From assembly GCA_020629435.1 (NCBI GenBank), contig JAHDDI010000007.1:1-40893 (forward strand): a stretch of DNA of 40,893 bases. Reading direction: 5' to 3'. This DNA comes from Minisyncoccota bacterium. Lineage in GTDB: Bacteria; Patescibacteriota; Minisyncoccia; Phycocordibacterales; GCA-2747955. Shown here in pieces: positions 1 to 40,893 of this stretch. The translations under genes and the position numbers were made by a program. How positions within the stretch are numbered: position 1 is the stretch's first letter; every line of letters starts with the position of its first letter. Below the pieces are notes generated by a model that did not search any database, was not told the DNA's origin, and saw nothing but the letters and a program-made list of their open reading frames with translations.

Positions 1-2
1 TA

Positions 3-329
3 GAAAAACACACTATCCCGTGGGTTCCTATAATTGGTCTCGGGTTAATTTCAGTGCTGCTGTCGGTGTCTGTGCTGTTGATGCAAATAAAAAAGTACCC
101 CAAAGATCTGGTTGGTCGTATTGAACAGGTAACACCTGACCACATGATTGTCAGTAACCAACGAGGGCGTCTGGTATCAGTAGATATCAGTGGTATCGAT
201 ACAGACAGTAACAATATGTCAGAATTACACACAGATAATTTTGTAAGAATCTCGGGACACAGAGCAGAAGGTGATTTTAATATGTTTATTGCAGAGAGTT
301 TGAGTGTTGTACATAAGAAAAGAAAATAA
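3..329 (+). CDS. hypothetical membrane-anchored protein; the 5' end may lie outside the window (internal start candidates GTG 54 and ATG 81)
   Basis: The frame is open from the window edge. A hydrophobic segment (IPWVPIIGLGLISVLLSVSVLL) is followed by an ~80-aa soluble tail. The stop TAA overlaps the next ATG by 1 nt (TAATG, 327-331). No family recognised. Confidence 0.4.
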   Translation, partial: EKHTIPWVPIIGLGLISVLLSVSVLLMQIKKYPKDLVGRIEQVTPDHMIVSNQRGRLVSVDISGIDTDSNNMSELHTDNFVRISGHRAEGDFNMFIAESLSVVHKKRK

Positions 330-919
330 TGACATATTCTGTTGTTAATTGGGTTCGACGAAATAAGAAAATTACACGCATATTGGGTGCAATCGCAATT
401 TTTATATTTATTTCTTTTACGGTTGCCCAGATTCCAACCAATACACTGGTTGATTGGATTGGTAGTGACAATGCATGGTTGTTGATGTTTGTATTGGGTG
501 CGATTGGGGGACTGTCCACCTTTGTAACAATCCCATATCATGTTGTTTTGATGTCGCTAGCCTCTGCAGGGATCAACCCAATTTTGCTGGGAACGGCAAC
601 AGCGTTAGGTGTCATGTTGGGTGACAGTGCTATGTTTTTGTTAAGTAAACAGATTAAAAAAGGTTTATCTGAAAAACACACCAAAAGAATAGACAGTCTT
701 GCGCATGTTGTTAAAAAGCATCCACGTTTGTTGACCCCAGGTCTGGTTGCGTACGGCATGTTTTCTCCGTTTTCAAACGATTTTATTGTAGCTGGACTGA
801 CACTGATGAATTTTAAATATCTACGCATTATAGTGCCGCTGGCGATGGGTAATATTGTATACAATATTGCATTAGCGTATTTTGGTTTATACATGTACCA
901 AACTATTTTCGGGGGATAA
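329..919 (+). CDS. DedA/VTT-domain (YqaA-like) integral membrane protein
   Basis: 196 aa with about 5 TM segments. The central segment GGLSTFVTIPYHVVLMSLASAGINPILLGTATALGVMLGDSAMFLLSKQ resembles the VTT/SNARE-associated domain core. Translationally coupled to the upstream ORF. Confidence 0.5.
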   Translation: MTYSVVNWVRRNKKITRILGAIAIFIFISFTVAQIPTNTLVDWIGSDNAWLLMFVLGAIGGLSTFVTIPYHVVLMSLASAGINPILLGTATALGVMLGDSAMFLLSKQIKKGLSEKHTKRIDSLAHVVKKHPRLLTPGLVAYGMFSPFSNDFIVAGLTLMNFKYLRIIVPLAMGNIVYNIALAYFGLYMYQTIFGG

Positions 920-923
920 TTAT

Positions 924-932
924 TGATATACT
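924..932 (+). promoter_or_regulatory. extended -10 promoter TGaTATACT, 6 nt before ATG 939 (predicted leaderless)
   Basis: TG at 924-925 and TATACT at 927-932, then 6 nt (attgca) and the ATG. No SD motif. Lies within a 17-nt block that is identical to 32805-32821. Confidence 0.6.
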
Positions 933-938
933 ATTGCA

Positions 939-2447
939 ATGAATTATCTTTTAAAATTGTTAGACGGAACCACAATGTACCGAACGGTAATATATACGCT
1001 ATTGGTATATGTTCTCTGTGCTTTTGTCGGGTCATATATGGGGCAGATATATTTTTCAGTTACAGAAATGTTTGTCTCATTGTTTGTATTAACAACCGCG
1101 TCAATGGTGGCACACTATGTACTCAGTACAATATTTGCAGCGCCCGCCAATCGGGAATCAACATTTATTACTGTTTTGATTTTGTTTTTTCTTTTTGACC
1201 CATCATTGCAAATAAAGAACCTGGGGTTGTTGGCATTGGTAGCGGTCATTGCTGTGGCCAGCAAATATATTTTGGCATGGAGAAAACTGCACATTATAAA
1301 CCCAGTAGTGATTGCGGCTGTTTGTGCGTCGTTGTTTGGGTTACTGTATGCAACCTGGTGGATAGCTAATCCATGGATGTTTATTCCGGTTGTAATAGGA
1401 GGGCTGGTTATCACCTATAAAATTAGGCGTTTTGCACTGGTTACCGCAACGATAATCGGTGGTTTGGCTGTGTTTGGGTTCTTGGGTCTGGTTACAGAAC
1501 AACTGAGCCTTGATATGTTACGTACTTTTTTGGTGGCGTGGCCGATTGTGTTCTTTGCAACGGTCATGGTGACAGAACCCTTGGCGACACCTGCAGGGAA
1601 ACACAACCATATTATGTACGGATTATTTGTAGGAGTATTGTCTAGTACGCCATTTATGTTTGGGCCACTGTATTCTTCACCAGAAATGGCGTTGTTGATA
1701 GGAAATATTGTGTTTTATTACACCACTATTCGTGGGCGACTGACACTATCGTTGATAGAAAGAAAACTAATTGCCAAAGACACATGGGAATTTACATTTA
1801 AACCAAACTTTCCAATATGGTTCAAGGCGGGACAGTATTTAGAATGGACTGTTCCACACAACAAAACAGACAAACGGGGAATACGAAGATACTTTACTAT
1901 TGCGTCTTCACCTACAGAGGATTCTGTTCGAGTGGGACTGAAATTACAAGAAAACGGAAGTTCCTTTAAAAAGAATTTATACGACATGCAAGTGGGGGAC
2001 AATATTTTTGCAACATCACTGGATGGAGATTTCACCTTGGTCAAAAACACAAAAAAACCTCTGGTGTTTATAGCTGGGGGAATTGGGGTGACTCCGTTTG
2101 CGTCTATGACCCAATACATGATCGATACAAAACAAAAACGAGACGTGACTATGTTTTACTGCAACAACACCCAAAGTGATATTGCATGGCAAAATTTGTG
2201 GGATACTGCGAATCAGTCTTTTGGAATGAACACCTACCATGTGTTAAATAAACCCGAAGATAAGTGGGACGGGTTTCGAGGTTACATAAGCGCACAGATA
2301 ATTCAAGATTCAAATATTGATATCCAGCAGTCACAATTTTATATTTCTGGTCCACCTGTTATGGTTTCTGCATGTAAAAAGATGTTACTAAGTGTTGGCG
2401 TGTCTCGAAAAAATATTACAACAGATTTTTTCCCCGGGCTTGCATAG
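939..2447 (+). CDS. fusion protein: RnfD/NqrB-like polytopic membrane domain (aa 1-~270) plus ferredoxin-NADP reductase-like FAD/NAD(P)H-binding domain (aa ~275-502)
   Basis: N-terminal half: about 8 TM segments. Motifs match the NqrB/RnfD family: KYILAWRKLHIINPVVIAAV (compare K..FGG.G.N.FNPAL) and FFATVMVTEPLATPAGK..YGLFVGVL...EMALLIGN (compare FFM.TDPVTSP...G...G.L......A.LL.N), nt 1566-1601. C-terminal half: RRYFTIASSP (RxYS FAD motif, nt 1884-1913), GGIGVTPF (NAD(P)H motif, nt 2076-2096) and YISGPPVM. Confidence 0.7.
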   Translation: MNYLLKLLDGTTMYRTVIYTLLVYVLCAFVGSYMGQIYFSVTEMFVSLFVLTTASMVAHYVLSTIFAAPANRESTFITVLILFFLFDPSLQIKNLGLLALVAVIAVASKYILAWRKLHIINPVVIAAVCASLFGLLYATWWIANPWMFIPVVIGGLVITYKIRRFALVTATIIGGLAVFGFLGLVTEQLSLDMLRTFLVAWPIVFFATVMVTEPLATPAGKHNHIMYGLFVGVLSSTPFMFGPLYSSPEMALLIGNIVFYYTTIRGRLTLSLIERKLIAKDTWEFTFKPNFPIWFKAGQYLEWTVPHNKTDKRGIRRYFTIASSPTEDSVRVGLKLQENGSSFKKNLYDMQVGDNIFATSLDGDFTLVKNTKKPLVFIAGGIGVTPFASMTQYMIDTKQKRDVTMFYCNNTQSDIAWQNLWDTANQSFGMNTYHVLNKPEDKWDGFRGYISAQIIQDSNIDIQQSQFYISGPPVMVSACKKMLLSVGVSRKNITTDFFPGLA

Positions 2448-2517
2448 TGTTTATTTTTCATTGTGTAAGGGGCATTATATGCTATGATTTGAGCATTATT
2501 TTAATAAAATTTAAGTT

Positions 2518-2802
2518 ATGGATTACAAAAACATTTTGTTTATTGTTGCGGCAATTGCAATGGCAGTTACTGCATACGTATTAGTAGAAACTAAAACATA
2601 TGAAGTAGACGACGCTAGCACAGAATTGATTGAGACTGCAAACGTTAACACTGAAAACAACAGCACATCAACTGAATCTGATAGTACAGCTACTGGTACA
2701 GATGAAATGGCTACAGACACTGAAGTATTAGAGGGAGATGTTATGGAAGACGAAATGATGGAAGACGACATGGAAGATAACATGGAAAAAACAGAAGAAT
2801 AA
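2518..2802 (+). CDS. small signal-anchored acidic, Met-rich protein
   Basis: 94 aa. One N-terminal TM segment (ILFIVAAIAMAVTAYVLV) followed by a low-complexity S/T/D/E region. Ends in DVMEDEMMEDDMEDNMEKTEE. No family recognised. Confidence 0.45.
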   Translation: MDYKNILFIVAAIAMAVTAYVLVETKTYEVDDASTELIETANVNTENNSTSTESDSTATGTDEMATDTEVLEGDVMEDEMMEDDMEDNMEKTEE

Positions 2803-2836
2803 TATATTCTTATTACAAAGCACCTTTGGGTGTTTT

Positions 2837-2845
2837 TGTTATAAT
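2837..2845 (+). promoter_or_regulatory. extended -10 promoter TGtTATAAT upstream of the FMN-binding protein/apbE pair
   Basis: Perfect TGnTATAAT at 2837-2845, 32 nt before ATG 2878. It overlaps the 3' arm of an imperfect hairpin (about 2815-2841) that follows the previous gene. Confidence 0.55.
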
Positions 2846-2877
2846 ACAGAGCATTATCTTGAAAATAGAAAAAATAT

Positions 2878-3453
2878 ATGAATAAAAAAATACTAATTAC
2901 TGTTATTTTTGCAGCACTAGCAGCGGTTGCGTCGTATCTTATTTTAACAAATGAGTCGACTGTGAATGCAAATGATGAACAGATTCAAGCTGCCGGAGAT
3001 ACAGAGTCAGTAAACAATGGCGCTGCTGACGAACCAGCAAATGAAGAAACAGACAATTCTGATGACAGTGGAACTTCAAATGAAGTGTCAACTGAAATAA
3101 GAGAAGAAGAAATAACAGAAAATGTTAATGATGTTGTGACTGCGCAACTTGATTACAAAGACGGGACGTACACCACAGAAGAAACTTATGCATTACCAAA
3201 TGGCGGATCACACCACATGGACATTACTATGGTTATCGAAAACGATACAGTAACAGATGTAAGGATGGTGTTTGACGGTGACGTGTCTGGAGGGTCAACA
3301 GCAATTCAAGAACGATTTACAACTGCTATGCAGCCTATGGTTGTTGGGGCAAACCTTGACTCGATTTCACTTTCTCGAACAGGGGGAGCGTCATTGACTA
3401 CAGCTGGATTTAACAAGGCACTAGCTGAAATTAAAGTTAAAGCACAGATATAA
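2878..3453 (+). CDS. membrane-anchored FMN-binding domain protein (NqrC/RnfG-like, predicted ApbE substrate)
   Basis: N-terminal signal anchor (MNKKILITVIFAALAAVASYLIL) and an acidic linker. The C-terminal domain DGTYTTEE...ITMVIENDTVTDVRMV...DSISLSRTGGASLTTAGFNKALAEI matches the FMN_bind architecture. It carries a degenerate [ST]GA[ST] flavinylation motif (TGGAS, nt 3379-3393). Confidence 0.7.
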   Translation: MNKKILITVIFAALAAVASYLILTNESTVNANDEQIQAAGDTESVNNGAADEPANEETDNSDDSGTSNEVSTEIREEEITENVNDVVTAQLDYKDGTYTTEETYALPNGGSHHMDITMVIENDTVTDVRMVFDGDVSGGSTAIQERFTTAMQPMVVGANLDSISLSRTGGASLTTAGFNKALAEIKVKAQI

Positions 3454-4259
3454 TGATATCTGTCGGTCCAATTGAAAAACTCGGTACCGTTTGGTGGTTC
3501 GAGTTTTTTGATTTACCTGAAGAAAAACTGCAAGAAGTAAGCAGTGAAATCACCAAGACAATGACACAGTTTGAGAATGATTATTCTCGATTTAAACCTG
3601 ATTCTGTATTGTCGCAGTTAAACAAAAATAAAATATACCTAAATCCGAATGCCGAATTTTTGGCAATGATACAGTGGGCGGTTGATGCATATGGCCAGAC
3701 ACAAGGGGTATTTAATATTGCGGTAGGTGACTATTTAGTAAAATCAGGATACGACCAAGACTATTCTTTTCAGTCACAAGAAACCATGCTCATACCACGA
3801 TTAGATAGTGTTCTGCAGTATGATCAAAAAACAATACGACTATTGCCTGACACGCAGATAGATTTTGGCGGATTGGGCAAGGGGTACTTGATAGACAAGT
3901 TAGCTGGAATACTGAAAGACCAATTTGGTCTGCAATATTATTTAATCAATGGTGGTGGTGACATGTATGTAACAAGTGACCACGGAGAACCAATAGAGAT
4001 TGGACTACAAGACCCAGAAACAAAACAGATTATCGGGAAGACCAAATTACATAATCAAGCATTTGCGTCTTCGTCTCCAATCTTGCGACAATGGGCCGAC
4101 CAACAGGGGGATTTGCATAGTCATTTGGTTGGTGATGGAGACAAACAAACAGTGTATCTGACTGCTCCCAATGCAACACATGCGGATATTTGGGCAACGA
4201 CTTTGGCGATTGATGGCGGCATCACTACGCCAAGTTCAATAGCAATTATTACCCAATAA
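3453..4259 (+). CDS. apbE: FAD:protein FMN transferase (ApbE family), no signal peptide
   Basis: ApbE-family motifs present: DFGGLGKGYLIDK, INGGGDMYV, AFASSSP, HSHLVGDG and ADIWATTLAI. The start ATG overlaps the upstream stop (TAATG). The N-terminus MISVGPIEKLGTVWWFEFF runs directly into the catalytic domain, with no hydrophobic signal or lipobox. Confidence 0.85.
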   Translation: MISVGPIEKLGTVWWFEFFDLPEEKLQEVSSEITKTMTQFENDYSRFKPDSVLSQLNKNKIYLNPNAEFLAMIQWAVDAYGQTQGVFNIAVGDYLVKSGYDQDYSFQSQETMLIPRLDSVLQYDQKTIRLLPDTQIDFGGLGKGYLIDKLAGILKDQFGLQYYLINGGGDMYVTSDHGEPIEIGLQDPETKQIIGKTKLHNQAFASSSPILRQWADQQGDLHSHLVGDGDKQTVYLTAPNATHADIWATTLAIDGGITTPSSIAIITQ

Positions 4260-4269
4260 GTAAATATAT

Positions 4270-4278
4270 TGGTATAGT
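4270..4278 (+). promoter_or_regulatory. extended -10 promoter TGgTATAGT for the orphan gene at 4316
   Basis: TGnTATAGT at 4270-4278. It is followed by a 37-nt leader carrying a strong SD, GGGGAGG (4304-4310), 5 nt before ATG 4316. Confidence 0.5.
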
Positions 4279-4315
4279 ATCTTTGAGTGTAAAATGAATC
4301 ACTGGGGAGGTGACA

Positions 4316-4852
4316 ATGCGTTATATCGATGGCTATCTAGTGATAGCAAAATTACAGAATATGATTCCATATCTTATGTACGGTGCGCCTGAGGTTGAAC
4401 ATAATGAGCCGACAGAGCAGTTCTTGCTCAATGGATTAAAGCCCCTGAATGATACTGAGCAGGTTAGTAGGGGTATGCGATTCTTAGAGGCAAATGATCA
4501 AGTAGAGTCGATAGGTGTTATGCAATTCAAGATGTCTCTTGCAGAGAGCATCGATGAAATTGATTCTCTGCCTCTACATGCCACCAGCGTGTTTGTGTCT
4601 CGTTTTGAGCAAGATGACTGGCAACACTACAAGATATTTGGACCCAGGAATCCAAAAAGCACGTTGGGATTTGATGGTCGATCTGAAATAACTTGTAACG
4701 GATTCGAACTATACGGTCCGGCGACAACCAATCCAAACAATAGATGTTTCTGGGATATGTCAGAACTTAAACGACAATCACGAGATGATAATGTATGGGT
4801 AGCAAGTTGGGAGCACAAATGGGTCCAAGTTGAGACACCAATCAAAACATGA
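4316..4852 (+). CDS. hypothetical soluble protein (orphan)
   Basis: 178 aa with no TM segment and no motif I recognise. ATG 4316 is preferred over the track start GTG 4310 because of the GGGGAGG SD at 4304-4310. Ends in TGA, which is rare in this window. Confidence 0.5.
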   Translation: MRYIDGYLVIAKLQNMIPYLMYGAPEVEHNEPTEQFLLNGLKPLNDTEQVSRGMRFLEANDQVESIGVMQFKMSLAESIDEIDSLPLHATSVFVSRFEQDDWQHYKIFGPRNPKSTLGFDGRSEITCNGFELYGPATTNPNNRCFWDMSELKRQSRDDNVWVASWEHKWVQVETPIKT

Positions 4853-4879
4853 AAAACACATGTGGAGGTTGGTGTTTTT
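4852..4879 (+). terminator. weak candidate rho-independent terminator
   Basis: aaaaacac (4852-4859) pairs with gtgttttt (4872-4879) around a 12-nt loop. The stem is AT-rich. Confidence 0.35.
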
Positions 4880-4896
4880 CTCTTATCGTCATACCA

Positions 4897-4905
4897 TGTT
4901 AAAGT
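4897..4905 (+). promoter_or_regulatory. candidate extended -10 TGtTAAAGT, 8 nt before ATG 4914
   Basis: TG at 4897-4898 and TAAAGT at 4900-4905. No SD motif. Confidence 0.4.
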
Positions 4906-4913
4906 AAGTTATT

Positions 4914-5732
4914 ATGGATATACAAACAATTATTGATTTTATTGGTACAAAAGCATTGGAATTGGCGCCGCAACTGGCTGGCGCACTACTAGTTTTGGTC
5001 TTGGGATGGATTGGAACTGGGTGGATAGTAAAGGCACTGAAGCGTTTGTTCAAAAGAACTGATTTTGACGAAGCGCTAGAGACATTTATTGTGAGTCTGA
5101 CAGGAATTGCGTTGAAAATTATTTTAATTGTTATTGTGGTCGGTATGTTGGGAGTACAAACCAGTTCACTGGTGGCGCTGTTGGGTGCAATGGGACTGGC
5201 AATTGGTTTGGCACTGCAGGGAAGCCTGTCGAACTTTGCTGGTGGTGTGTTGATACTTGTGTTCAAACCATTCAAGGTCGGTGATTTAATCCAAACAGAT
5301 TCGGGTTATAAAGGGACAGTGCAGGAGATTCAAATATTCAATACTATCTTAGTAAGTGCAACAAAAGAAACTATTGTGGTACCAAATGGTAATCTGTCTA
5401 ATAACCCATTGGTCAATATTACGGGTTCTCCAGAAATGGGCATCGAGTACACTTTTGGTATTGGCTACGAAGACGATATTGATACTGCAAAAGAAATAAT
5501 CAGAACTATTTTGGACGAAAATAAAAATATTTTGACCGACGCTGGATACAAATTAGGAGTCCGAGAATTGGCAGATAACAGCGTTAATTTTTATGTGCGT
5601 GCAACAGTGCTGGCAGATAATTATTGGGACGCATTGTTTGAAATAACGGAAACAGTTAAAAAGACATTTGATGCACAAGGAATTTCAATTCCATACCCAC
5701 AACGGGATGTTCATATTATCGAAAACAAATAG
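4914..5732 (+). CDS. mscS: small-conductance mechanosensitive channel (MscS family)
   Basis: Three N-terminal TM segments. The pore-helix/beta-domain signature LGAMGLAIGLALQGSLSNFAGGVLILVFKPFKVGDLI...VQEIQIFNTIL is typical of MscS. Confidence 0.85.
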   Translation: MDIQTIIDFIGTKALELAPQLAGALLVLVLGWIGTGWIVKALKRLFKRTDFDEALETFIVSLTGIALKIILIVIVVGMLGVQTSSLVALLGAMGLAIGLALQGSLSNFAGGVLILVFKPFKVGDLIQTDSGYKGTVQEIQIFNTILVSATKETIVVPNGNLSNNPLVNITGSPEMGIEYTFGIGYEDDIDTAKEIIRTILDENKNILTDAGYKLGVRELADNSVNFYVRATVLADNYWDALFEITETVKKTFDAQGISIPYPQRDVHIIENK

Positions 5733-5740
5733 TTACAACA

Positions 5741-5765
5741 AAAACCAGCGCCTGTGCTGGTTTTT
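5741..5765 (+). terminator. rho-independent terminator after mscS
   Basis: aaaa-ccagc (5745-5749), loop gcctgt, gctgg (5756-5760), then ttttt. Confidence 0.7.
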
Positions 5766-5780
5766 GTTTTAGACAAATTT

Positions 5781-5789
5781 TGTTATGAT
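5781..5789 (+). promoter_or_regulatory. extended -10 promoter TGtTATGAT for the serS leader
   Basis: TG at 5781-5782 and TATGAT at 5784-5789. The predicted TSS is near 5796. Confidence 0.5.
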
Positions 5790-5796
5790 TGTAGTT

Positions 5797-5955
5797 GTAT
5801 TTAACGACGTCCATTAGCACGGAAAGAGGATACAAGACAATTCAAAAGCGCCTTTTGTTTTAGAGACAAAAGGAAGTAGGGTGGCACCGCGTAACATGTA
5901 AATAGATACGTCCCTACAAAACCACAGTAATTTGTGGCTTTGTAGAGACGTTTTT
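5797..5955 (+). promoter_or_regulatory. T-box riboswitch leader controlling serS (tRNA-Ser-responsive transcription attenuator)
   Basis: The T-box core GTAGGGTGGCACCGCGT lies at 5876-5892. Antiterminator helix A1 pairs 5876-5881 (GUAGGG) with 5912-5917 (CCCUAC). A 7-nt bulge UGGCACC lies at 5882-5888. Helix A2 pairs 5889-5892 (GCGU) with 5908-5911 (ACGU). The competing terminator helix pairs 5908-5925 with 5934-5951 (acgtc/gacgt, ctacaaa/tttgtag, ccac/gtgg) and is followed by TTTTT at 5951-5955. A Stem III-like hairpin pairs ccttttgt (5851-5858) with acaaaagg (5866-5873). Candidate Ser specifier codons, each followed by A, are UCC 5810-5812 and AGC 5816-5818. Confidence 0.8.
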
Positions 5956-6010
5956 AGTTTCTACAAAATACCGAATTTGGACTTCGGGATTAATAAATAA
6001 TTAAGACAAC

Positions 6011-7318
6011 ATGTTAGATATAAAATTTATTCGAGAGAATACAGAATTAGTACAGGACAGCGCGCAGAAGAAAAACAAAACAATCGACTTTGACCGTCTG
6101 TTTGATCTGGACGATACACGCAAGAAGTTACAGCAAGAAATTGACGCATTACGTAGTCAACAAAATACAGCATCTGGCGCAATCGCACAGGCCTCTGGTA
6201 CCGAAAGACAGTCAATGATTGACGAGGTGTCAAAGATAAAAAAAGAAATCCAGGATCTTGAGGAACAACATAAACCAGTCAAAGAAGAGTTCGAGGCGCT
6301 GATTTATACAATTCCCAATGTTATTGACCAGACAGTGCCAGTTGGTGCAGACGAAGATGAAAACAAGGTTATCAAGACCTGGGGGAATAAACCAGAGTTT
6401 GATTTCACGCCACAAGACCATATGAGTATTGCAAATAATCTGGACTTGGTTGATATTGAAAAAGCAGCTGAGGTTTCTGGTAGTCGTTTTGCCTACCTAA
6501 AGGGTGACCTGGTTATGATGCAAATGGCACTTATGCAAATGACATTCAATGCGCTGACAAACCGAGATGTTATTGCGTCAATCATCAAAGAACAAGGTAT
6601 TGATATTCCCGATACGCCGTTTGTGCCGATTATCCCACCAGTGATGATTCGTGACGAAGTACAAACAGCAATTCATCGGGTATTTGGAGACCAGACATAT
6701 CAGTTCAAGGAAGATGGATTAAACATGGTGGCCAGTGCAGAGCATACACTTGCGCCGTATCACATGAACGAAACAATTGATGCAGACAGGTTACCACTAC
6801 GATATGTAGGATATTCAACAGCGTTTCGTAAAGAAGCGGGAACATACGGAAAAGACATGGGGGGTATATTTCGTACACACCAGTTTGATAAAATTGAACT
6901 AGAGATTTTTTCAAATAAAGAAACAGGTGCAGATGAGCAAAAATTGATGGTTGGTATTCAAGAATACCTAACACAGCAATTAGGAATTCATTATCAATTA
7001 GTGCATGTGTGTACGGGTGATATGGGTGGTCCCGATTATAACCAGTTTGATATCGAATGTTGGTTACCGGGGCAAGATAAATTCCGCGAGACACATACAA
7101 GTGACTATATGACTGATTTCCAGACCAGAGGAATTAATTCTCGATACAAAGACGAAAATGGAACACACTATTTGCATACCAATGACGCGACCGCATTTGC
7201 AATAGGACGTATCCTGATTGCAATTCTAGAGAATTATCAAAATGCAGACGGTTCGGTGACAGTTCCGGATGTTTTGCAACCATACATGGGAGGAAGACAG
7301 GTAATAGAAAAAGTATAG
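6011..7318 (+). CDS. serS: seryl-tRNA synthetase
   Basis: 435 aa. Has an N-terminal coiled-coil arm (MLDIKFIREN...) and a class II core (FRKEAGTYGKDMGGIFRTHQFDKIE; NDATAFAIGRILIAILENYQ). Confidence 0.95.
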   Translation: MLDIKFIRENTELVQDSAQKKNKTIDFDRLFDLDDTRKKLQQEIDALRSQQNTASGAIAQASGTERQSMIDEVSKIKKEIQDLEEQHKPVKEEFEALIYTIPNVIDQTVPVGADEDENKVIKTWGNKPEFDFTPQDHMSIANNLDLVDIEKAAEVSGSRFAYLKGDLVMMQMALMQMTFNALTNRDVIASIIKEQGIDIPDTPFVPIIPPVMIRDEVQTAIHRVFGDQTYQFKEDGLNMVASAEHTLAPYHMNETIDADRLPLRYVGYSTAFRKEAGTYGKDMGGIFRTHQFDKIELEIFSNKETGADEQKLMVGIQEYLTQQLGIHYQLVHVCTGDMGGPDYNQFDIECWLPGQDKFRETHTSDYMTDFQTRGINSRYKDENGTHYLHTNDATAFAIGRILIAILENYQNADGSVTVPDVLQPYMGGRQVIEKV

Positions 7319-7329
7319 ATGTATAGCAA

Positions 7330-7354
7330 AGAACGCAGAGATTGCGTTCTTTTG
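7330..7354 (+). terminator. rho-independent terminator after serS
   Basis: agaacgca (7330-7337), loop gagat, tgcgttct (7343-7350), then tttt. Confidence 0.75.
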
Positions 7355-7361
7355 TTATAAT
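7353..7361 (+). promoter_or_regulatory. extended -10 promoter TGtTATAAT, 11 nt before ATG 7373
   Basis: Perfect TGnTATAAT immediately after the serS terminator. No SD motif. Confidence 0.6.
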
Positions 7362-7372
7362 CACAGTGTTAT

Positions 7373-8251
7373 ATGGCACAGAAAAAAGCAGTGCGGTCGC
7401 TTGCGTCCCGGTCTCGACCAAAGCCACGCATGACTGCAAAACAAAAACAACGCAAACGTAAATTAATGCGGGGCTACCTAGGTTTGTTTTTACTTGTCCT
7501 GTCAGTAGCCTGTGTTTTGTATTTGCTAAACCTGAGTCAATTTAGAATCGGTAGTGTATCTGTACAAAGCGGCCCATTGATTGATTCAGAGGCAGTAGAG
7601 CAACAGGTAGGGGATGATATCTATGGTTCGGCCCTTAAGGTTTTTCCAAAAGATTCTATATTTTGGTATGACAAAGAATTGATTGCAAACAAACTGCATG
7701 CTTTGTATCCAGAGATTGAATCACTGGAAATTAATTTGAAAAAATTTGATGTATTACACATCGATATTACTGAACGGGTAGTGCAGTATCAAATAAATAT
7801 CGATGGCGCACTGTTTGATCTAGATGCACAGTCAGTTGTATTTCAGGAAAGCACTGCGACAAACACACAACGTGTTTTTTATCCAAGTACTGCCACGTCA
7901 ACAACAGTATTGGGTCAGACCTTGATGGTACCTGAAGACTACATGAAGATGAATAATTTTTTGGATAGTCTGCAACAAAAAGGAATTGTTGTGTCACAAA
8001 TTTATTTACAAAATAAAATTCAAACTATATTGCAATTAGAAAATGGAACACGGGTGGTTATCCATCCTTCAGACAACACAGATGCAGTGATTGCGACACT
8101 CAACGACACCCTGACATATAAAGAATTTGGGTTTGACCGACTGTCAGGAGAATTTTCACAACCTGTTGAGTATATTAATTTGAGACATGGTAATAAATTA
8201 TTTTATTGTTATACCAATGACTCGTGTCAAAATAATTATCTAATTCCATAA
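7373..8251 (+). CDS. ftsQ: cell division protein FtsQ/DivIB-like (POTRA domain)
   Basis: Basic cytoplasmic tail, a single TM segment (YLGLFLLVLSVACVLYLL), then a POTRA-like segment FRIGSVSVQSGPLIDSEAVEQQV...LEINLKKFDVLHIDITERVVQYQI. Confidence 0.55.
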   Translation: MAQKKAVRSLASRSRPKPRMTAKQKQRKRKLMRGYLGLFLLVLSVACVLYLLNLSQFRIGSVSVQSGPLIDSEAVEQQVGDDIYGSALKVFPKDSIFWYDKELIANKLHALYPEIESLEINLKKFDVLHIDITERVVQYQINIDGALFDLDAQSVVFQESTATNTQRVFYPSTATSTTVLGQTLMVPEDYMKMNNFLDSLQQKGIVVSQIYLQNKIQTILQLENGTRVVIHPSDNTDAVIATLNDTLTYKEFGFDRLSGEFSQPVEYINLRHGNKLFYCYTNDSCQNNYLIP

Positions 8252-8252
8252 C

Positions 8253-9266
8253 ATGAAACAACAAAAAGAAAACAATTTTTGGACACAACTTAAACAAGAT
8301 AATCCAGAATACATTATGGCGTTAGCCCCCATGGCAGACGTAACAGATAATCCTTTTCGACGCATATTGTCAGAAATCGGTCCACCGACAGTCTACTGGA
8401 ATGAATTTGTGGCAGCCGATGGGTTGGCACATACCGATGCGCGACCTAAATTAGAACGGCTGCTGACATACGAACAAGATCAGAGACCTATTGTGGCGCA
8501 GATATTCTCAGGAGACGCCCAAAATTGCCGTAAAGCAGCCGAATTATGCGTCGAACATGGTTTTGATGGTATCGATATTAATATGGGCTGTCCGGCGCGA
8601 AATATCATTAAACAAGTATCCGGGTCTGAATTGTCTAAACCTGAACATAGGGAACGTGTGCGTGATATTGTCGAACAAACCAGAATCGGAGCAGGAGACG
8701 TTCCGGTCAGTTTAAAAACACGTTTAGGGTTTAATTATATTGATATGGACTGGGTTGAATTTGTGCTTGGTCTACAATTGCCAGTTTTGACACTGCACTT
8801 GCGTACCAAGTCTGAAATGTCCAAAGTACCGGCTCACTGGGAACTAATGACCGAGATACGAGAAATGCGTGACCGCATCAGTCCAGGAACATTACTGTTT
8901 GGTAATGGCGATGTGACATCGGTTGAGCATGGAAAACAGTTGTGTGCAGAGCATGGAATCGATGGGGTGATGGTCGGGCGTGGGTTGTTTACTAACCCAT
9001 GGTTATTTAATGAGTCAATTAATTTAGAAAACGTGACTGTTCCGGAACGCATTGAATTGGCTGTTCGGCACACTGAATATTATGTACAAGAAAATATGAT
9101 CGATGGAGTAATGAATAAAAACTTTAATTTAATGAAAAAGTTTTACAAAGTTTACATAAATGGTTTTCCGGGTGCCAAAGAATTACGAGTCGAAATGATG
9201 AGTGCAAAAAATCTAGACGATGTAAAAACAATTTGCCAGAATTTTCTGGATAATCATGTAGAATAA
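8253..9266 (+). CDS. dus: tRNA-dihydrouridine synthase
   Basis: LAPMADVTDNPFRR, DGIDINMGCP and SLKTRLG motifs of the Dus TIM-barrel family. Begins 1 nt after the ftsQ-like stop. Confidence 0.9.
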   Translation: MKQQKENNFWTQLKQDNPEYIMALAPMADVTDNPFRRILSEIGPPTVYWNEFVAADGLAHTDARPKLERLLTYEQDQRPIVAQIFSGDAQNCRKAAELCVEHGFDGIDINMGCPARNIIKQVSGSELSKPEHRERVRDIVEQTRIGAGDVPVSLKTRLGFNYIDMDWVEFVLGLQLPVLTLHLRTKSEMSKVPAHWELMTEIREMRDRISPGTLLFGNGDVTSVEHGKQLCAEHGIDGVMVGRGLFTNPWLFNESINLENVTVPERIELAVRHTEYYVQENMIDGVMNKNFNLMKKFYKVYINGFPGAKELRVEMMSAKNLDDVKTICQNFLDNHVE

Positions 9267-9270
9267 ATAT

Positions 9271-9651
9271 ATGAATCACGGAATCGCAGTAAAAGCAGTA
9301 ATAACAAATAGCACAGGGAAAATTTTGATAATGAAGCGTTCGGGTATTTCTGGACATGCAAGTGGCGAGTGGGATATTCCGGGTGGTCGAATTGACCCCG
9401 GCGAAGACCCATTTACTGCACTGAAACGAGAATGTATCGAAGAAGCTGGATTAGGTGTGGAAATAGGAAAGCCACTGGGAGTGAACTACTTTACCCGAGA
9501 TGACGGGCAGATTATTGTAATGATTATTTTTGCTTGCACGGCGCAGTTGCATGATGTGGTAATAAGTGAGGAACATTCTGAATATCAATGGACTGATATT
9601 ACCAAGGCCAAGAAAATGTTACGTTCTGAATTAGCAAAACACATAATTTAA
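9271..9651 (+). CDS. NUDIX hydrolase
   Basis: Nudix box GGRIDPGEDPFTALKRECIEEAGL (G-x5-E-x7-REUxEExGU). Confidence 0.85.
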   Translation: MNHGIAVKAVITNSTGKILIMKRSGISGHASGEWDIPGGRIDPGEDPFTALKRECIEEAGLGVEIGKPLGVNYFTRDDGQIIVMIIFACTAQLHDVVISEEHSEYQWTDITKAKKMLRSELAKHII

Positions 9652-9653
9652 AT

Positions 9654-10307
9654 ATGAGCACATATAATAAAAAACAAGTAATTGATATATGCGATGAATT
9701 AATTTGTCTGCAGTATGCGTATTATTCTACATTACGCAGATCGCCATCACCCTATAGAACAGAGGCATCATTGGAACTGGATATTGAGGCTGAAGAGTTA
9801 CAGAGAGAATCATTAATGGAACACGTTGGCCACTTGCCAATTATTGCGTGTTTTCTGCATCCTTATTTAGAACATACTATTGATTTAGGCAAGGTACTAA
9901 TCATGTTGAGTATCCATGATATCGGAGAAACAATTTTGGGGGATGTGTTTGTGTTGGATAAAACCGACGAAGAAGAAGCTCAAGAGATGGAAGCGGCATT
10001 AACATTGTTGTCTGGTGAGCAAAATGAAATATTTTTGGAATTTGAGAAGCAAGAAAGTCTTGAAGCAAAATTTGCATGGTGTATTGATAAGTTGGCTCCT
10101 AAATTGATAGAAATAACAATGCCGGCGAGAACTGATATGCGTCTTAATGAAATCGGTAGAGCTATAGAAGATTTTACGGTACATGAAAGAGAGAGGTACG
10201 ATTGGTCGCCATTTTTGGCCACTGTGTACGACACACTCATTGAACAGTATATCAATCAAAGAGAAGGAAATAAATTATTGTTTGATGTCTCAAAATACGA
10301 TAAATAA
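9654..10307 (+). CDS. HD-domain phosphohydrolase (YfbR-like nucleotidase family, tentative)
   Basis: H..H...(LSIHDIGETILGD) arrangement of metal ligands, typical of HD superfamily 5'-nucleotidases. Packed 2 nt after the Nudix gene. Confidence 0.55.
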   Translation: MSTYNKKQVIDICDELICLQYAYYSTLRRSPSPYRTEASLELDIEAEELQRESLMEHVGHLPIIACFLHPYLEHTIDLGKVLIMLSIHDIGETILGDVFVLDKTDEEEAQEMEAALTLLSGEQNEIFLEFEKQESLEAKFAWCIDKLAPKLIEITMPARTDMRLNEIGRAIEDFTVHERERYDWSPFLATVYDTLIEQYINQREGNKLLFDVSKYDK

Positions 10308-10329
10308 AAAACCCCTGAAGGGGATTTTT
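10306..10329. terminator. short bidirectional hairpin between the convergent HD gene and rnj
   Basis: aaaaaa-cccc (10312-10315), loop tgaa, gggg (10320-10323), then a-ttttt. The GC core is only 4 bp. Confidence 0.45.
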
Positions 10330-10347
10330 ATTATAATTGAAAGCTTG

Positions 10348-12216
10348 CTAGACAACCAACACCACTGGAATAACCACAGGAGTTTTGTTTGTTTCTCGGA
10401 CTAATAGTCGTTCGACTTGTTTGTTCAAATCGTTCTTTAGTCGGTCTACGTCTATTTTGCCTCCTTGGGCTTTACTTATTTCAGTCTCGGTAATTCGTTT
10501 GATCAAACCACGTGCCTGAGACAGTAATGCTTGTGATTCACGCAAGTATACAAATCCACGAGAAATAATATCAGGAGATTTCTGCATTACTTTTTTGCCA
10601 ACATTAATTGAAACCACGATGACAAATATTCCGTCTTTAGACAGTGCCTGTCGGTCGGAAATGATTGTTGGGTTCATTGGGCTAACGGTAAATCCGTCTA
10701 CGAACAATGGATTACCGGGCGCTTTTACCTTTAATAATTGCACATCGTCTTTAGACTTAATTTCTAGAATCCCACCATCATCCGGGATGAAAGTGTTTTC
10801 AATTGGGATACCAGATTGTACGGCCAGATTCCGGTGCTGTTTAAGCATAGAGTGATATCCGTATGCAGGTGTAAAGAATTTTGCACCAACTTTGTTGATG
10901 ATCCACTTTAGTTCTTCTTCGTTACCGTGACCAGTCGAGTGGACTTGTTTAATTTTTGTGTGAATGATTTTACAGTCTTTTCGCCATAGCAGGTCAAACA
11001 ATCCACGTACTTGGTTTTCGTTACCTGGGATCACAGACGAACTGAATACGATGGTGTCTCGGTTTGTGATGTGAATGTCCTTGTGATCGTCACGTGCCAT
11101 ACGTGGCAGTGCCGCAAAGTGTTCTCCCTGACCACCAGTACATAAAACCACAATACGGTCAGCAGGATAGTCTTTGATATCAGCTGAGGTAATAATTGTC
11201 CCATCTTTTGGTGTAAAGTAGCCAGCTAATCGTGCAATTTCTAAGTTTACTTTCATTGACCGTCCTTCGAGTACTACTTTTTTACCAAGATTTTCAGCAG
11301 TCTTGATGAATTCAATCATTCGTCTAAAGTGCGACGCAAAACAAGCAATAATCACTCGTGATGGTGCTTCGGTAATAATATTTGCAACTGTTTCGTGAAT
11401 AATCGGTTCAGGTAGTGACCATCCTGGGTTTTCACAGTTTGTCGAGTCTGAGACCAACAATAGGTTGTCCTCTGATTCTACTTGTCGCCACTGCTCGACC
11501 TCGTAAGGTACGGGTACGCCGTCCTTGTGTTCTAGTTTGATGTCTCCGGTAATGATGATGTTTCCGTGTTTTGTTCGTAGTGACGTCCCAATACATTCAG
11601 GAATACTGTGCGAAACAGGGAAGAAAAAGAATTCTGATTCACCAATTCGATGAGTCGAGAAGTCATCAACAACCGCGATATCAATCTTTGGTACATCAGG
11701 AAATTCTTCCATTCGTTTTTGGATCATCAGTGCAGTTAAGTTTCGAGTATAGATTGGCGGGTTTCCTAATCGTTCAATTAAGAATGGAATTCCTCCAATG
11801 TGGTCCAAGTGGGCGTGAGTAATAATAGCCGCTCGGATTTTGTCTTTTCGTTCTTCAAGATAGCTAATGTTTGGAAGTGAATAGTCAATTCCAGGTGCAT
11901 CTGTGTCAGAGGTAAATTCAAAACCAATATCAAAAATAAAGATATCTTTTTTGGTCTCTACTGCGAACATGTTTCGTCCGACTTCTTCGACTCCACCTAG
12001 ATAGATTACACGCACGTCATCGTCTCCTTCAATGTTCGGCACTACTTTTTTTTCTGCACGAATCATTGGGGACATACCGCCACGTCGGTGTTTTTCATAT
12101 TTTTTTGGAAACTTTCGTTTCTGTGGTCCAGAACGTTTTTGTTGGTTCTGAGAACTTGGTTTCTTGCCATCCGTAGATGCAAGAGATTTTAGTTCAAATT
12201 CATTTGTATTTGTCAT
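10348..12216 (-). CDS. rnj: ribonuclease J (metallo-beta-lactamase/beta-CASP) with a basic N-terminal extension
   Basis: ITHAHLDHIGGIPFL (HxHxDH). The beta-CASP and C-terminal domains are collinear with RNase J. The first ~55 aa are K/R-rich (KKPSSQNQQKRSGPQKRKFPKKYEKHRRGG). Confidence 0.9.
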   Translation of the reverse strand: MTNTNEFELKSLASTDGKKPSSQNQQKRSGPQKRKFPKKYEKHRRGGMSPMIRAEKKVVPNIEGDDDVRVIYLGGVEEVGRNMFAVETKKDIFIFDIGFEFTSDTDAPGIDYSLPNISYLEERKDKIRAAIITHAHLDHIGGIPFLIERLGNPPIYTRNLTALMIQKRMEEFPDVPKIDIAVVDDFSTHRIGESEFFFFPVSHSIPECIGTSLRTKHGNIIITGDIKLEHKDGVPVPYEVEQWRQVESEDNLLLVSDSTNCENPGWSLPEPIIHETVANIITEAPSRVIIACFASHFRRMIEFIKTAENLGKKVVLEGRSMKVNLEIARLAGYFTPKDGTIITSADIKDYPADRIVVLCTGGQGEHFAALPRMARDDHKDIHITNRDTIVFSSSVIPGNENQVRGLFDLLWRKDCKIIHTKIKQVHSTGHGNEEELKWIINKVGAKFFTPAYGYHSMLKQHRNLAVQSGIPIENTFIPDDGGILEIKSKDDVQLLKVKAPGNPLFVDGFTVSPMNPTIISDRQALSKDGIFVIVVSINVGKKVMQKSPDIISRGFVYLRESQALLSQARGLIKRITETEISKAQGGKIDVDRLKNDLNKQVERLLVRETNKTPVVIPVVLVV

Positions 12217-12303
12217 AATAATTTAGTTAGTTTCTTTGCGTCATTGCGCAAATATCAAACAATAACGATGTTACAAGCTGATATTTGCGAATGAGGTATA
12301 GAT

Positions 12304-13989
12304 TTAGTTTATAAAATAGGGAAGTAATAATTCTGTATCAATGTACCAGTTTTCGATGTATCTGAATCTGTCAGTAGCAAATTCAAGATCATCAAATGCT
12401 GTGTTTTGAATTGACTTATCAATTGCATAGATAAAGTCAGGACTGAACATAAACACTGCGGGTATATCATCAGTTATTTCTTGTTGTAGATTTTTATAAT
12501 CTTGTTGGACCTTAGAGGTGTCAGATGAATCAGATATAAGTCTCTCGAGAATTGCGTCGACTGTTTTGTTGTTGTAGCCAGCAATATTTACACCAGGGTC
12601 TTCGATACCCGAACTGTGCCAAAAGGCATGTAATTGTTGCGGGTCATTAATAATCTGCCCAAACAAAAGCGTCTCAAAGTCTCGACGTCTAATTACTGAA
12701 TTTATTATTTCATTTTCATCCACAGCAATAATTTCAACTGCAACGTTGATCGCCGATAGTTGTTCTTTGATTAGTTCAGATGTTTTAACAAGCTCAGCAA
12801 CATCGGGTGTATGAATGGTGAATGATAGCTCGACTTCGTCTTTAGAGCGAATATTGTTTTCTTGTAATGTCCAACCTGCATCGTCTAATTGTTTGTTGAT
12901 TTCTGCTGCTGTGATTTCGTCACGTGACTCTGCAGTGTAGTAGTCGCTTATTTTTGGGAGCGGCCCATTTGCTACCTGTGCACGTGAAAAAAATATTCTT
13001 CCGATTATGTCCGATGGGTCTATGGCATTGTTTATAGCAGTCCGCACATCTCTGTCTTCAAAAATTGGGTTTGTTTTTTCATTAAAAAATAGTGAAAAGA
13101 CACGAGAAAGCGGACTTGTTAAAATATTTTTTTGATCAAGTGTTTTATCTAAAAGCAGTAATTCTTGTGCGCTGATGTTTGCCATATTGTCTATCAAACC
13201 TGATTCAAAGGCAGACAGTGCGCTTTGTTGATCAGGAAAAAATTTTATCTCGATTGCTTCAATAAATGGTTCAATCTTGTTGTCACGATAGGCAGATAGC
13301 ACATAAGAAGAGATTCGTTGTTCTCGGTCACGACTAACAGAATCAATGAAATATGGACCAGTACCTATAGGTGATATGTTTTTTTCTGCAAAAGGAAATT
13401 CTTCTCGAGAAATATTCGACCATTCGTCTTGGGATAAAATACCGATTGTTAGGTTTTCTGCAAAATTTTCATTGGATGTTTCAGTAGTGAATACAATAGT
13501 ATTTTCACCTTCCTGAGAAATATTTACATTATTTAGTCTTGCAAAATACGGCGACTTAATAAGTGGGTCCTGAATAAGTGAATAAGTGAATAAAATGTCT
13601 TCGACAGTAACGGGAGAGCCATCGTGGAATTTTGAATTAGTATCAAGAGTAACCTTGTGTTCAGTAAATTCGTCGTTAGTTGTGTAATTTGATGCTAGTG
13701 AATTTTTGTATCCACCAGTTACTTTTCTGGATAATAAACCTGAAAACAATAATTGTGTCATGTCCCGGTCAGTTTGAGATTGAGCCAAAACAGGATTAAC
13801 AAAACGGGGATACCCAACGAGCCCTTCACTGAATGACCCTGATTGGACAGGGACACTAACCAGATAATTTGACGAGAAAGAGCCAACAGTTACAAAACTG
13901 ATTATTAAAAATGCAGCAAGATAAAGAGACCTTCTTTTTCGGTACTTAAAAATTTGTTTTAATATTTGTGTTATTGAGTGTGTGTCCAT
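12304..13989 (-). CDS. ABC-transporter substrate-binding protein, family 5 (peptide/nickel type), membrane-anchored
   Basis: N-terminal TM anchor. VGYPRFVNPVLAQSQTDRDMTQLLFSGLL and an overall length of ~560 aa are typical of SBP_bac_5. No permease or ATPase genes lie nearby. Confidence 0.65.
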   Translation of the reverse strand: MDTHSITQILKQIFKYRKRRSLYLAAFLIISFVTVGSFSSNYLVSVPVQSGSFSEGLVGYPRFVNPVLAQSQTDRDMTQLLFSGLLSRKVTGGYKNSLASNYTTNDEFTEHKVTLDTNSKFHDGSPVTVEDILFTYSLIQDPLIKSPYFARLNNVNISQEGENTIVFTTETSNENFAENLTIGILSQDEWSNISREEFPFAEKNISPIGTGPYFIDSVSRDREQRISSYVLSAYRDNKIEPFIEAIEIKFFPDQQSALSAFESGLIDNMANISAQELLLLDKTLDQKNILTSPLSRVFSLFFNEKTNPIFEDRDVRTAINNAIDPSDIIGRIFFSRAQVANGPLPKISDYYTAESRDEITAAEINKQLDDAGWTLQENNIRSKDEVELSFTIHTPDVAELVKTSELIKEQLSAINVAVEIIAVDENEIINSVIRRRDFETLLFGQIINDPQQLHAFWHSSGIEDPGVNIAGYNNKTVDAILERLISDSSDTSKVQQDYKNLQQEITDDIPAVFMFSPDFIYAIDKSIQNTAFDDLEFATDRFRYIENWYIDTELLLPYFIN

Positions 13990-14015
13990 AGAAAAAATCT
14001 ACGGGAATTATAGTT

Positions 14016-14240
14016 CTAGACGAACAGAGCAAGAATACTTGAAGCAGCAAATAAAATACCTAAAACAATTGTTGTTTGAAGTAGTACTTTGTCACTTCCT
14101 CGTCGAGTGTTTTTTATCGCATCGTCACTTCCTCCTCCTAAGACACCAATACTTGCAGAACTTTGCTGAAGCAAAACGCAGATGATGATTAGTACCGAAA
14201 GTACAATTTGGATAATAGATAATGTTGAACTTAATTCCAT
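14016..14240 (-). CDS. secG: preprotein translocase subunit SecG
   Basis: 74 aa with two TM segments flanking LLQQSSASIGVLGGGSD, the typical SecG glycine-rich loop. Confidence 0.8.
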   Translation of the reverse strand: MELSSTLSIIQIVLSVLIIICVLLQQSSASIGVLGGGSDDAIKNTRRGSDKVLLQTTIVLGILFAASSILALFV

Positions 14241-14250
14241 AGTGACCAGA

Positions 14251-14259
14251 ATAATAGCA
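14251..14259 (-). promoter_or_regulatory. extended -10 promoter TGcTATTAT (minus strand), 10 nt before the secG ATG
   Basis: The reverse complement of 14251-14259 reads TGCTATTAT. Confidence 0.5.
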
Positions 14260-14303
14260 GATAATTTTTTCTCTGCAATGGGGAAATCTTTATGGACTAG
14301 ATT

Positions 14304-14312
14304 TGTTATAAT
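14304..14312 (+). promoter_or_regulatory. extended -10 promoter TGtTATAAT, 6 nt before ATG 14319 (leaderless)
   Basis: TG at 14304-14305 and TATAAT at 14307-14312, then ctcgaa and the ATG. Confidence 0.65.
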
Positions 14313-14318
14313 CTCGAA

Positions 14319-14870
14319 ATGAAAATAACACTAGGAGGACTTGGAGGAACAGGAACATCGACTGTGGGTCGGATGATGGCAAAAAAACTTGGCTATGATT
14401 TTATGTCAGGAGGTAACATGTTTAGGCAAGCAGCACTCGAGAACAATATGACTATGGAGGAATTTGATGCGTACACCAAAGAGAATGCTCAATTTCGTGT
14501 TGATGAGGTTATTGATGACAAACTCAAAGAATATGGATGTAGTAATGATGACTTCATTCTTGAGTCAAAATTAGGCTGGTGGCAAGTTCCCGATAGTTTA
14601 AAAATTTTATTTACTGCTGACGCAGATGTGAGAGCGCGACGCATTATGGGTGATACTGATGAAAACAGAATTGCGTACACGACAGATGATTTTGAAAAAA
14701 CAAAGCAAAAAACAGCGGACAGGAACGAGGTGCACCGGTTACGAATAAAAGAAATTTACGGAATTGAGGATATGTTTTCAGCAGAACATTATGATTATGT
14801 TATTGACACGACGCTCTTGTCTCAAGAAGAAGTAGTTGATGAGCTTGTAGATTTAGTTTCACGATCGTAA
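14319..14870 (+). CDS. cmk: cytidylate kinase, archaeal/type-2 family
   Basis: P-loop GGLGGTGTST. MSGGNMFRQAALENNMTMEEFD and LESKLGWW...ADADVRARRI are collinear with type-2 CMP kinases. Confidence 0.7.
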   Translation: MKITLGGLGGTGTSTVGRMMAKKLGYDFMSGGNMFRQAALENNMTMEEFDAYTKENAQFRVDEVIDDKLKEYGCSNDDFILESKLGWWQVPDSLKILFTADADVRARRIMGDTDENRIAYTTDDFEKTKQKTADRNEVHRLRIKEIYGIEDMFSAEHYDYVIDTTLLSQEEVVDELVDLVSRS

Positions 14871-14893
14871 AAATTGTACATGCAAGATATTTA

Positions 14894-14921
14894 CATAAAA
14901 CGCACAGCAGTGCGTTTTATG
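14894..14921 (+). terminator. rho-independent terminator after cmk
   Basis: Perfect 12-bp stem: cataaaacgcac (14894-14905) pairs with gtgcgttttatg (14910-14921). The loop is agca and the 3' side is U-rich. Confidence 0.75.
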
Positions 14922-14957
14922 TTTGTTGAAAAACAGGAACTTTCAGAATAGTTGCAG

Positions 14958-14966
14958 TGGTATACT
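14958..14966 (+). promoter_or_regulatory. extended -10 promoter TGgTATACT, 6 nt before ATG 14973 (leaderless)
   Basis: It lies inside the ORF-track N-terminal extension (TTG 14952), which argues that ATG 14973 is the true start. Confidence 0.6.
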
Positions 14967-14972
14967 GAATAC

Positions 14973-17945
14973 ATGACACAAGCAGATATAGCTATTTTTG
15001 ACCAACTATATGGTCAATTAAATAAAAACCAAAAGCTGGCCGTTGACACTATTGAAGGCCCAGTGACTGTTCAAGCGGGACCAGGAACAGGTAAAACCCA
15101 GGTTTTAACTTTGCGAATAGCAAACATTATGCGCATACAGGGTTCTGATATGGCAGACAGAATACTGGCCCTGACTTTTACTAATGCGGGTGTAAGTGCC
15201 ATGCGGAGTCGTCTGGCATCAATTATTGGCTCTGACGCGTACAGGGTAAATATTTTTACTTTTCATTCACTCTCAGAACATGTCATTAAGAATCATAGTG
15301 ATTATTTTTTAGACCACTTGGAATCAACCGCTTTGACTGATACAGAAAGACTACAAATTGCAGAACATATTTTAACTTCGGGAGACTACAATATCATGAA
15401 GCCGTTTGGAGCAAAAACTTTCTATGTAAAAACCGCACTTGCGGCAGTAGATGAGCTGAAACGTGACGCGTTTACTCCTGAGTCATTTTTAGAATGGAAC
15501 GAAGAGTATAAAGTTTCAGTTCTTGCAGACGAAGACAGCTACTATAAACGCAACGGAAAAGGGTTCAGTAAGGGAGACCTCAAAAAGGATGTACTAAAAA
15601 GTTATGAAAAAAACCTTGAGCTGGGTAAATTCTATACTGATTATCAGCAGCAGTTAGTAAATAACAAAAAATACGATTATACGGATATGATTATATTGGC
15701 AAACAACGCTATAGAGTCCAATCCGGACCTTTTGTACGACCTGCAAGAACAATATCAATATATATTATTAGATGAACACCAGGATACCAATACAGCACAA
15801 AATCATTTGGTGTCGCTACTTGCTAACGCCGAGCATTTAAATGGACGACCAAACTTGTTTACTGTAGGAGACGACAAACAAGCGATTTATAGATTCCAAG
15901 GTGCGTCAATAGAAAATTTTACAAATTTTGAAACTGCATTCAGCGATGTCGTTACTGTGTCTCTTCAGGATAATTATCGATCCGGTCAATCAATACTTGA
16001 TAATTCTCACGAGTTAATCTCTGCTAATTCTCAACGAGAACACACAAAACTAGAATCTCACTCATCTGATGCAACTGTATCAGTGGACGAGTTTATTGAT
16101 TATGAAACCGAATTAGATTTTGTGGCAAGTAAAATTGCAGAATTAGAAAAAACGGGAGTTTCATACGGTGAAATGGCGATACTGTATCGTGAAAACAAAA
16201 ATACTATAGAGATTAAAAAGGCACTTGGCCAGCATAGTATTCCGTCGGTGGTAATGGCAAGAGAAGATATATTGCATACACCACTTGCACAAAAGTTACT
16301 GTTGTTGTTGCGAGTAATAAATAATTTACATGACAACGCATCTGTTACTAAACTTCTATATTCTGATTTATTTAATATTCATCCATATGATGTAACAAGA
16401 ATAATTAGTGAAACACGCAAATCGGATTCAGATAAAAATATTTTTTCATTAATTTCAAATAAAGAAACAATTGCGTCATTGGATTTAAAAACAGACAAGG
16501 CGATATTTGAATGCTCAGAGAAAATAACAGACTCGATTACTCTGTTTGAGAATGACTCTTTTTTGCCAGCACTTGATCGTGTCATGCATAAAATCGGATT
16601 CATGAGTCAGATGCTGGCAGACGTCAATTCACAACAATTGTTGTCCGTGTACGACCGCCTTTATCAAGAATTTAAAAAGGTCGTTGCAAGTAATCAAAAA
16701 TCAGGTGTCAACGACATATTAAAGCATATAGATACCCTGGAGGATTACGGGGTAACAATTGATGCTCCAGCACAAGACCATTTAGATGGTGTGCGACTTT
16801 TAACAGCACATGGATCGAAAGGTCTGGAATACGAGTATGTATTTGTGACTAATCTTGTAGATAAAGTATGGGGAAACAAAAAACGCATGAAGCAGTTTTC
16901 ATTACCAACAATGTTTAGTTCTGGAGACAATGATGATGAGAGACGACTACTGTATGTTGCAATGACTCGTGCCAAAAAAGGAGCATATTTAACATATGCA
17001 CAAACCGGATCAGATGGGCGAGTGCGGGACCCATCAATGTTTCTCTATGACGTACCTGAGTATCAAAACGTATTGAAACATACGACCCCAATCGAACTGT
17101 CTCACAAACACAAACCCGTTGCAGTCTTTGAGCACAGTATTTTTAATGACGACTTTATCCAAAAAATTTTTCTTAAGCGACCGTTGTCTGTAACTGCTCT
17201 TAATAATTATCTGGATTGCCCTGGCCGTTATTTCGTAAACAACTTACTACAGGTCCCTGCGTCATACTCTCGGTCGCTAGTGTATGGGTCAGTAATACAT
17301 GCAGCCCTTGAAAAATTCTTTACTCGATCAAAAACCCACAAAAAACTGTTGGGCGTATCTGATCTATTAGACGCATTTACGGCTGAATTGTCTCGGCAGT
17401 ATCTCTCGCAACAAGAACATGCCGACTTATTACAAAAAGGATTAGAGAGTCTGACAAACTATTACGAACAGCAAATTCCGCACATGTCTATTGATATCGA
17501 TACTGAGTTCCGAATTCCTGGTGTGAACTTTACCCTGGAGACGGGGGATATATGGGTACTTACAGGGGCTCTCGACAAAATTGAGTATACAGAAAATGAT
17601 AATCATGTAATCGTACATGATTACAAAACCGGAAAACCTTTTTCCGAAAAAAACAAAGAACAAAAAATTGCACTTGAAAGACAGATAGCGTTTTATAAAT
17701 TATTACTATCATTGCACAGGGATGGTATGTATCAGATGGATTCGGGTGTGTTGGATTTTGTTGAAGCAAGCAAGAAGGGGGAAATGGAGCAACACAGCAT
17801 TGTTGTATCGCAACAACAGTCATCTGAGCTTTGTGATTCAATTAATCAAATACATAGAGAGGTTCAGGAGGGGGTCAGCTTTCTGGATAAACGGTGTAAC
17901 AAACCTGATTGTGATGCATGCCAACTGCTTAAAATTTTGAATTAA
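14973..17945 (+). CDS. UvrD/PcrA-type SF1 helicase fused to a C-terminal PD-(D/E)xK (Cas4/AddB-like) nuclease with a 4-Cys cluster
   Basis: Helicase motifs: GPGTGKTQV (Walker A), LLDEHQDTN, VGDDKQAIYRFQGA and YVAMTRAKK. Nuclease motifs: GSVIHAALE, GALDKIEY, VHDYKTGK and QIAFYKLLL. Cysteines at DCPGRYF plus C-x4-C-x2-C (CNKPDCDAC). Confidence 0.85.
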   Translation: MTQADIAIFDQLYGQLNKNQKLAVDTIEGPVTVQAGPGTGKTQVLTLRIANIMRIQGSDMADRILALTFTNAGVSAMRSRLASIIGSDAYRVNIFTFHSLSEHVIKNHSDYFLDHLESTALTDTERLQIAEHILTSGDYNIMKPFGAKTFYVKTALAAVDELKRDAFTPESFLEWNEEYKVSVLADEDSYYKRNGKGFSKGDLKKDVLKSYEKNLELGKFYTDYQQQLVNNKKYDYTDMIILANNAIESNPDLLYDLQEQYQYILLDEHQDTNTAQNHLVSLLANAEHLNGRPNLFTVGDDKQAIYRFQGASIENFTNFETAFSDVVTVSLQDNYRSGQSILDNSHELISANSQREHTKLESHSSDATVSVDEFIDYETELDFVASKIAELEKTGVSYGEMAILYRENKNTIEIKKALGQHSIPSVVMAREDILHTPLAQKLLLLLRVINNLHDNASVTKLLYSDLFNIHPYDVTRIISETRKSDSDKNIFSLISNKETIASLDLKTDKAIFECSEKITDSITLFENDSFLPALDRVMHKIGFMSQMLADVNSQQLLSVYDRLYQEFKKVVASNQKSGVNDILKHIDTLEDYGVTIDAPAQDHLDGVRLLTAHGSKGLEYEYVFVTNLVDKVWGNKKRMKQFSLPTMFSSGDNDDERRLLYVAMTRAKKGAYLTYAQTGSDGRVRDPSMFLYDVPEYQNVLKHTTPIELSHKHKPVAVFEHSIFNDDFIQKIFLKRPLSVTALNNYLDCPGRYFVNNLLQVPASYSRSLVYGSVIHAALEKFFTRSKTHKKLLGVSDLLDAFTAELSRQYLSQQEHADLLQKGLESLTNYYEQQIPHMSIDIDTEFRIPGVNFTLETGDIWVLTGALDKIEYTENDNHVIVHDYKTGKPFSEKNKEQKIALERQIAFYKLLLSLHRDGMYQMDSGVLDFVEASKKGEMEQHSIVVSQQQSSELCDSINQIHREVQEGVSFLDKRCNKPDCDACQLLKILN

Positions 17946-17946
17946 T

Positions 17947-17972
17947 AAAAGACTACCAGATGGTAGTCTTTT
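17947..17972. terminator. bidirectional rho-independent terminator between the helicase and dsbA-like genes
   Basis: Perfect 12-bp stem: aaaagactacca (17947-17958) pairs with tggtagtctttt (17961-17972). Confidence 0.8.
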
Positions 17973-17991
17973 ATTATGGATTACAAAAGGA

Positions 17992-18693
17992 TTATTTTAA
18001 TTCTGCAAGGTATGCATCGATTGATACTTTTAGTGCGTTGTAATCAGGTACTCCAGGAAATGTTTTTCCGTCTTGTGTCTGAATATATACAGTAGGTGTT
18101 CCTTGTACTCCAGCGTCTACTCCTTCTTGGAATGCTGCAGCAACAATTGATTCTGTATCCTGGTTATTGTAGCAGGTATTGAACGCAGTAGCGTCTACGC
18201 CAACTGCAGTTGCTCGTCCTTCTAACAACGAGAGGTCTGTTGAGTCATCAGATGCAAACATGTCATCAATAAAGTCAAAGAATGCATCGTTACCACCTAA
18301 TTTTGCAACACATTCAGCTGCAATGTGTGCCTCGGTTGCAGTGGGGTGCAAAGCTTGTGTATATGGTTCATCTAGAGGAAAGTGTCGGAATACAAATGCA
18401 ACTCGACTGTCTTCTGCGTATACGTCTTTTAGTTGTTGTAATGGACCATCGTGATACCGTTTACAGAATGGACATTCCATATCAGAGTATTCAATTACAA
18501 ATATCTCTGCAGTTGCAGAACCATCAATTCTGTCAGATGCTGGGTCTACTTTTTTTGATTGTATTTCCGCCGGAGCAACTGGCCCAGGATTTACATCAGC
18601 GCTTTTGTTATTTGTACCACTAAGATAAATTGCTCCACCAATTATTGCACCTGCAATAATGATAGAAATTGGAATGATTAGTTTTTCGTTCAT
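17992..18693 (-). CDS. membrane-anchored DsbA-family thiol:disulfide oxidoreductase
   Basis: N-terminal TM anchor. Thioredoxin-fold CPFC active site (YSDMECPFCKRYH) and a C-terminal GTPTVYI cis-Pro loop. Confidence 0.75.
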   Translation of the reverse strand: MNEKLIIPISIIIAGAIIGGAIYLSGTNNKSADVNPGPVAPAEIQSKKVDPASDRIDGSATAEIFVIEYSDMECPFCKRYHDGPLQQLKDVYAEDSRVAFVFRHFPLDEPYTQALHPTATEAHIAAECVAKLGGNDAFFDFIDDMFASDDSTDLSLLEGRATAVGVDATAFNTCYNNQDTESIVAAAFQEGVDAGVQGTPTVYIQTQDGKTFPGVPDYNALKVSIDAYLAELK

Positions 18694-18796
18694 AGGTTGT
18701 TATTACTTAATATCTTTCTATTTTAGAATAGTTATCAGAAAAAACAATATTGATAATATTGGTATATTACTTATAAATTTATAATTACCTCGAATG

Positions 18797-18805
18797 TGGT
18801 ATACT
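18797..18805 (+). promoter_or_regulatory. extended -10 promoter TGgTATACT, 10 nt before ATG 18816
   Basis: It overlaps the ORF-track start (TTG 18807), so ATG 18816 (MAKKQKT) is the preferred start. Confidence 0.55.
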
Positions 18806-18815
18806 TTTGCCAATT

Positions 18816-20321
18816 ATGGCGAAAAAACAAAAGACACATATTAATAAAATTGAAAAAAGGGATCCTGTGGTAGCAATCATGGGGCATATCGACCACGGTA
18901 AATCAACACTGCTTGATTATATTCGAAAGGCAAACGTGGTTGATGGTGAAGCAGGGGGAATAACCCAACATGTCTCTGCATACGAAGCAACATACAATGA
19001 TAGGAAAATCACATTCTTGGATACGCCGGGGCACGAGGCTTTTGCTGCAACACGTTCACGTGGTGCCTCGATTGCTGACGTGGCGATACTTGTTGTTGCT
19101 GCAGACGATGGTGTAAAAGAACAAACAAAAGGAGCCTTTGATTTTATTGTAGAATCAAAAATTCCATTTGTTGTTGCTATAAATAAGATTGATAAAAACG
19201 GGGCTAATGTTCAAAATACACTGAACTCTTTGACTGAAAATGGTATTTATGTAGAGGGAATGGGTGGAGATGTCTCGTACACACCTGTCTCTGCTGTATC
19301 GGGAGAAGGAATAGACGATTTATTGGAAACAGTATTGTTGGCCACAGATGTAGAGGAACTAGAGGGGGACAGAAACACACTTGCAACTGGATACATTTTA
19401 GAATCATCCCTGGATCCCAAGAAAGGTATTTCTGCTACGCTAGTTATAAAAAATGGTTCTATGAAAACCGGTCAGTATGTAACGTCAGGTTCAGCTGGTG
19501 CTCCAGTGCGAATTATGGAAGACTTTACGGGTACTCAAATACGAGATGCTAGCTTTTCAAAACCAATTAAAATAATTGGTTTTGATGAGCTTCCAGAAGC
19601 GGGTTCAGACTTTACAGTATTTGAAAATAAAAAAGACGCACAAGCTTTTAATAAAGAAATCGAAAGTCTTGGGGGTCTTAAGGAAAAAGAAATAACAGAT
19701 ACAGATATAAAAAACAAACTTGCCATCCCCTTGGTGATAAAAGCAGACGTACAAGGTTCTGTTGATGCAATAAAACATCAATTGGAAAAAATTAAGAGCC
19801 CAACCGCATACTTCAAAATTCTATCAGAAGGAGTTGGTGAAATATCAGAAGCTGATGTAAAAACTGCAGGAGCAGGAGGCGAAGCGGTGTTTGTTGGTTT
19901 TAATGTGGGAATTTCAAGGTCTGCTAAAGACACAATTGAATTGTTCGATATGACAGCAAATACATACACGATAATCTATGAACTCACTGACTTTTTAGAG
20001 GGATTGTTGGAAGAACGACGCCCACGGGTTAAGACAGAAAAAATCAGTGGTACAGCAAGAATCATCCGTGTCTTTTCATGGTCAAATAAAGGAGGGGTAA
20101 TCGGAGGTAAGGTTAAAGACGGGTTTATTGAAAAATCTGACAAACTAAGAATCATTAGACGTGATCATCAGATTGGTACTGCAACAATCAAGGAGTTACA
20201 ACGAGGTAAACAGTCTGCTGAAAGAATTGAATTAGATGACGAATTTGGAATGATGGTTGAGTCACGTTTTGAAATAGTAGAAGGGGACCAGATTCAAGGA
20301 TTTGTTATTACTGAAGAATAA
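18816..20321 (+). CDS. infB: translation initiation factor IF-2 (short form lacking N-terminal domains)
   Basis: The G domain starts at aa ~20 (VAIMGHIDHGKSTLLD, DTPGHEAF, NKID). The C-terminal domains are collinear with IF-2. Only 501 aa. Confidence 0.95.
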   Translation: MAKKQKTHINKIEKRDPVVAIMGHIDHGKSTLLDYIRKANVVDGEAGGITQHVSAYEATYNDRKITFLDTPGHEAFAATRSRGASIADVAILVVAADDGVKEQTKGAFDFIVESKIPFVVAINKIDKNGANVQNTLNSLTENGIYVEGMGGDVSYTPVSAVSGEGIDDLLETVLLATDVEELEGDRNTLATGYILESSLDPKKGISATLVIKNGSMKTGQYVTSGSAGAPVRIMEDFTGTQIRDASFSKPIKIIGFDELPEAGSDFTVFENKKDAQAFNKEIESLGGLKEKEITDTDIKNKLAIPLVIKADVQGSVDAIKHQLEKIKSPTAYFKILSEGVGEISEADVKTAGAGGEAVFVGFNVGISRSAKDTIELFDMTANTYTIIYELTDFLEGLLEERRPRVKTEKISGTARIIRVFSWSNKGGVIGGKVKDGFIEKSDKLRIIRRDHQIGTATIKELQRGKQSAERIELDDEFGMMVESRFEIVEGDQIQGFVITEE

Positions 20322-20322
20322 T

Positions 20323-20643
20323 ATGGCAAGTATTAGGCAACAAAAAGTAGCAGAAGAATTACGTAAAATGGCGGGTGAGTTTATTGCAGCAAATGCAGGA
20401 CGTGGTTCCTTGATTACTCCTACTCGTGTAGACATTTCTCCTGACTTAAAGCGAGCAAGTATATTCTTTACTGTCCTACCGGAAAGCCAAGAGGAAAATG
20501 CTCTCAGTTTTCTTAAAAGAAACAGGTCTGAATTTCGACAGTACTTAAAGAAGATTCATTTCAAGGTACTTCCTTTTGTTGATTTCGAGATTGACTATGG
20601 AGAAAAAAATAGACAAGAGATTGACATGATTTCAATTGAATAA
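20323..20643 (+). CDS. rbfA: ribosome-binding factor A
   Basis: MASIRQQKVAEELRKMAGEFI...ITPTRVDISPDLKRASIFF is the typical RbfA KH-like fold signature. ATG 20323 lies 1 nt after the infB stop. Confidence 0.85.
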   Translation: MASIRQQKVAEELRKMAGEFIAANAGRGSLITPTRVDISPDLKRASIFFTVLPESQEENALSFLKRNRSEFRQYLKKIHFKVLPFVDFEIDYGEKNRQEIDMISIE

Positions 20644-20644
20644 C

Positions 20645-20672
20645 AAAAAACCGGACTTAAGTCCGGTTTTTT
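20645..20672. terminator. bidirectional rho-independent terminator (rbfA / DUF4446 gene)
   Basis: Perfect 12-bp stem: aaaaaaccggac (20645-20656) pairs with gtccggtttttt (20661-20672), with loop ttaa. The loop and 5' arm encode the last codons and stop of the minus-strand gene. Confidence 0.85.
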
Positions 20673-21139
20673 GTTTCGTTCAAGGCTTGTTTTTCTTCAG
20701 GAGAAAGTTCTTGCTCAGATTCCCAGTTAATAATTCTCTTTGCAGATACTCGTGACATTTCTCGACTAAACAAGTGCGTTACAAGAGAACCATTCCCGTA
20801 TGTATCAACCTGTGCCAAAGAAAATGATTGATTCCCACCGACACCACTGTCTCGAAAGGGATTAAATCTGACAAGTGAAGTACGTGGCAATTTCTTTTCA
20901 AGGGATTCTATTTGATTTTTATTGTCCGCTAATTCAGTCTGCACCTGTGTCAGCTGCTGCTGTAAATTATTGATGAGTTCTGAACTGTCTCCGTGTTGGA
21001 TAAGTGGTTTGTTAGGTATCTGACGTCTAGTTTTCATCGCCGAGAGCGCCATCATAAAGGTAAGCGCAAAACCAATCGAAAGTGCTAATATTGTAAATTC
21101 CAGCGTTATGTATTCGCTTACTTGATCTATGTATTTCAT
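20657..21139 (-). CDS. DUF4446-like membrane-anchored coiled-coil protein
   Basis: N-terminal TM segment and a coiled-coil region (LQQQLTQVQTELADNKNQIESLEKK). Then VRFNPFRDSGVGGNQSFSLAQVDTYGNGSLVTHLFSRE..RVSAKRI, which resembles the conserved DUF4446 core. Confidence 0.55.
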   Translation of the reverse strand: MKYIDQVSEYITLEFTILALSIGFALTFMMALSAMKTRRQIPNKPLIQHGDSSELINNLQQQLTQVQTELADNKNQIESLEKKLPRTSLVRFNPFRDSGVGGNQSFSLAQVDTYGNGSLVTHLFSREMSRVSAKRIINWESEQELSPEEKQALNETKNRT

Positions 21140-21145
21140 GTGTAA

Positions 21146-21154
21146 AGTATACCA
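21146..21154 (-). promoter_or_regulatory. extended -10 promoter TGgTATACT (minus strand), 6 nt before ATG at 21139 (leaderless)
   Basis: The reverse complement of agtatacca (21146-21154) reads TGGTATACT. It forms an inverted repeat with 21163-21171. Confidence 0.6.
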
Positions 21155-21162
21155 TTTTACAA

Positions 21163-21171
21163 TGGTATACT
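21163..21171 (+). promoter_or_regulatory. extended -10 promoter TGgTATACT, 6 nt before ATG 21178 (leaderless)
   Basis: TG at 21163-21164 and TATACT at 21166-21171, then tgtagt and the ATG. Confidence 0.6.
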
Positions 21172-21177
21172 TGTAGT

Positions 21178-22317
21178 ATGTTTAGACGTTTTTTTCCACA
21201 AAAAAGATATTATCTTGATTACGCTGCCAGTACACCCGTCTCCAGAAGTGTCCAGAACTCGATGTGTCCGTATTGGTCAGTGTCTTTTGCAAATCCAAAT
21301 TCTATCCACCATGCGGGTAGAGAGGCAGCGCAGGTTGTCTCTGGTTGTGCACAATCTATAAAACAAGCCACAAATATGACAAAGAAAAGCAAGGTTGTGT
21401 GGACTAGTGGTGGTACTGAGTCAAATCAGTTGGCAGTCATGCATGCAATTAATTCTTGGAAGAGTATCCATGGAGACGTGCCTTTTGCTGTTGTTACTTC
21501 ACACTTAGAGCACACGTCTGTCTTGAAATATCTACAATCTATTCAGGATCCATTAATGACTATTTGTTACGTTGATATTGATCACGAAGGACAAATCAGT
21601 TACGAACATTTGTCGCAATTATTGTCAGAAAAGCCACATATTGCACTGGTCACCATACAGTTACAGTCGAGTGAAATAGGTGTAACTCAAAATATTAAAA
21701 AAATAAGCAAGCTGGTTAATTCTACAAAGGCGCTTTTTCCTAAAATACATGTGGACGCATCGCAGGGTTTACTGTACAAGAAAATTGATATGCAATCGTG
21801 GGGAGCTGACACAGTAACATTATGTGCGCAAAAAATTTATGGCCCGAAGGGTTCAGGAGCACTTTTGTGTACCGAAGGTGTCGATATAAAGAAGCAAGGT
21901 ACTCCCGCAGTGCCGCTAATTGTGGGTACCACACAAGCCTTGATTGATGCCCAGGTAAATACACAGGCGAACGTCGCTAAAATTACAAAAGTGAGGGCCA
22001 TGTTATTGGCAGAAATGAAGAAAAGAGATATTCAGTTTACCTGCAACGGCAATGCTGTAGAGGATTCGTTAATAGTCAATATTTCTTTTACCAAATCAGA
22101 AAAAGACAGTGAGCAATTAATTATCGCATGTGACCAAGTAGGCTTGGAATTGTCATCGAAGTCTGCATGTATAGGGTCTCAAAAGTCTGATAGTCGATTA
22201 CTTGAGTCAATGGGAGTCAATGCCATAAACTCTATCAGAATCAGTCTGAGTCATGATTACACAATTCGAGATATTAAGGAAATTACAAAAAGACTAAAAC
22301 AAGTAATTGCAGGCTAG
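21178..22317 (+). CDS. cysteine desulfurase / class V aminotransferase (NifS/IscS-like)
   Basis: YLDYAASTPV, HVDASQG, the PLP-lysine context CAQKIYGPKGSGALL, and the catalytic Cys loop SSKSACIG. Confidence 0.8.
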   Translation: MFRRFFPQKRYYLDYAASTPVSRSVQNSMCPYWSVSFANPNSIHHAGREAAQVVSGCAQSIKQATNMTKKSKVVWTSGGTESNQLAVMHAINSWKSIHGDVPFAVVTSHLEHTSVLKYLQSIQDPLMTICYVDIDHEGQISYEHLSQLLSEKPHIALVTIQLQSSEIGVTQNIKKISKLVNSTKALFPKIHVDASQGLLYKKIDMQSWGADTVTLCAQKIYGPKGSGALLCTEGVDIKKQGTPAVPLIVGTTQALIDAQVNTQANVAKITKVRAMLLAEMKKRDIQFTCNGNAVEDSLIVNISFTKSEKDSEQLIIACDQVGLELSSKSACIGSQKSDSRLLESMGVNAINSIRISLSHDYTIRDIKEITKRLKQVIAG

Positions 22318-22928
22318 TTTCTGTTTTTGAGAGCTTCTTCGATAGTAAGAGGGTCAGAATATTCAAGCTCGCTTCCAACTGACAATCCTCGGGCCAGATG
22401 TGAAATTTTAACCTGTCCTGATTTGGTAACGTCCTGAGTTGCGTCAATTATTGTCTCAGCGGTGTATTCTCCTTCAGGATTAATAGGGAGCCCAATGACA
22501 AGTTCATCTAAGTCAAATCTTGATAATTGTTGTAAGAGTAGCGCAACAGGAAGCGATTCTACCGGATTTTTGTCCGACAATTTAACAGTTCTGCCCAATA
22601 TAAAATATCTACCATCCCATGAACCTGATCGCTCAATATTTTCGAAATCGGCTTGTTTTGCAACTAATAATATTTTGGAATTATCACGACTGTCGTCAAA
22701 ACAGGTGGGGCATGTATGTATGTCAAAATGTGTGATTGATTTAAAAAAAAGTCTGTTGCATGTAGAGCAGTGATATTTATTTGATCGTAATTGTGAAATA
22801 GTGTCGATCAATTGGTCAACATAGTCTTGATTGATTTGCAAAAAGAAAAAGGCAAACCTGCGTGCCTGTCTTGGTCCGATGCCTGGCAATTTTGTTAACA
22901 ATTGTTGAAGAGTGTCTAACTTGTCCAT
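22314..22928 (-). CDS. recR: recombination protein RecR
   Basis: HhH motif LPGIGPRQARRFAFF. C4 zinc finger (CSTCNRLF...CPTC), followed by the Toprim domain. Confidence 0.92.
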   Translation of the reverse strand: MDKLDTLQQLLTKLPGIGPRQARRFAFFFLQINQDYVDQLIDTISQLRSNKYHCSTCNRLFFKSITHFDIHTCPTCFDDSRDNSKILLVAKQADFENIERSGSWDGRYFILGRTVKLSDKNPVESLPVALLLQQLSRFDLDELVIGLPINPEGEYTAETIIDATQDVTKSGQVKISHLARGLSVGSELEYSDPLTIEEALKNRN

Positions 22929-22934
22929 GACGGT

Positions 22935-22943
22935 ATTATAGCA
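22935..22943 (-). promoter_or_regulatory. extended -10 promoter TGcTATAAT (minus strand), 6 nt before the recR ATG (leaderless)
   Basis: The reverse complement of attatagca (22935-22943) reads TGCTATAAT. Six nt (22929-22934) separate it from the ATG at 22928. Confidence 0.65.
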
Positions 22944-22987
22944 AATTATAAAGTATTAATTCGTTGCCGAGAGCTAATAGTACATAA

Positions 22988-24379
22988 CTAGAATTCATCA
23001 TTGTCGTCAGAAACAACTGACGTGAAATCATCTTCGCCGTAATGGGATTGATCCACTTCTTGGAAAGAAGTTTTTTCTGCGTCAAAGAATAGTTCGACAA
23101 CCCCCGTCGACCCATTACGGTGTTTCTCGATTACAAGTTCTGTGTGTGCACCACGACCCGCTGACTCTTCTTCTTGTTTTGGACGGTGAATAAACATAAC
23201 AATGTCAGCATCCTGCTCAATAGAACCAGAGTCACGCAGGTCGGCCAACCTTGGTCGTGCATCGTTTCCTCGGTGTTCGATGTTACGAGATAGCTGTGAT
23301 AGAGCAATCACAGGGATATCTAATTCCTTGGCCAACTGTTTCAGTCCTCGAGAAATTTCAGTTACCTCTTGAACGGGAGAGCTATTGGGTCCGGATTTAA
23401 CAGGTGCCATCAATTGCAAGTAATCGACAACCAAGAGGTCTAGACCATGTTTTCGTTTTAGTTTACGTGCCGCTGATTTCATTCGTAGAACATTGTTATA
23501 CGAATTATCATCAATAAATATTTTTGATTCCGATAGTCTTCCAATCCCGTCTTGCAGTGCTCCGAAATCAACCTCGTCCTTGATAGAACCTGTACGCATT
23601 TTCCAGTAGTCAACCCGAGACTCAGCTGCGAGCATTCTGTCGATTAGTTGGTCCTTTGACATTTCCAGAGAGAAAAATGCAACTGATTTTTTGTGATTAA
23701 CCGCAATTTTTCGAACAAAATCTAATGCCAATGAAGTCTTACCAACGGACGGCCGAGCAGCTAAAATAATTAGATCTGACGGTTGGAATCCTGATAATTT
23801 TGCATCCAAAGATTTGAATCCAGTGGGAGTTCCCCGGAGTTTTGTCCCGCCATCTTGCAATGCCATCAAACGTTCTGATGCTTCTTTGGCTAACGCATTC
23901 ATGTCATGGAATTCAGCCGAACCAATTGACTGAGAAATAGCAAAGATTGTTTTTTCTGCTTGATCGATTGCAACCTCAGTGTCAGCCAGGTCGTCAAATC
24001 CAATACCTGATATTTCTTCTGATGCTCGAATCAATTCTCGTTTGATGTATCGCGAGTGAACTATGCCTGCATAATGTTCGATGTTTGCGGCACTTGGAAC
24101 GGATGCTGCTAGGTGCGCCAAATATACATCACCACCTACTTGCTCTAACTGTTTTTTTGTTTTTAACTTGTCAGACAAGGTCAAAAGATCGATAGGGGAT
24201 GTTTCGTTAAATAAATCCATCATTGCTTCGAATATGTATTTATGTTTTGTATCATAAAATACTTCAGGATTAATGAATTCGATAACTTCGAATAGCGCGT
24301 CTTGTTTAAGTAAAACCGAACCGATTAGGGCTTGTTCAGCTTCGATTGATTGTGGAGGGACACGTAGATTTTCTGTCAT
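22988..24379 (-). CDS. dnaB: replicative DNA helicase DnaB
   Basis: PPQSIEAEQALIGSVL N-terminal domain. Walker A ARPSVGKTS. RecA-like core motifs LVVDYLQLM and ALSQLSR. The start is moved to ATG 24379 (MTENLRV) because a promoter lies within the track extension. Confidence 0.93.
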   Translation of the reverse strand: MTENLRVPPQSIEAEQALIGSVLLKQDALFEVIEFINPEVFYDTKHKYIFEAMMDLFNETSPIDLLTLSDKLKTKKQLEQVGGDVYLAHLAASVPSAANIEHYAGIVHSRYIKRELIRASEEISGIGFDDLADTEVAIDQAEKTIFAISQSIGSAEFHDMNALAKEASERLMALQDGGTKLRGTPTGFKSLDAKLSGFQPSDLIILAARPSVGKTSLALDFVRKIAVNHKKSVAFFSLEMSKDQLIDRMLAAESRVDYWKMRTGSIKDEVDFGALQDGIGRLSESKIFIDDNSYNNVLRMKSAARKLKRKHGLDLLVVDYLQLMAPVKSGPNSSPVQEVTEISRGLKQLAKELDIPVIALSQLSRNIEHRGNDARPRLADLRDSGSIEQDADIVMFIHRPKQEEESAGRGAHTELVIEKHRNGSTGVVELFFDAEKTSFQEVDQSHYGEDDFTSVVSDDNDEF

Positions 24380-24388
24380 AGTTATGCG

Positions 24389-24397
24389 ATTGTAGCA
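24389..24397 (-). promoter_or_regulatory. extended -10 promoter TGcTACAAT (minus strand), 9 nt before the dnaB ATG
   Basis: The reverse complement of attgtagca (24389-24397) reads TGCTACAAT. Confidence 0.55.
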
Positions 24398-24435
24398 CGG
24401 TAGACTTGTTCGCAATACATGAATTTACAACCAAA

Positions 24436-24481
24436 ATATGTGTGTAAACTGTTGATTGCTCTGTATATGTGTAAAAACTGT
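24436..24481. repeat. two 17-nt direct repeats in the dnaB / pilin-M15 divergent intergenic region
   Basis: atatgtgtgtaaactgt (24436-24452) and atatgtgtaaaaactgt (24465-24481) are identical at 15 of 17 positions and spaced 29 nt start to start. A third partial copy, aatatgtg, lies at about 24497-24504. Confidence 0.6.
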
Positions 24482-24520
24482 GAGTAGGCTGTTTGTAATA
24501 TGTGCCTATTTCCATACATT

Positions 24521-24529
24521 TGTTACAAT
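24521..24529 (+). promoter_or_regulatory. extended -10 promoter TGtTACAAT, 6 nt before ATG 24536 (leaderless)
   Basis: TG at 24521-24522 and TACAAT at 24524-24529, then agaatc and the ATG. Confidence 0.6.
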
Positions 24530-24535
24530 AGAATC

Positions 24536-25705
24536 ATGAAAAAAATATTTTTTATTTTTGCGAGCCTATTTTTGTGTACTACGTTTGTGTTTGCTCAAAC
24601 AAATCCTGCAGATGAATATCAATTACTGTCAGGTGTACCAGGCCTCAGTGCAATCGACACATCATCCGGTAATTTTAGCGATTTCATAAACACCATCTAC
24701 CGTATGTCGATCGGTTTAGGTGCGGCACTTGCGGTAGTGATTATTCTGTTCGAAGGAATAAGATATTCACTCTCTGATTCGTTTGGTGTTAAAGCACAAC
24801 TAAAAGAAAAGATCATGATGTCCCTGGGTGGTCTTGCGTTATTGATGGGAGCATTTATTTTTTTGCAGTTTATTAATCCGGATTTGACTGATTTAGATAA
24901 CAAAGGTGTTGCATTTTCTAACATCGATAGTTCTGGTCTGGATTTTGAACCATTCAATGTTGTCTCAATTGAAAGCCTTCCTCCAACGTACACGTCACTA
25001 GAGACAAATGTCTGGATTGCGCAAGATGGAACAGGAGGTACGTTTGATACTGAGCAAGAATGTTTGGCAAACGGAGTAAGTTTGGACCCAAGAAGCCCAA
25101 CGAGGTGTCAATATATTCCAAATCCTGACGTTGGTAGTACTTCTGTACCACCTGATCCTAATCAAAATGGAGTTCTAACATTGGCAGCACGAAGCCCCTA
25201 TATGAACTTGACTTTAAATTCGGCAACTATTGCGCAAACCCCAGCCTTGGATGGTTGGCCTGTAAATCCATACAGATCTCCTGTTGATTTTATAGACTGT
25301 AAGGGAAAAAGTTCTGGAACACAGTCAGTTCTGGTAACACAAAGAGCTGTAGCTGCAGATGCATATATTAATTATAATTTAGAGCGATTAGGTCTCCCAT
25401 ATCCGATACCAATTAACTCGGCCTATCGTCATAATCCTGATTGTGATACGACTGGTACACGTGCTAATCACCCATATGGTGCATCGTTTGATTATTCTAT
25501 AAGACCATACAATTCAGACCAAAAACGCATGTTACAGCAGATTGTTTTAGATTCTGGCGCTATGAGAATGGGTTTTGGTGCAAATTTTTACCATGTTCAA
25601 TGGGATGGCAGGGGGAGTGGTCCGAATGTGTACTGGTGTTACAGTAGTAATCCAAATGGTTCGTATGCGCCCATGCCAAGCGGATGGAGAACAGGATCTT
25701 GTTAA
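24536..25705 (+). CDS. secreted/membrane fusion protein: T4SS-pilin-like (TrbC/VirB2-type, CPR family) N-terminal module plus C-terminal LAS/M15-type peptidoglycan peptidase domain
   Basis: Signal peptide MKKIFFIFASLFLCTTFVFAQ. The pilin-like module has two TM segments (EYQLLSGVPGL...IYRMSIGLGAALAVVIILFEGIRY...LGGLALLMGAFIFLQFINPDL). The C-terminus carries the M15/LAS motifs NSAYRHN...ANHPYGASFDY (SxHxxGxAxD-like) and NFYHVQWD. Confidence 0.65.
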   Translation: MKKIFFIFASLFLCTTFVFAQTNPADEYQLLSGVPGLSAIDTSSGNFSDFINTIYRMSIGLGAALAVVIILFEGIRYSLSDSFGVKAQLKEKIMMSLGGLALLMGAFIFLQFINPDLTDLDNKGVAFSNIDSSGLDFEPFNVVSIESLPPTYTSLETNVWIAQDGTGGTFDTEQECLANGVSLDPRSPTRCQYIPNPDVGSTSVPPDPNQNGVLTLAARSPYMNLTLNSATIAQTPALDGWPVNPYRSPVDFIDCKGKSSGTQSVLVTQRAVAADAYINYNLERLGLPYPIPINSAYRHNPDCDTTGTRANHPYGASFDYSIRPYNSDQKRMLQQIVLDSGAMRMGFGANFYHVQWDGRGSGPNVYWCYSSNPNGSYAPMPSGWRTGSC

Positions 25706-25717
25706 AAACAAATTATT

Positions 25718-25726
25718 TGTTATAAT
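25718..25726 (+). promoter_or_regulatory. extended -10 promoter TGtTATAAT for rpoBC (about 86-nt leader)
   Basis: Perfect TGnTATAAT 13 nt after the upstream stop. The leader contains an AT-rich hairpin, caaacaata (25775-25783) pairing with tattgtttg (25788-25796), which also holds a second TATAAT (25782-25787). Confidence 0.5.
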
Positions 25727-25818
25727 CCCGCGACACAAATTCCGATTTAGTTTTTCCTGTGTAGATTAGTAACTCAAACAATATAATTATTGTTTGTAAT
25801 TTAAATACAAGAGAACAT

Positions 25819-28800
25819 ATGGTTGGATCTTACGAGAAAAAAACTTTTGGTCGGTACAAAACTCCTTTGACCGAAATGCCAAATTTGGTACAGCACCAGA
25901 CAGATTCTTTTGAAAAATTTCTTTCAAAAGGAATGGGGGATTTATTAAAAGAATTTTCACCAATTTCAGACTACGCTGAAAAGAAATTCGATTTATCTTT
26001 TGATGACATCAAAATCACTAAACCTGATTACGATGAATTTCATGCAAAAGTAAACCGTCTTTCTTACGAATGTAGTGTAAAAATTAATGCAACGTTAACA
26101 AATAAAATTTCAGGATCTGAAAAAACTCAGGAAATTTTCATGTTGGACTTACCTATGATGACGGATCATGGGACTTTCATCGTTAATGGAATCGAAAAAG
26201 TAATTGTTCCACAGCTGGCACGTTCATTTGGAATATTCTTTAACGTAGACGATACAAAAACAAAGCGATTGTTTGGGGCAAAAATTATTCCTGCACGTGG
26301 ATCGTGGTTGGAATTCGAAACTGATACAAACGATGCAATGTATGTAAAGATTGACCGAAAACGTAAAATCGCGGTAACTTCATTGTTGCGAATTTTGGGT
26401 GCATCAACAGACGAAGCAATCATGAAATTATTTTCTGATGACGAAGTAAAACGTTACATCACTAATTCGTTAGCAAAAGATTCAGCACATGATTTAGATT
26501 CTTCATATACAGAAATTTACAAACGTCTGCGAGATGGTGAAATCGTGGCACCAGTTCACGCAAAAGAATTTGCTGAATCGTTGTTTATGTCATCTGAACG
26601 ATATGATTTATCTGAAATGGGACGAATTCGATTTAATGAACGATTTGGAATGTCTGTGCCTAAAAAATATGGCGCTAAGGACCAGGTTATTTCTTTGGAA
26701 GATGTTGTAAATATTGTTGAATATGTTGTTAAATTGAATACAACACCAGGTTCTCAGCCAGATGATATTGATAACTTAGGGTCTCGACGACTACGATTTT
26801 TTGACGAAATGGTTGCTCAGAAATTCCGACTAGGAATGCTGCAGATGAAACGAAATATCCAAGACCGAATGTCTATTTCTGATTCTGAAACAACAGACCC
26901 ATCACACTTTGTTAACCCACGACCATTGCAGGCACGTGTTAAAGAATTCTTTAATACCAACCAATTGTGTCAGTTTATGGGACAAGACAATGTGTTGACA
27001 GAAATTGAAAACTTGAGAACAGTTTCTGCGCTTGGACCCGGTGGATTAGTACGAGAGCGAGCTGGTTTCGAAGTTCGAGATGTGCACCCATCGCACTACG
27101 GACGACTATGTCCAATTCAAACACCCGAAGGTCAAAATATTGGTTTGATTCTACGTCTTTCTTCTTATGCAACAGTAAACCGTTTCGGAATCATTGAAAC
27201 TCCATACGCAGTTGTAGAAAAAGGAAAAATCACAGACAAAGTTGAGTATATTGATGCATACAAAGAAGAGCAATCAAATGTAGCGCACTCTGCTGTAGAA
27301 GTAGACAAAAATGGAAAACTTACTCATGACATGATCGAAGTGCGTCATGGTGGGGAACCACGACTGGTTAAACGAGACGATGTTCAATTTGTGGATGTCT
27401 CTGCGTACCAACCATTCTCTGTTGCTACTGCCATGATTCCTTTTGTGAATCACAACGAGGCCAACCGAGCGCTCATGGGTAGTAACATGCAAAAACAAGC
27501 AGTGCCGTGTATTGCACCAGATGCACCGCTTGTTGCTACAGGTATCGAATCAGATGCAGCACGATTTTCTGGACGGTTAGTTTACGCTAAAGAAGCTGGA
27601 GAAGTGACATTTGTTGACGCAAGTAAAGTTGTTGTAAAAGGTGCTAAAAAAGAATTTACTTACAATCTAGTAAACTTTGCACGAACAAACGCAGCGTCAA
27701 ACTATCACCAACGACCGACAGTATTATTAGGACAAAAAGTAAAAGAAGGTGATTTGCTGGCTGACATGTCTACATCGGATAACGGACAGATTGCTGTGGG
27801 GCAAAACGTACTTGTTGCGTTCATGTCTTTCTACGGAGCAAACTTTGAGGATGCGATTATTGTGTCAGAACGGCTTGTAAAAGAGTCAAAATTCACAAAT
27901 ATTCACATTGTAGAAGAAGTTGCAGAGGTTCGAGACACTAAACTTGGACCCGAACAAACTACACACGATATTCCAAACGTTTCAGAAGCAAAACTACGAT
28001 TTTTGGATGAAGAAGGAATTATTCGTGTTGGGGCAGAAGTAGAACGAGGAGATATTTTGGTTGGGAAAATTACACCCAAAGGTGAAACTCAGTTAACTCC
28101 AGAAGAACGACTATTACGGTCTATCTTTGGAGAAAAAGCGCGAGACGTGAAAGATACATCATTACGATATAAAGGTGGTTCAAAAGCACGAGTAATCGGT
28201 GTGAAAATCTTTGACCGATCAAAAGGTGAGATTTCTGAATCAGGGGTGATTAAAAAAATCTATATTCAACTAGCTGAATTACGAAACGTAACTGTAGGTG
28301 ACAAACTATCTGGACGACACGGTAATAAAGGGGTTGTCTCACAGGTACTTCCTGAAGAAGACATGCCGTACATGGAAGACGGAACTCCAATTGACTTGAT
28401 TTTGACTCCGCTTGGAGTGCCATCTCGAATGAACCTAGGTCAGATTCTAGAAGTTCACTTAGGACTTGCAGCAAATTCATTAAATTACCAAGCGATCGTA
28501 CCACCATTCTCTGGTGCAACTGACGCTGAAATTAAAGAAGAGCTGTCTAAAGCGGGATTCAAAGAAAGTGGGAAAATGCCACTCTTAGATGGTCGAACAG
28601 GTGAAATGTTTGCACAGGATATTACTGTCGGATACATGTATATTCTGAAACTGCACCACATGGTTGAAGATAAGATTCACATGCGTTCAATTGGACCGTA
28701 CAGTCTAATCAACCAACAACCGCTTGGAGGTAAATCAAATGAAGGAGGTCAGCGATTTGGAGAAATGGAGGTCTGGGCACTGTTAGGACATGGAGCAGCC

Positions 28801-28995
28801 TACACTCTACGAGAAATTTTGACTGTAAAGTCAGATGACATTATTGGTCGGTCGGCTATGTACGACGCGATCATTAAAGGACGAAACGCGGTTCTTCCAA
28901 ATACTCCTGAATCATTTAACGTGATGATGAACAACCTAAAAGGTCTTTCATTGGATGTAGAATTATTAGACGAAGGCGAAAGAGCTTCTTCATAA
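25819..28995 (+). CDS. rpoB: DNA-directed RNA polymerase subunit beta
   Basis: 1058 aa, collinear with RpoB (GTFIVNGIEKVIV, NLGSRR, MGSNMQKQAVP, GRHGNKGVVS, FGEMEVWAL). Confidence 0.97.
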   Translation: MVGSYEKKTFGRYKTPLTEMPNLVQHQTDSFEKFLSKGMGDLLKEFSPISDYAEKKFDLSFDDIKITKPDYDEFHAKVNRLSYECSVKINATLTNKISGSEKTQEIFMLDLPMMTDHGTFIVNGIEKVIVPQLARSFGIFFNVDDTKTKRLFGAKIIPARGSWLEFETDTNDAMYVKIDRKRKIAVTSLLRILGASTDEAIMKLFSDDEVKRYITNSLAKDSAHDLDSSYTEIYKRLRDGEIVAPVHAKEFAESLFMSSERYDLSEMGRIRFNERFGMSVPKKYGAKDQVISLEDVVNIVEYVVKLNTTPGSQPDDIDNLGSRRLRFFDEMVAQKFRLGMLQMKRNIQDRMSISDSETTDPSHFVNPRPLQARVKEFFNTNQLCQFMGQDNVLTEIENLRTVSALGPGGLVRERAGFEVRDVHPSHYGRLCPIQTPEGQNIGLILRLSSYATVNRFGIIETPYAVVEKGKITDKVEYIDAYKEEQSNVAHSAVEVDKNGKLTHDMIEVRHGGEPRLVKRDDVQFVDVSAYQPFSVATAMIPFVNHNEANRALMGSNMQKQAVPCIAPDAPLVATGIESDAARFSGRLVYAKEAGEVTFVDASKVVVKGAKKEFTYNLVNFARTNAASNYHQRPTVLLGQKVKEGDLLADMSTSDNGQIAVGQNVLVAFMSFYGANFEDAIIVSERLVKESKFTNIHIVEEVAEVRDTKLGPEQTTHDIPNVSEAKLRFLDEEGIIRVGAEVERGDILVGKITPKGETQLTPEERLLRSIFGEKARDVKDTSLRYKGGSKARVIGVKIFDRSKGEISESGVIKKIYIQLAELRNVTVGDKLSGRHGNKGVVSQVLPEEDMPYMEDGTPIDLILTPLGVPSRMNLGQILEVHLGLAANSLNYQAIVPPFSGATDAEIKEELSKAGFKESGKMPLLDGRTGEMFAQDITVGYMYILKLHHMVEDKIHMRSIGPYSLINQQPLGGKSNEGGQRFGEMEVWALLGHGAAYTLREILTVKSDDIIGRSAMYDAIIKGRNAVLPNTPESFNVMMNNLKGLSLDVELLDEGERASS

Positions 28996-29008
28996 CCCAT
29001 AAGAATAT

Positions 29009-32000
29009 ATGAAAGAATACAAAAATAGATCTAATTTTGACACCGTGCAACTGCGTGTTGCATCGCCAGAAAAGATTCTTGGCTGGTCAAGTGGAGAAGT
29101 TACACGACCAGAGACAATTAATTACCGAACACAGCGTTCAGAAAAAGGTGGTCTTTTTGACGAAAAAATCTTTGGACCTGAAAAAGACTTTGAATGTTAC
29201 TGTGGAAAATACAAAGGAATTCGATACAAAGGAATTGTTTGTGAAAAATGTGGCGTAGAAATTACTCGTTCAGTTGTTCGACGTAGTCGAATGGGTCACA
29301 TTGAATTAGCATCACCAGTATCACACATTTGGTACTTGCGTTCTATTCCGTCTCGAATCGGATTGATCATGGGGCTAACCATGGCTGACTTGGAAAAAGT
29401 TATTTACTTTGGTGGATACATCGTCCGGTCAGTCAACGAAGACGAACGTAAAGCAATTTTAGACAAACTAGATTCAGAATACAAAAGTAAAGCGGCTCAG
29501 TTAGAAAAGGATTCTGACCTAAACCAACTAAAAGATTTGTTTAAAACTGTTAAAACAGAAGTACTGTCTTTGAATGTTGGTGACGTGCTTGATGAAATTA
29601 AACACTCTAAGTACATGATTAAATACCCGAATCTATTTGAATCTGGTATTGGCGCTGAAGCAATGTTCGAAATTGCAAAAGAGATTGATTTGAAAAAATT
29701 ACTGAAAAGTCTTGAAAAAAGAATGGAAACAGTTGGTTCTGTTGAGCGACCAAAATTAATTAAGCGAATTAATTTGGTACGAAACATGATAACAGGAGGT
29801 CTGCGACCAGAATGGTTATTCATGACACACGTACCGATTTCTCCTCCGGCATTGCGGCCGATGGTTGCACTTGGTGGTGGACGACACGCAACATCAGATA
29901 TTAATGATTTGTACCGACGTGTGATTAACCGAAACAATCGATTGAAAAAATTGATGGGTATTGGTGCACCTGACGTTATTTTGCGAAATGAAAAACGAAT
30001 CTTGCAAGAAGCAGTAGACGCATTGATAGACAACAACATGCGTTCTGGTGGATCTCAGGCTTTGTCATCTGCACAGAAACGACCATTGAAATCACTATCT
30101 GAAAACTTGAAAGGTAAGTCAGGAATTTTCCGACAGAATCTATTAGGTAAGCGTGTAGATTATTCTGGACGTTCTGTGATTGTTGTTGGACCAGAATTAA
30201 ATATGGACGAGTGTGGTCTACCAAAGAAAATGGCACTGGAATTATTCCGACCATTTGTTGTAGGGCAGTTAATTCAACGTGAATACGCACACAATATTAA
30301 ATTGGCAAACCGATTAATCGACGAGTCAGAAGATTACGTGTGGGCACTGTTAGAAGAAGTAATGCAAGGAAAGTACGTATTATTGAACCGTGCACCGACA
30401 TTGCACAAATTAGGACTCCAGGCATTCCGACCACAATTAACAGAAGGTAAGTCAATTCGACTACACCCATCTGTGTGTGCGGCCTTTAATGCTGACTTCG
30501 ATGGGGATACAATGGCGGTTCACTTACCATTATCTGCAGAAGCACAAGCAGAGGCTCAAAACATCATGGCATCAGACAAAAATGTTCTGAAGCCAGGTAA
30601 TGGAGAATTAATTGTTAATTCAAAGTTGGATGTAGTATTGGGTTCTTACTGGGCAACAAAGATTGTTGCTGGACTTAAGGGAGAAGGAAAAGTATTTGCA
30701 TCTCCAAATGACGCGATTAATTCTTGGGATTACGGTGTGACTGATTTCCGAGCAAGCATTAAAGTCTTGGGAACAGATACTCCGAAATACAATGAATTTG
30801 ATGGACAAGTGTTCGAAACATCTGTAGGACGATTGTTGTTTAACTCGTATCTTCCATCAGACTACCCATTTGTTAATCGACTGATGGACAAAAAAGGTAT
30901 TTCTGCATTAGAAAATGAATTGATTGCATTCTACGGAATTGCCCGAATTCCAAAAATTCTTGATTCAATCAAAAATTTCGGATTCAAATACGCAACAATC
31001 TCGGGGATTACTTGGTCAAATGACGACGTTGTTGTTCCAAAAGAAAAAGCAGGATTAATTGAGGAAGGAGACAAACGAGTTGCATCTGTATGGGATCAGT
31101 ACAGTAATGGATTGATTTCAAAAGACGAACGTCGACGTAAAAATGTTGAAATCTGGTTAGATATCAAAGGGCGAGTAGAGGACGCAATTCCTGATGCTAT
31201 GGATGAAGAATCGTCTGTCTCAGATATGACTAACTCTGGAGCGCGTGGTTCCAAGGGTAACTTGTCTACAATGGCCGGAATGAAGGGTATCGTTAATAAC
31301 GTAACAAACGAAGCAATTGAGTTCCCAGTTAAATCTTCTACAAAAGAAGGACTAGACCCGATTGAATACTTTATTACAACACACGGTTCTCGAAAGGGAC
31401 TTGCCGATACTGCGTTGAATACAGCGAAGGCGGGGTACCTGACACGACGACTGTTTGATGTATGTCAGGATATGATCGTTCGAGAAAAAGACTGTAAGAC
31501 AAAAAATTCAATTTTAATTGAACGAACTACAGAGTCTGGTATTCAAATTCCACTATCGAAAAATATTAGAGGACGTGTACTTGCGCAAGATATAACTGGA
31601 CCAAAAGGAAAAGAATTGTATTCTGCAGGACACTTTGTCACTATTAAGGATGCGATGGACATCGAAGAGTTAGAGCACGTTGAAACAATCGAAGTGTATT
31701 CTCCGATTACCTGTGCGACACTCGATGGTGTATGTCAAAAATGTTACGGAATGGACATGGGAGGGGACCAGTATGCAGATGTTGGTGAAACAGTAGGAAC
31801 AATTGCTGCACAAGCGATTGGAGAACCTGGAACACAGCTAACGATGCGTACGTTCCACTCTGCGGGTGCTGCGACAGTTGGTGGAGACATCACGTCAGGA
31901 CTGCCTCGAGTTGAGGAAATCTTTGAAAGACGAAAACCAAAAGTGCCAGCAGTTATTGCAAAAGAAACTGGTGAAGTACTAAAAATTGAAGAGGAAGGGA

Positions 32001-32734
32001 CAAAGAAATTAATTACCGTACTAGAAGAGCCAGCAGGTAAAAACGAAGGCGGAGAAGTAATTTACAAGATTCCATTCTTGCGAACCCCAACAGTTGTTGT
32101 TGGGCAACGAATAATTAAGGGGCAACTCATTACAGATGGTTCAGCAAACCTAGAAGAAATGCTGCAGCTAGCTGGAAAACAAGCAACTGAAAATTACATT
32201 ATTGCTGAAACCGTAGCAATCTATGAATTACAAGGTTCGTCTGTTTCTCGAAAACACATCGAGGTTGTGATCAAGCAAATGTTCTCTCGGTCAAAGATAA
32301 CTGAATCAGGAGATACAAACTTGGCAGTAGGGCAAGTGGTAGAAAATGCAACATTGGACGCATTGAACAAAGAAATCAAAGCAGCCAAAGGTGATATTGC
32401 AAAAGCAGACCTGATGGTACTAGGTATTTCCGAAGTATCGCTGTCTCGAGATTCATTCTTGTCTGCAGCATCATTCCAACACACAGTTCGAATCTTGATT
32501 GATTCATCACTACGTGGAGCAAAAGACCACCTAAAAGGTCTCAAGGAAAACGTAATCATTGGGCGACTTATTCCAGCAGGTTCTGGATACGAAGGGTCGG
32601 CGAAACAAAAAATGATTGCCAAGGTTCAAGAAGTGACCATGGCAGAAGATGCAGCACTTGATCTGGTAGAAGCAGAACAGCGCGAAATTCAAGAAGCTGA
32701 ACGAGCTGCAAAGCGAGAAGCTGAAAATGCATAA
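29009..32734 (+). CDS. rpoC: DNA-directed RNA polymerase subunit beta'
   Basis: 1241 aa. Zn-binding CYCGKYKG...CEKCG, catalytic NADFDGD, and the trigger loop/bridge helix regions. Begins 13 nt after rpoB. Confidence 0.97.
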   Translation: MKEYKNRSNFDTVQLRVASPEKILGWSSGEVTRPETINYRTQRSEKGGLFDEKIFGPEKDFECYCGKYKGIRYKGIVCEKCGVEITRSVVRRSRMGHIELASPVSHIWYLRSIPSRIGLIMGLTMADLEKVIYFGGYIVRSVNEDERKAILDKLDSEYKSKAAQLEKDSDLNQLKDLFKTVKTEVLSLNVGDVLDEIKHSKYMIKYPNLFESGIGAEAMFEIAKEIDLKKLLKSLEKRMETVGSVERPKLIKRINLVRNMITGGLRPEWLFMTHVPISPPALRPMVALGGGRHATSDINDLYRRVINRNNRLKKLMGIGAPDVILRNEKRILQEAVDALIDNNMRSGGSQALSSAQKRPLKSLSENLKGKSGIFRQNLLGKRVDYSGRSVIVVGPELNMDECGLPKKMALELFRPFVVGQLIQREYAHNIKLANRLIDESEDYVWALLEEVMQGKYVLLNRAPTLHKLGLQAFRPQLTEGKSIRLHPSVCAAFNADFDGDTMAVHLPLSAEAQAEAQNIMASDKNVLKPGNGELIVNSKLDVVLGSYWATKIVAGLKGEGKVFASPNDAINSWDYGVTDFRASIKVLGTDTPKYNEFDGQVFETSVGRLLFNSYLPSDYPFVNRLMDKKGISALENELIAFYGIARIPKILDSIKNFGFKYATISGITWSNDDVVVPKEKAGLIEEGDKRVASVWDQYSNGLISKDERRRKNVEIWLDIKGRVEDAIPDAMDEESSVSDMTNSGARGSKGNLSTMAGMKGIVNNVTNEAIEFPVKSSTKEGLDPIEYFITTHGSRKGLADTALNTAKAGYLTRRLFDVCQDMIVREKDCKTKNSILIERTTESGIQIPLSKNIRGRVLAQDITGPKGKELYSAGHFVTIKDAMDIEELEHVETIEVYSPITCATLDGVCQKCYGMDMGGDQYADVGETVGTIAAQAIGEPGTQLTMRTFHSAGAATVGGDITSGLPRVEEIFERRKPKVPAVIAKETGEVLKIEEEGTKKLITVLEEPAGKNEGGEVIYKIPFLRTPTVVVGQRIIKGQLITDGSANLEEMLQLAGKQATENYIIAETVAIYELQGSSVSRKHIEVVIKQMFSRSKITESGDTNLAVGQVVENATLDALNKEIKAAKGDIAKADLMVLGISEVSLSRDSFLSAASFQHTVRILIDSSLRGAKDHLKGLKENVIIGRLIPAGSGYEGSAKQKMIAKVQEVTMAEDAALDLVEAEQREIQEAERAAKREAENA

Positions 32735-32747
32735 TTACAATATGTAA

Positions 32748-32785
32748 TGCAAAACAAAAAGCCCAAGAGGGCTTTTTGTTTTGCA
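32748..32785 (+). terminator. strong rho-independent terminator after rpoC
   Basis: Perfect 17-bp stem: tgcaaaacaaaaagccc (32748-32764) pairs with gggctttttgttttgca (32769-32785), with loop aaga. Confidence 0.85.
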
Positions 32786-32814
32786 CATGTATACATGAGA
32801 CTGCGGATAATTAT

Positions 32815-32823
32815 TGATATAAT
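32815..32823 (+). promoter_or_regulatory. extended -10 promoter TGaTATAAT, 6 nt before ATG 32830 (leaderless)
   Basis: TG at 32815-32816 and TATAAT at 32818-32823, then tagtca and the ATG. Embedded in a 17-nt block identical to 914-930. Confidence 0.6.
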
Positions 32824-32829
32824 TAGTCA

Positions 32830-33798
32830 ATGAAAAAAATAGTATCTCTAGGTCTGCTGTCTTTAGTAGCCACAATGACATTACATACAAGTGCACACGC
32901 CAGTGCAATGTGTGGTGACGGAAATCAGCGTTTTACCATGCTAGATAAAGGTGAGACGGTATTTTATGCAGGACAGTCAGAACAGTTTATTGTCACTCGA
33001 CAAGCTGAAAATAAAATTACTGTTCAAGATACCATTGATTGTCGATTTGGAAAGGACGTATTGATTGATATTTCGAATGTACGATTTCTAGACGAGACTA
33101 TTGCCGTTGATGAACTGGTTATCAAAAGCGCTTCTCAACAAATGGAAAAAGGTTATTTGGCATTACTGTTGACCAATGCACTTAATTCTATATTTGGAAA
33201 AACAGTACAAGAAGAAGAGCAAGAGGTAATCCCACAGAATAATACAAACACAACCAGTAGTTTTGGATTTGGAAATGCCAACACAGGAAGTACTTTTGGC
33301 ACAAGCAATAGTAATATAAATTCTACTAATTTTGGAAATGTATCATTAAATTCAAATGGATTTAATTCAGCTTTTCCAGTAGGTTCATTTTCGGGAGCAG
33401 GAAATGTCACTGTCCCGCAAAATAATTTCCAAAATCAATCAAATGGATTTAATACAGCTGGGCAATTTCCAACAGTTAACACAAACTATAATCAAAATTA
33501 TTCATCGTATAACGCTAACCCATTTAGCACATTTGGAAGCCAAAGCACCCAACAATTTACACCAACATTGGCTCAAGCTATAGTTACATGGGACACGTCA
33601 CGTGCTAGTGCAAATGGAATTATTTATTTTGACACAATCAACAGTCAAGGAAAACATTTCTACTTAGGAGCTGCTTCAAATTCTGCTGGATCAGCACAAA
33701 TAAGCATCCCGGCAGAGCTGTATACAGAGTCAAGCATTAAAGTGTTTATCAAATCTGGAACTTCAGTTATTGGCACCTACACTATTAATTTGCAATAA
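32830..33798 (+). CDS. secreted protein with an N/Q/S/T/G-rich FG-repeat low-complexity core
   Basis: Signal peptide MKKIVSLGLLSLVATMTLHTSAHA. Folded N-terminal (~100 aa) and C-terminal (~80 aa, beta-rich) regions flank SSFGFGNANTGSTFGTSNSNINSTNFGN...NGFNTAGQF...NPFSTFGSQ. Confidence 0.5.
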   Translation: MKKIVSLGLLSLVATMTLHTSAHASAMCGDGNQRFTMLDKGETVFYAGQSEQFIVTRQAENKITVQDTIDCRFGKDVLIDISNVRFLDETIAVDELVIKSASQQMEKGYLALLLTNALNSIFGKTVQEEEQEVIPQNNTNTTSSFGFGNANTGSTFGTSNSNINSTNFGNVSLNSNGFNSAFPVGSFSGAGNVTVPQNNFQNQSNGFNTAGQFPTVNTNYNQNYSSYNANPFSTFGSQSTQQFTPTLAQAIVTWDTSRASANGIIYFDTINSQGKHFYLGAASNSAGSAQISIPAELYTESSIKVFIKSGTSVIGTYTINLQ

Positions 33799-33836
33799 TT
33801 ATCAAATACTTCATATGTAATTATTACCGTTTTACA

Positions 33837-33845
33837 TGGTAGAAT
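33837..33845 (+). promoter_or_regulatory. extended -10 promoter TGgTAGAAT, 6 nt before the dnaG ATG 33852 (leaderless)
   Basis: TG at 33837-33838 and TAGAAT at 33840-33845, then tgcttt and the ATG. Confidence 0.6.
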
Positions 33846-33851
33846 TGCTTT

Positions 33852-35597
33852 ATGAGTGAAATAGATCAAATTAAACAATCTATATCTATTTACGACGTAG
33901 TTGGGAAGTACGTAGAGCTAAAAAAATCTGGTATAAATTATTCCGGGCGATGCCCGTTTCATAATGAAAAGACACCGTCATTTTATGTGTCACCAGATCG
34001 GGGGACGTTCAAGTGTTTTGGTTGTGGAGAAGGGGGCGATATCTTTACTTTTTATGAAAAAATCGAGGGAATGGAGTTTAAGGAAGTACTACATAAACTT
34101 GCAGCTGAGGCCGGTGTTACTTTGTCTAAAAATAGCGGGCAAAAATCCGCCACCAGTAAAGGAGAGCGAGATAATAATTTGGCTATATTACAGTGGGCAG
34201 TTGTGTTTTGGCAAAAACAATTGTCGGCTAGCCCAGAAGCAATTGATTATTTGAAAAAAAGAGGTTTCACAAAACAAATGGTTATTGATTATGCATTGGG
34301 TTATGCACCAAATCAGTGGGAGTCACTGAAACAGTTTTTGTTAAGTAAAAATATACCCGAGAAGGACATTGAAAAAGTCGGGTTAATTAAAACAGGAGAC
34401 AAGGGGAAATCTTATGATCGATTTCGTGACCGGATTATATTTCCATTGCGTAATGTGTCTGGTAAAACAGTTGCGTTCTCTGGTCGTTATATCGGGTCCG
34501 ATGATGTCTCGGCAAAGTACCTTAATTCTCCCGAAACCCCTGTATTTAACAAGTCAAAAGAATTGTACGGTCTGGATACCGCAAAACACGCTATGCGCAA
34601 AAATAATTTTGCAATTGTTGTCGAGGGGCAAGTTGACTTGGTGATGTCTCAGTCGGTATTTCCCAACACAGTTGCAACATCAGGAACGTCGCTTACTGCT
34701 CAACACCTACAGTCGATAAAACGTTTTACTGATAGGGTGATATTTGTGTTTGATAATGATAATGCGGGGGTTAATGCCAGCCATAAAGCGTCTATACTGG
34801 CCCTAGGTATGGATTTTGAAGTACGCATAGCCACATTACCATCTGGACAAGACCCAGCGGATATAATTATCAAAGACGTTGACGCATATAAACAATACAT
34901 CAAAAAAGCAGAAGATGTGTTTGATTATTGGATAGCGGTGATAGCTAACCCAAACGTAAAACCACGAGAAAAAACACAACTATTAGAAGATCGGGTGTTT
35001 CCGTTATTGCATAATCACGCAAACGCTCTAGAGCAAGACAGGTATATTAATCAAATTTCGGAAAAGCTACAGTTGTCTGTCTCAGCCATTCGAACTCAGT
35101 TACAGTCAGACAAACACAAAACGTCAATTGCATCTCAATATTCCGATACAAAGGAAGACGCGGAATCCGAACCAAAAACACTGACTCCTTTTTCTAAAAT
35201 TGCTTTATTGTTGTATTGGCAGGAACAGGTCAGTGTCGAGAGTAGGTTTATTGATCCAGAGTCAATTATCAAGCAATTCCAAGCTGACGAGCAAAATGAA
35301 TTAAGGGTAAAAATAAGTTCACATTCTGAAGACAGTGAAATCGAAGAAAAGATGTTTGATCTTGAGAAAATGTACGAAAACAGTATAATACTTGAAAACG
35401 ACATCAATGAACTGTTAGTAAACATGTCTTCATATAAATCCAAACAACATCAAAACACATTGATGCAACAACATGCTCTGGCGATAGCACAGGGTGAGAC
35501 AGAAAAGGCACAACAATTATTACAACAAATAAACGAAACTATCACCCATGCCGGCAAAAAAAACAGCAACAAAGAAGACAGTAAAAGCAACAGCTAA
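33852..35597 (+). CDS. dnaG: DNA primase
   Basis: Zinc ribbon [26 protein letters not shown]. The Toprim domain has EGQVDLV and the DNDNAG motif. The C-terminal region is divergent. Confidence 0.93.
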
Positions 35598-36693
35598 AAA
35601 AGCAACAAAAACTACAAAGAAAAAATCAGAAGAAAAAGTGGAGGAAAAAGTGCTGACAGCAAAACAATTAGAAAAAAAGATGCTTGAAAAAGAAGCACCT
35701 GATTTAGAAGACCTAGAAGAGTTAGAAGAAATTGAAATTGAAGAGGGAATTTCTGATGCATTAACAACAGTACTGGAACAAGGTGGTGGTCTTTTAGATG
35801 TAGCAGCAGCAGAGCAAGAAGACGAGGTAAAAAACAAAGACAAAAAATACGATTCAGTTCAAATGTATTTAAAAGAAATTGGTAAATACGATTTGATTGA
35901 TGCAAAAAAAGAAGTTGAGCTAGCAAAACGAATCGAGAAAGACGACGAAGAAGCAAAAAACGAGCTTGCTCGTGCGAACCTGCGTTTAGTGGTTTCTATT
36001 GCAAAAAAATACGTTGGACGTTCACCAGATTTAACATTGCTTGATTTAATTCAAGAAGGAAACATCGGGCTCTTTAAGGCAGTTGATAAATTTGAATGGG
36101 AAAAAGGATATAAATTCTCTACCTACGCGACATGGTGGATTCGACAGGCAGTAACACGTGCCTTGGCCGATCAGTCAAAGACCATTCGAATCCCTGTGCA
36201 CATGGTTGAAACAATTACTAAATACAAACAGGTAGTACGACGACTGTCGCAAGACTTGGGGCGATACCCAATGCCAGAAGAAATTGCAGAAGAAATGGAC
36301 CTGGAACTGGAAAAAGTTCATCATATTATGCAGATTGACCAAGTGACTGTGTCACTAGAGACACCGATTGCAAGTGATACTGACGACGGTAAATCAACGC
36401 TTGGGGACTTTATTGGAAACGAATCAGCATCAGGTGACCGAATCTTGTCACCAGACGAAGAAGCAGATAGTACGCTGTTGCGTAAACAAATTCTAGAAGT
36501 CTTAGACAACCTGTCTGACAAAGAACGAAAAATTCTAGAAATGCGACATGGGCTAACGGATGGAATATTCCACACCTTAGAAGAAGTAGGGAAAGAATTT
36601 GGGGTAACACGAGAACGTATTCGACAAATCGAAGCAAAAGCACACGAGAGAATTCGAAACTCAAACGATGCTCAAAAATTAAAAGAATTTTAG
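35548..36693 (+). CDS. rpoD: primary RNA polymerase sigma factor (sigma-70 family) with a Lys/Ala/Thr-rich N-terminal tail
   Basis: Region 2 ([36 protein letters not shown]), region 3, and region 4 ([20 protein letters not shown]). Overlaps the dnaG 3' end by 50 nt in a different frame. Confidence 0.92.
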
Positions 36694-36700
36694 ACAACAA

Positions 36701-36725
36701 AAAGGCCCTTCAACGAAGGGCCTTT
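36701..36725. terminator. bidirectional hairpin terminator between rpoD and the convergent small gene
   Basis: 10-bp stem: aaaggccctt (36701-36710) pairs with aagggccttt (36716-36725), with loop caacg. Confidence 0.7.
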
Positions 36726-36757
36726 GGCATACCTATTTTTGTTAATGCTTTGCTTGC

Positions 36758-37102
36758 TCAAAGAATATTCAATTCATCAAACTTGGCACGGATGTCGGCA
36801 CAAAGTCTATCAGAGAATTCTGCAGCATTAATTGAACGGAAATCACCCATTCGGAAAAGGTATTTTCTTGTCAAAAGATACCCAAAGACCAATGCATGTT
36901 GCGAGCTCAGTAAGAGCATTTTTAGTATTCCCTGGATCCAATTGTCTGAATCCGCCCACTCTGACTGCGCCTCACTTTGAAATGTTGGTTTTTCGGTAAC
37001 TCCATCGGCTGCGACACGAAACAGATAGTCCCAGTTCACAAACAGTGTGAACAAGAGAATCAAAAAATATGCAGAAAAAAGAAGCCAAAATACAAAGTTC
37101 AT
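36758..37102 (-). CDS. hypothetical small membrane-anchored protein
   Basis: 114 aa with an N-terminal TM segment (FVFWLLFSAYFLILLFTLFV). Upstream on the minus strand are TGtTATAAA (37132-37140) and an SD-like GAAAGG 8 nt before the ATG. Preferred over the overlapping + ORF 36750-36980. Ends in TGA. Confidence 0.4.
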   Translation of the reverse strand: MNFVFWLLFSAYFLILLFTLFVNWDYLFRVAADGVTEKPTFQSEAQSEWADSDNWIQGILKMLLLSSQHALVFGYLLTRKYLFRMGDFRSINAAEFSDRLCADIRAKFDELNIL

Positions 37103-37176
37103 TGTGTAACCTTTCTAGATTCGTTTATTTATTTATAACATATTCAGATATTTTTGCTTTTTTGTTTCAGTAGATG

Positions 37177-37185
37177 TGATAAAAT
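37177..37185 (+). promoter_or_regulatory. extended -10 promoter TGaTAAAAT, 11 nt before the atpB ATG
   Basis: TG at 37177-37178 and TAAAAT at 37180-37185. Confidence 0.5.
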
Positions 37186-37196
37186 AGCTTTCAATT

Positions 37197-37943
37197 ATGG
37201 CAAAACAAGACGAAAACTCACAGGGAATTACAGTAAAATTAAAACCAGATACATTAGGATATATCGGTGATATTCCCATTACTAATTCATTAACGTCATC
37301 ATTGTTGGGAAGTATTATTTTGATTGTATTGTTACTATTGGTTTCGGCTCGACTAAAAATGATTCCAGGAAAAGTACAGTCACTGTTTGAATTAGTAGTT
37401 GAAAAAGGTTATGCATTTACACTGGAAACATTGGACGGTAATGAAAAAGTAGCGCGCAAAGTATTTCCACTTATTGCGTCTTTGTTTGTTTTTATTCTTT
37501 TCTTTAACTTAATCAAATTCATTCCTGGTTACGAAAGTACATTTTTTGGTGACTACCATTTGTTAAAACCATTGCACGCTGACCTGAACATGACGTTGGC
37601 TTTGGGTATTACTGCGTTCATTGCAATCCAAATTGCAGGGGTCGCTGTATTAGGTTTTTGGAAATATGGTTCAAAATTCATTAACATCAAAAAGCCGCTG
37701 ACTATTCCAATCGGTTTAATCGAATTGATTGCCGAAGTGGCCAAACTATTCTCACTATCATTACGATTATTTATTAATATCTTTGTTGGTGGAGTATTGT
37801 TGTTGTTGGTTAATTCGTTATCGCACTTTGTTTTGCCAGTTCCAATTTTATTGTTCGAGATTTTCATTGCATTTTTACAGGCCGGAGTATTTGCGCTACT
37901 GACACTGATGTACGTTAAACTGGCTACTGATGAACCTCATTAG
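37197..37943 (+). CDS. atpB: F0F1 ATP synthase subunit a
   Basis: The conserved Arg helix LFSLSLRLFINIFVGGVLL and the C-terminal FLQAGVFALLTLMY are typical of subunit a. Confidence 0.9.
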   Translation: MAKQDENSQGITVKLKPDTLGYIGDIPITNSLTSSLLGSIILIVLLLLVSARLKMIPGKVQSLFELVVEKGYAFTLETLDGNEKVARKVFPLIASLFVFILFFNLIKFIPGYESTFFGDYHLLKPLHADLNMTLALGITAFIAIQIAGVAVLGFWKYGSKFINIKKPLTIPIGLIELIAEVAKLFSLSLRLFINIFVGGVLLLLVNSLSHFVLPVPILLFEIFIAFLQAGVFALLTLMYVKLATDEPH

Positions 37944-37968
37944 TACAATTTTGAGTATTATACCTGTA

Positions 37969-37977
37969 TGGTATAAT
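37969..37977 (+). promoter_or_regulatory. internal extended -10 promoter TGgTATAAT between atpB and atpE
   Basis: Perfect TGnTATAAT. The ORF-track start ATG 37976 lies inside it, so atpE is started at ATG 38012. Confidence 0.55.
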
Positions 37978-38011
37978 GCTCGCATATTATTATCATATTT
38001 ATAAAACTTGT

Positions 38012-38215
38012 ATGGAAGCATTAGCTAAAGCATTAATTGTAGGAATCGGAGTACTAGGACCTGCTATCGGAGTAGCGATGGTGTTCTCAAAAGGTCTAGA
38101 AGGAATCGCACGTAACCCAGAAGCAGCAAACAAAATTACACCATTGATTTTCGTTGGAGCAGGACTTGTCGAAGTATTGGGACTGGCAACAATCGCATTG
38201 TTCTTCTTGGTATAA
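38012..38215 (+). CDS. atpE: F0F1 ATP synthase subunit c
   Basis: 67-aa hairpin: GIGVLGPAIGVAMVF...ARNPEA...FVGAGLVEVLGLATIALFF, with the ion-binding Glu in helix 2. Confidence 0.88.
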   Translation: MEALAKALIVGIGVLGPAIGVAMVFSKGLEGIARNPEAANKITPLIFVGAGLVEVLGLATIALFFLV

Positions 38216-38240
38216 TTTATTGATTAATCTTTTCTGATTT

Positions 38241-38684
38241 ATGGATGTAATTATTGAAAAATTTGGAATTGACCCTGCGTTGATTGCCGCTGAGACAGTT
38301 AACTTTTTAATTGTAGTAGGTATTTTGTATTACTTTGTATTTAGAAAAGTAGGCGCTATGCTAGATGAGCGTAAAAAAGTCATCGAAGACGGAGTAGCAA
38401 ATGCTGAACAAGCAGAATCCAAGCTAACAGAAGCAGAAGCAGAAAAACAAACTATTCTGCACGCAGCGGGCGAAGAAGCAACAGCAGAAATAAAAGCCGC
38501 AGTTGAAACTGCAAAATTACGAGAAGCACAGATAGTAGGAGACGCAAACACTCAGGCAACAACTATCATTGAAAATGCAAATCACAAAGGAGAAGAGATG
38601 AAACAAAAAATCGTTGAATCATCAAAAGAAGATATCGCAAAAATGATAGTCCTGGGAGCAGAAAAAACGCTTGCAGCTAAATAA
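38241..38684 (+). CDS. atpF: F0F1 ATP synthase subunit b
   Basis: Single N-terminal TM segment (ETVNFLIVVGILYYFVF), then a long Ala/Glu/Lys-rich helix (LDERKKVIEDGVANAEQAE...). Confidence 0.8.
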   Translation: MDVIIEKFGIDPALIAAETVNFLIVVGILYYFVFRKVGAMLDERKKVIEDGVANAEQAESKLTEAEAEKQTILHAAGEEATAEIKAAVETAKLREAQIVGDANTQATTIIENANHKGEEMKQKIVESSKEDIAKMIVLGAEKTLAAK

Positions 38685-38690
38685 ACAAAA

Positions 38691-38716
38691 AACACCCAAA
38701 ACCTGGGTGTTTTTTG
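38691..38716 (+). terminator. rho-independent terminator directly after atpF
   Basis: aacaccca (38691-38698), loop aaacc, tgggtgtt (38704-38711), then tttt. Confidence 0.75.
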
Positions 38717-38786
38717 TTATCACAAAGCAGAAAATATACAAATCAATGTCCCTTGCAGGTAAATATTATAGGCGTAAAATAATTTT

Positions 38787-39671
38787 ATGAAATTTTCTTA
38801 TTTGTTTTTTATAGGAGTATTGGTTGTACTACCAACATCATTTCTATTGGCGCAGGATCAAAATAATAATACTGCTGATACAAAAAATGTTATCGACTAT
38901 GTGTCTGATGAAATTTCGGTGTCACTTCCGTTGTCTGGAATAACAAATGATCCTATTGTTGTGCCAAGCGACAATGATGATGATTTATTGAACAGAAGTT
39001 TTAATACAATTACACCGTTCAATTTTGTAGCATATTTTGTCTCACTTATGGTAACAGCAGGACTGTCAGTAGAGACAATCGTTTTAACATTACTAATTCC
39101 AATTTTGGCAACAATAATTACCTTTACACGTAATATTATTGGACTCCCTAGTATGGACACCTTGGTGATAATTTCTTTTTCGATTGCCCTTGTAGCATCA
39201 AATATCCTCATTGGGTCAATATTGCTTGTGGTGACATTGGTATCTTCTGTGGTTGCTCGGTCACTGTTCAAGAGAATAAAAATAATGCAGCTACCAAAAG
39301 TAACGTTATCGATGTTTTTTGTAACAGTCTCTGTGCTGTCTGTGTTGGGGTTGATTGCATTGACTGACGGTATGGCGGTTCAGTCAATTTCGGTTGTACC
39401 TGTGTTGTTGTTTATAATTATGTCAGAACGTATCGTACGACTGCAATTTGATTCTAATCCCAACTATGCGTGGATGACAGTGTTGGTTACACTGGTTATT
39501 GGAACAACTGGATATTATATTATGTTGTCAGAAAACATTCGTCAGTTTTTAATTAATTATCCAGAAACAGTGTTCTTGGTAATTCCGATTAATTATTTTA
39601 TTGGAAGATATTTTGGTCTGCGATTAATGGAAAAAGTACGCTTTTCTGACTTATTGTCTCGAAAAAAATAA
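38787..39671 (+). CDS. 7-TM membrane protein related to the 7TM module of 7TM-transglutaminase proteins (no transglutaminase domain)
   Basis: Signal peptide, an ~70-aa extracytoplasmic region, then about 7 TM segments. The first TM region, LLIPILATIITFTRNIIGLPSMDTLVIISFSIAL, resembles the conserved R..(I/V)G(L/I) start of the 7TM_transglut module. The stop lies 1 nt before the ATP-grasp ATG. Confidence 0.5.
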   Translation: MKFSYLFFIGVLVVLPTSFLLAQDQNNNTADTKNVIDYVSDEISVSLPLSGITNDPIVVPSDNDDDLLNRSFNTITPFNFVAYFVSLMVTAGLSVETIVLTLLIPILATIITFTRNIIGLPSMDTLVIISFSIALVASNILIGSILLVVTLVSSVVARSLFKRIKIMQLPKVTLSMFFVTVSVLSVLGLIALTDGMAVQSISVVPVLLFIIMSERIVRLQFDSNPNYAWMTVLVTLVIGTTGYYIMLSENIRQFLINYPETVFLVIPINYFIGRYFGLRLMEKVRFSDLLSRKK

Positions 39672-39672
39672 T

Positions 39673-40893
39673 ATGAAAATCGAACCCTTGGGAATGAATG
39701 CTCGAAATTTCTTGTATATTCTCCCGTACAACAAAGTCCGCGCCAAAGCCAGAGCAGATGATAAATTAGCAACCAAAAAAATTTTATTAAAGAAAAAAAT
39801 TGCCACTCCGCATTTGATAGCGTCGTTTAATAATACCCATGATGCGCGAGTATTTGATTGGCACACACTACCAAAATCTTTTGTCGTAAAACCTGCGCGT
39901 GGTTATGGAGGTGGGGGAATTTTATTGATCAAAAAATGGAATGGTACCAGCGGTGTTACCCAAGACGGAGAAGAAATTACTGTACCAGAGATCGAAACAC
40001 ATGTTTTTGATATCACTATGGGTGTATTTTCATTAGGGTCAACCAAAGACCTTGCGTTTATTGAAGAGAGAATTATTCCAATGAAATTTTTCAAGAAAAT
40101 TCCAATTTTAGGTATTCCTGATATTAGGGTTATTGTGTTTGCCGGAGTGCCTGTTATGGCTATGATGCGAATTCCATCTGAACAATCTGACGGAAAGGCA
40201 AATCTAACTGTAGGTGCTGTTGGTGTGGGGATTGATATTTCAACAGGGGTTACGACATATGGATGGCAAAAGGGTTACACTGTTCGTCTGTTTCCAGGCA
40301 CTCGAATCAAGATGCGGGGTATTAAAATTCCTATGTGGGATGAAGTATTGGACCAAGCGGTTCGCGCACAACATGTCAGCAAATTAGGGTTTGCGGGGAT
40401 TGATATTATTTTAGATAAAAACAAGGGACCATTAGTCATTGAAATTAATGCTCGGCCCGGACTGTCCATTCAATCAGTCAATCAAGCATCATTACTGGAA
40501 CGTTTAAAACGTGTAGAAAATATTAAACCCAAGCCAGAATTAGAACGGGGAATCGAAATCGGTAAAACGTTGTTTACCGAAGAATTTTCGACAAAGGTGA
40601 CCCGTAAAAATAACATTATTGGTGTTTTTGAAAAAATTGGAATAAACAATGGAAAAAACAAAAAAGATTTTCAAATAATTGCCAAGATAGACACTGGGGC
40701 ATACAGAACATCTATCGATAGAGAGCTTGCCGAACAATTACAATTAATTAGGCACGATAGAATTGTAAAGGTGCGCGCCGCATCAGGACAGCAGGACCGA
40801 GAAATGGTAAACATAACGTTGAATATTGCAGGTAAAAAAATAGAAACAACTGCATCTGTAACTGACAGAAATGACCTGCGGCATCAAATTATT
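39673..40893 (+). CDS. alpha-L-glutamate-ligase-like ATP-grasp enzyme fused to a retropepsin-like (DTG) peptidase domain; 3' end outside the window
   Basis: Absent from the ORF track because no stop falls in the window; I translated 407 codons by hand with no stop. The N-terminus GMNARNFLYILPYNKVRAKARADDKLATKKILL, together with SFVVKPARGYGGGGILLI, IPDIRVIVF, SDGKANLTVGAVGVGID, AGIDIILD...LVIEINARPGLS, matches the RimK-related ATP-grasp pattern. The C-terminal FQIIAKIDTGAYRTSIDRELA (DTG at 40690-40698) matches the RimK-associated aspartyl peptidase (Zn_protease family). Confidence 0.8.
   Translation, partial: MKIEPLGMNARNFLYILPYNKVRAKARADDKLATKKILLKKKIATPHLIASFNNTHDARVFDWHTLPKSFVVKPARGYGGGGILLIKKWNGTSGVTQDGEEITVPEIETHVFDITMGVFSLGSTKDLAFIEERIIPMKFFKKIPILGIPDIRVIVFAGVPVMAMMRIPSEQSDGKANLTVGAVGVGIDISTGVTTYGWQKGYTVRLFPGTRIKMRGIKIPMWDEVLDQAVRAQHVSKLGFAGIDIILDKNKGPLVIEINARPGLSIQSVNQASLLERLKRVENIKPKPELERGIEIGKTLFTEEFSTKVTRKNNIIGVFEKIGINNGKNKKDFQIIAKIDTGAYRTSIDRELAEQLQLIRHDRIVKVRAASGQQDREMVNITLNIAGKKIETTASVTDRNDLRHQII

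Follow-up and report, generated by a model that had tools for sequence, protein, structure and literature searches.

The end of this contig, from a small-genome bacterium of Patescibacterial type, encodes what is probably a Patescibacterial two-gene version of the Rlo/Rim systems, a membrane-docked maker and trimmer of poly-alpha-glutamate or another acidic peptide. One gene (ORF A) encodes a seven-transmembrane (7TM) protein and the next (ORF B) an ATP-grasp ligase fused to a retropepsin. The window, by which we mean the whole stretch of DNA analyzed, is the entire public contig of 40,893 bp, so the truncation of ORF B is the end of the assembly. The features discussed below are as follows:

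38684..38718, + strand: hairpin and U-run resembling an intrinsic terminator, directly 3′ of the atpF stop, between the F0 genes and the module
38787..39671, + strand: ORF A, 7TM membrane protein of 294 aa, homologue of the membrane half of RloB (PF14402, NF052267)
38793..39008, + strand: signal-like hydrophobic segment (aa 3-21) and acidic linker (aa 22-74) of ORF A (hydropathy, charge count)
39600..39644, + strand: basic C-terminal motif IGRYFGLRLMEKVRF of the 7TM protein, conserved in 38 homologues
39673..40893, + strand: ORF B, bifunctional, RloC-like ATP-grasp ligase and retropepsin, 407 aa visible and about 25-30 aa missing
39688..40557, + strand: ATP-grasp ligase domain of ORF B, aa 6-295 (TIGR02291, PF14397)
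40612..40893, + strand: retropepsin (clan AA) domain, incomplete because the contig stops here (PDB profile search, fold search)
40690..40701, + strand: catalytic D-T-G-A, aa 340-343, with K338 two residues upstream (family alignment)

The layout is as described in the earlier note, which reported that the 7TM gene ends 1 nt before an ORF running off the window. The TAA stop of ORF A occupies 39669-39671, a single T follows at 39672, and the ATG of ORF B starts at 39673, with 407 open codons up to the final base. The motifs quoted in that note are present, LGMNARNFLYILPYNKVRAKARADDKLATKK at the N-terminus of ORF B and IIAKIDTGAYRTSID at amino acids 335-349. The nearest full-length homologues of ORF B are P0001 (432 aa, 79% identity) and P0002 (437 aa, 70%). 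A protein identical to ORF A (P0121, 100%) is found on the window contig and on one other contig, which is 2.7 kb long and ends earlier. Rfam and tRNA scans of the window gave no matches, and PADLOC defense models gave no meaningful match.

The first approximately 300 amino acids of ORF B are a RimK-related ATP-grasp, as had been proposed. They match Pfam PF14397 (ATPgrasp_ST) at 222.6 bits (E=7.6e-66; threshold 31.4) over amino acids 11-283 and profile positions 2-278 of 278. TIGR02291 (alpha-L-glutamate ligase-like) is the best NCBIfam model by about 200 bits (271.8 bits, 6.5e-81), yet this is below its curated cutoff of 314.2. The full-length P0001, P0002, and P0046 (261-268 bits) also fall under that cutoff, so by the NCBI rule equivalence to RloC is not established. 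We take the RloC protein of P. aeruginosa to be an ATP-grasp of this TIGR02291/PF14397 type. The next NCBIfam match after the uncharacterized TIGR02291 is the RimK family (TIGR00768), with a cutoff of 143.4 that ORF B misses (62.5 bits). RimK is also the best PDB sequence match for the ligase half and the top PDB fold match (5zct, 9.7e-12) for an AF2 model of P0001 (pLDDT 89.6); this model also resembles LysX/ArgX and Ddl. Cyanophycin synthetase is among the distant ATP-grasp matches in both PDB sequence and fold searches. Residues K73, E131, D244, E257, N259, and R261, presumably those that bind ATP and Mg, are intact in ORF B and invariant in 52 sequences.

The C-terminal domain of ORF B is a clan AA retropepsin, a point settled with full-length homologues. 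The truncated peptidase region on its own is sub-threshold for Pfam gag-asp_proteas (26.8 vs 28.2). With PF05618 (threshold 27), truncated ORF B scores 19.4 bits, P0001 26.9, and P0002 20.3, and the threshold is exceeded by P0263 (37.3) and P0270 (33.4). The NCBIfam RloA3 model gives 21-34 bits against a cutoff of 210. A family profile searched against PDB matches RloA2 (9g59, 1.1e-7), RloA (9g58, 2e-6), and the Legionella homologue 2pma (3.9e-6), followed by Ddi1 and a retroviral protease. A fold search with the full-length P0001 model returned ATP-grasp proteins only among the best 50 matches listed, and the retropepsin fold was examined with a separate domain model (pLDDT 89.1). That model matches aspartic proteases only, with 9g58 at the top (3.3e-7), then 2pma and 9g59, then Ddi1 and the HIV-1, EIAV, and FIV proteases. 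Both the profile and the fold search are thus headed by RloA, RloA2, and Lpg0085, which bears out the aspartyl-peptidase fold suggested for this region.

The RloA cleft is lined by basic K46, R114, and R137, and the two arginines bind polyglutamate (PMC12239564). In ORF B, K338, R376, and R399 surround DTGA and are invariant in the family. They align with K24, R94, and R117 of 9g59 in an HMM alignment, and the R376-R399 spacing of 23 is that of R114/R137 in RloA; judged by these alignments, the polyglutamate-binding basic residues of RloA have conserved counterparts here. The family also has an IIGR motif (407-410 in P0001), and ORF B ends after the II, before the conserved G-R. We predict that the protease is cytoplasmic because it is C-terminal to an ATP-dependent ligase and ORF B has no signal peptide.

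ORF A passes Pfam 7TM_transglut (PF14402; E=1e-15, 58.3 bits, gathering threshold 25), which matches amino acids 100-289 over profile positions 58-247 of 248. Against the NCBIfam RloB model (NF052267) it scores 46.4 bits, below the cutoff of 900, and covers model positions 311-506 of 508 only. ORF A therefore lacks the transglutaminase domain, in agreement with what had been read from the sequence. Among the profile checks suggested in the earlier note, PF14402 was thus positive, TIGR02291 matched below its cutoff, and PF05618 was sub-threshold on the truncated region. PF14402 is found in all 70 homologues of ORF A, which are approximately 280-320 aa long. Hydropathy is ambiguous for ORF A, with 7-8 spans after the signal segment (eight peaks by simple count); the same count gives an anchor and seven spans in most homologues.

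The acidic linker of ORF A (53 aa, with 10 D/E vs 2 K/R) is predicted to be outside the cell and sits where RloB has its transglutaminase domain. In relatives of ORF A, this N-terminal region is missing, short, or contains PKD domains. At the other end, the tail with the IGRYFGLRLMEKVRF motif is predicted to be cytoplasmic. Across 38 homologues, including a 505-aa form fused to transglutaminase, G273, G277, R279, E282, and F286 are invariant and R274, F276, L278, L280, and R285 nearly so. The tail is a candidate docking site for the ligase.

The ligase-protease fusion is the usual form of this protein in Patescibacteria and is not confined to this genome. It is full length in all of the 120 best protein clusters, which are independent. 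The same continuous frame of 420-458 aa is found in these clusters and in 80 species-level genomes, among them complete chromosomes (CP060229.1, OZ246419.1, and CP066686.1). This upholds the earlier Rosetta-stone argument for a functional link between ligase and peptidase. The 7TM gene is directly upstream of the fusion in 76 of 76 species-level GTDB loci with upstream DNA, so the 7TM-ligase synteny anticipated for related genomes is found, and loci L001-L006 share it too. The two genes mostly overlap or are separated by less than 30 nt; 17 loci share an overlap of −14 nt.

The genes farther out differ between lineages, with SecA or NIF3 upstream of the module elsewhere in place of the F0 genes. 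Between atpF and the module in our window, the hairpin at 38684..38718 has a predicted RNA folding energy of −20.2 kcal/mol (z = −5.2 vs shuffles) and a 15-bp stem followed by UUUUUUG; it is absent from the output of a simple terminator scan. Given this terminator-like hairpin and the differing neighbors in other lineages, we consider the F0 neighborhood incidental. The placement after the F0 genes, pointed out in the earlier note, was accordingly dismissed as a functional tie to ATP synthase.

The closest known system is the RloABC stress-tolerance system of Pseudomonas aeruginosa (Lormand et al., mBio 2025; PMC12239564). Both comprise a 7TM protein (RloB), an ATP-grasp (RloC), and a retropepsin with a DTG site that belongs to the PF05618 lineage (RloA), and the crystal structures of RloA and RloA2 rank, beside 2pma, with the top PDB matches of the protease type found in the window. 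A triple protease mutant, which dies under hypo-osmotic conditions, survives when rloB or rloC is deleted as well, and the authors raised glutamate/polyglutamate homeostasis as a possibility (PMC12239564). RloABC has three genes, whereas the Patescibacterial module has two. RloA is secreted with a signal peptide, in contrast to a protease that is fused to the ligase C-terminus and predicted to be cytoplasmic, and is about 30 aa longer between DTG and the first conserved Arg. RloB has an inactive transglutaminase domain that ORF A lacks, and was reported as 96% Proteobacteria (PMC12239564), whereas the hosts of the module are Patescibacteria.

RimK and RimB provide a second comparison. RimK is a cytoplasmic ATP-grasp glutamate ligase; RimB, a retropepsin of the same compartment, cleaves polyglutamate and makes RimK more active in poly-alpha-Glu synthesis (PMC11957791). 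RloA and RimB both cleave Glu runs of at least eight (PMC12239564, PMC11957791). RimBK is a natural, proteolytically active RimB-RimK hybrid in a single chain (Little et al., JBC 2025; PMC11957791) and in this respect resembles ORF B, but its protease is N-terminal, not C-terminal. Its ligase is RimK proper, whereas the ligases here score 50-72 bits with the RimK-family model vs 262-272 with TIGR02291. No 7TM partner is reported for RimBK, ribosomal protein S6 is the target, and the hybrid is mainly found in Flavobacteriales, Rhodobacterales, and Desulfotalea. In view of RloABC (PMC12239564) and RimBK (PMC11957791), the earlier statement that neither product nor function is established no longer holds for function, and it stands for the product of RloC.

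Other organisms join the same modules in other orders. In some, the 7TM protein has the same protease subtype attached at its outer N-terminal end, and in others an anchor, protease, 7TM protein, and ligase form a single chain. In both forms the protease is predicted to be outside the membrane. In P0230 and P0263, a MATCAP-family (PF08014) carboxypeptidase domain follows the retropepsin of the ligase-protease. These fusions are evidence of physical linkage for all three pairs, and they raise a testable question, namely whether cleavage occurs inside or outside the membrane. With the protease inside in our module and outside in the other forms, a simple model of making inside and cutting outside cannot fit all of them. 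A system of RloABC type is itself already known; the two-gene Patescibacterial arrangement and its membrane side, the ligase-to-protease order with a cytoplasmic protease, and the protease-7TM and triple fusions appear to be undescribed. A literature search for the Patescibacterial variant returned nothing relevant among the papers it covered; an earlier mention in Iyer et al. 2009 is possible.

We suggest that the 7TM protein is the equivalent of the membrane half of RloB and that ORF B, translationally coupled to the 7TM gene, would be made as one cytoplasmic polypeptide. Its ligase, probably docked at the membrane on the conserved basic tail that the 7TM partner extends into the cytoplasm, most probably uses ATP to form alpha-linked chains of glutamate, or other acidic chains, which may be free or attached to an acceptor. 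A dimer of the retropepsin domain would cut the chains made by the ligase and in this way control how long they are or recycle them; it may also stimulate the ligase, as RimB does with RimK. The 7TM protein would pass the product, or a signal of envelope state, across the membrane. If both placements of the protease act on the same substrate, that substrate may be a chain that runs through the 7TM protein. More speculatively, the 7TM_transglut family might then be a dedicated translocase for a non-ribosomal acidic peptide polymer, with Patescibacteria carrying the minimal core, and this would be a previously unrecognized secretion route.

A variant without export, which we regard as unlikely, is that the module buffers a pool of glutamate or osmolyte, with the 7TM protein sensing membrane tension or envelope state and toggling between polymerizing and depolymerizing. 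The cytoplasmic placement of the fused protease, which lacks a signal peptide and comes after an ATP-dependent domain, fits this idea, as do the hypo-osmotic sensitivity of Rlo mutants, for which the RloABC authors floated such homeostasis (PMC12239564), and a glutamate dehydrogenase gene that follows the ligase in locus L087. That adjacency, however, is a single case; endopeptidases of RloA type need about eight Glu, so they would not regenerate monomer alone; and a purely cytoplasmic cycle leaves the external protease of other lineages unexplained. Somewhat less likely still, the ATP-grasp could use an amino acid to amidate a carboxylate on the precursor of a cell-wall or surface glycopolymer, with the 7TM protein flipping or anchoring the precursor and the protease processing a protein partner. 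Pfam labels PF14397 a sugar-transfer associated ATP-grasp; FemAB, DegT, and Mur-ligase genes are near the module in locus L004; some 7TM partners have extracellular PKD domains; and loss of the Shewanella RloB homologue changes membrane-vesicle production. Against this, the outer neighbors are not conserved and no glycosyltransferase is consistently linked, the nearest functionally characterized relatives found are alpha-L-glutamate ligases (RimK), and the protease keeps its polyglutamate-binding basic residues.

Retropepsins embedded in polyproteins commonly excise themselves, and the enzyme-then-protease order of ORF B resembles that of polyproteins. It is nevertheless improbable that the retropepsin cuts its own fusion, in retroviral style, to release active ligase or free protease. 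The segment between the domains, ERGIEIGKTLFTEEFSTKV, is conserved and modeled as helices (about residues 290-308; pLDDT averages about 90 but falls to 68 over 301-310), it has no acidic run long enough for RloA or RimB, and the full-length fusion is the sole form in the best 120 clusters. Truncation at a contig end in a metagenome assembly could also suggest an artifact of gene calling, a frameshift, misassembly, or chance; the recurrence of the same frame across clusters, species-level genomes, and complete chromosomes, with invariant synteny, refutes this and leaves it a negligible probability.

The preferred reading, a membrane-docked maker and trimmer, invites analogy with other polymer systems. 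In the tubulin tail cycle, ATP-grasp-type ligases (TTL/TTLL) add amino acids and carboxypeptidases (CCP/MATCAP) remove them. The likeness, a ligase with a dedicated peptidase and the MATCAP-family domain of P0230 and P0263, is by analogy only, as that cycle is eukaryotic and cytoskeletal and has no retropepsin or membrane partner. PgsBCA and cyanophycin synthetase/cyanophycinase pair ATP-dependent, non-ribosomal poly-amino-acid synthesis with a dedicated hydrolase, and Pgs is membrane embedded and exports its own polymer. This too is analogy: PgsB is of Mur-ligase type, not ATP-grasp, and makes gamma linkages, and neither system has a 7TM_transglut protein or a retropepsin.

With two proteins, no transglutaminase domain, and ligase and protease in one soluble chain, the module is possibly a simpler subject for identifying the product in vitro. 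The radiation to which its hosts belong is very large and uncultivated, few envelope functions are annotated in it, and the module is present in many of its lineages. An acidic C-terminal tail was considered as a universal built-in primer or pseudo-substrate. It occurs in 43 of 114 homologues and is missing from the nearest relatives of ORF B, so it is no general feature. Many Patescibacterial loci have one to three additional RimK-family ligases, which appear to be undescribed in this setting; such ligases are downstream of the fusion in 32 of 70 loci, and one in another CPR locus (L048:5266-6138) scores 144.4 bits with TIGR00768, above the cutoff. Together with the MATCAP fusions, these ligases point to peptide-tail or poly-amino-acid chemistry.

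The window ends in two genes:

38787-39671, forward strand: ORF A, a 7TM protein of 294 aa, with a TAA stop at 39669-39671
39673 (ATG) to the window end, forward strand: ORF B, a ligase-retropepsin fusion, 407 codons open to the last base

A single T separates the ORF A stop from the ORF B start codon, and the genes are probably translationally coupled. ORF B reaches the end of the complete 40,893-bp public contig and is therefore cut short by the assembly, not by biology. Its nearest full-length homologues are 432 aa (cluster representative P0001, 79% identity) and 437 aa long (P0002, 70%), so about 25-30 C-terminal residues are missing; the best 120 homologous clusters are all 420-458 aa. 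An identical copy of the ORF A protein (P0121) occurs otherwise only on one 2.7-kb contig.

Residues 6-295 of ORF B match the ATP-grasp models TIGR02291 (271.8 bits, E=6.5e-81) and PF14397 (222.6 bits), and the ORF A protein matches Pfam 7TM_transglut (58.3 bits, threshold 25), as the earlier note expected. We class the ligase as RloC-type: window-type proteins score 262-272 bits against TIGR02291, below its cutoff of 314.2 bits, versus 50-72 bits against the RimK family. NCBIfam model names led us to two papers from 2025. The name rloABC for the Pseudomonas operon comes from Lormand et al. (PMC12239564). RloA proteins, which are secreted retropepsins, cleave stretches of at least eight glutamates, with a cleft lined by K46, R114, and R137; in low-salt medium the triple protease mutant cannot survive unless rloB or rloC is deleted as well. 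RloB is a 7TM protein bearing a transglutaminase domain that is inactive, and RloC is an ATP-grasp protein (PMC12239564). Little et al. (PMC11957791) found that RimB, a cytoplasmic protein, cleaves tails of polyglutamate and stimulates RimK in making poly-alpha-glutamate, and that a RimB-RimK hybrid occurring in nature, its protease at the N-terminus, is active. The window has the reverse order, ligase then protease. Because of these findings, the earlier claim of an unestablished function and product is half outdated: rloABC has a phenotype, while the product part stands. The fusion, read there as a Rosetta stone linking ligase and protease, is real, but the sister system already has one (RimB-RimK). 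The earlier observation is confirmed and its interpretation partly supported; the two-gene form is a new architecture within the recently named Rlo system rather than a system of a new kind.

The protease region begins near residue 314 and includes the sequence K-I-D-T-G-A. The truncated window copy matches aspartic-protease models only below threshold, and full-length homologues were therefore used for domain assignment. A profile of the C-terminal domain has RloA2 (9g59, 1.1e-7) and RloA (9g58, 2e-6) as its top PDB matches, followed by Legionella Lpg0085, Ddi1, and a retroviral protease. Fold search with a model of this domain (pLDDT 89.1) returned aspartic proteases exclusively (RloA, Lpg0085, RloA2, then Ddi1 and the HIV-1, EIAV, and FIV proteases), in agreement with the aspartyl-peptidase fold proposed earlier. 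The best PDB match of an AlphaFold2 model of P0001 (pLDDT 89.6) is RimK.

The catalytic residues of both domains are intact. In alignments of 18 and 52 sequences, K73, E131, D244, E257, N259, and R261 are invariant in the ligase and K338, D340, G342, A343, R376, and R399 in the protease, with T341 nearly so; IIGR is conserved further downstream, and the window sequence ends right after "II". The counterparts of K338, R376, and R399 in the alignment with RloA2 are K24, R94, and R117, and the R376-R399 spacing of 23 is that of R114 and R137 in RloA, so the residues are consistent with an acidic, polyglutamate-like substrate. Since the ORF B protein lacks a signal peptide and begins with a domain that requires ATP, we predict a cytoplasmic protease, as in RimB and unlike secreted RloA.

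Strongly acidic C-terminal tails (net charge -4 or lower, e.g., GADDDDDDDTDSEEDEQ) follow a GF[LI][VI]xP motif in 43 of 114 fused proteins, such as P0013, P0010, P0022, and P0038, and could be a pseudo-substrate or primer. None of P0001-P0009, which are closest to the window protein, has such a tail. At Moranbacteria-type loci (L032, L035, L037, and others), an insertion of about 25-40 aa, recalling the longer RloA/RimB form, splits the protease-HMM match in two:

L032, 4933-5086 and 5164-5353: the two parts of the match

The 7TM partner lacks a transglutaminase domain, as noted earlier and unlike RloB. It aligns with the NCBIfam RloB model over that model's last 200 positions alone, and residues 1-74 consist of a hydrophobic, signal-like segment and a linker that is acidic. 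Among CPR loci, the extracellular N-terminus is absent (proteins of ~215-250 aa), a short linker (~270-335 aa, including the window protein), or a PKD domain plus ~180 unassigned residues (~516-535 aa); the transglutaminase Pfam model matched none of these classes. The PKD domain (E 1e-17 to 1e-19) is N-terminal in five long partners and, with the ~180 residues without a Pfam match, stands where RloB has its transglutaminase domain:

L034, 2202-3752: PKD-bearing 7TM partner
L061, 1870-3417: PKD-bearing 7TM partner
L071, 2422-3981: PKD-bearing 7TM partner
L076, 2434-3984: PKD-bearing 7TM partner
L086, 2407-4011: PKD-bearing 7TM partner

Among the soluble parts of the family, only one feature is strongly conserved, the basic motif IGRYFGLRLxExxRF at the C-terminus, which a 505-aa transglutaminase-fused member also has. 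We infer that this tail is cytoplasmic and a candidate docking site for the ligase.

With one genome per GTDB species, at least 574 candidate relatives were found, and all of the best 80 encode a full-length fusion. HMMs built from sequences collected here place a 7TM gene immediately upstream on the same strand at 76 of 76 loci with upstream DNA (the other four begin at a contig end), bearing out the proposed synteny. The genes mostly overlap or lie <30 nt apart, with a -14 nt overlap at 17 loci. Named homologues are nearly all Patescibacteria (CPR). Most records among the best 80 are CPR-named, and many others are labelled uncultured Gammaproteobacteria, Bdellovibrionales, or Pseudomonadales; two are archaeal (L044, Bathyarchaeia; L046, Woesearchaeota). 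We suspect that the archaeal and proteobacterial labels are placeholders or binning errors, because the few sizes seen are in keeping with small genomes of CPR type (e.g., the 810,692-bp chromosome OZ246419.1). Three of the best 80 are complete chromosomes (0.8-1.1 Mb).

The earlier note pointed out the placement after the F0 genes. A close relative (GCA_048538215.1) shares the window order (dnaG, rpoD, atpB, atpE, atpF, 7TM, fusion), but atpF is set apart from the 7TM gene by a hairpin that has 15 bp and a U-run (-20.2 kcal/mol, z -5.2 by RNA folding of the window), and the pair lies downstream of secA in a Daviesbacteria genome and divergent from a NIF3 gene in another lineage. The pair is a self-contained module and the F0 genes are incidental neighbours.

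37197-38684: atpB, atpE, and atpF (F0 a, c, and b) as one unit, terminator at its end, no F1 genes after
L001, 3394-5058: corresponding F0 unit in a relative; a DEAD helicase and a recombinase follow the module

The F1 genes must be located elsewhere or absent. Other window genes are small-genome housekeeping genes (SerRS, Dus, RNase J, IF-2, RbfA, RecR, DnaB, RpoB, RpoC, DnaG, RpoD, atpB/E/F); tRNA and Rfam scans of the window gave no matches. An MscS-type mechanosensitive channel gene (PF00924, PF21082; 4914-5732, forward strand) lies ~33 kb from the module and is mentioned given the hypo-osmotic sensitivity of Rlo mutants, with no linkage implied.

The protease-domain profile was searched against 1.84 billion cluster representatives (3364 matches at E<=1e-3, 658 at E<=1e-10). 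Besides fragments and window-type fusions, the best 150 of the 3364 include:

P0268, P0270, P0273, P0278: hydrophobic anchor, protease, 7TM (~19 representatives by length and match position)
P0194: two tandem protease domains, 7TM
P0305 (657 aa), P0342 (672 aa), metagenomic: anchor, retropepsin (55-140), 7TM (177-359), ATP-grasp (384-650), single chain
P0230 (798 aa), P0263 (800 aa): ATP-grasp, protease, MATCAP-type carboxypeptidase

These fusions form a network. P0305 and P0342 join all three Rlo-type modules in one polypeptide, fixing their relative topology; the tandem copies of P0194 are a single-chain pseudo-dimer. P0230 and P0263 combine ligase, endopeptidase, and exopeptidase, the last a MATCAP/DUF1704-type metallocarboxypeptidase (PF08014, E ~1e-41 to 1e-43). 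The anchor-protease-7TM proteins carry the same short retropepsin subtype as the window, and at two loci a stand-alone PF14397 ligase gene (287-288 aa) overlaps the end of the protease-7TM gene:

L087, 5001-7323: anchor-protease-7TM locus
L088, 5001-6984: anchor-protease-7TM locus

Hydropathy gives one anchor and seven spans for most protease-7TM-type fusions, the triple fusion included. With the ligase inside, the protease of these forms is therefore predicted to lie outside the membrane, opposite to the window form and where the RloB transglutaminase domain and secreted RloA are found. Each system inspected has one protease module, and its predicted side varies between lineages, a difference mentioned in neither PMC12239564 nor PMC11957791. 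This discordance poses a sharp, testable question on the role of the 7TM protein.

We favor a machine docked at the membrane that builds and trims an acidic chain, probably of alpha-polyglutamate, and consider this reasonably probable. The ligase would polymerise or add tails, the dimeric retropepsin would cut long runs and may stimulate the ligase, and the 7TM protein would take either the product or a signal to the other side of the membrane. Homology, catalytic integrity, fold, synteny, and the fusion network are observed, and the substrate, product, docking, and export are proposed. A glutamate buffer confined to the cytoplasm and governed by a membrane sensor seems unlikely, amidation of a surface glycopolymer slightly more so, and polyprotein-style self-processing is more unlikely still. 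An artefact is refuted by full-length fusions throughout the best 120 clusters and the best 80 of at least 574 GTDB relatives, and by the unbroken synteny. The module is widespread in a major uncultivated radiation, and its two-protein form may give a simpler route to the RloC product.

A glutamate dehydrogenase gene (PF02812/PF00208; L087, 7412-8695) lies directly 3' of a stand-alone RloC-like ligase, a single case that fits glutamate as substrate. P0263 (EKD49309.1) is publicly labelled ketopantoate hydroxymethyltransferase, a name that looks wrong. P0234 (539 aa, metagenomic) has a class I lysyl-tRNA synthetase domain (PF01921, 2e-84) before the same retropepsin subtype (aa 396-516) and may be either a genuine fusion or two genes joined in gene calling.

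Because its nearest relatives lack extra ligase genes, the window in all likelihood has the minimal form with two genes; the region downstream of ORF B lies beyond the contig end. Of the 70 GTDB loci that extend downstream of the fusion, 32 have one to three additional RimK-like ATP-grasp genes after it, 29 of them starting within 150 nt:

L048, 5266-7904: extra ligases; the gene at 5266-6138 exceeds the RimK-family cutoff (144.4 vs 143.4 bits)
L065, 5374-7287: tandem double ligase, 638 aa
L042, 5369-7197: extra-ligase region
L027, 6153-7073: extra-ligase region
L070, 2981-4810: extra ligase whose C-terminal half weakly matches DUF3541, below threshold (20.5 bits, cutoff 28.2)
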